DNA of 64,000 bases, from contig CAWDLW010000027.1 of assembly GCA_963803145.1 (NCBI GenBank), positions 1-64,000 of the forward strand, in the 5' to 3' direction. The translations under genes and the position numbers were made by a program. This DNA is from Methanotrichaceae archaeon (GTDB lineage: Archaea; Halobacteriota; Methanosarcinia; Methanotrichales; Methanotrichaceae). Shown here piece by piece: positions 1-64,000 of this stretch. The number at the start of each line of letters is the position of its first letter. Within the stretch, counting starts at the first letter, position 1. The notes under the pieces were generated by a model. The model saw only the letters and a list, made by a program, of their open reading frames with translations. It was not told the DNA's origin and did no database searches.

Positions 1-361
1 TCAGACATAGATATTCTATCCAATATTCCCTCACCGACTGGCGAAGATAATCATGGGAGGGATTCTTCGCCGACATAGGAACAACCCTCCCACCTTAAGG
101 TCGAAGGGATGCACCTCCTCGTATTGGCTCGATAATCGCTTCATCATCCCTTCGCCCACATACACTTCCTGCATTGGTTAGACATCTCAGGGCATTCAAC
201 ACCAGTTAAATTGAACGCGAAAGTTTCAACCGCGGACTAAGCTGTTATATCGCTTCGGATAAATATATGTCTTATATGAATGTCTTGGACTCTTAGCGTA
301 TATCTTATTGCATGCAGCTCTCTTCCAGAAAGATCAAATAAAAAAGTAGGAGATAATCACT

Positions 362-823
362 ATGGCATCGGAATCCAAAGATCTAGGTAAGGACAAAATC
401 CTCTTTCTATGCTACCACAACTCCGCCAGATCTCAGATGGCAGAAGGATTGCTAAGGGCTTTGTATGGAGATCGGTATGAAGTCCACAGTGCAGGGATTG
501 AAGCATCGCAAGTTGATCCTCGCGCTATTAAGGTTATGAACGAAATTGGAATCGATATATCCGGCCAGCACTCAAAAGCAATGAATGAGTATCAAGGTAT
601 TCTATTCGACCTGGCGGTCACGGTTTGCGATAAGGCCAAGGAAGCCTGCCCGATCTGCGGGATAAGCCTTAAGGCTCCTGCCACAGCACCAGCAGCCAAA
701 AGGACGGTCCATAAGACGTTCAAAGATCCGGCTACTGCAGAAGGTTCAGAGGAAGAGCAGCTCAACGTCTTCAGGCAGGTGAGAGATGAAATAAAGGATT
801 GGATAATCGAAACGTTCCAGTAG
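362..823 (+). CDS. arsC: Arsenate reductase, LMW-PTPase family
   Basis: P-loop CYHNSARSQMAE, SAG motif, TVCD-x6-CP, DP motif; GGAG RBS upstream. Confidence 0.92.
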   Translation: MASESKDLGKDKILFLCYHNSARSQMAEGLLRALYGDRYEVHSAGIEASQVDPRAIKVMNEIGIDISGQHSKAMNEYQGILFDLAVTVCDKAKEACPICGISLKAPATAPAAKRTVHKTFKDPATAEGSEEEQLNVFRQVRDEIKDWIIETFQ

Positions 824-994
824 ATTTTCCATAAACTACGCCTGAGACTCGATATTCCAGTTCAAGTATCAAACCATCATCCCTTCGCCATCTTATACTT
901 CATGGGTTGATTGACATCTAGCGGCTTTCAGGCGATCTCTGGACAGCCCTTAGGATACACCAAGCTATGATATCCTAGCCGGGAGATAAAAACT

Positions 995-1090
995 ATGAAC
1001 ACTGATGCTGTGCTGGCGGTCATTCCACAGCACAAAGACCAGGGCGATGAGCATAAGAGAAATAGCCGAAGCCTTGGGAGTTGTGAGTGA
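995..1090 (+). pseudogene. Frameshifted remnant of a small HTH protein
   Basis: MNTDAVLAVIPQHKDQ then, in a shifted frame, AMSIREIAEALG; GGAG RBS upstream. Confidence 0.35.
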
Positions 1091-1484
1091 TTCACATATA
1101 GATACGCGCTAAGATATATTCTGATTATGATTGCTGTAGCTTTATCTAACATGATATTTACGGGCCTAGCATTAACATCTGCCAGTTATGAGCAGCTAAA
1201 CTACTTTTGAGGATAGCAGGATCTTTCAATATATTCACTGCAATCGGCCGATGATTGTTACATATTACACCGGTTGCATGCAAAAAGCATTCCAGAAACT
1301 CGAAACTGGATAGAATCGATTACAATGCAAGGACACAATATTATTATGCCCCTCTGCATTCTTGTTCAAGCATATTCAAACTATAGGGTATATAGACATA
1401 TTTTCTTTAATGTCCAAAACTTTACATATTTCGCCTATAATTGCCTAGTTCGGTGAGACTATAAGCAAAATAATAACCGCAATA

Positions 1485-2285
1485 TTGATCACCCTTATTC
1501 TGGGTTCGATCAGCATCTCAGCGGTAGCAAAGACTACCGTCAGCGTTTCAGGGTCGACTACGGTGCTGCCTCTCGGCGAGGCATTGGCTGAGGCATTCAA
1601 TAATCAATCATCAGATTACCAGGTTCTCGTCACAGGTGGAGGTACTGGCGCTGGCATAACTGCAGCTGGCGAGGGCAGATCCGATATCGCAATGGCCTCA
1701 AGAGAGGTAACTGCAGATGAGCAGACGAAGTACGGCAATAAGTTCCAGCAGAACGAGATCGGGCTTGATGGAGTGTGCATCGCTGTAAGCAAGCAGATAT
1801 ATGATGCAGGCGTCACAAAGCTAACAAGTGCTCAGGTCAAGGACATCTACGCAGGAAACATCACTAACTGGAAGCAGGTTGGTGGCCCTGACAAGCCAAT
1901 TTACTCAATCGCAAGGGAGCAGGGTTCAGGAACAAGGGATACATTCAATGAGCTTATCATGGGAAGCACCAAGGCCGAGACTAAGGAGACCACAGTAGCT
2001 CAGGGAAGCGCTGAGGTAAAAACATCCATTGTCGGCAGCGATAAGGCTATCGGCTATGTGGGCTTCAGCTACGTCCAGGATGGCGCTGTGGGAGTAATCA
2101 CTCTTAATGGAGTTGCCCCGACCATCAAAAGCATAACTGATGGATCCTATCTGTTGCACCGCCATCTCTACTTATACACATTCGGAGATCCAAAGCCCGG
2201 CGCGAAGGCTTACATAGACTTTGCAAAGAGCGCTGCTGGCCAGAAGATTGCAACGGATAATGGTTTCATATCTGAGGAAGCCTAA
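1485..2285 (+). CDS. pstS: Phosphate ABC transporter substrate-binding protein (stand-alone)
   Basis: SGSTTV, GGGTGAG, DIAMASR, REQGSGTR motifs; signal peptide; no pstCAB adjacent. Confidence 0.9.
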   Translation: MITLILGSISISAVAKTTVSVSGSTTVLPLGEALAEAFNNQSSDYQVLVTGGGTGAGITAAGEGRSDIAMASREVTADEQTKYGNKFQQNEIGLDGVCIAVSKQIYDAGVTKLTSAQVKDIYAGNITNWKQVGGPDKPIYSIAREQGSGTRDTFNELIMGSTKAETKETTVAQGSAEVKTSIVGSDKAIGYVGFSYVQDGAVGVITLNGVAPTIKSITDGSYLLHRHLYLYTFGDPKPGAKAYIDFAKSAAGQKIATDNGFISEEA

Positions 2286-2524
2286 ACTCCTGATCTATTT
2301 AATTTTTTTATTTATAGTCTTCAACACAACTTCCTAAGCTCAAATCTACTTATATTTCATAATCACAAGATCTAAGCATGTTGGTTTTGATTACGGGCTC
2401 TCCTTTCTTTGGTTAAGATTGTTGTGTTGAGGATGGATCGATTTGCCAACTGGGACTTAATACAGCGGCGCCTCGCATATCCCACAGCTTGCTGCGCAAT
2501 TGCGCCGCCGGTCGATTAACCTAC

Positions 2525-4120
2525 TCAACTAATGCCATTTAATTGGGGATCAATTGATGGAATTATAAAGATCTTATTAGGATCCATTGCAGATGTAGTG
2601 AACCTATTGTTCGTCCCTATGCCTCCCGAGGCAGTTCCAGTTGGCGTAGTCGATGTAGTCAGTGCAGTTGGCTTAGTCGGTGTAGAAGGTCTATAGTTCT
2701 GCCTTATGGTTACGATCAGCGGCTTCGACCATGAAGAAGAAGCACCATTGCCGTCTATGGATCTGGCCTTAACCCAATATATCCCTGCATCGTCCCACTC
2801 ATGTGAAATGCTTGCTAATCTGCCTAATTTTACGTATCCGGTCTCTGATGTAGTCCCGTCTCCCCAATCAAAAATATATTTCATCTGGTCTTGGTCAGAA
2901 TTAGCAGCGGACGAGGCATAACTATATAGAGTTCCTCTACTTGAATCCAGTCCGGATATAGCGAACTTATATAACATTCCTATGCCCCCGGAGGTAGGCC
3001 CGGTTGGCATAGTCGGTGTAGTAGGTTTGGATCTTTGCTTAATAGTCACAATCAGCGGCTTTGACCATGAAGAAGAAGCACCATTGCTGTCTAAGGCCCT
3101 GGCCTTAACCCAATATATCCCTGCATCATCCCACACATGTGATACGCTTGCTAATTTGCCAGATTTTACAAATCCAGTCTCGGATGTAGTCCCGTCTCCC
3201 CAATCAAAAATATACCTTATCTGGTTTTGATCAGGGCTTGCGGTAGCTATAGCGAATTTATAGCTCGTCCCTATAATCCCCGAGACGGTCCCAGTTGGCG
3301 CCGCAGGTGTAGTAGGCTTGGATTTCTGTTTTATGGTTACAATTAACGGTTTTGACCATGAGGAAGCTGCGCCACTACTGTCTGTGGCTTTGGCCTTAAC
3401 CCAATATATCCCTGTTTTGCTCCATGAGTGTGATATGCTTGCTGATTCGCTCGATCTTACGAATCCAGTTTCAGAGGTAGTCCCATCTCCCCAATCAAAT
3501 GTATACATCACCTGGTTTCCATCAGGGTCTGTAGCAAAGGCAGCATATCTATATGAAGCTCCTAAATAGCCTGTCTTAGACCCCGAAGGCCGAGCCAAGT
3601 TTGTGGGTGGATGGTTCTTAGTTGAGCAGGCTATTTTGCTAATATATCCGCCTGGGCTTTCAAGATATATTGGTGGACTATCGGTCGTGGACCAATAACC
3701 ATGGACCTCAACGCAATCTCCCATACTGATATCAGGACATGGGGTTACAGGTGTGGTTTCTACAGTGGTCCCAGGAACTAATTTAAAACCAGAGAGACCA
3801 TCTAAACCATATCCTAAAAGAACCTTGTCTATATAAATCCCGTAATAACAACCTCCATAAACAGATGTAACATGCCCTTGAATAGTAACAGTATAGATTG
3901 TGCCCTCAGAACTATTAGTCGGGCTATCTGAGGCAGTTTGACTGTCGATAGCAGGATGGTCTTCAACCTGGCTTGCATCTCCGGGGCTCCAATTCTGACC
4001 ATTACATGGGCAGACACAAAATGCCGTGCAAACGGCTAAAACTTGAATAATAAGAGTTGCAAATAAAACCTTACTCATCCCCCTACGAACGTTCATACAT
4101 GAATCACCTTGTAACGCCAA
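2525..4120 (-). CDS. Secreted protein with Cys-containing N-terminal domain and three PKD repeats
   Basis: Signal peptide; 3x YxFDWGDGTTSETG...HxW...GIYWVKA; start probably a downstream Met. Confidence 0.85.
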   Translation of the reverse strand: MALQGDSCMNVRRGMSKVLFATLIIQVLAVCTAFCVCPCNGQNWSPGDASQVEDHPAIDSQTASDSPTNSSEGTIYTVTIQGHVTSVYGGCYYGIYIDKVLLGYGLDGLSGFKLVPGTTVETTPVTPCPDISMGDCVEVHGYWSTTDSPPIYLESPGGYISKIACSTKNHPPTNLARPSGSKTGYLGASYRYAAFATDPDGNQVMYTFDWGDGTTSETGFVRSSESASISHSWSKTGIYWVKAKATDSSGAASSWSKPLIVTIKQKSKPTTPAAPTGTVSGIIGTSYKFAIATASPDQNQIRYIFDWGDGTTSETGFVKSGKLASVSHVWDDAGIYWVKARALDSNGASSSWSKPLIVTIKQRSKPTTPTMPTGPTSGGIGMLYKFAISGLDSSRGTLYSYASSAANSDQDQMKYIFDWGDGTTSETGYVKLGRLASISHEWDDAGIYWVKARSIDGNGASSSWSKPLIVTIRQNYRPSTPTKPTALTTSTTPTGTASGGIGTNNRFTTSAMDPNKIFIIPSIDPQLNGIS

Positions 4121-4350
4121 ATCCCTCTTATCGTATGTATCTTTAGGGCCATTGTAGCTACTTAAAGATTAACTTTTCTATACTGAAGGGATATGCGGGA
4201 TATATCTATGCAAATATTCAAAACAGACTGTTCAATACTTTAATATATAAATCTGATTTAGATTTGCTACAACTTCAGATATAACTATGTCGGTGCTGCA
4301 ATTAAAAGCTGAAATGAATCTCTCCTTTAAGGTTATTTGATGCGTTTAAT

Positions 4351-6408
4351 CTATAATATCCTAACAGACCTCGAGTTGGACCAGCCAGATGATGCGCCCT
4401 TGCTATCTGTAGCCATGGCTCTGACCTGGTATGTTCCTGCACTGCTCCACTTATGAGATGCACTTACGCTTTTTCCAGAGTTAACTAAACTGGTTACAGA
4501 GGTCGTTTTATCTCCCCAGTCAAAAGTATACATCACCTGATCTCCATTGAGATCTTTTGTGTATGAAATATATGTATAAGTCAGTTGTTTGCGCCCCATG
4601 CTAAGTCCAACTGGTACAATAGGCTGGTTAGGAGGAGTATTTGGGGATATTTTTACCGTCAGTGGGCTTGACAATCCTGAAGATGCACCACTGCTATCAG
4701 TAGCGTTAGCGCGAACTTGGTACGTCCCTGAAACGTTCCAAGTATGTGATGCAATTGCACTTTTGCCGGAGTTAACTAAGCTGGTTGTGGAGGTAATTCC
4801 ATCTCCCCAATCGAAGGTATACTTTACCGGATTGCCATCAGGATCGGTTGCAGAAGTGTAGTAACTGTAAATTGATCCTGCGATGCCTGATGCTAATCCA
4901 GATGGCTTGGCAGGGGCATTAGGAGGATTATTTGCAGCGATTTTAACCGTCAGTGGACTTGACCATGCTGAAGGTGCGTTACTGCTGTCTGTAGCCTTGG
5001 CTTTAACCTGGTATACTCCATTGCTGCTCCAGGTGTGTGATGCTCTTACACTCGTTCCAGGGGTAACTAGATTCGACGTAAAATTTGTTCCGTCTCCCCA
5101 ATCGAAGGTGTATTTCACACTAAGGCCGCTAGAATCCGCTGCAGAAGTTGAGTAGGTGTAAGAAGTTCCTATATTGCCAGAGATTGGTCCTGAAGGTGTC
5201 GATGGCACTCCGGGAGGAGCATTAGCATAGTTTATATTGAGTGTCATCCAGTAGAACGCATATCCGAGACCGGCATAACTGCAATCATAGTTCATGTCCA
5301 TGTTCACTAGGAAAAGATCATTGGGCCGGTTGTATGAGGCACCCCAGCTATTTACCATAATCCAGTAGCGATTCTGGGGATTGGTATCATCATAGCCTAC
5401 GCACAGAACAGCATGGCCTCCTCCCTGATTGTAGTTGTATCCTTTTCCGCATGCTATATCGGGCTTCCAGACAGCGCTCTCCTGCTGCAAATCCCAGAAG
5501 CTGAAAAAGCTGTTCCAGGCGTTGTTATCAGGAAGGAAGAAGCCGAACCAGATTGCTTTGCCCTGGCTTAGAACGTTCTTTATATTGGCAATGGCAGTCT
5601 CTTTGCCTACTCCCTGCGTAGGAATCGATACTGCATCGATCGAGTTTATATGGTAATGGGGATTGGTAGATATAGAGCTGGCAGGCACATTGGTCGCCGC
5701 ATCTTGACAGCCTACATCACCATCTTGCCACTTGGCATTAGTGTTAGACCAGGGGATAAACATTTTAGTTGTCGAATAAAAATCAGATACATCGTTTAGC
5801 CAGCCTCCGCAGCATGCTAAGCAATTCTCGTGGCAGTCCAGGAAATTGGAGTCGAGGTACTGGACGGAAAGCCGATCCTTGACACCGGTTTGATAGGCTT
5901 GGTCAATCTCCATTACGCCTGTTCCAGCCCATGCCCAGCAGTTTCCGCACTGGCCTTGATTGCGCTCTGAGGGTGTATACTGGAGATAGTTCAATAGGCT
6001 GAAATGTGACCCAGAGAACCCGGACAGCATAGCTCTGATTTGAGGGCTCAAGTAGGCGCGAGGAGCTATCGTATAATTCCTCATCCATTTGCTAGCCTGC
6101 TCTTCAGTTGGGTGCATGAGAGGGTGCGGGCTTGGGAGGTATGAAGAGTTGCTATCACGTGGATCAACTGCGTATGGTGTGTACGATAAATTGCTTGTAG
6201 AGTTCATTGGAACAGAGCCAATTCCTGGAGATGTCTGATTCTTATCCAGGGCATTATTCGCTATCGCTATAGTAGCCCCTGCTGAGCAGTTGCATTTATC
6301 GCTTGCTAGCGATATTTGTGCCATTAGTGAAAAAATAATTATTATGTATACTATATTATTACGATACTCTCTGAGCCAAGCCATTAGTAATACACCATAT
6401 ATATTCAT
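4351..6408 (-). CDS. Secreted papain-family (C1A) cysteine protease with three C-terminal PKD repeats
   Basis: QGQCGNCWAW catalytic Cys, GHAV His, NSWG Asn; 3x YTFDWGD. Confidence 0.9.
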   Translation of the reverse strand: MNIYGVLLMAWLREYRNNIVYIIIIFSLMAQISLASDKCNCSAGATIAIANNALDKNQTSPGIGSVPMNSTSNLSYTPYAVDPRDSNSSYLPSPHPLMHPTEEQASKWMRNYTIAPRAYLSPQIRAMLSGFSGSHFSLLNYLQYTPSERNQGQCGNCWAWAGTGVMEIDQAYQTGVKDRLSVQYLDSNFLDCHENCLACCGGWLNDVSDFYSTTKMFIPWSNTNAKWQDGDVGCQDAATNVPASSISTNPHYHINSIDAVSIPTQGVGKETAIANIKNVLSQGKAIWFGFFLPDNNAWNSFFSFWDLQQESAVWKPDIACGKGYNYNQGGGHAVLCVGYDDTNPQNRYWIMVNSWGASYNRPNDLFLVNMDMNYDCSYAGLGYAFYWMTLNINYANAPPGVPSTPSGPISGNIGTSYTYSTSAADSSGLSVKYTFDWGDGTNFTSNLVTPGTSVRASHTWSSNGVYQVKAKATDSSNAPSAWSSPLTVKIAANNPPNAPAKPSGLASGIAGSIYSYYTSATDPDGNPVKYTFDWGDGITSTTSLVNSGKSAIASHTWNVSGTYQVRANATDSSGASSGLSSPLTVKISPNTPPNQPIVPVGLSMGRKQLTYTYISYTKDLNGDQVMYTFDWGDKTTSVTSLVNSGKSVSASHKWSSAGTYQVRAMATDSKGASSGWSNSRSVRIL

Positions 6409-6788
6409 ATTCAGTTAGGATATAAATTTTCTGGCTAAACGCTTCAGGCCTTCTGTGGTTTGAGATTGAGTGATAAGGAAGCTGACAGAGAATGCCAGGG
6501 AAAAGTGGCATTTGTTTTTACTTGACAAACTGGCGCCTACAATCCAAATATAATCCAAATATCTATGATCAATTCAATTTCAAGCAGTGACATATCATGT
6601 ACACTTATTCAAATGGAAGATTATTTGATCATAAATCATAGATTAAATCAGCAAGCGCTTATGCAGTTACTACCTATTATTAGTACGGATAGACGATTAG
6701 AATATATTCCCTTTATCCTTCTGTCTAATATCCGTATTAAAAATAGGAATAATCGTCTATATGGTCTAGTGAGACCACAGTAGTTTTC

Positions 6789-7088
6789 ATGGTGAGGACG
6801 ATAAGATATCTGAACTTGGCCCTAATAGTAAGCTTAATGATGCTGTCATTAAGCACAGCAACAGTAGCCAGCGATGATATCTCGAACCTTAAAAAGCTCA
6901 TCTCAGCCAGCAACGACCCCAAGATGAGCACACAGGACCTAGCATTCTTCCTTGCCACCCATAATTATGATGTCACACCTAAGGAGGGATATGTAGAGCT
7001 CAGGCTTGATGGCCAAGTATACAGACTCACTCCCAATGGCGATAAACCTGGAATTTGCGAAATGAGTTTACATTCAATAGAAGGGTAA
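6789..7088 (+). CDS. Small secreted hypothetical protein
   Basis: Signal peptide; followed after 6 bp by the wHTH gene. Confidence 0.7.
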   Translation: MVRTIRYLNLALIVSLMMLSLSTATVASDDISNLKKLISASNDPKMSTQDLAFFLATHNYDVTPKEGYVELRLDGQVYRLTPNGDKPGICEMSLHSIEG

Positions 7089-7094
7089 TAAAAC

Positions 7095-7364
7095 ATGACA
7101 AGTAAGAGAAATCCAAATGTGGTTACAGCCCAGATCCTGAAGGTGTGTAGTGATGGCGCAAGCAAGACTAGGGTCATATACCAGGCGGACCTGAACTCTG
7201 TAATAGGCACTCAATACTTGGAGGATCTGGTAGAAAACGGATTCATCGAGGCCATCCCAGACGGCTCCAGGTTCATATACAAAACAACATCCAAGGGACG
7301 AAAGCTGCAAGAGAAGCTTGGGCAATTTCAAAGCATGATGGAAAATCTATATTCAAACGAATAA
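7095..7364 (+). CDS. Winged-helix transcriptional regulator (archaeal HTH_45-like)
   Basis: KR...IL..C..GASKTRVIYQADLN...YL..L...GFI...YKTTSKG pattern. Confidence 0.85.
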   Translation: MTSKRNPNVVTAQILKVCSDGASKTRVIYQADLNSVIGTQYLEDLVENGFIEAIPDGSRFIYKTTSKGRKLQEKLGQFQSMMENLYSNE

Positions 7365-7602
7365 TTTGCCCTTGCCTTCCCGTATATGCCCATACTGCAC
7401 GGAGCTCGTTAAGATGGTTAAGATGGCTAAGATGACGAAGAATTACTCAAGTAAAGGTATTCGAGCAGAAATACTCAAGCAAACGCCACTCAAGCAAAGC
7501 ATCCTATCCCTCGGATCTCGAATGGCTCGCTAAGGCAGCGATGTTTTAGTGCTGTTGGAACCAATGAAAGAAAAAGAAGAGAGTTCCTGTCACATTCTCT
7601 CC

Positions 7603-8322
7603 TCATATTAAATTCTTATTCCCAAATCGATTGTGGTGGGCCAGTTCAACCACATCCCGACGCACCCTAGGGAATTTGTTCGGCGTAGAGATGGGATACC
7701 CCAGACGGACCGCATAGGCTACTCGCATATGTTCAGGAATTCCTAGGGTTTTCTTCACTTCGTGCTCAACAGCGTCTCCGCTAAAGACGCTCATCACATG
7801 AAATCCGATTCCAAGCGCCTGAGCCATAAGCCACATGTTCTCCATTACACAGCCGAGGCTTATGAAGCCTAAAACATCACCCTCAGATGCAGGGGCTCTC
7901 TTCGTAGAGTCATAGATCACAATCAGCACCATTGGGCCGCCTCTCATGGTTTGGTCCAGTGTTGAAGGCCCACTTTCACGTGCAACCTTGCCCCAATCGC
8001 CAGGAGCTCTCCACGACGGCGGGAACTGGCTCCCCAGTATTCCTGTTTTCTTTCGGGCCAGCTCCTCTTCGGAAAACGATAGCTGTTGGTAGTTCTCCCT
8101 GAGGAAATCCTCGGAGATCTTGGACTCGATATCCCCTAACTTCTCAAGCTCGCTCTTATCATCAACGACTATTATCTCAAAGTTCTGCATGTTGTGAGCA
8201 GTGGGTGCCCAGCGTGCCGCCTCAAGGATCTGCATCAGGTCCTTTTTGGACGGCGGATGCTCAGGATCAAAGGGAACTCTGGACGAGTGCCTCTCCTGTA
8301 TGACCTTCAGAATCTCGCTCAT
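7603..8322 (-). CDS. Nitroreductase family protein
   Basis: RHSSR, ARWAPTAHNMQ, MENMWLMAQALGIG, LGYP. Confidence 0.9.
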   Translation of the reverse strand: MSEILKVIQERHSSRVPFDPEHPPSKKDLMQILEAARWAPTAHNMQNFEIIVVDDKSELEKLGDIESKISEDFLRENYQQLSFSEEELARKKTGILGSQFPPSWRAPGDWGKVARESGPSTLDQTMRGGPMVLIVIYDSTKRAPASEGDVLGFISLGCVMENMWLMAQALGIGFHVMSVFSGDAVEHEVKKTLGIPEHMRVAYAVRLGYPISTPNKFPRVRRDVVELAHHNRFGNKNLI

Positions 8323-8324
8323 AG

Positions 8325-8420
8325 TTATCTGCCTTACCTATCCTACCTATTTTTCTTACCCTGCCTACTTTACCTTCCTTATTCCCCTTACCTACCGACC
8401 TACTTTACCTGCCTTTTCTG
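8325..8420. repeat. Degenerate 9-nt pyrimidine-rich tandem repeat
   Basis: Units such as ccttaccta, cctacctat, cctacttta; translates as YLPYLSYLF.. with period 3 aa. Confidence 0.6.
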
Positions 8421-8422
8421 TT

Positions 8423-9437
8423 TTAACTATCCGCTATTTTTAGAACCGCACGGAAATGAACCTTTCCAGACATCATTTTATCATAGGCCTGCGCAGCCTG
8501 CTCCAGCGGAAAACACCTCGACCATTGGCCGAACCCCAGTGAGGATGGCGAAGCGTATTGCGTCTTCTGGACGGCCTCCGACCCAGCCTCTGATGGACCT
8601 GCTGCCCCGCATAAGAACAGCTGGAGAAAGCTGCATCATCTCACCTGCATAGGCGACCAGGATAATTTCCCCATTTCTGCTCAGGCCGTTGACAAGCTCA
8701 GATATGGCCTTGCTGTTTGGTGCAGTGCCGAGAATTACCTTTGCTCCCCCTAGCTTCATCAGCTCTTTTGCAGCATCGGTTGTACTAGTATCGATGAAGT
8801 GGTGGGCGCCGAGCTTTCGAGCGAGAGCCTCCTTCTCAGGCCCTCGTGATAGAACAACTGTTTCAAAGCCGAGCTTGACTGCAAACTGTAGGCCCAAATG
8901 GCCCAAGCCGCCTAGGCCGTGGATTGCCACCAGGTCGCCGCCTTTTGCCACGCTGCTTTCCAGTGCTCCAAAAGTTGTCCTTCCTGCGCACAGAAGTGGT
9001 GCGGCGTATACTGGATCAATGCCATCGGGAATGTGGTTCAGAGCCTCCATGCGAGCAACCATATACTCGGCATAGCCTCCATCGGTCGAGATGCCGGTCG
9101 TGAGCGACTCCTCGCAGGCTCCGAACTCGCCGCTCCGGCATGCGGCGCACTGGAAGCAGTGTCCTCCAAGCCACCCTACGCCGACTCTCTGTCCGACCTT
9201 CCAAATTTTCGATTTGGACCCCAGCTGCTCTATTATCCCGACCACTTCATGCCCAGGAACTCTGGGATATTGCAGCCCCGGGAAGCGGCCTTCTTTGACG
9301 ATTGCTTCTCCGTGGCATACTCCGCAGGCTTCCACTTTGATGAGAACTTCATTTTCTTTCGGCTTTGGGATTTCTTTTTGGACCAGCTCAAAGTCGCCGC
9401 CTGGTGAACTTACTTGGACTGCTTTCATCAATGGCAT
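8423..9437 (-). CDS. adh: Zn-dependent alcohol dehydrogenase with +1 frameshift near the C-terminus
   Basis: CGVCH, GHE, CxxCxxCx7C, GLGGLG; removing one base of the A-run 8510-8513 restores FPLEQAAQAYDKMMSGKVHFRAVLK, stop at 8423. Confidence 0.88.
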
Positions 9438-9675
9438 GATGTATATCTTTCAGCTCATGGATTAAATAGACGTATGCGTTCTGAAATTAATTTTGGGTTA
9501 TCTGATTGATGCTCATACGAGGTTTTAGTGCACTGATTATATGAACACCAGATTCGGCTAGATCCAGGTCATTGAATAAAGCTTCATTTCAAAGTGCCAG
9601 CGCTTAACTTCACGAGAGATTTATACTCTATCCATAGGGCCATATACTTCTAAATTCAATTATAGCAGAGTCCTA

Positions 9676-10803
9676 GTGGAGGGAATAAGACCCAATGGAG
9701 GAAGGGAAGTGGCCCAAGAAAAGGAAAGCCTGAAAGAGGTCCCTGCCAAAGAGATACTTGATAAGATCGAGAATGGCAAGCCAGTAGAGTATGATAGCAT
9801 CATAATCAATGGCAATTTAGATTTGACTAAACTGTCCCTCCCAGCCATACACATAGAGCGAGACCCCATCGATATTGATTATTTTGAGTTATCGGATGCA
9901 AAACTTATCGAATCTCCTATAGAAATCACAAAATCAATTATTAAAGGAGCTATTACATCCTCTAACATATTTTTTAACCATGAGGTGAACTTTAAAAATG
10001 TTACGTTTTATAATGATGTCTCATTCTTCTTCGCCATATTTGACGGATTTGCCGGATTTCAAAACTGTAAATTTGAAAATGAGTGTGTGTTTCTCGGCGC
10101 CCAATTCAACGGATTTGCCAACTTTTCAGGTTCTCGATTTAATGATGAAGCATCATTTAATTCATCTGAGTTTGAAAGTAATGCTATCTTCTCTGAGGCA
10201 GAATTCATTCAGGACGCTGATTTTAGCTATGCGACATTAAATGGGGAAACGTACTTCAGCGAGTCTATGTTTTGGAAGAACTTATACTTCGTTAAGAGCA
10301 AATTAAATGGAATACTTCTATCGTTTCAGGGCGCAAAATTTACCGATCCAATATCTGAAGAGCTATGCTGTAGAACTGCAAAAAATATATTAGAAAAAAA
10401 TGGAGATCGTGAGGGAGCCGGATACCATTTCAATCGGGAAATGGTGGCGAAAAGGAAACAGAAACCTTGGTATATTCGATATCCAGAGTTCGTATTCATC
10501 CAGCTTATATTTGGATATGGGGTCCATCCGTTTAGGCTTTGGGCTTGCTGGTTTGGATTCGTCTTCCTTTTTGCCGTCATTTACTTACTTGGACACGGGA
10601 TAGATGCAGAGGCATCGCAATTAAAAAGAAATGCAACGCTAATAGACTATGTATGGTTCAGTATAGCTACGGCAGTCACACCAGGATATGCTGGCTATAA
10701 GCCAACGACTGAATTCAAATTGGTAGCAGGATTAGAGGCGATTCTCGGGACGTTTATGTGGGCAGCCTTCATCGCTACCTTTGCGAGAAAATACATGCGA
10801 TAA
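9676..10803 (+). CDS. Pentapeptide-repeat protein with C-terminal two-helix K-channel-like domain
   Basis: (A/V)xFxxxxF repeats; FGYGVHP..TM..FSIATAVTPGYAGYKP..TM. Confidence 0.85.
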   Translation: MEGIRPNGGREVAQEKESLKEVPAKEILDKIENGKPVEYDSIIINGNLDLTKLSLPAIHIERDPIDIDYFELSDAKLIESPIEITKSIIKGAITSSNIFFNHEVNFKNVTFYNDVSFFFAIFDGFAGFQNCKFENECVFLGAQFNGFANFSGSRFNDEASFNSSEFESNAIFSEAEFIQDADFSYATLNGETYFSESMFWKNLYFVKSKLNGILLSFQGAKFTDPISEELCCRTAKNILEKNGDREGAGYHFNREMVAKRKQKPWYIRYPEFVFIQLIFGYGVHPFRLWACWFGFVFLFAVIYLLGHGIDAEASQLKRNATLIDYVWFSIATAVTPGYAGYKPTTEFKLVAGLEAILGTFMWAAFIATFARKYMR

Positions 10804-10979
10804 CCATGTGCTGATAAAGCCCGTAGACAGGCAAAGCCAGCGATTAATCCTCAAAACCAAAGTAAATGACACACTGAGTTTATGTTCCCAGTTCAGATGA
10901 TCAGATAAAAAGCTTTTAATCAAGGAGTCACATTTAGCGTTTGTAGTGATTACTCTATACTCTCAATGCATAATGGGAG

Positions 10980-11913
10980 GTGCTTGATATGACTACTAGC
11001 TTGGCATCTTACCGCCGCTGTATTGAGCGTGCCAACTCGACATGGCCAATCTTTCTCAAAAAGAGAGATGAGAGGTTAGTCCAGCATAAAAGGCATGGTA
11101 CTGCGGCGGAAAAGGTAGCAGAGAATATCCTGGAGGACCTTTTCACAGAGGTACTTGATTGGTCCGTCTCAGATATCAATAATCAGGTGGATTACGCAGA
11201 CCTGCTTCTTACCCGCCTGGGCATAAAGTATCTTCTGGTTGAGGTAAAACGCCCTGGTTCTCTAGCATGGAACAGACGCGCAGTTGAAGCGGCCTTGGAT
11301 CAGGCATCGAGATATGCAGCCGAACAGAAAGTGAAGTGCATTGCCGTAAGCGATGGCATGATGCTTTACGCTGCAAACATCGAGCATGGTGGATTAAAAG
11401 ATAGAGTCTTCTTATCTCTTGAATCCTCCGAGCCTTTGGAAGCTTTGTGGTGGCTCAGCGTTCATGGAATCTACAGGCCCAGAGATGATCATGAGGATGC
11501 AAGCCTGCGTTTGCTTCCTGATGTTCCAGAGGAGACAGGCTCACAAGAGTGCTCGCCGGATGATGCACTTTTGCATCCAAAATATAAGGTTCCGGCTAGA
11601 TGCTTTGCATATGTTGGCGATGCTGGAGACACCCGCACTTGGAAGCTGCCGTACTGTAACCTTGATGGAAGCGTAGATGTTAAACGTCTCCCGAAGGCGA
11701 TCCAAGCAATCCTTAGCAATTACCGTGGTGCCAACGTATCTAGATCCAGTATTCCTGAGGAGGCTATACCAGATGTTCTGGTAAGATTAGGATGCGCTGC
11801 ATCTCGTATGGGCAGGATGCCTGGGCAATCTGGAGAAGCTGCGCCGGTATATCAGCAATTGGCGGAGGCCCCTCGAGCAATTTGGACGATTGGATAAAGT
11901 TATAGGTAAATAA
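10980..11913 (+). CDS. HsdR_N-like PD-(D/E)XK nuclease with extra C-terminal domain; +1 frameshift at the extreme 3' end
   Basis: YADLLL...LVEVKRP...ALDQASRYA...AVSDG; the duplicate at 17.7 kb shows the intact ending AEALEQFGRLDEVIGK; extra C in run 11869-11872. Confidence 0.7.
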
Positions 11914-11982
11914 GCATTTTACAGCCATAGATTCCAGTAGAAAATGATAGAAACTGCATCCAAAGCCCGTCAAACAGAGCAC

Positions 11983-13860
11983 CTATGAATAACTCAGCTC
12001 TTCTTTCTGGCTTTTGCTCAGCAAAAGGTTGATCCCTTTCGTATCATTATTGCTATCACTCCTTCTCGAGCTTTCCATTCCCTGAGTTACGCAAAGATCG
12101 GAGAATCTTCCGTTCAATGCCAATAGGTCATTCCAGCTGCCATGTTCAGCTATTTTGCCCATCTCAAGGACGTAGATCGTATCGGCACTTCTAAGTGTAG
12201 AGAGGCGATGGGTTATGATGAATGTGGTAAGCCTTCCCCGAAGGCCCTCGACTGCAGCCTGAATGCGCTTCTCGCTTTCTGAGTCAAGGTTGCTTGTGGC
12301 CTCGTCAAGTATGAGCAGTGAGGGCTTGCGCAATATGGCACGAGCCAGGGCAATACGCTGCCGTTCGCCGCCGGACAAACGTACGCCTCTGTCTCCAAGC
12401 AGCGTATCTAATCCTTCCGGCATACTTGATACAAACTCCTCTGCTGCTGCCAACCTCAGAGCCTCCATCATCTCTTCCTCTGAGGCTCCGGGGCAGGCCC
12501 ATGAGAGATTAGCTCTCACAGTATCGTTGAAAAGGAACGTGTCCTGAGATACATAGCCGATAAGTCTTCGCCAGGCTCTGATTTTCTCCGGGATGATCGC
12601 CTCGCCATCCACCAGTATTGAGCCTTTGGTCGGTCTTATAAGTCCCATCAGAAGGTCTGCCACAGTGCTTTTACCCGAGCCAGATGGCCCGACCAAGCCA
12701 ACGGTCTGGCCAACAGGAACATTTAGGTCTATGCCAGTTAGCACCTTCGTCTTATCATAGCCGAAGCAGACATCTTTGAACTCTATAGACCTATCCAAAC
12801 TAATTCTCTCTTCATGATTGGTCTTGACCTCTGCCTTTTCCTCCATATCCTTCACTGTCTCTTCAAGCGCCGAGAACGCAGGCAGGAGAGTTATGAACCT
12901 TTGGTAGCTCCCTTGAATTGTCGAGAACTTGGGCATGAGCCTTGCGAACAAAAAAAGAAGCACAAGCATAGACGTCAGAGGTACATCGAAGACCTTGAGG
13001 GATACGTAGAGTATGAAGCTTAAGGCTATTACTGAACCTATCTCGTATAGGTTTTCAACTAGGGCGTACTCGCGGGAGACCTCGATGTTTCCCTGGCCTA
13101 TCTTTTCTGCCTGGTATGAGAAAATTTCAGCATTCCTCTCCTCTGCGCTATAGCTCTTGGTGGTCTTCATAGCTGCCATATGCTCAAGAGCCGAGGCATA
13201 TAGAGCCTTGTTAGACTGGAAGATCTTGCGGCCAGTGGTCCTGGATCGCTCTGTATGTCCTTTGAGCGAATATACAAGGCAGCTGCCCGATATCAAAACC
13301 AGAAGTGTCGCATAGATTGAGATGCGTAGTGCGAGGACCAGATAGACCAGTGCTACAACTATATTGACCACGAGGTACAGGACCTGATAGGTTCCATACC
13401 CTACTCTATCTGTCTCCTGCATCAGCAGCTGGGCTAAGTCAGAGGATCTGCTTTTGGATAAGTAAAGATAATCGGCGTTAGCTAGAGCTCTATAGAACCT
13501 CTCTCTAAGGTGCATGATAAAATTATGCTGGATATATGAGCTGGTGTTTGATTGCAAACGATTAAGCGCTGACTGCAGGCTGACCATTGCGATGTATAGA
13601 ATCAGCACAGATTCGAGCGTAGGCTTGATGTTGAGAGCTGAAAAAGCACAAGCAATAGCTCCCGCAATCTGGCCAAGGTTTCCCTGCTGGACGTCGAAGC
13701 CGACGATCTGAAGCATAGGGATTAAAAGAAGTAAGCTTGCGCCCTCTGAGATTGCCATAAATATCATCAGTCCCACGACCAGAGCTACCTGGTAAGGCAT
13801 GTCCTTGGCCAAAGACCGGGTGTAGTTTAGAAACGGATTATTCAAATCTAGCTTAACCAC
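11983..13860 (-). CDS. ABC exporter, fused TMD-NBD
   Basis: Multiple N-terminal TM helices, GPSGSGKS, LSGGERQR, LILDEATS, ITH. Confidence 0.93.
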   Translation of the reverse strand: MVKLDLNNPFLNYTRSLAKDMPYQVALVVGLMIFMAISEGASLLLLIPMLQIVGFDVQQGNLGQIAGAIACAFSALNIKPTLESVLILYIAMVSLQSALNRLQSNTSSYIQHNFIMHLRERFYRALANADYLYLSKSRSSDLAQLLMQETDRVGYGTYQVLYLVVNIVVALVYLVLALRISIYATLLVLISGSCLVYSLKGHTERSRTTGRKIFQSNKALYASALEHMAAMKTTKSYSAEERNAEIFSYQAEKIGQGNIEVSREYALVENLYEIGSVIALSFILYVSLKVFDVPLTSMLVLLFLFARLMPKFSTIQGSYQRFITLLPAFSALEETVKDMEEKAEVKTNHEERISLDRSIEFKDVCFGYDKTKVLTGIDLNVPVGQTVGLVGPSGSGKSTVADLLMGLIRPTKGSILVDGEAIIPEKIRAWRRLIGYVSQDTFLFNDTVRANLSWACPGASEEEMMEALRLAAAEEFVSSMPEGLDTLLGDRGVRLSGGERQRIALARAILRKPSLLILDEATSNLDSESEKRIQAAVEGLRGRLTTFIITHRLSTLRSADTIYVLEMGKIAEHGSWNDLLALNGRFSDLCVTQGMESSRRSDSNNDTKGINLLLSKSQKEELSYS

Positions 13861-14014
13861 TTCTTAATCTTTGATGCATACCTGTTTATGAGCTTTTGCT
13901 GATGCAATTAAATTGAAAAGCGAGAGCAGCGGATATAAGGCTGATCAGTTAATTCACGAACGTAAATTCTAGAACCACTCTGATTTCGCATTCTGGGCTA
14001 CCATTAATTTAAGA

Positions 14015-14041
14015 GACTATACTTTCTTCTGGGGCTAAAAC
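14015..14041 (+). repeat. Left part of a REP-like repeat interrupted by IS110
   Basis: gactatactttcttctggggctaaaac resembles the reverse complement of about 18933-18959. Confidence 0.75.
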
Positions 14042-14109
14042 GCCCATGATCCTTAAGGGTCATACGTGGCGGATGAAAAACCTCACATTCATGGCCAACT
14101 ATGTTTAGT

Positions 14110-14262
14110 CTGATATGGGCAGTGAAGGCAGCTTTAATTTTGAGATCATGATCTCGCGGCTAAAACTGGCCAATAATCCCGCGAATACGGGGCTGCGTCG
14201 TTGAACGCGTATGGGAAATTGCCCCTTATGAGGGTTTAATCTTAATCATCTGCCCATATCAG
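14110..14262 (+). ncRNA. Putative bridge/seek RNA of the IS110
   Basis: 13-bp closing stem ctgatatgggcag/ctgcccatatcag, internal stems, target-matching ggctaaaact and donor-matching atgggaaa. Confidence 0.7.
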
Positions 14263-14275
14263 GATAGCGACATAT

Positions 14276-15535
14276 ATGGGCAAACGAAGAGATAGAGTTT
14301 GCGGAGCAGATGTCCATAAAGATCTCATAGTAGCCACGATCGAAGATGCAGATGGGACTGAAATCCAGGAACAGTTTGGCACGACTCGTTCTGAGCTAGA
14401 GAGATTCAGGAATTGGCTCATAGCCAATAATTGCGAGCAAGTAGCATTCGAAGCTACAGGTGTTTACTGGTTTCCAGTATACGATTGCCTGAGTCCCTCT
14501 ATTGATACAATTGTAGCAAATCCATGGATGGTCAAAGGACTTGTAGGGGATAAGTCGGATTCTCATGACGCTAAGAGGATTGCAGGTAACTGCTTGGATG
14601 GCAAAATCAAGAGATCAAGAGTCTTTTCCAATGAGGATAGAGCCCTCAGAATGATGACCCGTGCCAGATCAGGATATATAAAGACTCAAACTCAACTTAG
14701 AAACAGAGTTCATAAGTATCTAGCACTTTGCGGCATAAAGCTGAGTTCTTGTATTTCAGACATCTTTGGTAAATCAGGCAGGATTATCTTGGACGGCCTG
14801 GTTGAAGGCAAGGATGCAGACTCGATCCTGGACAGAATCACTTCAAAGAAGATCAAGAAAAAGCGAGACGTCATCAAAGCGGCTCTTGCAAACGGTCTTG
14901 ATGATACTTCGAGAATGCTTGTTAAGGATAATCTAGAGCTCCTTGATCTTCTGAAAAAGAAGATAGATAAAACAAGTCTTGAAGTGCTTAGCAAATTTCA
15001 GAAAAGCGCTAAAGATCTGGCAATAGTTATGTCAATTCCAGGAATAAGTTTTAGATCAGGGTCGACCATCTTGGCAGAAATCGGTGACTATCACGATTTC
15101 CAAACCCCAGAACAAATCGCTAAATGGTGTGGATTGGTTCCTGGACTACACGAATCTGCAGGGAAAAAGAAGCAATGTGGTATTACGAAACAGGGGTCCA
15201 AGAGTCTCAGAACTATGCTTGTCGAGATAGCTCAAGTGATAGCTAAGATGAGAAATAACAAGAACAAGCTCTCAAGGTACTTCCATAGATTATCGGCCAG
15301 AAAGAGTTACAATGTAGCGATCACTGCTTTAGCACGGAAATTAATCACAATAATTTATCATCTGCTGATCAATCAAGAGCTATATCAAGAGAACAACTGC
15401 ACTACAGCTGCATCAAAACCAGTCAAAAGGGACCTCCTCTATCTATCAAAAGATGACCGATTAAAGGATGGAGTGGCTGCTATCGTAGACGCCTTTTATC
15501 ACTTGAAGAATAGACATTCGGTAGGGGGTGGATAG
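14276..15535 (+). CDS. IS110 family recombinase/transposase
   Basis: DEDD RuvC-like motifs GADVHK, FEATGVYW, KSDSHDA; C-terminal GLVP..ESAGK serine loop, ALARKL. Confidence 0.95.
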   Translation: MGKRRDRVCGADVHKDLIVATIEDADGTEIQEQFGTTRSELERFRNWLIANNCEQVAFEATGVYWFPVYDCLSPSIDTIVANPWMVKGLVGDKSDSHDAKRIAGNCLDGKIKRSRVFSNEDRALRMMTRARSGYIKTQTQLRNRVHKYLALCGIKLSSCISDIFGKSGRIILDGLVEGKDADSILDRITSKKIKKKRDVIKAALANGLDDTSRMLVKDNLELLDLLKKKIDKTSLEVLSKFQKSAKDLAIVMSIPGISFRSGSTILAEIGDYHDFQTPEQIAKWCGLVPGLHESAGKKKQCGITKQGSKSLRTMLVEIAQVIAKMRNNKNKLSRYFHRLSARKSYNVAITALARKLITIIYHLLINQELYQENNCTTAASKPVKRDLLYLSKDDRLKDGVAAIVDAFYHLKNRHSVGGG

Positions 15536-15577
15536 CACCCCATTTCTTTTAATTGATGAAGGTTTTTCATGGGAAAC

Positions 15578-15645
15578 TAATGGCCTTCTAGCGCGCTCAG
15601 TCGCCGCGCGGGCTACCCCTAACCCCTCGCTGGGGGAAGATTTTG
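15578..15645 (+). repeat. Right part of the REP-like repeat interrupted by IS110
   Basis: ctagcgcgctcagtcgccgcgcgggct is the exact reverse complement of 18895-18921. Confidence 0.85.
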
Positions 15646-15711
15646 GAAAACGCATGAGATAAGGTTGAAGAGGATATGATTAACGATTCCTTCTATTTGT
15701 AATGTCGGAAG

Positions 15712-15982
15712 CTTCATGCCCAGGAACCCTTGGGTACTGCAGCCCTGGGAAGCGGCCTTCTTTGACGATTGCATCTCCGTGGCATACTCCGCAGGCTTCT
15801 ACTTTGATGAGAACTTCGTTTTCTTTTGGCTTTGGAGATTTCTTTTTGGACCAGCTCAAAGTCGCCGCCTGGTGAACTTACTTGGACTACGTTCATCAAT
15901 GGCATGATGTATATCTTTCGTCTCTCAACTTAAATAGACGTATGCGTTCTGAAAATTATTTTGGATTCTCAAATGGATGCTC
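15712..15982 (-). pseudogene. Duplicated 5' fragment of adh plus its upstream region
   Basis: Near-identical to 9245-9514; frameshifted and truncated at GHE. Confidence 0.9.
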
Positions 15983-16107
15983 TATCCGAAACTTCGGCAT
16001 ATTACTTAGAGGAACATTAAATCCAGTCAGATAAAGGTATGCCAAGGAGTCTACAATAAGATAGAAATAAATAACTTGGAAATGGATCAGCTTTGAGGAG
16101 ATGGTGA

Positions 16108-16431
16108 TTGATGGGGCTTACCTCAATACTAATTATAGAAGAACTTGGAAATGATAAGTATGTTCTAAAATGTGCATGCTGCAACGGCTCTGGGAAAATG
16201 TCGAGAGATCACGATGGCAGATCTCCCTATGAGATATGTTCTGTTTGTAGGGGCAGAGGAATCGTTTTAGTAGAAATTAATGGGAATCTTCCTTTTGTAA
16301 AATGTGCATGCTGTAATAGTTCTGGGGAAATGTCAAGAGATCACGATGGCAGAAGCCCATACACTATATGCAAAGTATGTGATGGCGTAGGTGCTGTACC
16401 AATTACAGGATCTATGAAGCTTATAAAATAA
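16108..16431 (+). CDS. Small DnaJ-type zinc-finger protein with internal duplication
   Basis: Four CxxCx(G/S)xG motifs; two copies of KCACCNxSGxMSRDHDGRSPYxIC. Confidence 0.8.
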   Translation: MMGLTSILIIEELGNDKYVLKCACCNGSGKMSRDHDGRSPYEICSVCRGRGIVLVEINGNLPFVKCACCNSSGEMSRDHDGRSPYTICKVCDGVGAVPITGSMKLIK

Positions 16432-16710
16432 ATATTTCTATGTTTTAACCTTATTCTCAATCAAGCATCTACGACAGAAGAGAAATGACTACGTACTAAA
16501 AATTATGACGATAGGATCGAATCAAAGAATCAAGTATTTGGAGGAGATATCCTCCAAGATAGACTATACCCACTCAGGATGCCCTCTCTAGTAGGGCTAT
16601 TTGGTCAGACGTATTTTAGACACCTAACACAACAGGTAGTACTCTCCTTGTTATTCGACTGAAACAAACCTTTAATCTTCAGAAGATAAACTAGCAGTTA
16701 GGTCATAGTT

Positions 16711-17574
16711 ATGGTAAGCCAAACACCCAGAAAAGGACGAAAGATCGAAGGTTTTTTAGGATTTTTTGATGTATTAGGTTATAGCAAAATGATAAAATCA
16801 ATGAAGAATAACTTAGATGGTCTCATTGATATTTATACTAATACCTTGATGGATATTGATGATCTAGCTACATCTCTGGAAGGCAATAAAAAATTTTTAT
16901 TAACACCGATAGAAACAAAGTCGTTTGCTTTTTCAGATACACTTGTACTTTATCAAGACATGCCCAAAGGACATGTTGCGTTACAAACGTCAACAATCAT
17001 TGTTTTTCTAGCAGAAGTATGCTATTTATTACGTCTAGCATTTGAGCGAGGTATACCTCTTAGAGGAGCTGTAAGCTTTGGAGAATATTATATTCAAGAA
17101 GATAAAGGTTGTTTCCTTGGCTATCCTGTAATAGAAGCACACAAAATGGAATCGAAGCAAAAATGGTCTGGTGCAACTCTTTGCAAATCCGCTTGGGATA
17201 AATTGTATGCCTTACACAACGAATCAATGGAGACTCAAGGGGAGTGGAGAGGAATTGATCTAAGAGGACGCTTTAGTCCATTAAATAATCCACTTTGGGA
17301 AAAATATCCTATTCCTCATGAATCATCAAGTATTGATGGGATTGCTTTGTGCTGGCATGATGAGGTATTAGATTTCCTCCGCCTAGAAAAAATTCCTAGA
17401 ATTAAAAAACATGAATTGGAGAACGTTGGGCAGTTTGTCGGAGAAAAATTTAGGCAACATGGAAAAAATATAGATAGTGATGATGTTAAAATAAAAATTA
17501 AAAATACTGCGACATTTTTAGGTGATTTACAGATGCGGTACCTATTAAAGAGAAGTCTTTCTGGAGAATTATGA
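16711..17574 (+). CDS. Class III nucleotide-cyclase-like protein
   Basis: FFDVLGY, FSDT, PLRGAVSFGE, LGYPVIEAHKME motifs; AT-rich. Confidence 0.65.
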   Translation: MVSQTPRKGRKIEGFLGFFDVLGYSKMIKSMKNNLDGLIDIYTNTLMDIDDLATSLEGNKKFLLTPIETKSFAFSDTLVLYQDMPKGHVALQTSTIIVFLAEVCYLLRLAFERGIPLRGAVSFGEYYIQEDKGCFLGYPVIEAHKMESKQKWSGATLCKSAWDKLYALHNESMETQGEWRGIDLRGRFSPLNNPLWEKYPIPHESSSIDGIALCWHDEVLDFLRLEKIPRIKKHELENVGQFVGEKFRQHGKNIDSDDVKIKIKNTATFLGDLQMRYLLKRSLSGEL

Positions 17575-17586
17575 AAAAGATCTTAG

Positions 17587-17815
17587 AGGCCTAGAGATGA
17601 TCAAGAGGATGCATGCCTGCGGTTGCTGCCAGTTAAATCCAGTATTCCTGAGGAAGCTATTCCAGACGTTCTGGTAAGATTTGGGGTGTGCTGCATAACG
17701 TATGGGCAAGATGCCTGGGCAATCTGGAGAAGCTGCACCGGTATATCAGCAATTGGCGGAGGCCCTTGAGCAATTTGGACGATTGGATGAAGTTATAGGT
17801 AAATGAACATTATAG
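17587..17815 (+). pseudogene. Internally deleted 3' duplicate of the 10980 nuclease gene
   Basis: Matches about 11475-11520 joined to about 11742-11920; contains stop and frameshift. Confidence 0.88.
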
Positions 17816-18141
17816 TAGAAATATTGTGGGCCAGGTAATTAAATTCCTTAACGAACACTAGCCACCATTCTACTTGAACTTATGCGAAAATCTGCGCCCA
17901 AAAAAGGCATGCGAAGACGAAGTATGAACTGGGTGGATGATTGGTGGGCAGAAGCATATTATTTGGCAGATTCGAAGAGGCATGATCTATATAGGAACTG
18001 CTCAGGATTGTTGTAGCTCTTGTTCATCAACGCAGATTAGCAGACTACGGAAGATAGCTTGGGATTTGAAGAGGAAAAGGAGTAAATAGCTTCCGCTAGT
18101 CACAGTGAAACTGCACTGTAGTCGCGAGCTACAATGCAGGA

Positions 18142-18312
18142 TTAGTTAATGACTAGGGCCCTCAGAGGGTTCTGGTCTTCATCCTTTACTAAAACCGCAG
18201 TTATACTGACAATGGCTTTTTTATTTAAAATGCCTAATGCTTTCCGCATTGCTATAGGCATTAGCATTCTGCCCCTTTCATCCACCTCTATTAGCGATGT
18301 TACTTCGCGCAT
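18142..18312 (-). CDS. AbrB/MazE/SpoVT-family small DNA-binding protein (56 aa, absent from ORF track)
   Basis: MREVTSLIEVDERGRMLMPIAMRKALGI..; downstream hairpin at 18112-18138. Confidence 0.75.
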   Translation of the reverse strand: MREVTSLIEVDERGRMLMPIAMRKALGILNKKAIVSITAVLVKDEDQNPLRALVIN

Positions 18313-18551
18313 ATGCTAAAGCATTTTGAATTCTAGGTTTAAATATCTTTCCATTATTTACCATATATTGCCGTAAATTAGGAAAGATTCATATACTGTG
18401 TGGTATCATAAGCCAATAGATAAGTTAAGACGGCGGCTGCAATTCACACCCTCGTACCAGAAGCCAGCCAGATACACCTGAGCTCCAGCAAGCATCCAGC
18501 CGAAACCAAGATCGATCTGCTGGCTCAACCGCCGTTATCGGGAGGCTTGAA

Positions 18552-18686
18552 ATGACAACAAAAGAGGAAGTTGTGCAAAGAATAGAGAGCATCGATGAAA
18601 TCACTACGATCTTAAACAGCATAAGAAGAAGCGAGATGGCCGAGCTGGAGGAGATTGAGGACGCGAAAGACCGGCTTGAAACATAA
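18552..18686 (+). CDS. 44-aa helical hypothetical protein (absent from ORF track)
   Basis: GGAGG RBS at 18541; MTTKEEVVQRIESIDEITTILNSIRRSEMAELEEIEDAKDRLET. Confidence 0.45.
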   Translation: MTTKEEVVQRIESIDEITTILNSIRRSEMAELEEIEDAKDRLET

Positions 18687-18869
18687 TGGCTGCCTCAGTG
18701 GCGAAAAGTAATTGACCCAGCTATTAAGCAAAAGACGAATTATTAACCACAAAGGCACGAAGTTCACGAAGAACGCACAAAGGCAAACGATTTTGGTTGG
18801 GGCAAAGGAACATAGCTGGATGGATTCCTTCTATTCCCCATCAACCTTATCGCCCAAGTCTTTGGAAGC

Positions 18870-18960
18870 CTTCCCCCGCAGAGGGGTTAGGGGCAGCCCG
18901 CGCGGCGACTGAGCGCGCTAGTAAAACCGTTAGTGCTAGCGCCAGAAGAAAGTTCAGTCT
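18870..18960 (-). repeat. Intact REP/MITE-like repeat (empty IS110 site homologue)
   Basis: GC-rich cttcccccgcagaggggttaggggcagcccgcgcggcgactgagcgcgctag..; inverted copy split at 14041/15578. Confidence 0.85.
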
Positions 18961-19033
18961 TAGGAGGTAAAAGCAGCCTCAAGATTGAAATGAACTATAT
19001 AAATGCATGCGGAGAAAGTTCAAGTATTTGATA

Positions 19034-19205
19034 CTGTAGTTTCCAAGTTTTTGGTTTTTGCTACTTAATAGGAATAGCAGATGGATATGATATTACGTGT
19101 CTATAAATAAATATTACAAAGGGGACAGGTTTTCTTACACATTTGTGAAAAGACTAAAATCTATATATAAAGATGGCGATCAGATGAAAAACTTGGAAAC
19201 TACAG
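19034..19205. mobile_element. 172-bp MITE, copy 1
   Basis: 19-bp TIR ctgtagtttccaagttttt; 9-bp TSD tatttgata; no difference seen from 50003-50174. Confidence 0.93.
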
Positions 19206-19348
19206 TATTTGATATTAAGATATTATAAATAACCAATTATAACAGTTCGAATTACTATTTATTGAAAGCCATTGCATTATCTTTTTAACAAATCTCAATG
19301 AAAGAGATCTCTAACACCCGAACGCAGAAACTTCACATGAATTTACGA

Positions 19349-22300
19349 TCAAGCATTGGGCCTTTTACAGCTCATCCCCCATTTGACGAGCTTATTCTGC
19401 AGCTCATCCAGCTGTATAGGCTTGCTTATATAATCATCCATTCCCGCATCAAGGCATCTATCCATATCACCCTCAAGGGCATAGGCAGTGATCGCAATGA
19501 TCTTCGGCCAGTCATGCCACCGTTCGCGTATCCTTCTCGCAGCCTCAATGCCGTCCATCTCCGGCATCTGGACATCCATGAGAATTATGTCATAAGGGTG
19601 GCGTTCTAATGCCTGCAGTACCTCAAATCCGTTGGCAGCTACATCAGCCCCGTACCCAATTTTATGAAGCATTTGCAGGGCGACCTTCTGATTTACCGGA
19701 TTATCCTCTGCCAATAAAATATCTAAAGCAGGCAATTGGCTCAATTTCAGATCTGCTTGAGTTTGCTGAGCGACGGTTCTTGAGCTGACCGGCTTTCTAG
19801 TCGTGGCCTCTGCAAGGATCGTAAAGTGGAAGGTGGAGCCTTTCCTTACTGCAGACTCAGCCCATATTCTTCCGCCCATCATTTCAACGAGACGTTTGCT
19901 TATGACCAGGCCTAGGCCAGTTCCGCCGTATTTGCGTGTAGTTGATGCATCAACCTGGCTAAAGGGTTGGAATAAGTGGCCAACCTTGTCCTCTGGGATC
20001 CCAATTCCAGTATCTTTAACTGCAAAGTGAACCTCATAGCAGTTGCCTTTGGGCTTCCTGCCAGAGATCGTTACTGCTACTTCGCCTTTATCCGTGAACT
20101 TTACAGCATTGCTGAGTAAATTGATTAAGATCTGGCGTATCCTGGCAGGGTCGCCTATAAATGTTTCAGGGGTATCAGGATCGATAAGATAGGATAGTTC
20201 CAGGCCTTTCTTAGATGCCTCTGGAGCTATCAGATCTAGGGATTCCTCAACGCTATCCCTTAAATCAAAGGGCTGTGCTTCGAGCTCAATCTTGCCGCTA
20301 TCAATCTTGGAAAAGTCCAGAATATTGTTAATAACCGACAGCAAGGAGTCACCGCTATTTCTAATAGTTTCAACATAATCTTGCTGTTCTCGGCTTAGAT
20401 CGGTTCTCTGGAGGAGTTCAGTCAAGCCTATGACAGCATTCATAGGGGTTCTTATCTCGTGGCTCATGTTGGCAAGAAACTCTGACTTGGCCTTGGCTGC
20501 AGCCTCAGCATCCTCCTTAGCGCTCTTCAGCTCCTGCTCGGCCAGCTTGCGTTCGGTGATATCTATGGCAAAAATGGCAATCTTTGATACTTTTCCGGAT
20601 TCATCTAAAACAGGGCTAATATAATTGATGAAGTCCCGACCTGCATGCGAGTCTTCAAAACATGTGGGCTCAGCACTACAGATAACCTTGTGAATCCATG
20701 CCCTGCGTAGTTCTGCTATTTGAGGTGGAATGAAGTTCAAGGCGTATTTGCCAACGAGTTCCGTAAGACTCATATCAAGGCTATCAGCCATTGATTTATT
20801 GCTTGCAAGGATCATCATTTGCGTATCCAGCAGAAGAGCAGGCTCAGGAATGGCATTGAGGAATACTTTCAGAATTTTTTCATTTTCCCGTAGTGCATCC
20901 TCGGCTCGCTTGCGATCAGTAATATCCCTTATGATCCCAACTATGAACTTATTGCCTGTATTATCTATATACAACGTCTTCTTGGTGATTATCGTGCGGG
21001 TGGTGCCAGAAGCATCGGTAATCTGCTCCTCATTCACGTTCTCCGTTCCGGTCCGGAACACCTCCTCATCCTTCTCCCAAAAGACATCGACCTGCTCCTT
21101 AGGGAAGAAGTCGTGGTCCGTACAACCTATGATCTCCTCATGGAGGTGCCCCATCAGGTTGCATAAAGCGTCATTGACCAAAACGAACGTGTGGCATCTG
21201 TCCTTGACAAATATTGGGTCAGCTATGGAGTTGATTATTTTATTCAGATAGTTTTTTGATCTCTTTTGCCTCTCCTCAGCCTGCTTGCGCTCAGTTATAT
21301 CCAAAAGAGACGCAATGCTCTTCTTTGTCCCAGGGATAATATCAATACGCAGTAGAGCATCCCTAACACGGCCATTTCTATCTCTGACTCGAAACTCGTA
21401 GCTTCTCAGGGCTGCGTTAGGATCGATCCGCCTCAATTTATGCTGCTGCAGCATCCTTTCGAGATCTTCTTTTACAACGAACTCTGTCCAACTTTTTTTA
21501 CCCTCAATCTCCTCTTTACTGTAGCCGGAAAGCCTTTCGAATTCCGAGTTGGCCAGCGATATGATAGTATTATCCTCAACAATTACAGTTGCAGTACCGG
21601 TATTCTCGAAAATGGCTCTGTACATATTCTCCGATTCCACAAGCGCCTTCTCTGCCCTTTTGCGATCGCTGATATTTACTGCAACGTGAACAACTCCGGC
21701 CACGTTTCCATTTGCGTCCTTGATTAGATTGCTGTGAGATAGCCAGACTTTGCCATCAGGGGTAATCAGCTCGCCTTCATGTGATTGTGCAGTTTGAAGA
21801 GCCTTCAAGGCTGTGCAGCCTGGGCAGGGTGATTCAAGGCCTTGAATGACTTCAAAGCAACGCTTTCTCCTTATTTCGTCCTCAGAAAGGCCGAGGTGCT
21901 TTTGAACAGCACTATTCAGCCAGAGGATATTCATCTGCGGATCAAGGTATTCTACAGATACATTCTTCAGGCCGCCCAGAATTGCACACTTCTCCTGCTC
22001 CGATTCACGTAAGGCTTCCTCAGCAAGCTTTCGCTCTGTGATATCCCGAGCCACAGAGCAGAAGACATCCTTGCCTCTGTAGGAGACAAGGTTGACAGCT
22101 ACCTCCACGTCCAATAGAACGCCATCTTTTTTACGGTACTTTCTTTGACCTATGAAGTATCGTTTCTCTTTCTTTATCTTCTCGATGTTATTGTCGATGC
22201 TAACTCTATCGTGGGCTACAATATCGTAGATGCTCAAGCCAGCGATATCCTCAGGGGAATATCCTAGAAGCCTTTGAGATGCGAGATTAGCCTCTAGAAT

Positions 22301-22549
22301 ACCCCTAGTCTCCACATCATAAAGTAAAATGATATCCGAAGCCTGCTCCACAACAGAGTGGTAGCGCTCTTCGCTCTTCCTCAGCTCATCCTCAGCGGCC
22401 AATAGCTCGTCAAGGCTGGCCTGAAGATTCTCCAAGGCATCTGGCAGGATATCGGGCGTGTTTGCCGGACCACTAGCACATTGTGCCTGGATATCCTTTA
22501 TGCACTGGGAAAGCTCGGAAATCCTTTGGGAGAGATCGTCGACTGTCAT
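19349..22549 (-). CDS. Multi-PAS hybrid sensor histidine kinase/response regulator
   Basis: Five PAS/PAC units, FLANMSHEIRTP, HATPase boxes, receiver domain; start set at MTVDD by homology to the 36689 kinase. Confidence 0.93.
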   Translation of the reverse strand: MTVDDLSQRISELSQCIKDIQAQCASGPANTPDILPDALENLQASLDELLAAEDELRKSEERYHSVVEQASDIILLYDVETRGILEANLASQRLLGYSPEDIAGLSIYDIVAHDRVSIDNNIEKIKKEKRYFIGQRKYRKKDGVLLDVEVAVNLVSYRGKDVFCSVARDITERKLAEEALRESEQEKCAILGGLKNVSVEYLDPQMNILWLNSAVQKHLGLSEDEIRRKRCFEVIQGLESPCPGCTALKALQTAQSHEGELITPDGKVWLSHSNLIKDANGNVAGVVHVAVNISDRKRAEKALVESENMYRAIFENTGTATVIVEDNTIISLANSEFERLSGYSKEEIEGKKSWTEFVVKEDLERMLQQHKLRRIDPNAALRSYEFRVRDRNGRVRDALLRIDIIPGTKKSIASLLDITERKQAEERQKRSKNYLNKIINSIADPIFVKDRCHTFVLVNDALCNLMGHLHEEIIGCTDHDFFPKEQVDVFWEKDEEVFRTGTENVNEEQITDASGTTRTIITKKTLYIDNTGNKFIVGIIRDITDRKRAEDALRENEKILKVFLNAIPEPALLLDTQMMILASNKSMADSLDMSLTELVGKYALNFIPPQIAELRRAWIHKVICSAEPTCFEDSHAGRDFINYISPVLDESGKVSKIAIFAIDITERKLAEQELKSAKEDAEAAAKAKSEFLANMSHEIRTPMNAVIGLTELLQRTDLSREQQDYVETIRNSGDSLLSVINNILDFSKIDSGKIELEAQPFDLRDSVEESLDLIAPEASKKGLELSYLIDPDTPETFIGDPARIRQILINLLSNAVKFTDKGEVAVTISGRKPKGNCYEVHFAVKDTGIGIPEDKVGHLFQPFSQVDASTTRKYGGTGLGLVISKRLVEMMGGRIWAESAVRKGSTFHFTILAEATTRKPVSSRTVAQQTQADLKLSQLPALDILLAEDNPVNQKVALQMLHKIGYGADVAANGFEVLQALERHPYDIILMDVQMPEMDGIEAARRIRERWHDWPKIIAITAYALEGDMDRCLDAGMDDYISKPIQLDELQNKLVKWGMSCKRPNA

Positions 22550-22958
22550 TTCATTTCTACCTGGTTTAACTGTAATGAATAGCAACGAAGAATTATGTTT
22601 TATTATCTATATGTTATCCTCCAGCTACAGTTATTCGGCCAGTGATAGATTAGGAATAGGTCTCAAGTGTCTCATAACTCAGCGGGCTTCGCGAAAATTC
22701 TAATAGAACAATAGCGCCTATGAACCTCTGAAGTGATACAGATCTCATCTAATGCCTGTACTTTTTGCGATATACTCTCTCAGAGTGTTTTAAACAACTA
22801 TGGCTTTGCGATTAAGAAGCCGTTCAAAGAAAATGAGGGATTTAGGTGGCGCAAGAAGATCTAGTCAAAGTGTAAGGATTGAAGTAGGGATAGAGTTTCA
22901 TAGACTCAGTCCCATTCTTGAATCTTCTTTCCCACCTCAAATCGCACGGATAACAAGC

Positions 22959-23693
22959 CTAAACGGCCTCTTCACCTGGGTTTTGAGCGGGAAGTTCTTT
23001 AGCCTTTGCGTATGCCGCATTTGCATCGGAATTATTTCCCATCTCCTTTAGGATATCCCCTTTGTGAGTCCATATAATAGAATCCAGCGGATCCAGTTCT
23101 ATTGCTTTGTTGATGTATCCAATTGCATCAATATTTTTTCCCAGAGCGGCCAATGCAACACCTTTGGTATCTAGGGCTGCTGCTAAATTACTGTTGAGAA
23201 GATCTATAGATCGGTTTACATTCGTTAAGGCATCTTCATTGTTGCCTCGTTTATAGTATAGCCAAGCTTTGTCATTCCAGGCCATGCCGTTCGTGGGATC
23301 TAATTCTATAGCCTGATTATAGCTCTGAAGGGACTCATTGTATCTGCCTAAATCCTGCAAAACAATGCCTTTTCCTACCCATGCCTTGGAATTATCGGGG
23401 CTGATCTCAATGGCTTTCTGGTAGCTTTCCAGAGACTCATTGTACCTCCCTAAATTGTCAAGGGCACTTCCTTGCCCTATTAAGGCTGCTACGTTTGATC
23501 CGTTAATCCTCAGGGAATTGTTGTAAGCGTTAAGGGCATCTTCATATTTATACTGAAATAGGAGGAGTCCTCCCTGGTTATTCCAGTAGCTTGTCGTGTT
23601 GTTACCTGCAGAACTTTCAGCTGCTGTAACTGCAGCTGTGAGGATGCAGATAGTTAAGGCCAGCAAAATTATGGCACATTTCATGGGTATCAA
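22959..23693 (-). CDS. Secreted TPR-repeat protein
   Basis: Signal peptide; repeated AW.GKG..L..LGRYNESL..Y.KAIEL.P. Confidence 0.9.
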   Translation of the reverse strand: MIPMKCAIILLALTICILTAAVTAAESSAGNNTTSYWNNQGGLLLFQYKYEDALNAYNNSLRINGSNVAALIGQGSALDNLGRYNESLESYQKAIEISPDNSKAWVGKGIVLQDLGRYNESLQSYNQAIELDPTNGMAWNDKAWLYYKRGNNEDALTNVNRSIDLLNSNLAAALDTKGVALAALGKNIDAIGYINKAIELDPLDSIIWTHKGDILKEMGNNSDANAAYAKAKELPAQNPGEEAV

Positions 23694-23957
23694 CTCAAGC
23701 GATAATTGGGAAACTAGTTAAAAAGTCTTTTGTTTGTTGTGTCTGGGACCTAATCCTATTAGAACCTCTGGCAATTGTATGCCACATAACAGTTAGCCAA
23801 AAAATTCATAATTCATTCATTACTACTGCCCCACAACTTTCTGGTCGGCTAGTTCGATGAATGCGTCTTAAAGGTTAGGTTGATAGATAATGATTTGAAA
23901 ATTTAATTATCAGAGATCGGATATAAATATTAAAGCTTTATTAAATATGCGGAGAGC

Positions 23958-25676
23958 ATGATTTATATGGACGAAGTTACTGAACATAAGTATGTGAGCT
24001 GGCAAATTATACCATACTTCTTCCCATTGCTTGCCTCTGCAGCAATTTCGTTAGCCATTGCTCTCTATACGTGGCGTCATATGAAACATTCCGAGAGAGT
24101 CGCTTTGACCTTTCTGATGCTTACTATCGCCATATGGTCAATTGCCTATGCTCTGGAGCTCAGCACAAATGAACTTCAACTAAAACTATTCTTCACGGAC
24201 ATAGAGTATATAGGCATAACTCTTTTGCCTGTTGCTTGGCTGGCATTAGCTCTCGAATTTTCGGGTCACGAATCATGGCTATCTCTTAAAAGACTCTGTC
24301 TCCTTGTAATAATGCCCGTTATAACAATGGTATTAGTCTGGACGAACGATTATCATAACCTGATATATAAAGATGCTTGGGTCGATTTTAGCCAGGGGTA
24401 TCCGGCCCTTGAAATAGTCCGGGGACAATGGTATTGGGTCAATGTAGCCTATTCCTATGCTCTTGTCTTGATCGCCACGTTATTGGTGATTGAGGCATTT
24501 ATCCATTCCACAAAACTCTATAGGAAACAAGCATCGGTTCTGCTAATAGGAGCTTTGATCCCCTGGATTGCCAACCTGGCGTACATGATGGGATGGCACC
24601 CCTTTCCATATTTAGATACTACTCCATTGGCTTTCCTTTTCACTGGATTAGCTGCAGCTATCGGATTTTTTTACTTCGGTCTTCTGGATATAATGCCTGT
24701 AGCAAGAAATATTATTATAGAAAATATTTCCGAAGGCATCATAGTCTTAGATGGCAATAACCGCATTCTGGATATGAACTCAGCCGCTCTTAAAATGACT
24801 GGCCTGAATCTCGACCAATCAATTGGGAAGCATGCGGCCAATCTTCATTCAACCCTCTTAGAACCGATAGACAATCTCATAGAGTCATCAAAAGGCAACG
24901 TTGAAGCCCATATGGAAAGAGAAGTATTAGCTGAAAGAGATAATCGATACTACAATCTTAGCGTATCTCCTATCTATGGAATGCGAGGCGACCTAAAGGC
25001 TCGGATCTTGCTGATTCAGGATATCACAGATAGAAAGCAGGCGGAGGACAGGATGATAGCCTCTCTTCATGAGAAGGAAGTTCTCCTCAAGGAGGTTCAT
25101 CACCGTGTTAAGAATAACCTGCAGATTATCTCCGCCCTTCTTTCTCTGCAGTCATCATACATAACTGATGAGGATATCATAAAAATCTTCAGGGATAGCC
25201 AGAACCGCATCAAATCCATGGCGCTAGTTCACGAGAATTTGTATAGGTCTAAAGATCTAGATAAGGTTGACTTCAATGAGTACATAAAACAGCTGGTCTC
25301 TAATTTATCTCAATCCTACGGGGACCTCGCAGGCAAGATTGACTTTAAAGTAAATTCGGAAAACGTTTTTCTGAATATAAACACAGCAATTCCCTGTGGC
25401 ATGATCATAAACGAGCTGGTATCCAACTCCCTCAAGCATGCCTTCCCGGATGGCAGGAGAGGTGAGGTCTGCATAGACCTTAGTTCCGAGGATGACGGCT
25501 TCAGGCTCGTTGTGAGTGATAACGGCATAGGAATCAAAGGCGGTCTGAATATCAAGGAGTCAAAGACCTTAGGGTTCAGGCTGATAGATACCCTTGTTAA
25601 GCAGATCGATGGCAAGATGAGCCTCGACGCAACCAATGGAACTAGATGTGAGATTCACTTCAAAGGGTTAAAGTGA
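23958..25676 (+). CDS. 7TM-PAS histidine kinase (HisKA_7TM, HisKA_2)
   Basis: N-terminal TM region, [31 protein letters not shown]. Confidence 0.92.
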
Positions 25677-26009
25677 TGGGAAGGACTCAAGATGCGCTCC
25701 ATATTTTCTAGTTTAATTTCCATCGAACGGCGAAGCTCAGTTCGAGTTATAGAGCCGCCTTTCTGGGCCAAGATCCAGAGAATTCGATCTCGATGGTTAT
25801 ATGGTGGTTTTTTCAATATCGCTCCTCCTCACGCTTTATCTATTATGTCTTTGTCCTATATCACCTCTTTCAAAAACATCTATTAGATCATGGCTTTGGC
25901 CCTCCTTTGGCCTCAGCCAGATCCCACAAGACACTTCATATGGACAATGAAGGTTTTAATCGGCCAGCCTAATGGCCGAAACTATCTTCTTCAACGCATT
26001 TACCTCTTA

Positions 26010-27011
26010 TCAGATGACCTTCTCCAGCTCATCTCTTTTCACGAAATGTACCTCCACCATGTGATCTGGATGGTATCGCATCTTAGCCTCGCGAATTCCC
26101 GCGATTCCCATATCGCTCTCCCGATTGATATAGACAAAATCCTTTGCCAGTATCTTAGCGGTTTCAGAATTGATGGCCCTGTAGATTCCTTTGCAATCCG
26201 GAAGACCTTTCTCGAAATGAACAAGAGCCGTGTCTTTGTTTAGTCCTTCAAAGATGGACATAGCTCCAATCTTGCCTGCAACCCTAATTATTAACCCAGA
26301 AAGCTTTAGCTCATTGTAGTGAGATATTGCAAAAAGGATAGCTTTCTTCTCGTTCGCCAATACCGGATCGGAATTGCAGTCTTTCCAATCGCACCACTGG
26401 TTCAAGAACTCATTTACCTCCATGGCGCAATCATTGGAAAGGGGTTCGACAATAGGTAAGCAGATCCTCTGAAACTGGTGCAGCTGGCGCCTTATGGTCA
26501 AATATTTCTTCCCGGCCAGCTCGGCAAGATCAGACGCCCGATAAACATAATCAAAATATTTTCTCTCAGGATACATTCTCAAATCCGGGTAGAGTTCAGA
26601 GATCCATTCTTTATTCTCCGGGTCAAAAACGGATAGAGGATATTCGTCGTCGCTCCTTTTCGCCAGCTCCAAAAGGTCTGCAAGCAAATCAGGATCTTTT
26701 GGCCCAATCGGTGGTCGATAGCGCGTCTTTCCGTCAAAGGTTGCGGAAAGCACTATGGAGTCTTCGATTTTTGCATACTTGTAGTTGGCGTAATTGCTCC
26801 AGCACACCATATTAGTGAATGTATTATCGCTATGAACCTGGGGGTAGTGCTCATAATGCTTCAGGAAAAGATCCCTATCCCTGAGCGTAACCGGTTTGAA
26901 ATCAGTTACCTTTAGCAATTTATCTATCTCCTTGAAGAAGCATTGGCGCATGCCCTGCCATGGGCAAAAGTCCGAGGGATTGATAGAAGGCATCTGTGCC
27001 ATGTTGGGCAC
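26010..27011 (-). CDS. DUF2156 / lysyltransferase-like GNAT protein
   Basis: DYVY...LAELAGKKY, HFEKG, YINRESDMGIAGIREAKMRYHP; true start likely downstream. Confidence 0.85.
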   Translation of the reverse strand: MPNMAQMPSINPSDFCPWQGMRQCFFKEIDKLLKVTDFKPVTLRDRDLFLKHYEHYPQVHSDNTFTNMVCWSNYANYKYAKIEDSIVLSATFDGKTRYRPPIGPKDPDLLADLLELAKRSDDEYPLSVFDPENKEWISELYPDLRMYPERKYFDYVYRASDLAELAGKKYLTIRRQLHQFQRICLPIVEPLSNDCAMEVNEFLNQWCDWKDCNSDPVLANEKKAILFAISHYNELKLSGLIIRVAGKIGAMSIFEGLNKDTALVHFEKGLPDCKGIYRAINSETAKILAKDFVYINRESDMGIAGIREAKMRYHPDHMVEVHFVKRDELEKVI

Positions 27012-27215
27012 GAGGCTGATCTATGTAATACCGCTAGAGACGCACCGATCGATCGGCAGATGTGATCATTGCTCAAATGTTCTTCTTCATCCATAAAGAA
27101 AATACTACAAGATCCTGTATATAGGCATCGGAGATGCCGTCAGAGTGCACAATAAATTATATATGGGAAAGATGAAATATTTACATCGATTTTAAGTTTA
27201 TTCAAGACAAAAGGG

Positions 27216-27728
27216 TTGGTTATGGAAAACAAAGATGATTCAAAATATGAGATGGCCACATTTGCAGCCGGATGCTTTTGGGGTGTAGAATCTGTCTTCA
27301 AGCAGCAGAAAGGCGTAATAGAAACCACCGTTGGATATACGGACGGAACTTTTCCTAATCCAACTTATAAGGACGTCTGCACAGGCATGACTGGCCACGC
27401 CGAAGCAGTATTGGTAAAGTATGATCCAAAGATTATCTCATACGAAGATCTCCTTTCGCTATTCTGGAGAATGCACAACTCCACCACGCCCAACCAACAA
27501 GGGCCGGATGTAGGAACTCAATATAGGTCTGCTATCTTCTACCATAATGAAGCCCAGAGGATAGCTGCACAGAGATCCAAAGAGGAGTTTGACCGCTCGG
27601 GCATCTATTCAAATGAAGCAGCTACCCAGATTGTTCCTGCATCGACCTTCTATCCGGCGGAAGATTATCATCAGGACTATTTCGAGAAGCATGGCGGTCG
27701 TTCTTGCCATATCCTTAGGTCGAGATAG
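27216..27728 (+). CDS. msrA: Peptide methionine sulfoxide reductase A
   Basis: GCFWGVE, TGHAE, QYRSAIF, AEDYHQDY. Confidence 0.96.
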   Translation: MVMENKDDSKYEMATFAAGCFWGVESVFKQQKGVIETTVGYTDGTFPNPTYKDVCTGMTGHAEAVLVKYDPKIISYEDLLSLFWRMHNSTTPNQQGPDVGTQYRSAIFYHNEAQRIAAQRSKEEFDRSGIYSNEAATQIVPASTFYPAEDYHQDYFEKHGGRSCHILRSR

Positions 27729-27742
27729 CACGAGCATTAATT

Positions 27743-29560
27743 TCATTTTAGAGCATTCATCAGATTTGATCCGTCAAGTGAACCTAAACCTGTACATGCA
27801 TCCCACCCTTTGACTGCTTGATATGCTCCATTGTTTCCCAAGGTTATATCATTGAATACATTGGAATTAGTCAATGCATAAAGCGATGGATTCAGAAACC
27901 CTACGGGTCTATTTAATCTCTGGTTAATCAGGGCCGTTAGTCCGGCATATAGTGGAGCTACAGCACTAGTACCGCCGAAAACTACGGGCTTTCCACGGAA
28001 TAGAAGAATATATCCGGCATCAGGATCTGCGTTTCCTGCAATATCTGGAACCCCTCGCCCAAAATGTCCACCAGGATTCGCTGATGTAGGTATGCCATCA
28101 TTACCCTGCCACATAGGCATGGGAAAAATATCGCTTATGCCGCCACCAGTCGCACTATCAGGCCCGTCATTCCATACGGCTTCTCCAGTAGGGAGGAATC
28201 TAGTTCCGCCACAGCCTGTAACGAATCTGCTTGAAGCTGGATAATCAGCATGAGATAGGTTGTCTCTCACTCCATCACTTGAGCCATCATCGCCAGATGC
28301 GCTGAAGACCGTTACACCCATAACAGCTGCTGACTGGAATACTTGATCCATAGCATCAGTAAAACTAGGCGTAAGATTGCATTCTGCATCTCCCCAGGAG
28401 ATTGATATCACAGAAGGCTTGTTAATTGGATCGTGAACCGCAGCATTTACAGCATCTATAAATCCTCGGTCCGTATTAGGAGCCATATAGATGGCAATTT
28501 TTGCCCCTGGTGCTACACCTCCTGCCATATCAATATCTAGTAGAACCTCGCCATCAGCATCGGTGCCTGGCACTCCTATAGCACCATCAACAGGAATTAC
28601 TGTGATTTCTGGAGTAGGTATTTTAAGCCACTTAAAGTAGCTTTCTAAATCTTCGATACTGTAACTTCCACCTAGCTCTATGACGGCTATGCATTGTCCA
28701 TTCCCATCCAGCCCCTCAGGAAAATCATATAGCCTTGCTATTTGTTGGGGTGTGTAAGTTATACCAGATGATTTTTCCGAGCTAATATAGTAGGGGTGTG
28801 CTATTGGACGATTATCCAGGCCAAATACGCCCAGAATTAATGGTGCAAGCTCAGAAGGCACACTTAGATCGCCAATATATCCTCGATAGGTGCCTTCAGG
28901 GCTATTATAAAGCATCAATTTGGTGCCAAACGCATTACTAAGCGCCTTAGGGGAGCCGGAAAGAACAATGGCATTGCTGTCAGGTCTGATTTGATCCACA
29001 GTTAAACCACGGCTAAGAGCAAAATTCTTTATTTTGGTGATGGTATCCTGACTTGGGGTGCCGGCTTCAGCGAATTCCTGTCGACTCAAATATTTATGCT
29101 CTCTAAACGATTTGTAGTTTGTATCCTCTGCATTGTCTATTGCCGCAAACTGTGCACCGACGGATTCAGAGCGCATTATGAGCGTTACCTCTATACGCTC
29201 ATCCGGATCGAGAGACCCAATGGCCCTCGATCCCCTCAAAAGTTCTCGACTGCTTCCTAAAAGAGGTTTCAAATTATCTGTGGCTGATATTTTTCCGCTT
29301 AGAACATCTCTCAATTGAGTGGGATTTGTCGTAAATAGATCATCAGCATTATAAGAATTATCAAGCGTATCTTTGATGGACTTGTTCTCACCAAATGGAG
29401 CGCTATTATTTTCTGAATAAATCTTAGCCTTTTCCTGGCTAAAAGGATTCCAATAAATAGAGATATTCTCTTGAGCAAATGATATAGATGATAATATGAT
29501 TAGAATAGTCAAAGGCACAAAAGCCAAGATTAAATGCCACTTCATTGCGGTCTCCCTCAT
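27743..29560 (-). CDS. Secreted S53 sedolisin/kumamolisin-like peptidase
   Basis: Pro-domain, EVLLD, SISWG, SGDDG, GGTSAVAP, GWDACTGLGS. Confidence 0.93.
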   Translation of the reverse strand: MRETAMKWHLILAFVPLTILIILSSISFAQENISIYWNPFSQEKAKIYSENNSAPFGENKSIKDTLDNSYNADDLFTTNPTQLRDVLSGKISATDNLKPLLGSSRELLRGSRAIGSLDPDERIEVTLIMRSESVGAQFAAIDNAEDTNYKSFREHKYLSRQEFAEAGTPSQDTITKIKNFALSRGLTVDQIRPDSNAIVLSGSPKALSNAFGTKLMLYNSPEGTYRGYIGDLSVPSELAPLILGVFGLDNRPIAHPYYISSEKSSGITYTPQQIARLYDFPEGLDGNGQCIAVIELGGSYSIEDLESYFKWLKIPTPEITVIPVDGAIGVPGTDADGEVLLDIDMAGGVAPGAKIAIYMAPNTDRGFIDAVNAAVHDPINKPSVISISWGDAECNLTPSFTDAMDQVFQSAAVMGVTVFSASGDDGSSDGVRDNLSHADYPASSRFVTGCGGTRFLPTGEAVWNDGPDSATGGGISDIFPMPMWQGNDGIPTSANPGGHFGRGVPDIAGNADPDAGYILLFRGKPVVFGGTSAVAPLYAGLTALINQRLNRPVGFLNPSLYALTNSNVFNDITLGNNGAYQAVKGWDACTGLGSLDGSNLMNALK

Positions 29561-29738
29561 AGATATACCTAAAAGAGCTTATAAGCTTTATCTTCCTTAT
29601 GAAAATCCAAGTTATAAGTCTTAATTTAGTATGTATCATAAATAATAGACGCAATTATACAATTTAACTGTGAAATGAAGATATCTTATGTTGCCAGGTC
29701 CAAAGTTTACCATCAAACATATATACTATATCAGCTCC

Positions 29739-29758
29739 CGATATATCGTCAGACGATA
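29739..29758. promoter_or_regulatory. Putative PadR operator
   Basis: Palindrome cgatatatcg overlapping IR tatcgtc-a-gacgata just upstream of the likely padR start. Confidence 0.5.
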
Positions 29759-29773
29759 GTCGAAGTGGGTAGA

Positions 29774-30196
29774 ATGGAAGATAAAATGGATAGAGAGATC
29801 AGGCGCGTATTACTCAAGTTTATCGTGCTGAAGACCATTAAAGATCGGCCCACTCATGGCTATGACATCATCCACCATATAACGGAGATTACCGGCGGGC
29901 GATGGACGCCAAGCGCCGGTTCGATCTACCCTATACTGGAGGGCCTGGAATCGAATGGGTACATCCAGAGCGAGGAGATCGAACGTAAGAAGGTATACTC
30001 CATCACCCCGAAGGGAGTGAAGGCGCTGGATCAAATGATTCAGAAGAAGATGGAATTCCTGAGGGACATGGCCGTAGTTATCAACAAAGTGATCGGAGAA
30101 GACACCAAGACTGAAGCCACCGATTCTCGAAGCCAAGAGTTACAGGCGGACGCCGATGGCTGCATGGGGGAACATCAAAACGATATCAAAAGGTAA
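29774..30196 (+). CDS. PadR family transcriptional regulator
   Basis: [30 protein letters not shown]; start moved to MEDKM. Confidence 0.92.
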
Positions 30197-31985
30197 TACT
30201 ATTACTGAGAAAAACAATGTTAAGGACAATGCAGGCGAGCCGACTCCCAAAAAGGGCATCGCTTACAAGTGGATCGCGCTGTCGAATGTGACCCTTGCTT
30301 CGTTGATGGGCATGATCAACGGCAGCATTATCTTGATCTCGCTGCCGGCCATCTTCAAGGGCATTCAGATTAACCCTATGGCTCCCGATGCGTTCCAGTA
30401 TTTACTGTGGATTCTCATGGGCTATGGCCTGGTCACAGCAACGCTCCTACTGAGCATAGGGCGACTATCCGATATGTATGGCCGGGTTAAACTGTTCCGA
30501 CTGGGCTTCTTGTTCTTCACCATAGGCTCAATACTACTGTACTTGACGCCTGGAACAGGCAATACTGGCGCGCTGGAACTGATCATCTTCCGGCTGATAC
30601 AGGCAGTGGGCGGTGCGTTCACCATGGCCAACGGCGCAGCCATCATCACCGACTCCTTCCCGGCCAACGAGCGGGGTAAGGCCCTTGGAATCAACATGGT
30701 CGCCATCATGTCCGGCCAGTTCATCGGCCTCATCCTCGGAGGCATTCTATCAGTGTACGACTGGCGCTACGTGTTCCTGGTTAGCGTGCCCTTTGCGATT
30801 ATAGGGACGGCCTGGTCTTACTGGAAGCTTGAGGAAGTTTCGATACCTGCGGCTAAGACAGGGATTGACTATATCGGCAACCTGGTCTTTGTCGGGGGGC
30901 TCACATCGCTGCTCGTAGGCGTTACCTACGGTCTCATGCCATACGGACGCGACTCTATGGGCTGGGGCAGCCCATGGGTGATCGCAGCCGTAGTCATCGG
31001 CATCATATTACTGATCGCCTTCCCATTCGTCGAGACCAAAGTGAAGCACCCTATGTTCCGCATTGACCTGTTCAAAATCAGGGCCTTCGCATACGCCAAC
31101 CTTGCGAGCACTACGTCAGCCATCGCAAGAGGCGGCGTCATGTTCATGCTGATACTGCTCTTGCAGGGCATCTGGCTTCCGCTACATGGCTATGCATATG
31201 CTGATACACCATTCTGGGCTGGTATCTACATGCTGCCCATGACTTTCGGGTTCATTCTAATGGGGCCGATATCCGGAATGCTCTCAGATAATTATGGTCC
31301 CAGGTGGATCGCCACCAGCGGCATGACTCTGGTCACTTTGTGTTTCATCGGCCTCGCTATGCTGAACTTTAACTTCGAATACTGGCAGCTTGGAGCCCTT
31401 CTATTCCTCATGGGTTGTGGCAGCGGCATGTTCGCATCGCCGAACAGCTCATCGATCATGAACTCAGTGCCGCCCGAGGACAGGGGCGTTGCTTCTGGCA
31501 TGATGGCCACGCTGATGAACTCGGCGAACTCGGCCAGCATGGCTGTCTTCTTCACTATCGTGATCGTAGGCATCCAGGGCGCGTTTCCGAATGCCGTCTC
31601 TAACTCAATGGCCAGCATAGGTTCAACAAACCTGGCACCGCTCGCGGCGACCTTTGGCGCCATCCCTCCGACTGGCGCGTTATTCTCGGCGTTCCTGGGC
31701 TACAACCCCATGGATGCTATCCTCGGCGCCCTGCCGGCATCAGTACTTAGCACCATACCCCAAAACGTCGTGACCATATTGCAGAGCCATGACTGGTTCC
31801 CAAAGACGCTGGCAGATGCGTTCATGCCATCGCTGCGGTTGTCATTCATCATTGGCGCAGTGCTCTCAGGTATCGCTGCTGTTCTATCGGCGATGCGAGG
31901 CGAAAGATACGTTCATGAGATCCATGACCTCAACAATAGCGTGATACAGGCCACGGCCATCACGCTAGAAAAGCAGAAGTCATGA
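30156..31985 (+). CDS. MFS drug-efflux transporter (DHA2-like)
   Basis: GRLSDMYGR motif [10 protein letters not shown], many TM helices; more GC-rich than flanks. Confidence 0.9.
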
Positions 31986-32214
31986 AGAAGACGAGAGGGT
32001 TGTGCAAGGGATCAAGCCAGCTAGTGTACTTTTTGATTGCATATGGGCTATAAGGCTGGGGCGAGCACGGGGCAAGTGGATTTAGCTCTCGCTAAGCCTT
32101 CTCCATCATCCTTCCATAGTATTCATCATCGAAGGCTATTTGAATTCTAATTAATCTCTTAGATACTGTAATCATTGAGCTAATCTTAGACCTGCGTTTC
32201 CGCGCCAAGGATAT

Positions 32215-33720
32215 TTGGAGTTGAGTAAGATCATGAAGGAGCAGACCGATGTGATGGCAGAAGAGACAGCAGAAGAGACACTTGATCCAGAAGATTGGGA
32301 GTCCATGCGAGCACTGGGCCATCGCATGCTAGATGATATGATGGACTATTTGGAGACATTGCGAGATCGCCCTGTCTGGCAGCATGCTCCGCTTAGTGTA
32401 AAGGAGCATTTCGAGGGGTTACCCCCTCTTGCGCCCCTGCCGCCAGAAGAGGTTTACCAAGAATACGTCCAGTATATACTTCCATATCAAATGGGCAATA
32501 GCCATCCACGATTCTGGGGTTGGGTACTCGGAACGGGAAATGTGATGGGGATGTTTGCAGATATGCTGGCATCTGCAACGGATGGTGTCAGTATAGGCTT
32601 TTCCTATAATAGTAACAACTATGTCGAGTTGCAGGTTCTTGACTGGTGCAAAACGATGCTTGGCTATCCTCTCACTGCCAGCGGTCTGCTTACCAGTGGC
32701 GGCTCCGCTTCAAACCTCATTGGACTCGCAGTCGCCCGTAACGCCAAAGCGGGTTTCGATCTACGGGGCAAGGGCATGCAAGCTGCACAGAAGCAGATGA
32801 TAATCTATTGTTCTGAGGAGGCTCACTACTCGATCCAAAAAGCAGTTGAGCTGCTTGGCTTTGGGAGCAATGCGCTCCATCAGGTGCCTGTAAACGAGTC
32901 AATGCAGATTGACCTTACGGCCTTAAAAGAAGCAATCAAGAACGATCGGGAGAACGGACTTTTACCTATCTGTATTGTTGGGGCAGCTGGAACAACCAAC
33001 ACTGGCTCCATTGATGATCTTGAGGGCCTCGCAGACATTTGCCATGAAGAGGACTTGTGGTTCCATGTAGATGGTGCATTCGGTGCATGGGCAGCCATCG
33101 CTCCCAAATCCAAGCAGCTCGTAGCTGGCATAGAAAAGGCTGATTCGTTGGCGTTTGATCTTCATAAGTGGATGTACCTATCTTACCCTATCGGCTGTGT
33201 CCTTATCAGAAATGCAGATGATCACCGGCGCGCGTTCTCTCTAACACCGATATATCTAGCGCACGGCGAAGGAGAACGTGGGCAGACAGGCATCGATGTG
33301 CCATGGTTCCCGGACTACGGTTTTGAACTATCACGTGGCTTCCAGGCTCTCAAGGCATGGATGACGATCAAAGAGCAGGGCACTGAAAAGTATGGGCGTC
33401 TCATACAACAGAATATCGACCAGGCGCATTATCTGGCTGGATTGGTCGAGACCTCTCCGGAACTTGAGATGGCATTACCAGTATCGCTGAACGTAGTTTG
33501 CTTCCGTTATACCCGACCTAACCTCGACGACAGTACGCTTGATAGTCTTAATAAGCAAATCGAGGTCGAGCTTCAGGAACGCGGGATTGCTGTGCCGTCC
33601 ATTGTCAATATCAAGGGCAAGAAGTATCTGCATGTAGCAATTACTAATCATCGCAGCCGCAGGAATGACTTTGACTTACTAGTGCAAGAAGTGATACGAA
33701 TCGGCAATGAGCTATCCTAA
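32215..33720 (+). CDS. Group II PLP-dependent amino acid decarboxylase
   Basis: HPRFWG, SGGSASN, AGTTNTG, HVDGAFG, DLHKW (PLP Lys). Confidence 0.92.
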   Translation: MELSKIMKEQTDVMAEETAEETLDPEDWESMRALGHRMLDDMMDYLETLRDRPVWQHAPLSVKEHFEGLPPLAPLPPEEVYQEYVQYILPYQMGNSHPRFWGWVLGTGNVMGMFADMLASATDGVSIGFSYNSNNYVELQVLDWCKTMLGYPLTASGLLTSGGSASNLIGLAVARNAKAGFDLRGKGMQAAQKQMIIYCSEEAHYSIQKAVELLGFGSNALHQVPVNESMQIDLTALKEAIKNDRENGLLPICIVGAAGTTNTGSIDDLEGLADICHEEDLWFHVDGAFGAWAAIAPKSKQLVAGIEKADSLAFDLHKWMYLSYPIGCVLIRNADDHRRAFSLTPIYLAHGEGERGQTGIDVPWFPDYGFELSRGFQALKAWMTIKEQGTEKYGRLIQQNIDQAHYLAGLVETSPELEMALPVSLNVVCFRYTRPNLDDSTLDSLNKQIEVELQERGIAVPSIVNIKGKKYLHVAITNHRSRRNDFDLLVQEVIRIGNELS

Positions 33721-33935
33721 TCTCCAAATACCTTGACTCGCCGCTTAAACTGTGGATGAAACGGATAGCGTAACTGTCCCTTTTTCCGAAAACAGAAGGC
33801 CAGACGTATGACCGGCCAGCCTAGATCCTATGGCCTTCAAAGACTCCATAGATGGTTCTGAGGTTAAAAATGTCAGAGATGTGTGCGGGGCGAATGGAAA
33901 CCTTCTGGATTCTCTAGTTGCTGGATACTGAGTAT

Positions 33936-36689
33936 CTAGGCATACTTCTTCAGGACTTCAGCCAGCTCTCCCAACTTCACGGGCTTAGCGATGTAGTCAT
34001 CCATGCCTGCCTCAAGACACTTTTCTCGATCGCCATCCATTGCAAATGCTGTGATAGCAATAACCTTCGGTCCATTGTCAGGCCAAAGCTTTCGTATCTC
34101 CCTTGTGGCAGTAAGTCCATCCATCTCTGGCATCTGTATATCCATGAATAGCAGGTCGTAAGGCCGGATTTGGAGAGCTTGCAGAACTTCACACCCATCT
34201 GCAACAGCATCCGGCCTGTAGCCCAACCGTTTCAGCATCTCAACGAGAACTCTCTGGTTTGAAGGATTATCTTCGGCTACAAGAATCGCCAGAGACTTTT
34301 GAGCCGAGAGATTCTCGTAGACAGCGGCTTTATCCTTCTCGCTTAAGTCCAGTTGCTTTCCTGGAATAGTCTCTGCCGGAATAGTGAATCTAAAGGTCGA
34401 GCCTTTTCCTTCTATGCTTTCAGCCCAGATCTCTCCTCCCATGAGTTCGACAAGCCTCTTGCTTATAGCCAATCCGAGTCCTGCGCCATCGCGTTTTCGG
34501 CTTATGTTATACTCTAGCTGTTCAAATGGCTGGAAGAGCCTGTCCATCTTATCCTGAGGCATGCCAATGCCCGTATCCATAACTTTAAAGGTTATTTGGC
34601 GCTTATTGCCTTCAAGGGATTTGGAGGAGACTGAAACTGATATATCCCCAGCGTCCGTAAACTTGACAGCGTTACTGAGCAAATTGGCCAGTATTTGCCT
34701 GAGCCTTCCAGGATCGCTTATAATAGTATCTGGAGTCCCGTAAGCGACGGTATAAGCGAGGTTCAAGCCCTTATTATTGGCCTGCGCTGCCACCATACCC
34801 ATAGACTCCTCAATGGAAGCCTTGAGGCTGAGAGGCTGATGTTCCAGCGTTATTTTCTCCTTCTCTGCCCTCGAAAACTCTAGAATATCGCTTATAAGGG
34901 CCAGAAGAGCTTCGCCGCCTGTTCTAATTCTCTCGATGTCCTCCTTCTGATCCTGAGTGAGGTTATCATCCAGGAGAAGGCTTGAGAAACCAATCACTGC
35001 ATTCAGGGGTGTTCGGAGTTCATGGCTCATATTTGCCAGGAACGCAGCTTTGGCCTCGACTGCAGCCTCGGCGGCTTCCTTGGCTTTTGTCAGATCTGCG
35101 GTCCTCTCCTGGACTCTCAGCTCAAGCTCGTCTCGTGCATGCCGAAGCTCCTCCTCCATAAGCTTGCGCTCTGTAATATCCGTGACCATTCCAAGAGCGC
35201 CCGCAAACTCACCGCTCTTATCTGTCAGTGGCGTAACACTTGAGATCGTCCAGAGAGGCGTGCCATCTTTCCGAATATATTTTACTTCCGGATTGCTTTT
35301 AATACCACGCTTGCGCTCTTTAAGTCTTAGCTCCGAAGCTGCCCTGTTTTCTTCATCCATAAAGTCAAAGGAGCATTTACCAATTATTTCTTCAGGCTCA
35401 AACCCCAACATCTTGGCTATCTTCTCATTAACGTAGGTTGTTCGAGCCTCCGCATCTATAATCCATATGCCCTCATTGGCTGTTTCTATGAAGGTACGGT
35501 ACTTCTTCTCACTCTCCCTTAAAGCCTCCTCTGCCAGCTTGCGCTCTGTGATTTCCGCCTGAAGCTGTGCGTTGGCATCTTCGAGTTCGTAGGTACGCTC
35601 TTGGACAAGCTCTTCGAGGTGTTTGCGGTATTTGTCCAGTTCGTTCTCAGCCCGCTTGCGTTCAGTTACATCGCGGGCTGCAGCGAATACCCCCAAGACT
35701 TTGCCTCGGATATCTTTGTAAACGCTGGCATTATAGAGAACGTCTGTAAGCCTTCCATCCTTATGTCGAATCTCCAGAGCATAATCGCGTACAAAGCCGT
35801 TTTCGAAAACCTGTTGATAGCAGGCGCGAGCTTTATCTGGTTCTGTGAAATAGTCTGAGAAATCTGTGCCGATAAGATCTCCTCGGCCGTAGCCCGTAAC
35901 GGCCTCAGTTGCAGCGTTCACATCGGTGATCTTTCCATCGGGGCCAATTGTCACCAATGGATCTAGGCGGACTTCAATCAAATTCTGGTTATAAGCACTC
36001 GCTGTCCTGAGTGATTCTTCTCCCTTCTTGCGCTTAGTTATATCGCTTACGGCAATCCTGCACTGTCTCCCATTTAGCTTGTGGCCTCTAGTAGACATAC
36101 CCTCGATTTGCGCATAGACTGTAGGCACTTCATTCCTGAGAAGGCACAGTTCGCAGGTCTGTCTGGTAGAAGTCTCAAGCGCTTTATTATAGAAAGAATC
36201 AAAGGATAGACGATCCTCCGGTGCAATAAACAGTCCAAAATGTTTGTTCAATAGGTTGCGCTTTTCCACTCCGAGAAGTTCAGCCCCAGCAACGTTGACC
36301 TCAAGGATATGCCTCTTCTCATCGAGGGTGAACAATCCTATGGGAGAGAAGTCATAAAGATCGGAGTACCTTTCCAGTGCAATCTCTGTCTCAAGCTTTA
36401 ATCGCTTCAGCTCTTCATTCTGCATCTTTAGCTCAATTTGGTGTACCTGCAGCTCCTGTACCAATGCTAGAGCATCTGTGCTTGCCTTCGCAGGCTCAAT
36501 GGATTCCTCATTATGCTGCGTAAGCTCCTCACCTGCAGACGATAGCTCCTCAATGCTGGCCTGAAGACTCTCCAAGGCATCGGATAGGACTTCGGGCGCA
36601 TTTGCTGGATCGCTCACACACTTTGTCTGGAGTTCATCTAAACGCTCGGAAAGCTCGGAGACCTTTTGGGAGAGGTTATCAGCGGTCAT
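33936..36689 (-). CDS. PAS hybrid sensor histidine kinase/response regulator
   Basis: Three PAS domains, FLANMSHELRTP, HATPase, receiver. Confidence 0.93.
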   Translation of the reverse strand: MTADNLSQKVSELSERLDELQTKCVSDPANAPEVLSDALESLQASIEELSSAGEELTQHNEESIEPAKASTDALALVQELQVHQIELKMQNEELKRLKLETEIALERYSDLYDFSPIGLFTLDEKRHILEVNVAGAELLGVEKRNLLNKHFGLFIAPEDRLSFDSFYNKALETSTRQTCELCLLRNEVPTVYAQIEGMSTRGHKLNGRQCRIAVSDITKRKKGEESLRTASAYNQNLIEVRLDPLVTIGPDGKITDVNAATEAVTGYGRGDLIGTDFSDYFTEPDKARACYQQVFENGFVRDYALEIRHKDGRLTDVLYNASVYKDIRGKVLGVFAAARDVTERKRAENELDKYRKHLEELVQERTYELEDANAQLQAEITERKLAEEALRESEKKYRTFIETANEGIWIIDAEARTTYVNEKIAKMLGFEPEEIIGKCSFDFMDEENRAASELRLKERKRGIKSNPEVKYIRKDGTPLWTISSVTPLTDKSGEFAGALGMVTDITERKLMEEELRHARDELELRVQERTADLTKAKEAAEAAVEAKAAFLANMSHELRTPLNAVIGFSSLLLDDNLTQDQKEDIERIRTGGEALLALISDILEFSRAEKEKITLEHQPLSLKASIEESMGMVAAQANNKGLNLAYTVAYGTPDTIISDPGRLRQILANLLSNAVKFTDAGDISVSVSSKSLEGNKRQITFKVMDTGIGMPQDKMDRLFQPFEQLEYNISRKRDGAGLGLAISKRLVELMGGEIWAESIEGKGSTFRFTIPAETIPGKQLDLSEKDKAAVYENLSAQKSLAILVAEDNPSNQRVLVEMLKRLGYRPDAVADGCEVLQALQIRPYDLLFMDIQMPEMDGLTATREIRKLWPDNGPKVIAITAFAMDGDREKCLEAGMDDYIAKPVKLGELAEVLKKYA

Positions 36690-37211
36690 ACTCTACCTGG
36701 CCTAGACTGCCATAGATAATCGCGTTTTACTATCTATAATTTCCCTTCGGCTATTGTTATTGGCCGGTAACAGATTATGAGAAGCCTAAGAGATTTAACA
36801 ATCACCATCATCTTTCGAGGGCATTTGTTCCACAACCCAATTCTTTTCTCAAAGCCTGCAGCAAACCATAACATCAATAATAGCTCGAAATCCATGCCTT
36901 AGAGTCAGCATTAACAGAACTTAAGGCCAAGGCGAGAGCATGGCGAAAGTGAGAATTGTTGAGGCATGATTATTGCTGGGGCATTGCGAGTATCAACTTC
37001 AAGGAGAAAACGCCATGCAATGGCTCAAAAGCTGTTAAATACGAGTATCAGCGAGTATCAAAAAACCTCCCATAAAACACAGCATCGAATCCCAGACGCC
37101 TCCCCTTATCCTGCCCCAATTCCACATCTTCTGACAGCCATCATAATGTAGCTTATTGCTGGGCAGGATGGCCTCCTTTTACCCACGTCTACCCTACCCA
37201 AACTCCAAGTT

Positions 37212-37643
37212 TCAAAAATCGTCTTCATATTTCTCAGCACCCAACCTTAGTGCCTCTTCGACCGCAGCCAGGTCATTCATGAGAAATATTCTTTCATTTG
37301 GAGTCTCGGCGTAAGCCACTGAATTCTTCAGTACCTGTGCATACTTGCTGAACTTGTCCAGCTTAACGATAAAAGGCTTCAAATCCTCTATTAGCTCATA
37401 ATCGTAACCCTCACGCTCCAAGATTTTCAAAGCCTCATTTCTTGCGCCGAATGACTTGAACTCGAAGCGATATTTGTCTTTATCATAATATTCCGCCAAC
37501 GCCCTGAAAGTCTCTTTATCCTCAAAAAAGTACTTGAATACCCATAACTTGCCTATCTTGAAGAGGGTGATGAATTTTCTCCGTTGGGTAACATCAGAGG
37601 TTGGAAATTCGAGCGGATTTTGAAGGGTTTCTTTATTAGGCAT
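37212..37643 (-). CDS. Hypothetical protein
   Basis: 143-aa ORF with protein-like composition; co-oriented with the upstream gene. Confidence 0.75.
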   Translation of the reverse strand: MPNKETLQNPLEFPTSDVTQRRKFITLFKIGKLWVFKYFFEDKETFRALAEYYDKDKYRFEFKSFGARNEALKILEREGYDYELIEDLKPFIVKLDKFSKYAQVLKNSVAYAETPNERIFLMNDLAAVEEALRLGAEKYEDDF

Positions 37644-37707
37644 TCGAGCGAGGCTCCATTGAAGAGTTTGTAGTTAATGATCGCTATTAAAGCGGATTAA
37701 ACTTACG

Positions 37708-38187
37708 TTAGATAGCGGCCAAGCTTTTTGCAATAATTCTTGCGTCAGCCTTCGGTCCTTCATCGAAGTGGAATACTCGATCCGCAATTGCAGCAAGCTC
37801 TTCAAGGTAGGGATCGGCACCAGGCGCATAGAGCAGCACAGCCGCCTCATTCGAAGCTTCTCTCATAGCCTGGGAGATGTATTCCGTCATCTCTTGGGCA
37901 TCCTCGTAGAGCAGGGGGTCATGCTCTATTATCACAATTGTATGGCGGTTCTCCCCGAGGATTGTCATGAGCTGAAAGACGGTGAAGGCCCGGCGAACCT
38001 CTAAGGCCTCGAACCTGCGGTCCAGGCTGCTGAGGATCGAGGAATAATTCCCGCAGACATAGATCACCTTGAACCTCTGCAGGTTGAGGTTGCGATTGAG
38101 GGCCTGGATGAACATCTCCCTTGGGGCTAGGAGGGCGTTGAAGGACCTGGATCTGAGGGTTATTGTGGGGTATAACTCAAAGTCCAT
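37708..38187 (-). CDS. Hypothetical protein, possibly degenerate RadA/Rad51-like P-loop fold
   Basis: VIYVCGN, EVRRAFTVFQL, IIIEHD motifs; no Walker A; decayed second copy at 40.8-41.1 kb. Confidence 0.65.
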   Translation of the reverse strand: MDFELYPTITLRSRSFNALLAPREMFIQALNRNLNLQRFKVIYVCGNYSSILSSLDRRFEALEVRRAFTVFQLMTILGENRHTIVIIEHDPLLYEDAQEMTEYISQAMREASNEAAVLLYAPGADPYLEELAAIADRVFHFDEGPKADARIIAKSLAAI

Positions 38188-38235
38188 ACAAAGAGTGGGA
38201 TACTTCAGGGATTAAAGGACGAGGATTTTGAATAA

Positions 38236-38391
38236 ATGGTTGCGGAAGTGTCTGCAATGGAAAAGGAAGAGCTCATTCGTATCCTAAATGATGACTTTGT
38301 TGCGGAATTAGAGGCTACGATGGTCTATACGAGAAACTCGTTCGTAATGAAGGACTGCGATCCTAGCCGGGTCACTGAATGCTCTAGTTGA
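38236..38391 (+). pseudogene. Truncated ferritin-like (bacterioferritin-type) protein
   Basis: MEKEELIRILNDDFVAELEATMVY.. ends before the expected ExxH motif. Confidence 0.6.
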
Positions 38392-38469
38392 TTCGGTTAC
38401 AAGGGAAATTCTCTTATATTTTCTATAGTAATTCACATAGATTATAGATCCTTGGAGATGATTTGAGCT

Positions 38470-39912
38470 ATGAAAGAACAAATGACAACAAATCAAGGTC
38501 ATCCAATAATAAACGATGACAGCTCGCTAACAATCGGCAATCGTGGTCCTACATTGTTACAGGACTTCCAGTTCATCGAGAAGATCGCCCACTTTGATAG
38601 GGAGCGCATTCCAGAGAGGGTCGTGCATGCAAAGGGTGCTGGAGCTTTTGGCTATTTTCAGGTCTATAAGTCTATGGCCAAATATACAAAGGCCAAATTT
38701 TTGCAAGACCCAGCCAAACAAACTCCTGTCTTTGTAAGGTTCTCAACTGTTGCAGGAGGCAGAGGTTCGGCTGACACTGTGAGAGATGTAAGAGGATTTG
38801 CAACCAAGTTCTACACAGAAGAGGGTAACTACGATATCGTGGGCAATGACATTCCCGTATTCTTCATCAGAGATGCCATGAAGTTTCCAGATCTTGTACA
38901 TTCCGTAAAAGCCGAGCCCCATAACAACATACCTTCATCTTCAACTGGCCACAACAACTTCTGGGATTTCGTGTCCTTGACCCCTGAGTCGACTCATATG
39001 CTTACATGGGTATTCTCTGATCGTGGAACTCCGGCAAGCTACAGAATGATGGAAGGTTTTGGAGTTAATACATACAAATGGGTGAACAGTGACGGTAAGG
39101 CTATCTATATCAAATATCACTGGAAGCCAAAGCTAGGTGTAAAAAACTTCGATCGCCAAGATGTTACCCGGATTGCTGGCGAAGACCCAGATTATCTCAC
39201 GCGCGATCTTTGGGATGCCATAGCTAGAGGCGAATTTGTTGAGTACGAACTGAACGTCCAGATAATGGAGATATCTGATGAGCTCAACCAGACCTTTGAC
39301 CCCCTCGACCCGACGAAAACCTGGCCGGAGGATAAGTTCCCATTAATGCCTGTGGGAAAGATGATCCTCAATCGCAACCCAGATAACTTCTTCACCCAGG
39401 TTGAGCAGGCGGCATTCTGCCCGGCCAATCTCGTTCATGGTGTTGAGTTTTCGGATGACAAGCTGCTTCAGGGCAGGACCTTCTCTTATGTGGACACTCA
39501 GCGTTATCGTCTGGGAGCCAACTTCCATGAGCTGCCCACAAATAGGCCGCTTGCGCCTGTGGCCAATAACCAGCGCGATGGTGCCATGCAATTTGAGGTA
39601 TTCAAGGGCAAAGTCAACTTCGGACCGAGCAGCCAGGGAGGTCCCCAGACCGCTGCTCAAGATGGTACTCCATACAAGCCATTTATCCAGGGGAACATAA
39701 TCCGCGAGAAGATCTTCAAAACAAATGACTTCTTCCAGGCTGGAGAGAGGTATCGAACATTAAACAAGACGGAACAGGAACATCTGGCTGGTAACCTTGT
39801 AGCCGATCTGAGCCATGTCACCGATTCTGCCATTCAAAAACATGCAATCGAAAATTTGCGACAGGCAGATGAGAATTTGGCGGCATCTGTAGCAAGAGGA
39901 TTGGGCCTTTAA
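38470..39912 (+). CDS. kat: Monofunctional small-subunit heme catalase
   Basis: FDRERIPERVVHAKGAG, VRFSTV, VGND, RTFSYVDTQ. Confidence 0.97.
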   Translation: MKEQMTTNQGHPIINDDSSLTIGNRGPTLLQDFQFIEKIAHFDRERIPERVVHAKGAGAFGYFQVYKSMAKYTKAKFLQDPAKQTPVFVRFSTVAGGRGSADTVRDVRGFATKFYTEEGNYDIVGNDIPVFFIRDAMKFPDLVHSVKAEPHNNIPSSSTGHNNFWDFVSLTPESTHMLTWVFSDRGTPASYRMMEGFGVNTYKWVNSDGKAIYIKYHWKPKLGVKNFDRQDVTRIAGEDPDYLTRDLWDAIARGEFVEYELNVQIMEISDELNQTFDPLDPTKTWPEDKFPLMPVGKMILNRNPDNFFTQVEQAAFCPANLVHGVEFSDDKLLQGRTFSYVDTQRYRLGANFHELPTNRPLAPVANNQRDGAMQFEVFKGKVNFGPSSQGGPQTAAQDGTPYKPFIQGNIIREKIFKTNDFFQAGERYRTLNKTEQEHLAGNLVADLSHVTDSAIQKHAIENLRQADENLAASVARGLGL

Positions 39913-40076
39913 AGTAAGTGTGGAGGCTGACTAAGCTTGGCTGATTTCCGAATCGGCTCAGGTCGGTCAGCTTATTTTCAATTTGTGTGGTTGGCGTAAT
40001 CGCTGGCAAAGACTTCGAAATGATCTCAAAATGATAGAAGAATAAAAGGATAGGCGATGTTAGAAATGGTGAGAAA

Positions 40077-40655
40077 ATGAAGAGCTTAAAAGGCACAAAG
40101 ACTGAGAAAAATATATTGTTATCCTTTGCTGGGGAATCACAGGCGAGGAATAGATACTCATATTTTGCCTCACAGGCAAAAAAAGAAGGCTATGAGCAGA
40201 TAGCAGCAATATTCCTCGACACAGCCGACAATGAAAAGGAGCATGCCAAGGTGTTCTTCAATCTTCTTGAAGGCGGAGAACCCTTACAGATCTCTGGTGC
40301 TTTTCCAGCCGGAGTTATAGGTGATACAAAGGCCAATCTGAAGGCCGCTGCAGAAGGTGAGATGCTCGAGAATACCAAGATGTACCCTGGTTTTTCAGGC
40401 ATCGCCGATGATGAGGGCTTCCCAGAGATCGCCAGGACCTTCGATCTTATATCCAGCGTCGAGAAAGGGCACGAGAAACGATATCGATCACTTCTCAAGA
40501 ACGTAGAGGAAGGCACAGTCTTCAAGAAGAGCGGGAAAGTTTTCTGGAGATGCCGAAACTGCGGATACATTCACGAGGGCAACGAGGCCCCGGAGGAGTG
40601 TCCAGCCTGTCAGCATCCCAGGGCGTACTACGAGTTATTGGGCGAGAATTACTAG
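40077..40655 (+). CDS. rbr: Rubrerythrin
   Basis: FAGESQARNRY, EKEH, EKGH, WRCRNCGY..CPACQHP. Confidence 0.96.
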   Translation: MKSLKGTKTEKNILLSFAGESQARNRYSYFASQAKKEGYEQIAAIFLDTADNEKEHAKVFFNLLEGGEPLQISGAFPAGVIGDTKANLKAAAEGEMLENTKMYPGFSGIADDEGFPEIARTFDLISSVEKGHEKRYRSLLKNVEEGTVFKKSGKVFWRCRNCGYIHEGNEAPEECPACQHPRAYYELLGENY

Positions 40656-40789
40656 AGAGAAAGAGCCGACATGAAGGATCGGCCTATTTTATTTTTTGGA
40701 GCTATTAAAATCGGGTATCATAGTTGATTATAGCCAGTAATCTCCCACAAGCAAGTAGATTTTATCCCTAGATGGATCTATGCCGACTT

Positions 40790-41106
40790 CGCCTCTTTCC
40801 AGCAGGATCATGCAGGTATTTGCACCTCACCGTCCTTCAAAGCCTCCCTCATGGACAGGGAAATATATTCCGTCATTTCCTGGGCATATCTTTCATAGAG
40901 CTGGGGCTATGCTCTATTATCACAATCGTATGGCGGTTCTCCTCAAGGATAGTCATGAGCTGAAATACTGTGAAGGCCGGCGAACATCAAGGGCCTCGAA
41001 TCGGCGATCAAGGCTGCTGAGGATTGAGGAATAGTTCCCGCAGATGTATCATCTTGAACCTCTGTAGATTGAGGTTGCGGTTGAGGGCCTGGATGAACAT
41101 CTCCCT
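40790..41106 (-). pseudogene. Decayed duplicate of 37708-38187
   Basis: Aligns to about 37800-38120, e.g. ttgagggcctggatgaacatctccctt; several indels. Confidence 0.85.
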
Positions 41107-41194
41107 TAATCGATTAAATGGCTAGGGATATGTGTAGGGTGAATGTAAGAAATAAAGAATTCACATTCTATAACTCACATCGCTTCTTCAAGAT

Positions 41195-41941
41195 TTGTCT
41201 GCAGTCCGCCTATCGGAACACAATATTTATGCACTTACACTCAATTGGTATTCACAAATGAGCAGAACACAAGGCTACAACATTTCAAAAGATCCCCAAG
41301 TAGTGGCCCTAGCTGTCGTTTTCTTGTTATTTGCCCTTGCTTTGTTGCAGCACCATTTTATCTTCCCTGAGCACTGGTTTCCATCCCAATTTGTATCTTC
41401 GGCTTTTACGCTCCTTTTTTGCATATGGATTTTAAGTGAAATCGCAAATTCCATCTGGAGCAGGAAGAATTCGAGTACAACAAATCAAGATAAAGGTTCC
41501 TTTTGGGTTGTTATTGCAGCATCTTGGTCAACAATCTTTGTTGTTTTCATAATTCGCAGCTACGAGATTGGAACATTCAGCGGAAATGTGCAATATGTTG
41601 GGCTAGTTCTGCTTACTGCTGGGATTGTGCTCCGCGAATGGGCAGTCATGGTCCTTGGAAAGCATTTTACTGTGAGGGTACAAGTTCATGAAAAGGCAAA
41701 ACTTGTAACGCAGGGTCCATACAATTATATTCGGCACCCATCATACACAGGCAGCCTGTTAATTTTTATAGGGCTATCTCTGGCGGTTGGATCCTGGCTT
41801 GGCACGCTTTTAGCTCTTGCTGTAAATTTGATCGCTTATAAATATCGCATTCGAGTTGAAGAAGAGGCACTACAAGAGGCTTTTGGCTCCGATTACGAAG
41901 AGTACAAAAAAAGAACTTGGAAATTATTTCCAGGATCATAA
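41195..41941 (+). CDS. Isoprenylcysteine carboxyl methyltransferase-family membrane protein
   Basis: LVTQGPYNYIRHPSY, RIRVEEEAL..FG..YEEY; likely start Met at 41258. Confidence 0.88.
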   Translation: MSAVRLSEHNIYALTLNWYSQMSRTQGYNISKDPQVVALAVVFLLFALALLQHHFIFPEHWFPSQFVSSAFTLLFCIWILSEIANSIWSRKNSSTTNQDKGSFWVVIAASWSTIFVVFIIRSYEIGTFSGNVQYVGLVLLTAGIVLREWAVMVLGKHFTVRVQVHEKAKLVTQGPYNYIRHPSYTGSLLIFIGLSLAVGSWLGTLLALAVNLIAYKYRIRVEEEALQEAFGSDYEEYKKRTWKLFPGS

Positions 41942-41968
41942 CGTTTGCAATAATATCAGGGATAGGAT

Positions 41969-42559
41969 CTACTCAAAAACAGCATCATAGTCTTTCAGCA
42001 GGGCTTTGATCACATCAGGATAGACCTCACCGCTGATCGGTGCAAATGCACTCTTCCTGTAACCGCCGATCCCTGCTCGCTCCATATCTCCTTTGATCCA
42101 TTCCTCATGCGTGACTTGATCTAGACCCAACTCGCGAACAGCTATGCGATATAGGCTTGCAGCAAGCAGTTTTGCAGATATCGCCGAAATTTGGGCAGAT
42201 ACATATACAGGGCTTACGAAGAAGCTCGACTTCGGCTTCAATAGTTGATCCAAAACAGCATGCAGTATTTCATAGCCTGCCCTTTTATCGAAGCCTCCTG
42301 CACAAAGGCAATAAACATCAAGCTCGACCAGGGCAAAGCGGCTCCTTGGAGTATTGATCATAATAGCAACATAGGGACGAGCATGCGCAGAACACCAATC
42401 CCAATACTGGTTCGAGACATGGCGATTGAACATCCTGATCACATGGCGCGCTGTAATTGCCTCTTCTAAAGTTTCATGCGGTTTTAGCACATATTGATGA
42501 TAGCCGGCATCCTTTAAGTTCATTGCTTTTAGGATGAAAGCAGGGCTAATCAGTGACAA
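41969..42559 (-). CDS. Hypothetical protein
   Basis: 196-aa ORF, no motif recognised. Confidence 0.6.
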   Translation of the reverse strand: MSLISPAFILKAMNLKDAGYHQYVLKPHETLEEAITARHVIRMFNRHVSNQYWDWCSAHARPYVAIMINTPRSRFALVELDVYCLCAGGFDKRAGYEILHAVLDQLLKPKSSFFVSPVYVSAQISAISAKLLAASLYRIAVRELGLDQVTHEEWIKGDMERAGIGGYRKSAFAPISGEVYPDVIKALLKDYDAVFE

Positions 42560-42659
42560 ATATACTTCCTACAGAATAGATTTTCATGGGATATACCAGG
42601 AATAAATTAATATAATCAAATATACGTTATGTTCGTATATCTTATCTTGAGGTAGCACT

Positions 42660-42938
42660 ATGGCTGAAAGGGTATCAAGAAATTTTGCCCTCCGAGATGC
42701 TAAGGGTAACGAGATTGGTGTATTTGCAGGAAAATCGCCCAGGCAGGCTGCACTGAAGGCTGCAAATAGGGGCCATACAGATATCAAATTGAGAGAGCGA
42801 GGAACAAAGAAAGTCCATATATTCACCGGTGAGCGGAAGCAAATTAAAAAGCCTGCTAACGCCCCTGCATGGATGCCTGCAAAGATTTGGAAACCTAATG
42901 TCAAAAAGGTAGGTACCGAAAAGCTAACGGAAATTTAG
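42660..42938 (+). CDS. Non-histone chromosomal protein MC1
   Basis: RNFALRD..GNEIGVFAGKSPRQAALKAANRG..IKLRERGTKKVHIF..PAWMP..KPNVKK. Confidence 0.95.
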   Translation: MAERVSRNFALRDAKGNEIGVFAGKSPRQAALKAANRGHTDIKLRERGTKKVHIFTGERKQIKKPANAPAWMPAKIWKPNVKKVGTEKLTEI

Positions 42939-42970
42939 CGTCAGACTGATCAACAAAGCTAAAAGATTCA

Positions 42971-43729
42971 ATGGGGGAGGGTGTAATTACGACCAACGGG
43001 ATGGGACCAAAAATAACATCTTTGGATATTAATTTGAAATCTTCTGCCTCATCCTATCAATTAAATCAGTATCTGCAGAAAGGCATATATCGCTTGATAA
43101 TTGTAGCACCTTTTAATTCCAGGATTCTAGTTACGCCCTTGACCCCTCCTATGGGATTTGATTTTCAACCGGATTTAGATCCGAATCCGGAAATTTGGAA
43201 TTCACTATTAATTACGCCTCAGGAGGGCCAATATGCCTTTCTGGTGACATTAGATAGACCAATCGAAAATGATACGCTACATGTACAGTTCATTTTCCAG
43301 CAAGCCCCTCCGCCTGTAAACCCACCTCAGCCGCCCGTAACACCTCCAGTAACTCCCCCTCCAGGAGATATGCAGGAGACCTATAGGCAAAGAGGATATA
43401 GGATTGCATCAGATGGCGCAGTTGAGTTCTACTATGTATCCTTTAGGACTCACAAAGTGAATGGATCCAGGGAAATATGCATAAACGGTCTCTTCTCTTG
43501 GTCCAACGATTTGCATGACCCTGCCTTAACTATGGGACGACTTGCCAAAGAGGACGCAAATTATAGGCTCAATCGTTATGGGCCATTTCCAACAAGAGCC
43601 GGAGCAGAGGGAAGTGCCATTCAGTTCGCCACTCAGATTTTCGGTGATCCCACAAGGTATGGTATTTGGGGCACTGGAGGGCTGCGAGATATTCAAGTTA
43701 GCGATTATAGAAATCCAGAATTTAGATAG
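42971..43729 (+). CDS. Two-domain hypothetical protein with Pro-rich linker
   Basis: PPPVNPPQPPVTPPVTPPP linker. Confidence 0.65.
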   Translation: MGEGVITTNGMGPKITSLDINLKSSASSYQLNQYLQKGIYRLIIVAPFNSRILVTPLTPPMGFDFQPDLDPNPEIWNSLLITPQEGQYAFLVTLDRPIENDTLHVQFIFQQAPPPVNPPQPPVTPPVTPPPGDMQETYRQRGYRIASDGAVEFYYVSFRTHKVNGSREICINGLFSWSNDLHDPALTMGRLAKEDANYRLNRYGPFPTRAGAEGSAIQFATQIFGDPTRYGIWGTGGLRDIQVSDYRNPEFR

Positions 43730-44029
43730 GCCAGAAAATAATAACATCTGATCTTGAAAAAGCGCTATAGACAGAGTTTAGAAAGCAACAAGTTCTGGCA
43801 TAATGCCTATTCGAATTCGGAGCTTGGAAGCTCGGCGCAAACTCGCAATTTCCGGGATTATGATGGTAAATGACTGACGCAATATAGGGGGTTGTCAACT
43901 ATAAGAGGTCAATATTCGATATATAAGCCCTTGCAATCTAAGATTGGCTTCATTGCTATGAGTACAGAATAAATTTCTTTTAGATTCATATAATTGGTGG
44001 CAGCACAAAGTCACAAAGTTTGCAGAGAA

Positions 44030-44409
44030 TTAGCAAAGGCGGAGTATACAGCATATCCCTGATAAGCCCTCAATGCTCCGATATCCTGAAGAGCTATCTT
44101 GAGATGCGACCACCCCTATATATCGACGGCAAGCAACCATTATTCTATACCGATTACGAAAATCGCTGGCAAGGAATCGAGGTTTCCCGGCTGTTTCACA
44201 ACTACAAGAAAAAAGCCGGAATCGATAAGCCTGGCGGTGCTCATGTCTTTGCACGACATACAGTCGCCAGCTTGATGGTAAAGAATGGCTGCGATTTACT
44301 GACAATCATGCAAGTTCTGCGACACAAATCAATAGAAAGCACAATGCGGTATTTGCATCTGACCGATGCTACAAAGAGAGCGAAGTACAATAAGTTCTTA
44401 AGGTTGTGA
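44030..44409 (+). pseudogene. C-terminal fragment of a tyrosine integrase
   Basis: HVFARH, LRH, STMRY; homologous to the 51758 integrase; N-terminus missing. Confidence 0.88.
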
Positions 44410-44724
44410 TGCTGCAAAAAGAGAGAGGCATAGCTAATATCTTACCCTTTAGATTCTTTCGCTAACTTCGAATACTTTGGATTTCTTATTTTTCAATTAA
44501 TAAATTATTAATATCTTTAAATAGCCTTTCGAATCTACTAAGTGCTAGGTCGAGATCTGTGAGAACAGACTTCAATTCTGCAGTATTTTCTGCTAGAAAG
44601 GAAGACGGCATGAAGTGATCAAACTCTTGAAACTGCTCACGAGGCAAAAGTGCAAAATGTCTCTCTATTTCTTTTAGAACTCGAATTGGAGCATCCAATG
44701 GTTTCTCTTTTGGAATCGAATTTG

Positions 44725-45949
44725 GGTCGTGTATGCGTTCCGATGAAATAGTTATATGTTTATAATGATACATTCTTTAAAAGGGATGTATCAAAAATGT
44801 CTGATATTACATTGTCCGATTACTGGTGCCATCATGAAGGCTGCCAGGATTATGGCATAAACGATAAAGGCAACATAGTGATAAAAGATCACTATGGAAA
44901 GAACAACCGTGCGCTCTTGAAGTGTAGAACATGTGGTCATTGTTTCAGCGAGACTCGTGGAACAATATTTTTCGGTTTAAGCACATCAGATGAGGAAGTC
45001 TTAGATGTCCTGGCCCAATTGGTAGAAAAAGGCAGTATTCGTGGTGTTGCAAGATCTACAGGTCATGATAAAAATACAATCTGCCGATGGCTCAAAAGGG
45101 CAGCGGATCATTGCAAAGAGGTCAATGATTACTTCCTGAACCATCTTCATCTTACACAAGTGCAGATAGATGAAATATGGTCATTTTGTAAAAAAACAAA
45201 AAAATGTAAGTAGCTATGACTCAAAAGACGTTGGTGACGTATATAGTCTGACAGCAATAAATGCTGAATCAAGGTTACTAATCTGCCATCATGAAGGTGG
45301 CCGAACTATAGAAGATGCAACTGCCTTATTTAGTGACTTAGAACATAGACGGGCGACAGGCACACCTCTTCCGGTATTCGTTTCCGATGATTGGGATCCA
45401 TTTTCCAATGCCCTCCTTGAAGTCTACGGTGTCAAGGAGACGCCTGAATACAAAGGACTAGGCAGAAAACCAAATCCTATACTTGTTCCTCCTCCTGACC
45501 TTAAATATGCTCAAATTGTGAAAAATAAAAAGAATGATGAAGTGGTTAACACATTTGAACGGATTGTATATGGTGACCCGAAAGATGTGCTTGAACTGCT
45601 TTGCCCAACATCGAAAGAACATATCCAGACATCCTACGTCGAACGAATGAATCTCACTTTCAGGAATTATCTGGCCAGGTTTATACGTGAGTCTATGAAC
45701 TTTAGTAAAGATAGGCAAATTCATACCGGCGCAATAGACTTTTTCCAAGCTTGGTACAACTTCGTTAAGCCGCATGATTCTTTAAAAATTGAGATAAACC
45801 TTGACATGGAAGAAGTGGGATTCGCTCTGAATCCTAAAAAATGGATCCCTCGAACGCCTGCGATGGTTGAATTGATTACCGACCATATTTGGACTATGAA
45901 GGAGTTAATGACTTGGAGGATCCCATTTCAATAGGTCACATACACAACC
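44725..45949 (+). mobile_element. IS1-family insertion sequence
   Basis: TIR ggtcgtgtatg / catacacaacc; 8-bp TSD cgaatttg. Confidence 0.92.
44797..45934 (+). CDS. IS1 transposase InsAB, likely expressed by -1 programmed frameshift
   Basis: Zn-finger/HTH ORF 44797-45213 overlapping DDE ORF 45170-45934; A7C slippery site 45190-45197. Confidence 0.88.
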
Positions 45950-47350
45950 CGAATTTGAATCGCCTAATGAATAACATTTATTGACCAGTGTGACATAGAA
46001 TGATCTGCCAAGCAGGTCTTCAATATCTGCTTCATCCTGATCTGTGTACATTTCTGCACTAAAAACATGTCCCTTTTTAAGCAATATCGATTCTTTGAGA
46101 CTTCGGACTTTCTTTTTTTGACCTTCAGAGAAATCGACTAAAATCGCTACATCTAACTTATTTCCGCCGAATAGAGAGTTGAAACTCGCAACTTTATCTA
46201 TACCGCCACATGGCGCAATTATCCATTTGGAGTCTAAGTAAATTCTCCCTCGATTCTTAAGCTCATTAGAAAACCACTTTAAGTACAACAAATCAGAAGG
46301 ACCTTCAACTAATAAAGTATGTTTTCCAATAAATAATGTCTGAGTTACATCATAACCTAGAGCCGCTTGCAGTGGAAAGATTGTATCTGCATCTGTGCTA
46401 AGGACTTTATCCCCTACTTTGGTGCCTTTGATCTCATCATCAATGACAACGTCCTCGATAGTCCTAACACTTAATAAATTATCAGGATCAATCATGAAAG
46501 GTGAATGAGTGGTATAAATAACTTGATACTTTGGCTTAAGTTCATCATTGAAATACCTCAGCAAATCTGATTGTGCTTTGCCATGAAGGCTAAGTCCAGG
46601 CTCATCAAGCAGAATAATTAGGTTGTCCCCATAATTTTTATTTAGCTGTGAAAGCCAAACTAGGAACGAGAAAAACCAAATGAATCCGGTACTGCGATCA
46701 TCAAAGCTAACTGAAACTCTATGGCGTTCATTTCGTATGCGTGTTCTAAATACATAACCCTCGTTAAAGGGAGGTTCATCTTTAGGTTTTCCCATTTCAT
46801 AGGTGAAATCTACACTTAAATGCTTATTCTGACTCCAATATCTAAAAATCGTCCTACTCAATCTATTTTCTATAGCTTCTAATTTAGCTCTAAGTTCTTC
46901 ATACTTGGCAATATTTTGGATTTCCTCAGGGTCCGTCTTAGCCAAATCCAATAATGCTAAGAAAATATTATCTGAAAATTGCAGTTGCTTTTGGCTTTTT
47001 CTCTGCATAAGCGCATTTATTGCCACTTGACCCGGCAGTTTATGATATTCAGCGAAGTAAAGAAATTTAGGCAATTTATCTTTTAATAACCTAATTATGG
47101 CACGCTTCGTGCTCTTATCTGGAAAAAATGATTTTACTTTCACTAATAGTTCTGTTTGGGATGATTGTGGCTCCGGAGATGTTGAGTTCTTTTCAAGTTC
47201 TTCGCATAACTCCTTTATCGTTTTAGCCTTTGACAAATTTTCTATTTCATAAAGATTGGCCGATTTGAGAAGGAATTCTACAACTCTCTTTTCATCTATG
47301 TCGATATTCCAATATTGGGTATTATCATAACCTTTTTTTATTGTTATAAG

Positions 47351-48881
47351 TAACATGCTCAATAGCTTGTTCAGATCAGCAGATTAAGACGTATCGTTCA
47401 GAAATTAAAAATGCTGAGAAAACTAAATAAGTATACTTGTGGATAAGGCAATTGAAGAAGAAATAATAACCCTTGATATCGATAAGATCGACTTCGATGA
47501 CAAGGAGGCAACTAAAGAGCTATTCCGAAAGTTGCTCAACTTTATAGAATATCAAGCTCAAGTGATACGGCGGCAAAATGAGATAATCCAACAACAAGGT
47601 GATGAAATAGCAAGATTAAAAGGTTTGAAGGGCAAACCGAAGATCGCGCCAAACATCCCTAATCTGGAACCAAAACAAGCATCAGCAGAGAAGTCTAAGA
47701 AATGGTCAAAGGGATCGAAGAATCCCAAGATAAAGATCAATCGAGTAGTTTGGTTAGATATCGAGTCCGATATCTTGCCGCCGGATGCTGTATACCGTGG
47801 GTATGAACCTGTAATAATCCAAAATATCAAGCTACAGACTGATAATATCGAATATCGGCGAGGACACTATTATTCCAAGTCACTGGACAAGCATTATTAT
47901 GCTGAGCTTCCAAAGGAAATTCAGAACACCCAATTTGGCAGCGACCTAAAGGCGCTCATTGCTACATTTTATTATGCAGGCAGAGTGACTGAAAACAAGA
48001 TCCATAGTATCTTAACTGATTTTGGTATCTTCATCTCAGAAGGCGAAATCTCAAATATACTGACTAAAGAGAAGAGCGGAGTCTTCTCAGCTGAGAAATC
48101 AGCAATATTTGAAACCGGTATGAGGTGCGCCAAGTATTTCCAAACCGATAGTACTGGCGCAAGGCATTCAGCCAAGAATGGCGATATGCATTATATCGGC
48201 AATGAAGAATTTTCTACTTATTTTATCGAGAAAAACAGGAAGCGAAAAACAATTAGAGACCTGCTCGGATTATTGGATGGAGTCTTGACGCCTACTCCGA
48301 TGGTAACCGATAGTGCTCATCAATATGACGGCATAGCTTGCCATCATGGTCACTGCTGGTTACACGAGATACAGCATTACATTAAGTTGAAACCTTATTT
48401 GGACCTTCACCGATCAATTCTGGAAAAATTCATTGCCAGTCTTTGGAAGTTCTACGATTTATTGAAGAAATTCAAATCCCAACCAAAGATTGATCTCAGA
48501 AGGTTAATTGAACGAAGGTTTGAATCCCTGTTTACAACGACTACAGGATACTTCGAACTGGACAAGCGGATAGCATCGACCCATAGCGATCGAGATAAGT
48601 TGCTCCTTATGCTCGATTTTCCGGAGATCCCTCTTCACAACAATGGATCTGAAATAGCTGTTCGCGAGGGTGTGCTAAAAAGAAAGATCAGCTATGGCAC
48701 TAGATCTGAGTTAGGCAAAGCAGCCTGGGGGAATTTGCTTTCTATGCTTGATACTTGCAGAAAGCAAAAGGTTAGATTCTATTTGTATGTCAAGGATATT
48801 TATTCTAATAGCTTTTCTATGCCAAGATTAGCCGATATGATCCCAAAGGTCGGCTAATTTTACCTGCTATTGAGCATGTTC
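47351..48881 (+). mobile_element. IS66-family element (single ORF, ISBst12-like)
   Basis: 15-bp TIR aacatgctcaatagc; 8-bp TSD gttataag. Confidence 0.9.
47439..48857 (+). CDS. IS66-family DDE transposase
   Basis: QTDSTG, VTDS, HCWLHE, PLHNNGSE.AVR..VLKRKIS.GTRS. Confidence 0.9.
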   Translation: MDKAIEEEIITLDIDKIDFDDKEATKELFRKLLNFIEYQAQVIRRQNEIIQQQGDEIARLKGLKGKPKIAPNIPNLEPKQASAEKSKKWSKGSKNPKIKINRVVWLDIESDILPPDAVYRGYEPVIIQNIKLQTDNIEYRRGHYYSKSLDKHYYAELPKEIQNTQFGSDLKALIATFYYAGRVTENKIHSILTDFGIFISEGEISNILTKEKSGVFSAEKSAIFETGMRCAKYFQTDSTGARHSAKNGDMHYIGNEEFSTYFIEKNRKRKTIRDLLGLLDGVLTPTPMVTDSAHQYDGIACHHGHCWLHEIQHYIKLKPYLDLHRSILEKFIASLWKFYDLLKKFKSQPKIDLRRLIERRFESLFTTTTGYFELDKRIASTHSDRDKLLLMLDFPEIPLHNNGSEIAVREGVLKRKISYGTRSELGKAAWGNLLSMLDTCRKQKVRFYLYVKDIYSNSFSMPRLADMIPKVG

Positions 48882-49437
48882 GTTATAAGTTTATTCTTTA
48901 GAGCCTCTAATCCCATTATAGAAGAGATCTTTGCAACTTCTTCATCTTTAAGCTCCCAGGTGGTGGTTAAAACGTTATCTTCATCTGCTTCTTGTCTTTC
49001 CTCATACTCAGATAATCTATGGCGTGGATACTCCAATTGATAATCAAAATCACCCTCTCCAGATATAGCAGGATTTAACTTGTACAAGGCTTGAAGAAGC
49101 GCAGATTTTCCTGACTCATTTTTACCAACAAGACAGGTGATTGGTTCAATTGAGAATTCATTTGAGTCTTCAATACACTTGTAATTTTGAACCCTAAGCG
49201 ATTTTAATATCATTCAACCCACCTGACAGGAGGGAGTTACAACAATACGAATTTAAGTATCTTATCCTTATAACATTGAAGCTTCATATGGTTAGGGATT
49301 TTCCAACAATTCGACTTTCTTATAATATAACTATTCTTTGAATTAGTTTTCAATTTTCGAATATTGCTATCCTTCAAGTGCTGCCAGATATAGCGGATCG
49401 GGTCAGGTATATCTATCAGCCAGGAAGACCTTTGATC

Positions 49438-50294
49438 CTAGGGCATTTTACAGAGGCAACATCTTAGTTCACATGGTTGTGTCTCCTTGTTTAGCTCATT
49501 TCCTATGTAATTTAGGAGCTTGTCTATTGGTGAGGCGATCTTATTAGCGACATCCTTCCTAATTTTTTCCTTAACATCTTCATCCCACTTTTTTAGATCA
49601 TCAATTGTTTGGATATTTTCGTCTGAAATTTTGTATTCGGGATCTTCTTCAAGTTCTGATATTTGGCAAAGCATTTCGTAAAGATCTTTAATCATTTGGT
49701 GGTCAGGCGCAATATGAAACAAATTTATAATTAATCCCACAATCTCGAATAATTCTCGAATATATCTAGCTGTTTCTAACCGCAATTCTGAGTTCCGCTC
49801 TTCTACTCGGTATGCGCGCTCTACATCTTTCTCTTCGTTCTCAGGTACTAGATAAGACCTCGTTATGTAAAAATCAATGGATGTGCTATATTCTAAATTC
49901 CTTGAAAGTAGCTCTACAAGCAAATCTCTTAGACCCATTAGCTGGCTGTAAACCCGTAGCTTTCTATGTTTCTCGATATTTTTATTTTTTATATAATCTC
50001 TACTGTAGTTTCCAAGTTTTTGGTTTTTGCTACTTAATAGGAATAGCAGATGGATATGATATTACGTGTCTATAAATAAATATTACAAAGGGGACAGGTT
50101 TTCTTACACATTTGTGAAAAGACTAAAATCTATATATAAAGATGGCGATCAGATGAAAAACTTGGAAACTACAGATCTCTAATCAGAGTGAGGCCGCCAG
50201 CCACAAAGGCGCCTAGGATTACACCAGCAGCAGCGATAATTGCTCCGTTTTGACTAGTTAAATTTATATCCGTGCTATCACTCCTTCCGCCCAA
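49438..50294 (-). pseudogene. Membrane-anchored hypothetical protein interrupted by MITE
   Basis: Removing the MITE and one TSD gives AAAGVILGAFVAGGLTLIRDYIKNK..QLMGLRDLL in frame; TTG start inferred. Confidence 0.75.
50003..50174. mobile_element. 172-bp MITE, copy 2
   Basis: Same sequence as 19034-19205; 7-bp TSD atctcta. Confidence 0.93.
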
Positions 50295-50675
50295 TTGCTA
50301 ACAAAGGATACCTCCTGCTGGACTGATTGTATTACTATAAGAAAAACCTTCCTGAAGATACCACAGAACGATAAAGATCTTCTTAGGCGTTATAATGGCA
50401 ATGCTGGATTTTAAGGGCATTATAAACATTAATTTTCTATCAATTAGACATTAAAAAACAGAGATATTAGTTAGTAGTATGTGTTTAGCCCTCCTAAATA
50501 CATATCAGTAAACCCATTTTATGATAGCTCATATGATCAGCACCAAAGAGCTAATTTCAAGTAACTATGGCTATAGATATTGTTTTTTGTTCTGGTTCAG
50601 GCCTTTAGTCGTTATGCTTGGATTTGTTAAAATCAATATCAAGCGAACGATTTCATGGGAGCTAAACACTTACAG

Positions 50676-50924
50676 TTAGTATTCTGGCAATTTTCCCAAA
50701 TTATCTTTCTCAGTATTGTCTTTATCGGTTCTGATGAAATCATTCCCCTTTACTTTTACTATACTCACTTCGGCTCCTAGAGAAGTTTCAATCTTCTTTC
50801 CATTCTTCAGTAAATTTACCACCTCTTGTCTAGAAAATTCAGTTCCGTAACGCGTCTTTACTTTCTCAATGTGTTTTGGGTCCTTACTGTAATGCACTTC
50901 ATTTATGACGAAATCTGCAGTCAT
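50676..50924 (-). CDS. DUF3892 domain protein
   Basis: SRQEVV..L..G, FIRTDKDNTEKDNLGKLPEY C-terminal signature. Confidence 0.85.
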   Translation of the reverse strand: MTADFVINEVHYSKDPKHIEKVKTRYGTEFSRQEVVNLLKNGKKIETSLGAEVSIVKVKGNDFIRTDKDNTEKDNLGKLPEY

Positions 50925-50976
50925 AAGATTTTGTATAGTAAGTGGAGTACTTAAATTATTGCATTGTTGTTTGTTA

Positions 50977-51534
50977 TCAAATTATCATCTTAGAAAGGCA
51001 TGTGATACGGCTAATGGGAATGCCATCGCCGCGGCCAAAATTGATTGAGGAAATAATTTCCTCACTATTGCCTCTTCTTCGCCCGGTTAATAGAGTTTCA
51101 TGAAACTGTCTCTTGTTCGTCGGGTTATTTTGATACAATTCAACGCGCTTACCGCATACGTCCGTAAAACTAGACACGGATGCGACGCGTGCGCCTTCAC
51201 CTGGCACCAATTGAGGTAATGGTTCAACTTCGACCGGCTCAGCAGGCTCTAAGAGATCGCTGCCCGCTTCTAGGATGATATGATTGCATTCCGACACGGC
51301 AACCGTTAGGATGTCGATCTCGTCCTGTAGCTCCTTAATCCGTGCTTTAATATCGGCAATCTCATCCTTCATGACCTCAGCGACGTTCTCAACATCGGCA
51401 ACAGGCTCCTCAAATGTATCGAGGCCCATCTTCTTAGCAGCACTTAGACGCAGCCCGCTTTCGAAATCAAAAATTAGGTGTTTGCGGACTCCGATTGCCT
51501 GCTGCATTAAATGGGTGATATAGAACATCTTCAC
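50977..51534 (-). CDS. Hypothetical coiled-coil protein (island cargo)
   Basis: Central heptad pattern; start uncertain. Confidence 0.45.
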   Translation of the reverse strand: MKMFYITHLMQQAIGVRKHLIFDFESGLRLSAAKKMGLDTFEEPVADVENVAEVMKDEIADIKARIKELQDEIDILTVAVSECNHIILEAGSDLLEPAEPVEVEPLPQLVPGEGARVASVSSFTDVCGKRVELYQNNPTNKRQFHETLLTGRRRGNSEEIISSINFGRGDGIPISRITCLSKMII

Positions 51535-51757
51535 TTTTTATACTTGAAGCCTAATACTTGAATATAGCTGCGGTGAGTAAATGAAGCCAAAAAATTAGCG
51601 GCAGACTGAAAAGGTGCGGCTGCCGGGATTCGAACCCGGGTTACGGGCTTGGGAATCCCGGGTCGCGTACATATACTGCGGTATATGTACGCTCATGCTG
51701 ATTTGCGCCAATTCTATCGAATCGGGCTACGGGATTGTAGCCCAAGATGGCGATGAA

Positions 51758-52639
51758 ATGGCTCAAAGGGCTAAAATAAATATTGATTGGACAATAAAGA
51801 GCAATATCGATGATATCAAAAAAGAGTTGGCGCGTTATTCTAAATTTCTAAGAGAAGAAGGTTTAAGAGAATCTACCATTGAAGGATTCACATGGAAGCT
51901 TTCCCGGTATCTGAAAGCGATAGGTACAACGCGGCCATCTATACAAGATTCTGAGAATTACCTTAAAAGCTTACATGATTGGAAGAAGGCTAGAAATACC
52001 ATAAATCAATACGCCTATACTCTCCGATTATTTCATAGAATGCATGGCGAAGAGCTACAGGTTAAAAGACTTAGCACTAATGATAAAATACCCTATTTTT
52101 TTAGCGCTGAAGAAATCGCCAAAATCTTTGATGCATGCAATAACTTGAAGCATCTTGCGATGTTAAAGACTATGTTCTTTGCTTACTTGCGCGTATCCGA
52201 ACTTTGCTATTTAGATATTGAAGATATAGATTTAAAAACTTTGACAATACGCATAAGAAACGGTAAATGGGGTAAACAAGCGCTAATTCCCATAAATGAT
52301 GAAACGGGCCGGATATTAGCCCAATATCTTGAACTTAAACCACAAATAACGATTGATGGTAAATCGCCAGTTTTCGTAAGCGATTATGGAAATCGATGGC
52401 AAAGAGGCGAAGTCCATGCTATGTTTGTGAAATACAAGAAGTTAGCGGGTATTGAAAAGAAAGGCGGGCCGCATGTTTTTGCCCGCCATTCAAGCGCAAG
52501 CCTTCTAGCAAAGAATAATTGCGATATTTTAACCATTCAAAAATTGCTGAGACATGAAGATATTAGAACTACATCGCGCTATCTTCATTTGGATGATAAA
52601 GTACTTCGCGAAAAATGTAATAAGCTCCTACAATTATAA
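51758..52639 (+). CDS. Tyrosine recombinase/integrase (XerC/D-like)
   Basis: LRVSEL, GKWGK, HVFARH, LRH, TTSRY; start set at MAQRAK. Confidence 0.93.
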   Translation: MAQRAKINIDWTIKSNIDDIKKELARYSKFLREEGLRESTIEGFTWKLSRYLKAIGTTRPSIQDSENYLKSLHDWKKARNTINQYAYTLRLFHRMHGEELQVKRLSTNDKIPYFFSAEEIAKIFDACNNLKHLAMLKTMFFAYLRVSELCYLDIEDIDLKTLTIRIRNGKWGKQALIPINDETGRILAQYLELKPQITIDGKSPVFVSDYGNRWQRGEVHAMFVKYKKLAGIEKKGGPHVFARHSSASLLAKNNCDILTIQKLLRHEDIRTTSRYLHLDDKVLREKCNKLLQL

Positions 52640-52789
52640 TATGAAATGCCTTGCATTATAGATGCTTTGCATTTCTGCATTTTCTTAGTGATCATACTAC
52701 TTGCGGTATACCCATCTTTGCGATGCTAAAAAAGAGAGAGGTATAGCCAATATCTTACCCTCTAACTCTCTCTTTTCAATTTTCAGTAA

Positions 52790-53944
52790 CTATCTAATCG
52801 TTTGCCTTGCTAAGACCACTAGGAATGATGCCATAAGTAGCCATCCAGAAAGTCGTTCTAATAGACACCACCATCTACTATCTCCGGTTATGCTACTTAC
52901 CTCTGTAGTAGTAGTAAGTACCACAAAGCTTAAACGTAATGCTTCAGGAAAACCTGTTTGTCTTTCTAATAAAAAGATCCCACAAAATACAAAAAGAATA
53001 ATCAATAATGCAATTAGGGGGTATTTAGAGCGAACACCATATCCATATGTTATGAAAGATATACCATCTATTAACCTATCTAATCCTTTAAGTTTTACTG
53101 CTCTCTTTAGCCTGTACTGATAATAACAATTATCTGCATCTCTATATAATCCTTGGTTATTATAACTTTTTACGAGTTTTAAGTATACCTCATCATTGTA
53201 TTCGAGATGATTTTTGATAGACTTCCAAGGTACTTTTATAAGAGTAAACATTGATCCTTTTAAGAGAATTCTATCATTAAATACAGTATCCTCAAAGCCT
53301 ACCTCAATACGGAATAGAGTATTAGCAAAATTAGCGAACTTCTCGAATCTAGCTTCTCTAAAGTTTGCATAATCGTTGAAATTCGCCCAGTAGAAACTAG
53401 TAACAGGTTCAAATTTGGCTTTTACAAAGTTAGCATAATTATTAAATTGAATTCCATCAAAGATTGCATTTCCATAGAACTTAGCATTTTCGAACCTAGC
53501 ATATCCATGGATCTTAGCTTCAGTAAATGTAGCTAAATGAAATTCTGCATCTTTGAAATTGGCTTCCTTTGCAAATTGCACATTCATGAAATTAGCCCCA
53601 TTGGAAAATTTAGCATTTGCAAAGCTCACTTCATCACTAAATTCGGTTCCACTAAAATTAACTCCTATATCAAAATCGTTATTAAATTCAGTATTTGCAA
53701 AGTTGATGATTCCACCAATTTGCGAATTAGTAATTTCTATTATTGATGAAGTAGAAAATATTTCACCAAATTTTATGCCTAGCTTGGTAATATCAAGATC
53801 CCCGATGACAGTAACATGCTCATACCTAACTGGCTCATTCATCTTGATTTTAGCTAGTATTTCGCCAGAGTAAACAGTCATCAGTTTAGTCATTTTTTGC
53901 GAGCTATCCCCCCTACGAGTTATACTCTCAGCCACAATTATCAC
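52790..53944 (-). CDS. Pentapeptide-repeat membrane protein
   Basis: ANFxxAxF repeats; YGYGVR..TM..TM..LARQTIR; paralogue of 9676. Confidence 0.85.
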   Translation of the reverse strand: MIIVAESITRRGDSSQKMTKLMTVYSGEILAKIKMNEPVRYEHVTVIGDLDITKLGIKFGEIFSTSSIIEITNSQIGGIINFANTEFNNDFDIGVNFSGTEFSDEVSFANAKFSNGANFMNVQFAKEANFKDAEFHLATFTEAKIHGYARFENAKFYGNAIFDGIQFNNYANFVKAKFEPVTSFYWANFNDYANFREARFEKFANFANTLFRIEVGFEDTVFNDRILLKGSMFTLIKVPWKSIKNHLEYNDEVYLKLVKSYNNQGLYRDADNCYYQYRLKRAVKLKGLDRLIDGISFITYGYGVRSKYPLIALLIILFVFCGIFLLERQTGFPEALRLSFVVLTTTTEVSSITGDSRWWCLLERLSGWLLMASFLVVLARQTIR

Positions 53945-54279
53945 TATTTTTGGCGTTGGCTAATTCTTTCATTTAGTTTAAAGCCCTTTCCTTAGGGCAT
54001 GCAAACTTGGCGATGATTGTTACTTTGCGAAGTGGATAAAGACTTTCGCGGGTAACCCAAATATCCCTTGTCTTTCGCGAAGTTTTGAAAGCTCAAGCGG
54101 CCCGGCAACACCGGAACGCAAGACTTAGGCAAATGGTCGCCGAAGGGGTAATTAAAAATGGATTTCCCCATCGTTATTTGTTAATCTAGTCAACGATATT
54201 TGGTTTACCGTTATCTATATATGATAATTAACGACCTTTTATATATGTTGCATGTAGTCTTTTCCAAGAGGGTTTAAAC

Positions 54280-54522
54280 ATGCTCTACAAATCACCGCTC
54301 ATTCAGGCCATGCATATGAGGATCATGGCCGATAAGACCGCCAAAGACACCCTTAAAGAGAGTTTAAAGGGCTGCATGTTGATTGATAGCGATGTATCCC
54401 TTGTAGATGCTAAAAGCCTGCATTACTTCATCCTAGACTACTACAAGCTACCCAAAAATATCTTTGCTGATGTTAATCTTGTTGATTTTGTAGCACTTGG
54501 AAAAGCCATAATCTCTCAATAG
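54280..54522 (+). CDS. Small hypothetical protein
   Basis: 80-aa ORF preceded by a TATA-like tttatata. Confidence 0.5.
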   Translation: MLYKSPLIQAMHMRIMADKTAKDTLKESLKGCMLIDSDVSLVDAKSLHYFILDYYKLPKNIFADVNLVDFVALGKAIISQ

Positions 54523-54963
54523 CTCCATCTTTTCTATCACATCCTAAGGGTAAACTATCAACCCTTTGCTGATCATCGTTTATATGCCGTTTTACGCGAA
54601 CCACATATCAAAGATTTCATAAATTGTAGGTATAATCATCAGAAATCTGATGAGGCATAGAAGAAAGGTTGCATTAGATGCATTCCCTTTTTAGGGGAAT
54701 ACCCGCTTAAACGGGTAATGGCTATTCCTTTCCTATGCCCCAAATAATAACCGTATCTTATGATATTTATTTTTGATGCTCACCGAAGATGCTTTTCCTA
54801 TAGGCCGCAATCTCGATCAAACCTCATTCCTTTTTGTTGCGGCCCATCAAACCTTTCAACGTTTACATAGCCCATGGGTTATCGAAAAAGGGGTTTAAGG
54901 TATGTCATATAGACTTCATATAAAGATAATTGATTTATGTCATCGCTATAAGCATTACTGATT

Positions 54964-55215
54964 ATGCGTCGATCCAATAGAACCAAGGAAGAAATTATCG
55001 CAAAAATCTTGAAGAATTGCTTAGCTGGTGCCAATAAAACGACTATAATTCATAAGAGCAACTCAAATTTTGCTGAAACGACTCCATATCTTAATTGTTT
55101 AACCCAAAGCGGATTAGTTACTATAATCGGATGTTTTCCTACAACATATAAAACCACCGATGAAGGAAAGGATTTTTTGAATAGGCTTAATGAGCTTCAT
55201 AAATTAAAGCCTTGA
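54964..55215 (+). CDS. Winged-helix regulator (HTH_45-like)
   Basis: Paralogous to 7095: R..EII..IL..C..GANKT...YL..L...GL..YKTTDEG. Confidence 0.82.
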   Translation: MRRSNRTKEEIIAKILKNCLAGANKTTIIHKSNSNFAETTPYLNCLTQSGLVTIIGCFPTTYKTTDEGKDFLNRLNELHKLKP

Positions 55216-55635
55216 TATAAATCGATAGAGGTATATCACCTATAGCATATTGAATTTTAACTATCATTCTGTTGCCGATCATGTTTAAAGGGCCTTTTAC
55301 GCAATATATTATAACCAACCTTAACAATATTCTGCAAAATATATCTAATTAATTTTGGCGCGAATTTGCGCACCTAATCGATAGGCGTAAATTAGGGCTA
55401 AAATCGTTAACAGTAGTGGCCATGATCCATATACACATTATTATCAAAATACTCTTTTCTCTACAATCACCAGGTAGTGTGACGATATTTCTGTAATTTG
55501 TCCAAGCTCTGTATCCTTCATTAGTCACTCATCATTCCAAGATAAATACTGTTAACTATTTCTCGTTGATATCAATTAAGATAGAAACACCTAATCGCAT
55601 GAAGGATTGAGCAAATCAGTATGAGTAAGAAAAGG

Positions 55636-55707
55636 TGCGGCTGCCGGGATTCGAACCCGGGTTACGGGCTTGGGAAGCCCATGTCATAACCGCTGGACCA
55701 CAGCCGC
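55636..55707 (-). tRNA. tRNA-Gly (CCC)
   Basis: Reverse complement GCGGCTGTGGTCCAGCGGTTATGACATGGGCTTCCCAAGCCCGTAACCCGGGTTCGAATCCCGGCAGCCGCA folds as a cloverleaf with anticodon CCC. Confidence 0.97.
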
Positions 55708-55994
55708 CTGTTTGGTACTGATTATTTGGTTTTCTAGATATCGATTTTGCCTTAATCCTCTGGTAAATCCTATTACAACGTAGTATTTAAGCATTTTCAC
55801 GATAAGTAGTACAATCCTGTCATCCTTTTTTGCAATTAGGGATTATGCATTATCAAGTCTAAACCTTCAACATTTGACTGAATCCTTATATAAGATGTTG
55901 GTGAGGTAAATCATAGCCTTAAAACGCATTATAAAGGCTTGATTGCTCAGGATAAGGTGAAATATATATATGTTTACGATAGTGAGGATGCTAT

Positions 55995-56249
55995 ATGAGT
56001 CGGGAAACGTCCTATTCCATCGATAAAGCTCTTTACCATAAGATAAGCGAATTACCAGGATGCTCAAGTTTGGAGCTTTCCAAAGCTCTTAAATGGCCGA
56101 TCAAGAAAATTAATGGATCACTTAAAAGACTTGAAACCAAAGGCGTCATAAAACTAAATAAAGAATCGCGATCAGGAAAGCAAATAACTATTGTTATTCC
56201 ATTGGAATGGCCCGAATTAGCTTTGAAACCCGAAGATGCAAAACAATGA
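55995..56249 (+). CDS. Small winged-helix protein
   Basis: PGCSSLELSKALKW..INGSLKRLETKGVI. Confidence 0.72.
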   Translation: MSRETSYSIDKALYHKISELPGCSSLELSKALKWPIKKINGSLKRLETKGVIKLNKESRSGKQITIVIPLEWPELALKPEDAKQ

Positions 56250-56693
56250 TACTATGTGATATGGCTCATCCTGACTATGGTGCATGAAGAAAGAAGACTT
56301 CCTCTCTTCTCCTACCTTGCAACCCTGACGGCAACAGTTATCTGTGTACATCTCTTCACCAGAGAACTCTATCGTCTGAGAATTTGTTCATGGACTTATA
56401 TTGGCTTGACAGAGAATATATTTTTTCACATGTATAAACTAATTATTCAGTTCTCAGTAATGATATCTCCGCCGACAGAGTTGTATAACAATTTATTTCC
56501 CAATAGCAGAATTTTTTTGATAGAACAATCGATATCATATACTCTCAATTAAATAACAGAAGATTGTAGGTTATACCCTATTAGAAAGATTATGGAAATT
56601 ATATTTATGAAAAACCGATAAAAAGGTTTATTAACCAGTAATAACAATGAAGCATTAATACGTATATCAAATTAGAATAATATATAAGGAGGA

Positions 56694-57704
56694 ATGTATA
56701 TGAAATTATTCTCGTATCTAGTGTTGATGTTAATGATCTCTTTCGCCTCAGCGGCTCCTAGCAGTGTAACAACAGGACCCTACAATATAACCTTTGATCC
56801 GGGCACACCCATGAACTATACCGTGGAGGTTATGCCACCCTATGAAAATGATAGTTATACCTCATACTCAGCCTCCATCAATGTCTCCAACACCAAAGCA
56901 GATATCATCATTTATGATCTGAAGACTCCCGAAGATGCAACTATTTCGACAGTTGCAGCGACGTATAGAGCAAACGTGCGCAACCTAAATAGTTCATCGG
57001 TTGAGATAGGAAAGATTGATGGAAAAGATGCAATAATTACACGTTACATAAACCCACAGAATAATAAGCAAATTTTAGGCGGCAAATATTGGGTGGATAG
57101 CCACAAAGTCGATGACAGTCCTCTATCAGAGGGATCGATAGAGGTCACAGTATACGCAAGCATGCCTCAGAATTCAGCAGAAGACATGGCCATAGCAGAG
57201 AGCATCGTCAACACATTGCATATTGTGAAGACTCAAGGTCAAGCTTCTCAGACAAACCAACCCGCTCAAACTGCTGTGCCGACTATTAGACCCGAGCCTT
57301 ACCTTAGTGTCCGGGATCAGAATGTCGAAAATAACGGCGGCAATGTAATAATCGATGGAGCTTATAGCAATGGTCCTGGCTGGGTAGTGATCTACAACGA
57401 GAGGTATGTCCCCTATTCTTCAGCACCTATGAACAATCCAATAGGCTATACTCACGTTGACGATGGTCTAAGCAATGCCGTCAAAGTCAAGCTGAATATG
57501 GCCCTGGTCACCGACCGGCTCTATGCAGTTCTCTTTAAGGACAATGGCCAAGTGGGCGCATTTGAATACCCTGGACCGGATTATCCTCTCAGTCTACATG
57601 CTGAAAAGATTTACTCCTTCAACTCCAAAACACCCCATCCAATGGATGACCTACGAATCAATTGGAGCGAACATGGATCTTCTCCCGATCCCTATTGGAT
57701 GTGA
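56694..57704 (+). CDS. Secreted/surface protein, two domains
   Basis: Signal peptide, many NxS/T sites; C-terminal beta-rich domain SVRDQ..GPGWVVIY..IGY. Confidence 0.8.
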   Translation: MYMKLFSYLVLMLMISFASAAPSSVTTGPYNITFDPGTPMNYTVEVMPPYENDSYTSYSASINVSNTKADIIIYDLKTPEDATISTVAATYRANVRNLNSSSVEIGKIDGKDAIITRYINPQNNKQILGGKYWVDSHKVDDSPLSEGSIEVTVYASMPQNSAEDMAIAESIVNTLHIVKTQGQASQTNQPAQTAVPTIRPEPYLSVRDQNVENNGGNVIIDGAYSNGPGWVVIYNERYVPYSSAPMNNPIGYTHVDDGLSNAVKVKLNMALVTDRLYAVLFKDNGQVGAFEYPGPDYPLSLHAEKIYSFNSKTPHPMDDLRINWSEHGSSPDPYWM

Positions 57705-57899
57705 TTCAAAACGAGTGCAAGAGTAAGAAAATGGTCAAAAGACTGCGCACCCTGCTGTATGCAGCGGGGCAGGCAATGTGCAGTCGCATGAAAATGAAAC
57801 CCAGGTCATCTGATCCATCTCTAAGTTGGATCCAGATACCTTTTACCCCCGCAGAGATCTGCGGGGTATGACATCTAAGAATAGGTGTGAGGTAAGATT

Positions 57900-59074
57900 A
57901 TGATGAACAGAACATATATCTGTATCATGGTAAGCTTCCTTCTCCTCGCTGGCATCGCCTTGGGAGGGCTGGACCAGTCAGGAGACACGGGAGCAAAGAA
58001 TCTGAGCATGGCTGATTTCAGCGCTTTAGGCGTAGGAGACAACGCTGGAAATGATATCGCTAGCGCTGGTGCCCCTGAAGTCGCTGCAACAGATCCTGGA
58101 ACTGAGCTGGCGGCTTACATTGATCAGGCTCCACCTGCAGCTGATCTAGAAAAGCCTCTGCCCTCCAGCATACTGACCAACCCGCCCCAATATATGTACT
58201 ACAATGGAAAATACCTGGCATGGAGAGATTTCTCGGCCACATTCTCCGGCAACCAGCCAGGATTATGGATTCAGAGAGCCGTTAGCTGGTCTTTGTATGC
58301 CACACTTCCCTTGGGCGGATGGACGCAAGAGCTGCTTTATGTGCCGACGGCTTCGCCTCTAACTATGTACGAGATTTATCCAGGCGGATATGTAATCGGA
58401 TATAATCTGGGATTTGTCAACCCGGGATACTACACATCTGGTATTATGCAGATTCACTTGGCCGGCATAGGAATGTGCTTGCCACATCCACCGGATACAG
58501 CAATTCAGTCATTATAGATGTATATTCGGTACAGCCATACCCCACGCCTATACGGCCCGACCCCAAGAGAGAATGTGAGAAGAATCCTAACTGCCAATGG
58601 GTAAACGGCCAGTGCATTTGCACAGATCCACAGAAGGAATGTGAGTCGAAGTCTTACTGTCAATGGGTAAACGGCCAATGCCTTTGCGTAATGCCGCCAG
58701 TGCCAGATCCAAAGAAAGAATGTGAGATGAACCCTAATTGCCAATATGTAAACGGCAATTGTCAATGTGTAATGCCGGATCCAGAAAAGATGCAATGTGA
58801 GAGCAATCCATTATGCGATTATGTGGACGGACATTGCTATTGCCGAGGGGCGAATCCCGAGCCTATGCCTGGACCAGTTCCAAACCCGAATCCTGAGCCA
58901 AACCCCGGACCATTTAATCCGGCCCCCAATCCTGTAGCTCAATGTGAACAGAATCCGAGCTGCCACTGGGTGGACGGCCAATGCCTATGCACAGGGCTGA
59001 ACCCAACCGGCGGTTCTGACGACTCTGATAATACAGGAAATTCTGCTACTACTGCCGAAGGACCTAACCATTGA
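57900..59074 (+). CDS. Secreted protein with Cys-rich repeats, split by a 1-nt frameshift near 58434
   Basis: 57900 ORF continues as IWYYADSLGRHRNVLATS in the 58475 frame; five CExxxxCx(W/Y)V(N/D)GxCxC repeats. Confidence 0.78.
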
Positions 59075-59220
59075 GAAGAGAAACAAAAAGCTGACGGTGT
59101 GCTCTGCAGATTAGTAAAGCATACCGATCCCATTTTATTTTATCGTAATTCTACACCAAATTCAAGATTTCTATAGAAGGCATGAAAGGCTTATTAACAT
59201 GAGGATCGAAGAAGGCTAAC

Positions 59221-59475
59221 ATGAGAGTGAATAACCAGGTGATGGTGGGTCTGGTAACGATCATCTGTCTCATCTCCCAGGGGTACATTTTCACATACAT
59301 CCTGAAGGTCGAGCCGAACACCATTGTATCCCTAATTCCGCTCATTGCCTTTGTAATATACATATATGCAAGAAACAGTATGAGCTTGTATTACAATAAG
59401 CCTCTTTACTGGATTATAGCAATTATCGCACTCACGCTGATAGATCTCCTGCCCTACTCGTTAAGGATCATATAG
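59221..59475 (+). CDS. Small three-helix membrane protein
   Basis: Three hydrophobic segments. Confidence 0.65.
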   Translation: MRVNNQVMVGLVTIICLISQGYIFTYILKVEPNTIVSLIPLIAFVIYIYARNSMSLYYNKPLYWIIAIIALTLIDLLPYSLRII

Positions 59476-59558
59476 ATAGTGGCGGCATAAGCAGCCAGCC
59501 ATCTACGCCAACAGTAGAGCAGAAATTTTAGCCAGGCTTTTATTACATTGGGAGTGCA

Positions 59559-59789
59559 GAGGGTCACGAATACCCCGACCTTTAGGTTGGGGATGAAGTG
59601 AACCCTCGCCCGGTTTTCATGTTTCTTAGATTGATTAACAAGGAATCTCTAGAAACCGAAAGCAAAGTTCCGATTGTTCAGATCATGAGATCTGGACAAC
59701 AAAAAATAGACAATTACTAGATTCCAGAAAACCGATCGGCGTGCGGCCCGAAGCATACCCCATCCCTTTAGGGTGGGGTGGCCGCACGC
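59559..59789. mobile_element. Non-autonomous IS200/IS605-like palindromic element
   Basis: Terminal hairpins containing ccccgacctttaggttgggg and accccatccctttagggtggggt; no ORF. Confidence 0.65.
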
Positions 59790-59862
59790 AGTTTGATTTT
59801 TACCGACATCAATAGATACAATCCCATAAATCTTTAATCCATCGTCACATCAGTAGTAATCT

Positions 59863-60492
59863 ATGCATTTTAAAGACAGAAAGGAAGCCGGCAGGAGGCT
59901 TGCAGAGGCCCTTGCAGCCTACATTGGAAAAGACGTTATTATATATTCTCTTCCCCGAGGCGGCGTCGTGCTGGGATATGAGATAGCCAAGAAGCTGGGC
60001 GCTCCATTGGACCTTTTGATTACTAGAAAGATAGGCTATCCGGGAAACGAGGAGTGTGCCGTCTGTGCGGTCGCTGAAGATGGCGATATGATATGCGATC
60101 GCGCTGGAGTGGCTATGGTAGATCCGGAGTGGCTCGATGCCCAGGCAAAAAAAGAACGTGAGGAGGCAGTGAGGAGGAGACAGGTTTATCTCAAGGGCAG
60201 AGAGCCGCTTCCAGTTGATGGCAAGATAGCAATCATCGTTGATGACGGTGTTGCCACTGGTCTAACAATAATATTGGCTATAAGAGAGCTGAAGCATAGA
60301 AATCCTCAGAAGATCATAGTTGCAGTCCCTGTAGCATCTGAACAGGCAGCAGAGATCATTCGCCAGGAGGCTGATGAGCTAATTGCCTTGGACGTACCTG
60401 CATATTTCGCAGCTGTTGGCGCATATTATGAGAGCTTCCCACAGCTGACTGATGCTGAAGTCGTCAGGCTCATGGAGGAGGCCAGCAGCTGA
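59863..60492 (+). CDS. Phosphoribosyltransferase family protein
   Basis: F.DR.EAGR.LA, LPRGGV, IIVDDGVATG, AVG.YY..F.Q. Confidence 0.92.
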   Translation: MHFKDRKEAGRRLAEALAAYIGKDVIIYSLPRGGVVLGYEIAKKLGAPLDLLITRKIGYPGNEECAVCAVAEDGDMICDRAGVAMVDPEWLDAQAKKEREEAVRRRQVYLKGREPLPVDGKIAIIVDDGVATGLTIILAIRELKHRNPQKIIVAVPVASEQAAEIIRQEADELIALDVPAYFAAVGAYYESFPQLTDAEVVRLMEEASS

Positions 60493-60888
60493 GAAGGCAG
60501 CAGTGTTGCTGCCGTCTTCGGGCGTTTTTATTACAGTACATAATATAGGGATATATTTTCAGGCTTTATTGGGATATGCTCTAATTTTACTTTCATTGAG
60601 ATATATAACCTATGATATACAAAATTGTTATTAAACTCATAAGATCTTTTTATAAGGATCGTATATTCATGTATACCTATTTATTGCAAGAAATATTTTA
60701 GGATCCAGAATATTGTATACAACCCACAGTTGTTTTTATTTGAGATTGGATAATTCTTAACTTAATTAGTGGATGATGTGTTATTAGTTAAGTTTCGCCG
60801 GATTTTATTAAAGATCAACGATGTGGTATGTTTTGCAAGATTTTGTAGATCTTGCAGGTAAAATGAATAAATATATAGGAGGCAAGTT

Positions 60889-61965
60889 ATGAGAGGTTTA
60901 ATATTAGCAGCCTTGGGTTTGCTGTTGCTCGTATCAGCAGCATCAGCAACAGGTAGCGGAAATGCAGTAATTTCTGAGGTGACACAGTCATCAACAGGAA
61001 CATGTATAGTAGGAGCCAACTTGGCTCAGGCTACAGTTCTGGATACCAACCTATTGGGCTGCGATAACTTAGTAGATCAGCAAATGTTTGTGACAGCTGA
61101 TGGTAACGACCTTATAGGCATGTCCAGCCTAATGGGTGAGGGCGGCGAGGGTGGCGAGGGCAACACAAGTGGTGAGGGCAGCGCAACTTCTGGAGAGATC
61201 GCAGATGAAGGCGAGTTCATGGGCATGAACTTCGTCCAGGGCGGCGAGATGGTATTCAACGCCACAGGATCCGATAACATCGGTTACCAGGATGTCGACC
61301 TCAATGCAAATGAAAACTGCCAGACATTCGGAAACTTCTCCCAGATGGGTATTCAGACAGCTGATGCTATTGGCTGCGATAATCTGATCTCCCAGGATAC
61401 CGACACCTATGCAGGAGTTATTCCAACGGCAGAGGGTGGCCCAATTGGCTCGCCCAACGACTTCGTAATGAGCAACACACAGCAGGCATCTCTCCTGAAT
61501 GTATGCACAGTAGGTGATGCAAACGATCTTGATCAGCATGCTGAGCAGGATCTCTTTGATAGCTGCGTGACCACATCCACACTCAGCCAGCAGGCTCTCC
61601 TCAACGCAGATGTATGGGGATGCGACAACACCAACGATGTTGAGGTTGGCCAGGGTGAGACAGATCACGGCCAGTCCTCTCTCCAGACCATAGACGACAG
61701 CAGTTTCCTCGGATCAGCTGTAGCTCAGGGTGTTAGCGAGAACGAGCAGGTTCTCGGAAGCGATAACGCCTTTGCTCAGTTTGGAAACACCTTGATCGAT
61801 GATAGCTGCTTCACCATGGGCACTGCATCCCAGAGCATTAGCGAGACATTTGCAACCGCAGGATGCGGCAACGCAGCAGACCAGGATGCAACACTCTCAA
61901 ATGTCGATAACTCCATAGTTGGCGGACGCCTTGCCCAGCAATCTACAATCGACACAAACCTCTAA
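60889..61965 (+). CDS. Secreted acidic repeat protein (curlin-like), paralogue 1
   Basis: GGAGG RBS, signal peptide, seven GxxNxxx(Q) repeats. Confidence 0.85.
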   Translation: MRGLILAALGLLLLVSAASATGSGNAVISEVTQSSTGTCIVGANLAQATVLDTNLLGCDNLVDQQMFVTADGNDLIGMSSLMGEGGEGGEGNTSGEGSATSGEIADEGEFMGMNFVQGGEMVFNATGSDNIGYQDVDLNANENCQTFGNFSQMGIQTADAIGCDNLISQDTDTYAGVIPTAEGGPIGSPNDFVMSNTQQASLLNVCTVGDANDLDQHAEQDLFDSCVTTSTLSQQALLNADVWGCDNTNDVEVGQGETDHGQSSLQTIDDSSFLGSAVAQGVSENEQVLGSDNAFAQFGNTLIDDSCFTMGTASQSISETFATAGCGNAADQDATLSNVDNSIVGGRLAQQSTIDTNL

Positions 61966-61982
61966 ATAAAACGAAGATAGAA

Positions 61983-62010
61983 TTAAGGCGAGAATCCGAT
62001 CTCGCCTTAA
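61983..62010 (+). terminator. Hairpin after paralogue 1
   Basis: ttaaggcgaga-atccga-tctcgccttaa. Confidence 0.6.
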
Positions 62011-62454
62011 ACAACTTTATTTAAGAACATTTGCATGATATCTAAATTTTTGGCGAAGCACTCTATTACTATTATTATCCTGAAGAAGGATAATTGAAGA
62101 ATGGCTATCTATACAGAGAATGTTTCTTCAATGGATATCTCTCATAGTCATCAAGTATCCCTTAAGCAACAATTACAGTTTGATAAAATTATAAATAAAC
62201 ATATACGTCTTCCCGAAATTATATCTGTTCGATTAATTATAATATTTGAAAAATTTAAAGAATTAATTGTCATCTATAAGAGCGGAAGATAAGTAATTTA
62301 TTTACAGGCAAATTGTACTTAACTCCTATATTGATGGCGTCTTCTTAATCAAATTTCTATTTATTTTTTAAATGAGTAAAGCTCAATTATTGATAGTGCT
62401 TCGCTATAATTCCTAGAACTTGTGAAGCATCTCGAAGAGATAAGGAGGCAAGCT

Positions 62455-63387
62455 ATGAAAACTCTAATAAAAATAGCCCTAGGCTTCTTGCTGCTGGTGT
62501 CAGCGGCTGCAGCCACAGGAAACTGGAACTGTGAGAATGTAAATATTTGTCAAGATGCAACAGGAAACTGTATCACAGGCGATGTCAATTTAGCCCAGAT
62601 AACAGATGCATCGTCGTTTGTCCTCGGCTCTGACAATTCAGTGGATCAGTGCATGGGCCTCAGCGCCGACGATAACTGCCTGACAGGCGTTGGAGAACAG
62701 TCCAACCTTTGCCAGAGAGGCGATTTGACTGCCAATGCAACAGGCTGCTATAACGATCTCGAGCAGGGAGTCGATTTCAGTGCCTACGAAAACTGCCTGA
62801 CTGATAGCAACATGACTCAGTGGGGCATGCAGGCGGGAGATGCCGTCGGTTCCTGTAACGATATTAGCCAGTATGCCGCAGCTGATGCCTGCGATAACTG
62901 CCTGACCATGAGCGATCAGAAGCAGATATCAGACTTCGAGGTATGCGCTACGGGCGATAGCAACTGTGTCGATCAGTGCCTCTACCAGGAAGCTTCGGAT
63001 AACTGTCTGACAACCTCCTGCCTCTGGCAGCAGACTGCCAAGGTAGTCGATATCCTTGGGTGCGATAATAGTGTCTACCAGGATAACAACCTCCAGTATG
63101 CAGATTATAACTGCATGACAGGCTCATTGTTGAACCAGGTAATCTGCGAGAATGCTCAGGTAACCGGCAGCTGCAACGAGGTTGATCAGGGAGCCTGCAG
63201 CGCGATGGAGACTGATGCATGCAACAACTGCCTGACCAATGCAGGAATGCTGCAGTCCATCAACAGCCAGGCCGTCGTAGAGGGCTGCAACAACTATGTC
63301 AATCATAATGTCTACCTCGACACAGATTGCAACAGTCTGACCGGCGGAATGCTGACACAGATGTCCACAATCAACTCCAACGACTAA
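62455..63387 (+). CDS. Secreted acidic Cys-rich repeat protein (curlin-like), paralogue 2
   Basis: GGAGG RBS before MKTLIK; seven GxxNxxx(Q)..NCLT repeats; about 25 Cys. Confidence 0.87.
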   Translation: MKTLIKIALGFLLLVSAAAATGNWNCENVNICQDATGNCITGDVNLAQITDASSFVLGSDNSVDQCMGLSADDNCLTGVGEQSNLCQRGDLTANATGCYNDLEQGVDFSAYENCLTDSNMTQWGMQAGDAVGSCNDISQYAAADACDNCLTMSDQKQISDFEVCATGDSNCVDQCLYQEASDNCLTTSCLWQQTAKVVDILGCDNSVYQDNNLQYADYNCMTGSLLNQVICENAQVTGSCNEVDQGACSAMETDACNNCLTNAGMLQSINSQAVVEGCNNYVNHNVYLDTDCNSLTGGMLTQMSTINSND

Positions 63388-63398
63388 ACTTGCAACGA

Positions 63399-63420
63399 AA
63401 GGCGAGGGTTTTCTCGCCTT
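63399..63420 (+). terminator. Hairpin after paralogue 2
   Basis: aaggcgag-ggtttt-ctcgcctt, same stem as 61983. Confidence 0.6.
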
Positions 63421-63759
63421 CAAAATTTATTTCTAGCATTTTGCAGTAACAGTTTAAAATTCATTAAATATCGTCTTCCAGATCTATCTACTTCTGAACT
63501 ACAGCATATTTAAGGATAAATTTTTGTACTTATTGAGATCCTAAGAACGATTACAAAAGAAAAAATATTCTATCGCGCTATTAGTAATATTAGATAAGTA
63601 TCTCAGTTACAATTAAAATTTTCTTAACTCTTGTATTGACGGCATCTTCTTAATCAAATTTCTATTTGTTTTTTAAAGGATTAACGCCCAATTAGTGTTA
63701 ATGCTTCGCTAGAGCTATTAGACCTTGCGAAGCGGTTGGGAAAAATAAGGAGGCAAGTT

Positions 63760-64000
63760 ATGAAAACTCTAATAAAAATAGCCCTAGGCTTCTTGCTGCT
63801 TGTGTCTGCAGCTGCAGCCACAGGTAACTTCAACAATGTGTACGTTGATATCTATGCAGAGGCAACGGGAAACTGTGTTTCAGGCAACGTTAATCTAGCT
63901 CAGATAACAGATGCTTCGGCGTTCGTCGAAGGGTCTTGCAATGATGTGTATCAGTGCTTAGGTACAGATGGCGAAGATGGATATGGCCTCTTTGCCGATG
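63760..64000 (+). CDS. Secreted repeat protein, paralogue 3 (runs off the window)
   Basis: MKTLIKIALGFLLLVSAAAATGN identical to paralogue 2; first repeat GSCNDVYQ. Confidence 0.85.
   Translation, partial: MKTLIKIALGFLLLVSAAAATGNFNNVYVDIYAEATGNCVSGNVNLAQITDASAFVEGSCNDVYQCLGTDGEDGYGLFAD

Follow-up and report, generated by a model that had tools for sequence, protein, structure and literature searches.

The element at positions 14038-15577 of the window (the whole 64,000 nt stretch of DNA that we analysed) is, with high probability, an autonomous insertion sequence of the IS110 family that has been active recently in a Methanotrichaceae-like archaeon, and its integration would be directed by a bridge (seek) RNA encoded in its own left end. 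We hold this reading jointly for the element and its RNA, on the strength of comparisons among the element, its copies and its relatives. All features described below lie on the forward strand. The limits given count the shared sequence aaac at both ends, a convention taken over from the initial annotation, all of whose literal sequence features are present at their coordinates; with aaac counted once the element is 1536 bp long.

Element copies and recombinase

The window copy is one of nine, with 98-100% identity, in a 4.1-Mb genome. When occupied and unoccupied copies of the target repeat are compared, the element is the sole difference. The aaac found at both of its ends (14038-14041 and, as the right-end core region, 15574-15577) is shared with the target, and insertion is precise and occurs without target duplication. 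Unoccupied sites of the form ...ttctggGGCTAAAACtaa(t/c)gg... are found in the same genome, in agreement with the initial proposal that the element ends in an aaac core and that its excision rebuilds the target. Judging from the sequences compared, crossover must be confined to the aaa that is common to all target classes.

The transposase gene (14276-15535) encodes a DEDD/Ser recombinase of 419 amino acids, which belongs to the IS110 family as originally annotated. It carries an N-terminal DEDD_Tnp_IS110 domain (PF01548, E = 1.1e-18) and a C-terminal Transposase_20 domain (PF02371, E = 2.4e-23), and with the NCBIfam model NF033542, 'IS110 family RNA-guided transposase', it reaches 252 bits where the cut-off is 140. 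Alignment with IS621 (8wt6, E = 1.9e-12) places D12, E59, D95, D98 and S294 on D11, E60, D102, D105 and S241, and these five residues of the archaeal protein are invariant in six relatives (alignment A1). The protein had been called unusually large, a description that does not survive comparison with the 395-455 amino acids given for the IS110-proper subgroup in the available part of PMC11187229; its length is unremarkable.

Element ends and group membership

The transposase gene is preceded by 234 nt of non-coding sequence at the left end and followed by 42 nt at the right end. The two ends carry subterminal inverted repeats that are long and split. A perfect 7 bp repeat, read directly from the sequence and conserved in relatives, pairs CCCATGA (14043-14049) with TCATGGG (15567-15573), the latter being part of the right subterminal inverted repeat AGGTTTTTCATGGG (15560-15573). 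An 11 nt inner half, ATGAAAAACCT (14073-14083), is the reverse complement of 15560-15570 and covaries with the right end, such that ATGGAAAACCACATA accompanies TATGTGGTTTTCCAT in another subclade. Folding also predicts a terminal hairpin at the left end (ATGATCC-ttaa-GGGTCAT, 14046-14063), which relatives retain with other letters (TGAGCCC...GGGGCTCA) and which may be a 5′ stem-loop of the RNA.

These repeats bear on the possibility, which we regard as unlikely, that the element is a canonical member of the IS1111 group rather than of the IS110 group. With 7 bp and the inner half of 11 nt they lie within the range of 7-17 bp typical of IS1111 elements, whereas in the IS110 group in its narrow sense such repeats are absent or 2-3 bp long. 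The proposed guide complementary to the top strand also comes first in the RNA (see below), as in the IS1111 seekRNAs so far as the accessible text describes them, and not second as in IS621 and ISEc21. However, the longer non-coding region is located upstream of the gene, which is the IS110-group arrangement, and the protein is well above the 330-350 amino acids of IS1111 transposases. In BLAST comparisons, to which this last argument is confined, IS5075 and IS4321 match recombinase residues 251-371 only (29% cover), by way of their own C-terminal domain, whereas Bacillota IS110-type proteins match over 85-92% of its length.

Structure of the candidate guide RNA

We favour assignment to the IS110 family with a guide RNA in the upstream non-coding region, and a conserved RNA structure is present there. 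The fold of positions 14105-14267 is more stable than its shuffled counterparts (z = -4.49, 0 of 200). Over 64 sequences, 96.6% of cells are paired; among 27 diverse sequences, compensatory changes affect 24 of 31 pairs, a level reached by none of 500 shuffles, in an alignment (A3) that was fitted to the model. Minimum free energy folds of the single sequence yield the closing stem P1 and pair the left guide with the GGCC that follows it; they were set aside for the comparative structure. An Rfam scan of 13500-16200 at E values up to 10 returned no relevant RNA family.

P1, which had been recognized in the initial annotation as a perfect 13 bp stem and is supported by both folding and alignment, pairs 14110-14122 with 14250-14262. 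In the wider alignment 9 of its 13 pairs show double changes, and its 3′ strand ends 13 nt ahead of the start codon. The RNA that it closes is approximately 153 nt long and its non-coding end 234 nt, compared with 177 nt in the bridge RNA of IS621, such that the term 'compact' once applied to this variant is not apt. Within P1 reside two modules. The first is closed by P2, in which GGC (14127-14129) pairs with GCC (14169-14171) in 100% of cells and with compensatory changes; the target-binding loop that it delimits includes a stem-loop, P3 (GAGAU-caug-AUCUC, 14142-14155), located between both target guides and carrying compensatory changes in all four pairs (A3). The donor-binding module is closed by P7, in which CCC (14178-14180) pairs with GGG (14232-14234) and compensatory changes occur at three of three pairs (A3). 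It continues with P4, formed by GGGG (14189-14192) and CCCC (14222-14225). This stem, first noted as ggggc/gcccc (14189-14193/14221-14225), is genuine, as a compensatory change from G-C to A-U is seen in 21 of 64 sequences. The donor-binding loop contains the stem-loop P5 (GCGU-cguuga-ACGC, 14195-14208), which is paired in 100% of cells and close to invariant.

The same RNA structure precedes the transposase gene in about 100 relatives, whose proteins are 34-96% identical. A covariance model of the RNA recovers it at this location in archaeal relatives with identities of 32-47%, where L021 (34%) gives the weakest match. With filters off, the same model did not find the RNA (best E = 0.23) in three Bacillota plasmid loci that encode the closest bacterial proteins, a sample that cannot show bacterial absence. 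Contigs from one sequencing run, whose RNA type is a guess, contain a relative's sequence over 14176-14556, with likeness under 90-99%; they cannot show a transcript, its start or its end.

Candidate target guides

The left target guide, GGCUAAAAC (14158-14166), is identical to the top strand of the left target half and core and would therefore pair with the bottom strand. In the window copy the identity extends over 10 of 10 nt across the junction (ggctaaaact, 14158-14167); with the window sequence alone, a match of at least 10 nt to the 40 nt target arises in 27 of 3000 dinucleotide shuffles. The initial annotation had identified this segment as a guide from its identity to the target, and the relatives bear this out, as the segment covaries with the left flank. 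Across 52 unique guide/flank pairs in 15 classes, contiguous identity beyond AAAC averages 4.13 versus 1.68 after shuffling, a value reached by none of 10000 shuffles, and column identities between guide and flank are 0.91-1.00. Because the relatives are akin to each other, this and the other shuffle counts overstate independence. Among distant relatives, a match of at least 8 nt is present at the element's own junction in 8 of 15 cases and in 0 of 202 cross pairings.

The right target guide that we propose, CUUUAAUUUU (14132-14141), is complementary to the top strand of the core and right flank (AAAACTAATG). In the window copy the match is weak (8 of 10 positions by eye, with an A.C mismatch immediately after AAAA), and the support comes from covariation in relatives. 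The corresponding columns match the flanks at 9 of 9 positions in L058 and at 8 of 8 in L043, L059 and L060. Outside the ATTGAAAC class of elements the mean match is 5.48 versus 4.33 (0 of 10000 shuffles, 25 unique pairs); members of that class show no significant excess (1065 of 10000). In 77% of pairs the first base of the right flank is complementary to alignment column 29, the combination that ranks first by mutual information. The right-flank guide occupies columns 24-33 and the left-flank guide columns 54-63. As the former lies 5′ of the small stem-loop, the top-strand guide comes first.

This order departs from the layout given in the initial annotation, which placed the left guide ggctaaaac and then a right guide, ggccaataat (14168-14177), in one 19 nt loop closed by tcgcgg/ccgcga (14154-14159/14179-14184), and took gcgt as the right donor guide. 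The 6 bp stem and both matches do exist in the window copy, ggccaataat agrees with the reverse complement of that copy's right flank at 8 of 10 positions, and two of the six pairs (C50-G82 and G51-C81) can form in most relatives. We nevertheless find this layout highly improbable. Across 64 relatives the helix is paired in just 47.7% of cells and is confined to the lineage of the window element. The supposed guide is conserved as NGCCAAKAU among elements whose right flanks are unrelated; it matches these flanks no better than in shuffled pairings (3.21 versus 3.09; reached by 203 of 2000 shuffles), and its GCC is the 3′ strand of P2. In addition, six of eight repeat-type right flanks in the genome read ggtt rather than ggcc, which lowers the match. 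Thus, when the region 14158-14177 is compared with insertion sites, 14158-14166 tracks the left flank and 14168-14177, a conserved structural segment, does not track right flanks; the right-flank tracker is the segment 5′ of P3.

Candidate donor guides

The left donor guide, AUGGGAAA (14211-14218; ATGGGAAA in short form), is identical to the right end of the element plus the core. Chance alone gives a match of at least 8 nt to the donor junction in 644 of 3000 dinucleotide shuffles of the window sequence, so the match is not significant by itself. In relatives, however, the guide tracks variants of the right end, with an identity of 0.98 at the variable position, and each of the guides ATAGGAAT, ATGTGAAA, ATATTAAA, ATACTAAA and ATGCCAAA agrees with the right end of its own element. 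The assignment of atgggaaa as a match to the donor right end is upheld by this covariation. Its proposed counterpart gcgt, described as complementary to the end acgc, is present in the sequence and fared less well, being constant while the left end alternates between G and A among relatives. Reading of the alignments by eye revealed no covariation with the left end for either copy of gcgt or for GGGC. When mutual information was computed between every RNA column and 14 positions of the left end, no diagonal of identity or complementarity emerged for a right donor guide.

Insertion sites

In the window, the element is flanked by the left target half and shared core (tggggctaaaac, 14030-14041) and by the right target half with the rest of a genomic repeat (15578-15690), which consists of taatggcc, a GC-rich hairpin (CTAGCGCGC...GCGCGGGCT) and then more hairpins. 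The repeat family has at least 82 copies in the genome. The initial annotation had taken such a family to be the target, and the other copies agree: all eight readable left junctions lie at GGCTAAAAC within it, reading (g/a)gGCTAAAAC, and eight of nine right flanks belong to the family, the exception being that of the C25 copy. GGCTAAAAC occurs 63 times in the genome. Eight occurrences are occupied, every one in the repeat, and nine are the guide DNA itself; the remainder comprise approximately 17 unoccupied repeat copies and approximately 28 sites elsewhere, none of which is occupied.

Two other interpretations of the repeat were rejected. It is not the end of a TnpB (IS605-like) element, since it lies upstream of only one of eight TnpB-like loci, and the conserved ATG that follows it is not a gene start, as the tail of the repeat forms a third covarying hairpin. 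Rfam scans of two repeat-rich regions returned nothing relevant.

Least probable of the readings considered is that the recombinase or the repeat hairpins choose the site, with guide-like matches as passive copies and the RNA structure as a leader that controls transposase expression: every insertion does adjoin a GC-rich repeat hairpin, the approximately 28 sites elsewhere are unused, a target stem-loop adds specificity for ISPpu10 according to the accessible part of 10.64898/2026.03.19.712850, and P1 ends close to the start codon, but in each of 15 guide classes the same structural position matches the flanks of that class, ATTGAAAC-class elements sit in at least four unrelated repeat contexts with 8 nt in common, copies insert in the guide-encoding DNA of other copies (L107 and L115), and guide RNAs of the family have been demonstrated experimentally (PMC11208160 and PMC11187229, each in its available portion).

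Relatives and CRISPR arrays

Under the preferred reading, in which an RNA specifies the site, the clade would have been naturally reprogrammed many times, to at least 15 target classes. A large subclade of relatives carries the guide GATTGAAAC, and its members sit at CRISPR-repeat ends. The left guide of these ATTGAAAC-class elements equals the 8 conserved nucleotides with which CRISPR repeats end, and insertion occurs exactly at repeat-spacer junctions, in arrays belonging to several unrelated repeat families; only those 8 nt are common to their various repeat contexts. From these sequences, members of the subclade would be RNA-guided transposons homing to CRISPR arrays.

A further relative, L120, is represented by a contig of 2 × 1596 + 5 nt in which right and left ends are abutted as predicted, with no mismatches in 1066 nt. 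This arrangement fits a circle or a tandem dimer alike.

Proposed mechanism

We propose that a bridge (seek) RNA is encoded in the 234 nt of non-coding sequence at the left end, with the 13 bp stem enclosing two modules. The target module would run from the GGC strand through a 5′ guide that would pair with the top strand of core and right flank, the small stem-loop and the 3′ guide GGCUAAAAC to the GCC strand. The donor module would comprise the CCC and GGGG stems, the GCGU/ACGC stem-loop and the guide AUGGGAAA, specifying right end and core. We infer that this RNA is produced, that the recombinase binds it and that a circle forms; the structured intergenic repeat with a TATA-like box in which the window copy resides could be the source of its transcription. 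The DEDD/Ser recombinase, bound to the RNA, would synapse the abutted ends (tcatggg-AAAC-gcccatga) of a circular form, with the expected junction ...ttcatgggaaac|gcccatga..., and the site ggctAAAActaa. Strand exchange within the shared AAA would then insert the element without duplication in the structured repeat.

In the accessible literature, bridge and seek RNAs have so far been demonstrated only for bacterial elements, and natural covariation makes the guide code of an archaeal clade, with approximately 100 sampled elements, readable. As a natural reprogramming series the clade could seed new programmable recombinases. The relatives in CRISPR arrays suggest that RNA-guided transposons and CRISPR memory are in conflict or stand in a safe-harbour relation, and such insertion may explain the CRISPR-repeat-like sequence noted earlier in IS1000 of Thermus and ISC1229 of Sulfolobus, both IS110 elements (in the available parts of those accounts).

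Comparison with known systems

The predicted system resembles that of IS621, an IS110-group element of E. coli (PMC11208160, PMC11208158), in several respects. Both have a DEDD and Ser recombinase, an RNA encoded in a long left end upstream of the gene, and two modules that each proceed from stem to guide, stem-loop, guide and stem. In each, one guide repeats the left target together with the core and a second repeats the left donor (right end) together with the core, and insertion into a genomic repeat is precise. They differ in that IS621 has the bottom-strand left target guide (A50-U58) before the stem-loop and the top-strand guide after it, whereas the archaeal target module is reversed, and the identified archaeal donor guide is 3′ of its stem-loop. 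The core is CT in IS621 and AAA or AAAC here, the subterminal repeats of the archaeal element are long and split, the IS621 protein has 326 amino acids as opposed to 419, and a right donor guide gave no covarying match in our scan. Neither Rfam nor the covariance model revealed any similarity. As far as the available text of PMC11187229 goes, the IS110-type element ISEc21 likewise derives its seekRNA from non-coding sequence ahead of the transposase gene, and its relatives have been reprogrammed naturally; its bottom-strand match is 5′ of its top-strand match, opposite to the order observed here.

Seek or bridge RNAs of the IS1111 type (ISEc11, ISKpn4 and ISPa11; IS5075/IS4321) share with the archaeal RNA the position of the top-strand complement 5′ of the bottom-strand one, again in the portion of the literature available, and they too serve elements that target repeated structured sites. 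Their non-coding region and guide RNA lie on the downstream side of the transposase gene. For ISPpu9 and ISPpu10 of Pseudomonas putida, partial texts describe every copy in one repeat family (REP or intergenic repeats) with a GC-rich hairpin adjoining the site, as here; the host is bacterial and the repeat unrelated. Archaeal IS110-family elements such as ISC1229 of Sulfolobus share the type of host and the protein family. The available part of 10.1101/2024.06.21.599552 counts 662 archaeal recombinases, and in the literature examined, where accessible, a guide RNA is not described for archaeal members such as ISC1229.

The predicted layout is a combination of IS1111 guide order with IS110 upstream placement of the non-coding region. 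By mixing hallmarks of both recognized groups, it bears on how RNAs move between element ends in evolution and on whether the enzyme depends on guide order. Set against the partly available descriptions of other systems, the clade may represent a third class of architecture among IS110-family guide RNAs. Taken as one joint reading with the series of at least 15 targets, the subclade homing to CRISPR arrays and the window copy homing to a repeat with a TATA-like box, this is a proposal that we advance tentatively, leaning slightly against it as a whole.

The transposase and its host

The element (14038-15577) contains a transposase ORF of 419 aa on the plus strand (14276-15535), with 234 bases of non-coding DNA before the ORF and 42 after it. 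The protein carries both IS110-family Pfam domains (PF01548, 1.1e-18; PF02371, 2.4e-23) and scores 252 bits against the NCBIfam model NF033542 'IS110 family RNA-guided transposase' (cut-off 140). In an alignment to the solved IS621 recombinase (8wt6; E = 1.9e-12), residues D12, E59, D95, D98 and S294, which are invariant across six relatives, fall onto D11, E60, D102, D105 and S241 of IS621, given as catalytic by Hiraizumi et al. (PMC11208158). The recombinase, called larger in the initial annotation, is not of unusual size, as 419 aa falls inside the 395-455 aa given for the IS110-proper subgroup (PMC11187229).

The host is an archaeon: its genome holds a full-length archaeal SSU rRNA (1560 bits), and the closest relatives of the element reside in Methanotrichaceae, Methanothrix or Methanosaeta MAGs. 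Bacillota proteins match the transposase at 33-36% identity across 85-92% of its length, and the IS5075 and IS4321 proteins match residues 251-371 only. Relatives were collected by a scan of species-representative genomes, which gave 10 loci, and by a metagenome scan, from which the best 80 of 187 relatives were retained (59-96% identity). The two ends of each element, its flanks and its RNA region were cut out by means of conserved motifs, and the few loci lacking one end or a motif were left out of individual counts.

Precise insertion into a dispersed repeat

The host genome (4.13 Mb, 51 contigs, 45% G+C) holds nine copies of the element at 98-100% identity. Of these, six are complete and one is truncated at the end of a contig; the remaining two (G000:C15:16106-18730, seen also as locus L133 at about 10300-12930, and G000:C25:147828-150599) each contain a further insertion of about 1.1-1.2 kb. 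The insertion in the C15 copy is IS630-like, with ORFs bearing HTH_23 and DDE_3 domains; the right flank of the C25 copy falls outside the target repeat family. All eight readable left junctions have the form ...ct(g/a)(g/a)GGCTA-AAAC followed by gcccatga, and eight of the nine right junctions read catggg-AAAC followed by ta(a/g)(t/c)gg and then CTAGCGCGCTCAGTCGCCGCGCGGGCT.

The flanks of the copies, in the window 13990-14041 and 15578-15700, are parts of a structured, intergenic repeat whose hairpin motif occurs 82 times in the genome (at most 5 mismatches). The consensus of 58 unoccupied copies is about 230 nt long, with an A/T-rich, TATA-like box (TAATATAATTCAAAAG) ~25-30 nt upstream of CTTCTGGGGCTAA and three covarying hairpins after it; at least 82 copies are present. 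Unoccupied copies read ...ttctggGGCTAAAACtaa(t/c)gg..., and therefore insertion is precise, with only aaac in common, and the target that the initial annotation had rebuilt by excision is correct. The 9-mer GGCTAAAAC occurs 63 times in the host genome: eight sites are occupied, every one in the repeat; nine are guide-encoding DNA within copies; about 17 lie in unoccupied repeat copies; and about 28 lie elsewhere. As these last are all empty, more than the 9-mer contributes to target choice. Candidates are the TAA of the right flank and the GC hairpin next to it, singly or together; a target stem-loop effect of this kind is described for ISPpu10 (10.64898/2026.03.19.712850).

The repeat sometimes occurs in tandem pairs at a spacing of about 140 bp, and its islands (for example G000:C15:5800-22000, C8:431500-441500, and C23 at about 154-166 kb on the minus strand) also hold PIN, nucleotidyltransferase and TnpB genes. 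It has no match in Rfam, and could represent a MITE-like element or the gene of a small RNA. That it is the end of a TnpB element was rejected, as it lies upstream in only one of eight TnpB-like loci. A lone, inverted 44-nt left-end fragment (86% identity) abuts a repeat copy at G000:C8:285879-285922. In the window, a short minus-strand ORF (15680-15859) ends beside the repeat. It presumably resembles the N-terminal part of a zinc-type alcohol dehydrogenase (…EACGVCHGD…), and may represent a truncated gene.

A conserved RNA structure

RNAalifold analysis of 64 unique sequences, with explicit pair counts, yielded six helices: P1 (14110-22 with 14250-62), P2 (GGC with GCC), P3 (a stem-loop at 14142-55), P7 (CCC 14178-80 with GGG 14232-34), P4 (GGGG with CCCC, showing a G-C to A-U double change in 21 of the 64 sequences) and P5 (GCGU with ACGC). 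Over the 64 sequences 96.6% of cells are paired, and double changes are seen at 5 pairs, a count that none of 500 shuffles reaches. In archaeal relatives with 32-47% protein identity, a covariance model made from this structure locates the RNA upstream of the transposase gene, with locus L021 (34%) as the weakest match; it finds no match in the three Bacillota plasmid loci that carry the nearest bacterial proteins. Among 27 diverse matches, double changes occur in 24 of 31 pairs (0/500 shuffles; 5-8 pairs in slid controls), in an alignment fitted to the covariance model, so that these counts lean towards it. The tcgcgg/ccgcga helix proposed earlier has 47.7% of its cells paired and is peculiar to the element and its 96%-identical relative L053. 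Nor is the RNA compact, as had been suggested, since it is not smaller than the 177-nt IS621 RNA.

Target guides

Every element has a 13-nt segment with AAAC at its end, directly before a conserved NGCCA. For the 71 loci whose left flank could be used, which give 52 unique guide/flank pairs, contiguous identity of this segment to the left flank beyond the shared AAAC averages 4.13 nt, compared with 1.68 for shuffled pairings, and 0/10000 shuffles attain the observed value. There are 15 guide classes, each beside its own kind of flank, among them GGCTAAAAC, CCCTAAAC, GGCCTAAAC, GCCCTAAAC, ACTGAAAC, TAAAAAAAC, TATATAAAC, CCATTGAAAC and GATTGAAAC. When all RNA columns were compared with all flank positions, the four variable left-flank positions lay on the identity diagonal (0.91-1.00). 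Eight of 15 more distant archaeal elements found by the covariance model match their own guide over at least 8 nt exactly at the junction with (c/a)ccatga; the same match occurs in 0/202 cross pairings. Taking only the window sequence, 27/3000 dinucleotide shuffles match the 40-nt target over 10 nt. At two loci (L115:110-370 and L107:1769-1832) a copy lies inside the guide-encoding DNA (GATTGAAAC) of another copy, as a guide identical to its target predicts; the copy at L107 is flanked on the left by a CRISPR repeat and on the right by what is left of a bridge-RNA gene.

The right guide named in the initial annotation, ggccaataat (14168-14177), belongs to a segment that is conserved even where the right flanks of the elements are unrelated. 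At its best it pairs with the right flank no better than with shuffled flanks (3.21 vs 3.09; 203/2000), and its GCC pairs with GGC at 14127-29. For the first right-flank base, a clear signal comes from a single RNA column, column 29, which lies 5′ of the small stem-loop; this column ranks first in mutual information and is complementary to that base in 77% of pairs. Anchored to core plus right flank, this 5′ segment scores 5.48 vs 4.33 outside the ATTGAAAC class (0/10000; 25 unique pairs), pairing 9/9 in locus L058 and 8/8 in L043, L059 and L060. Within the ATTGAAAC class, where the right flank is a CRISPR spacer, pairing is not significant (38 pairs; 4.24 vs 4.09, 1065/10000). Read directly, the candidate right target guide of the window element is CUUUAAUUUU (14132-14141), which pairs with AAAACTAATG at 8/10 positions, with an A.C mismatch adjoining the A run. 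This guide is the weakest link for the window's own copy.

Donor guide and element ends

The segment ATGGGAAA (14211-14218) equals the right end plus the core, a match reached in 644/3000 shuffles of the window sequence alone and thus not significant there. In relatives it tracks right-end variants: among 58 unique pairs, RNA and right end agree in 98% at the variable position of CATG[G]GAAA, and distant relatives carrying ATAGGAAT, ATGTGAAA, ATATTAAA, ATACTAAA or ATGCCAAA each end in their own word. A scan of RNA columns in relatives found no segment that covaries with the left end, and the gcgt once read as a donor match is constant, though lineages differ in the left-end base after AAAC (G in some, A in many others). 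The initial annotation was right on the left target and donor guides; its loop layout, right guide and gcgt match call for correction.

The ends carry CCCATGA/TCATGGG, which with an 11-nt repeat (14073-14083/15560-15570) joining the inside of the left end to the subterminal right end make a split 14-nt inverted repeat. The inner half, ATGAAAAACCT at 14073-83, is the reverse complement of 15560-70. It and the right end covary, as ATGGAAAACCACATA with TATGTGGTTTTCCAT in another subclade, and a terminal hairpin (14046-63) is kept in relatives with different letters. The metagenome contig of one relative (L120:1-2663) is described exactly by 2 x 1596 + 5 nt of identical units, with right and left ends abutting as ...CATGGGAAAC followed by GCCCATG... 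and 0 mismatches in a 1066-nt overlap, and is compatible with a tandem dimer in the assembly as well as with a circular form.

Relatives in CRISPR arrays

Relatives with the GATTGAAAC guide sit precisely behind the final base of CRISPR repeats that are 37 nt long and end in ATTGAAAC, and the arrays run on at both sides. We examined 41 loci with guides ending TTGAAAC, one with too short a flank; in 19 of the other 40, further copies of the 24-nt left flank occur, most at a 72-76 bp period. At L092:125-3627 a 37-nt repeat ending ATTGAAAC flanks the element on both sides, at L121:125-2801 the element lies exactly after the tenth of 15 copies of a different 37-nt repeat, and further cases are L046, L085, L090, L099 and L122. 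At least four CRISPR repeat families are hit, with only the last 8 nt in common. The right flanks of the GATTGAAAC-guide relatives are spacers with no match to the 5′ guide. These insertions fit two earlier unexplained notes: a 32-bp stretch identical to CRISPR repeats in Thermus IS1000 (PMC6352166), and sites for a CRISPR-repeat-binding protein in Sulfolobus ISC1229 (PMC10883916).

Comparison with known systems

The sequence shows a genuine archaeal element of the IS110 family, recently active and with a predicted bridge RNA. Archaeal IS110 recombinases are known (662 counted in 10.1101/2024.06.21.599552), and in the literature searched, whose coverage was incomplete, neither a bridge RNA from an archaeon nor IS110 guides against CRISPR repeats were described. 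The loops of IS621 run stem, bottom-strand guide, stem-loop, top-strand guide (LTG A50-U58, RTG G77-G80; PMC11208158), and Siddiquee et al. likewise place the bottom-strand match 5′ of the top-strand match in ISEc21, of IS110 type, with the order reversed and the non-coding region downstream of the gene in all IS1111-type seekRNAs (PMC11187229). In our element, unlike IS621 and ISEc21, the candidate top-strand guide precedes the bottom-strand guide. This order and the long subterminal repeats recall IS1111, whereas the upstream non-coding region and the protein resemble IS110. Siddiquee et al. also mention a few IS1111-type elements with an upstream non-coding region and further families that may hide in the IS110 type (PMC11187229), and therefore a class with this arrangement may be catalogued already. 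Since the 3′ ends of both guides lie at the core, an RNA-DNA complex with the geometry of IS621 is possible; the difference from IS621 is in the orientation of gene and RNA relative to the recombination site. The element represents a known kind of mechanism in a variant arrangement.
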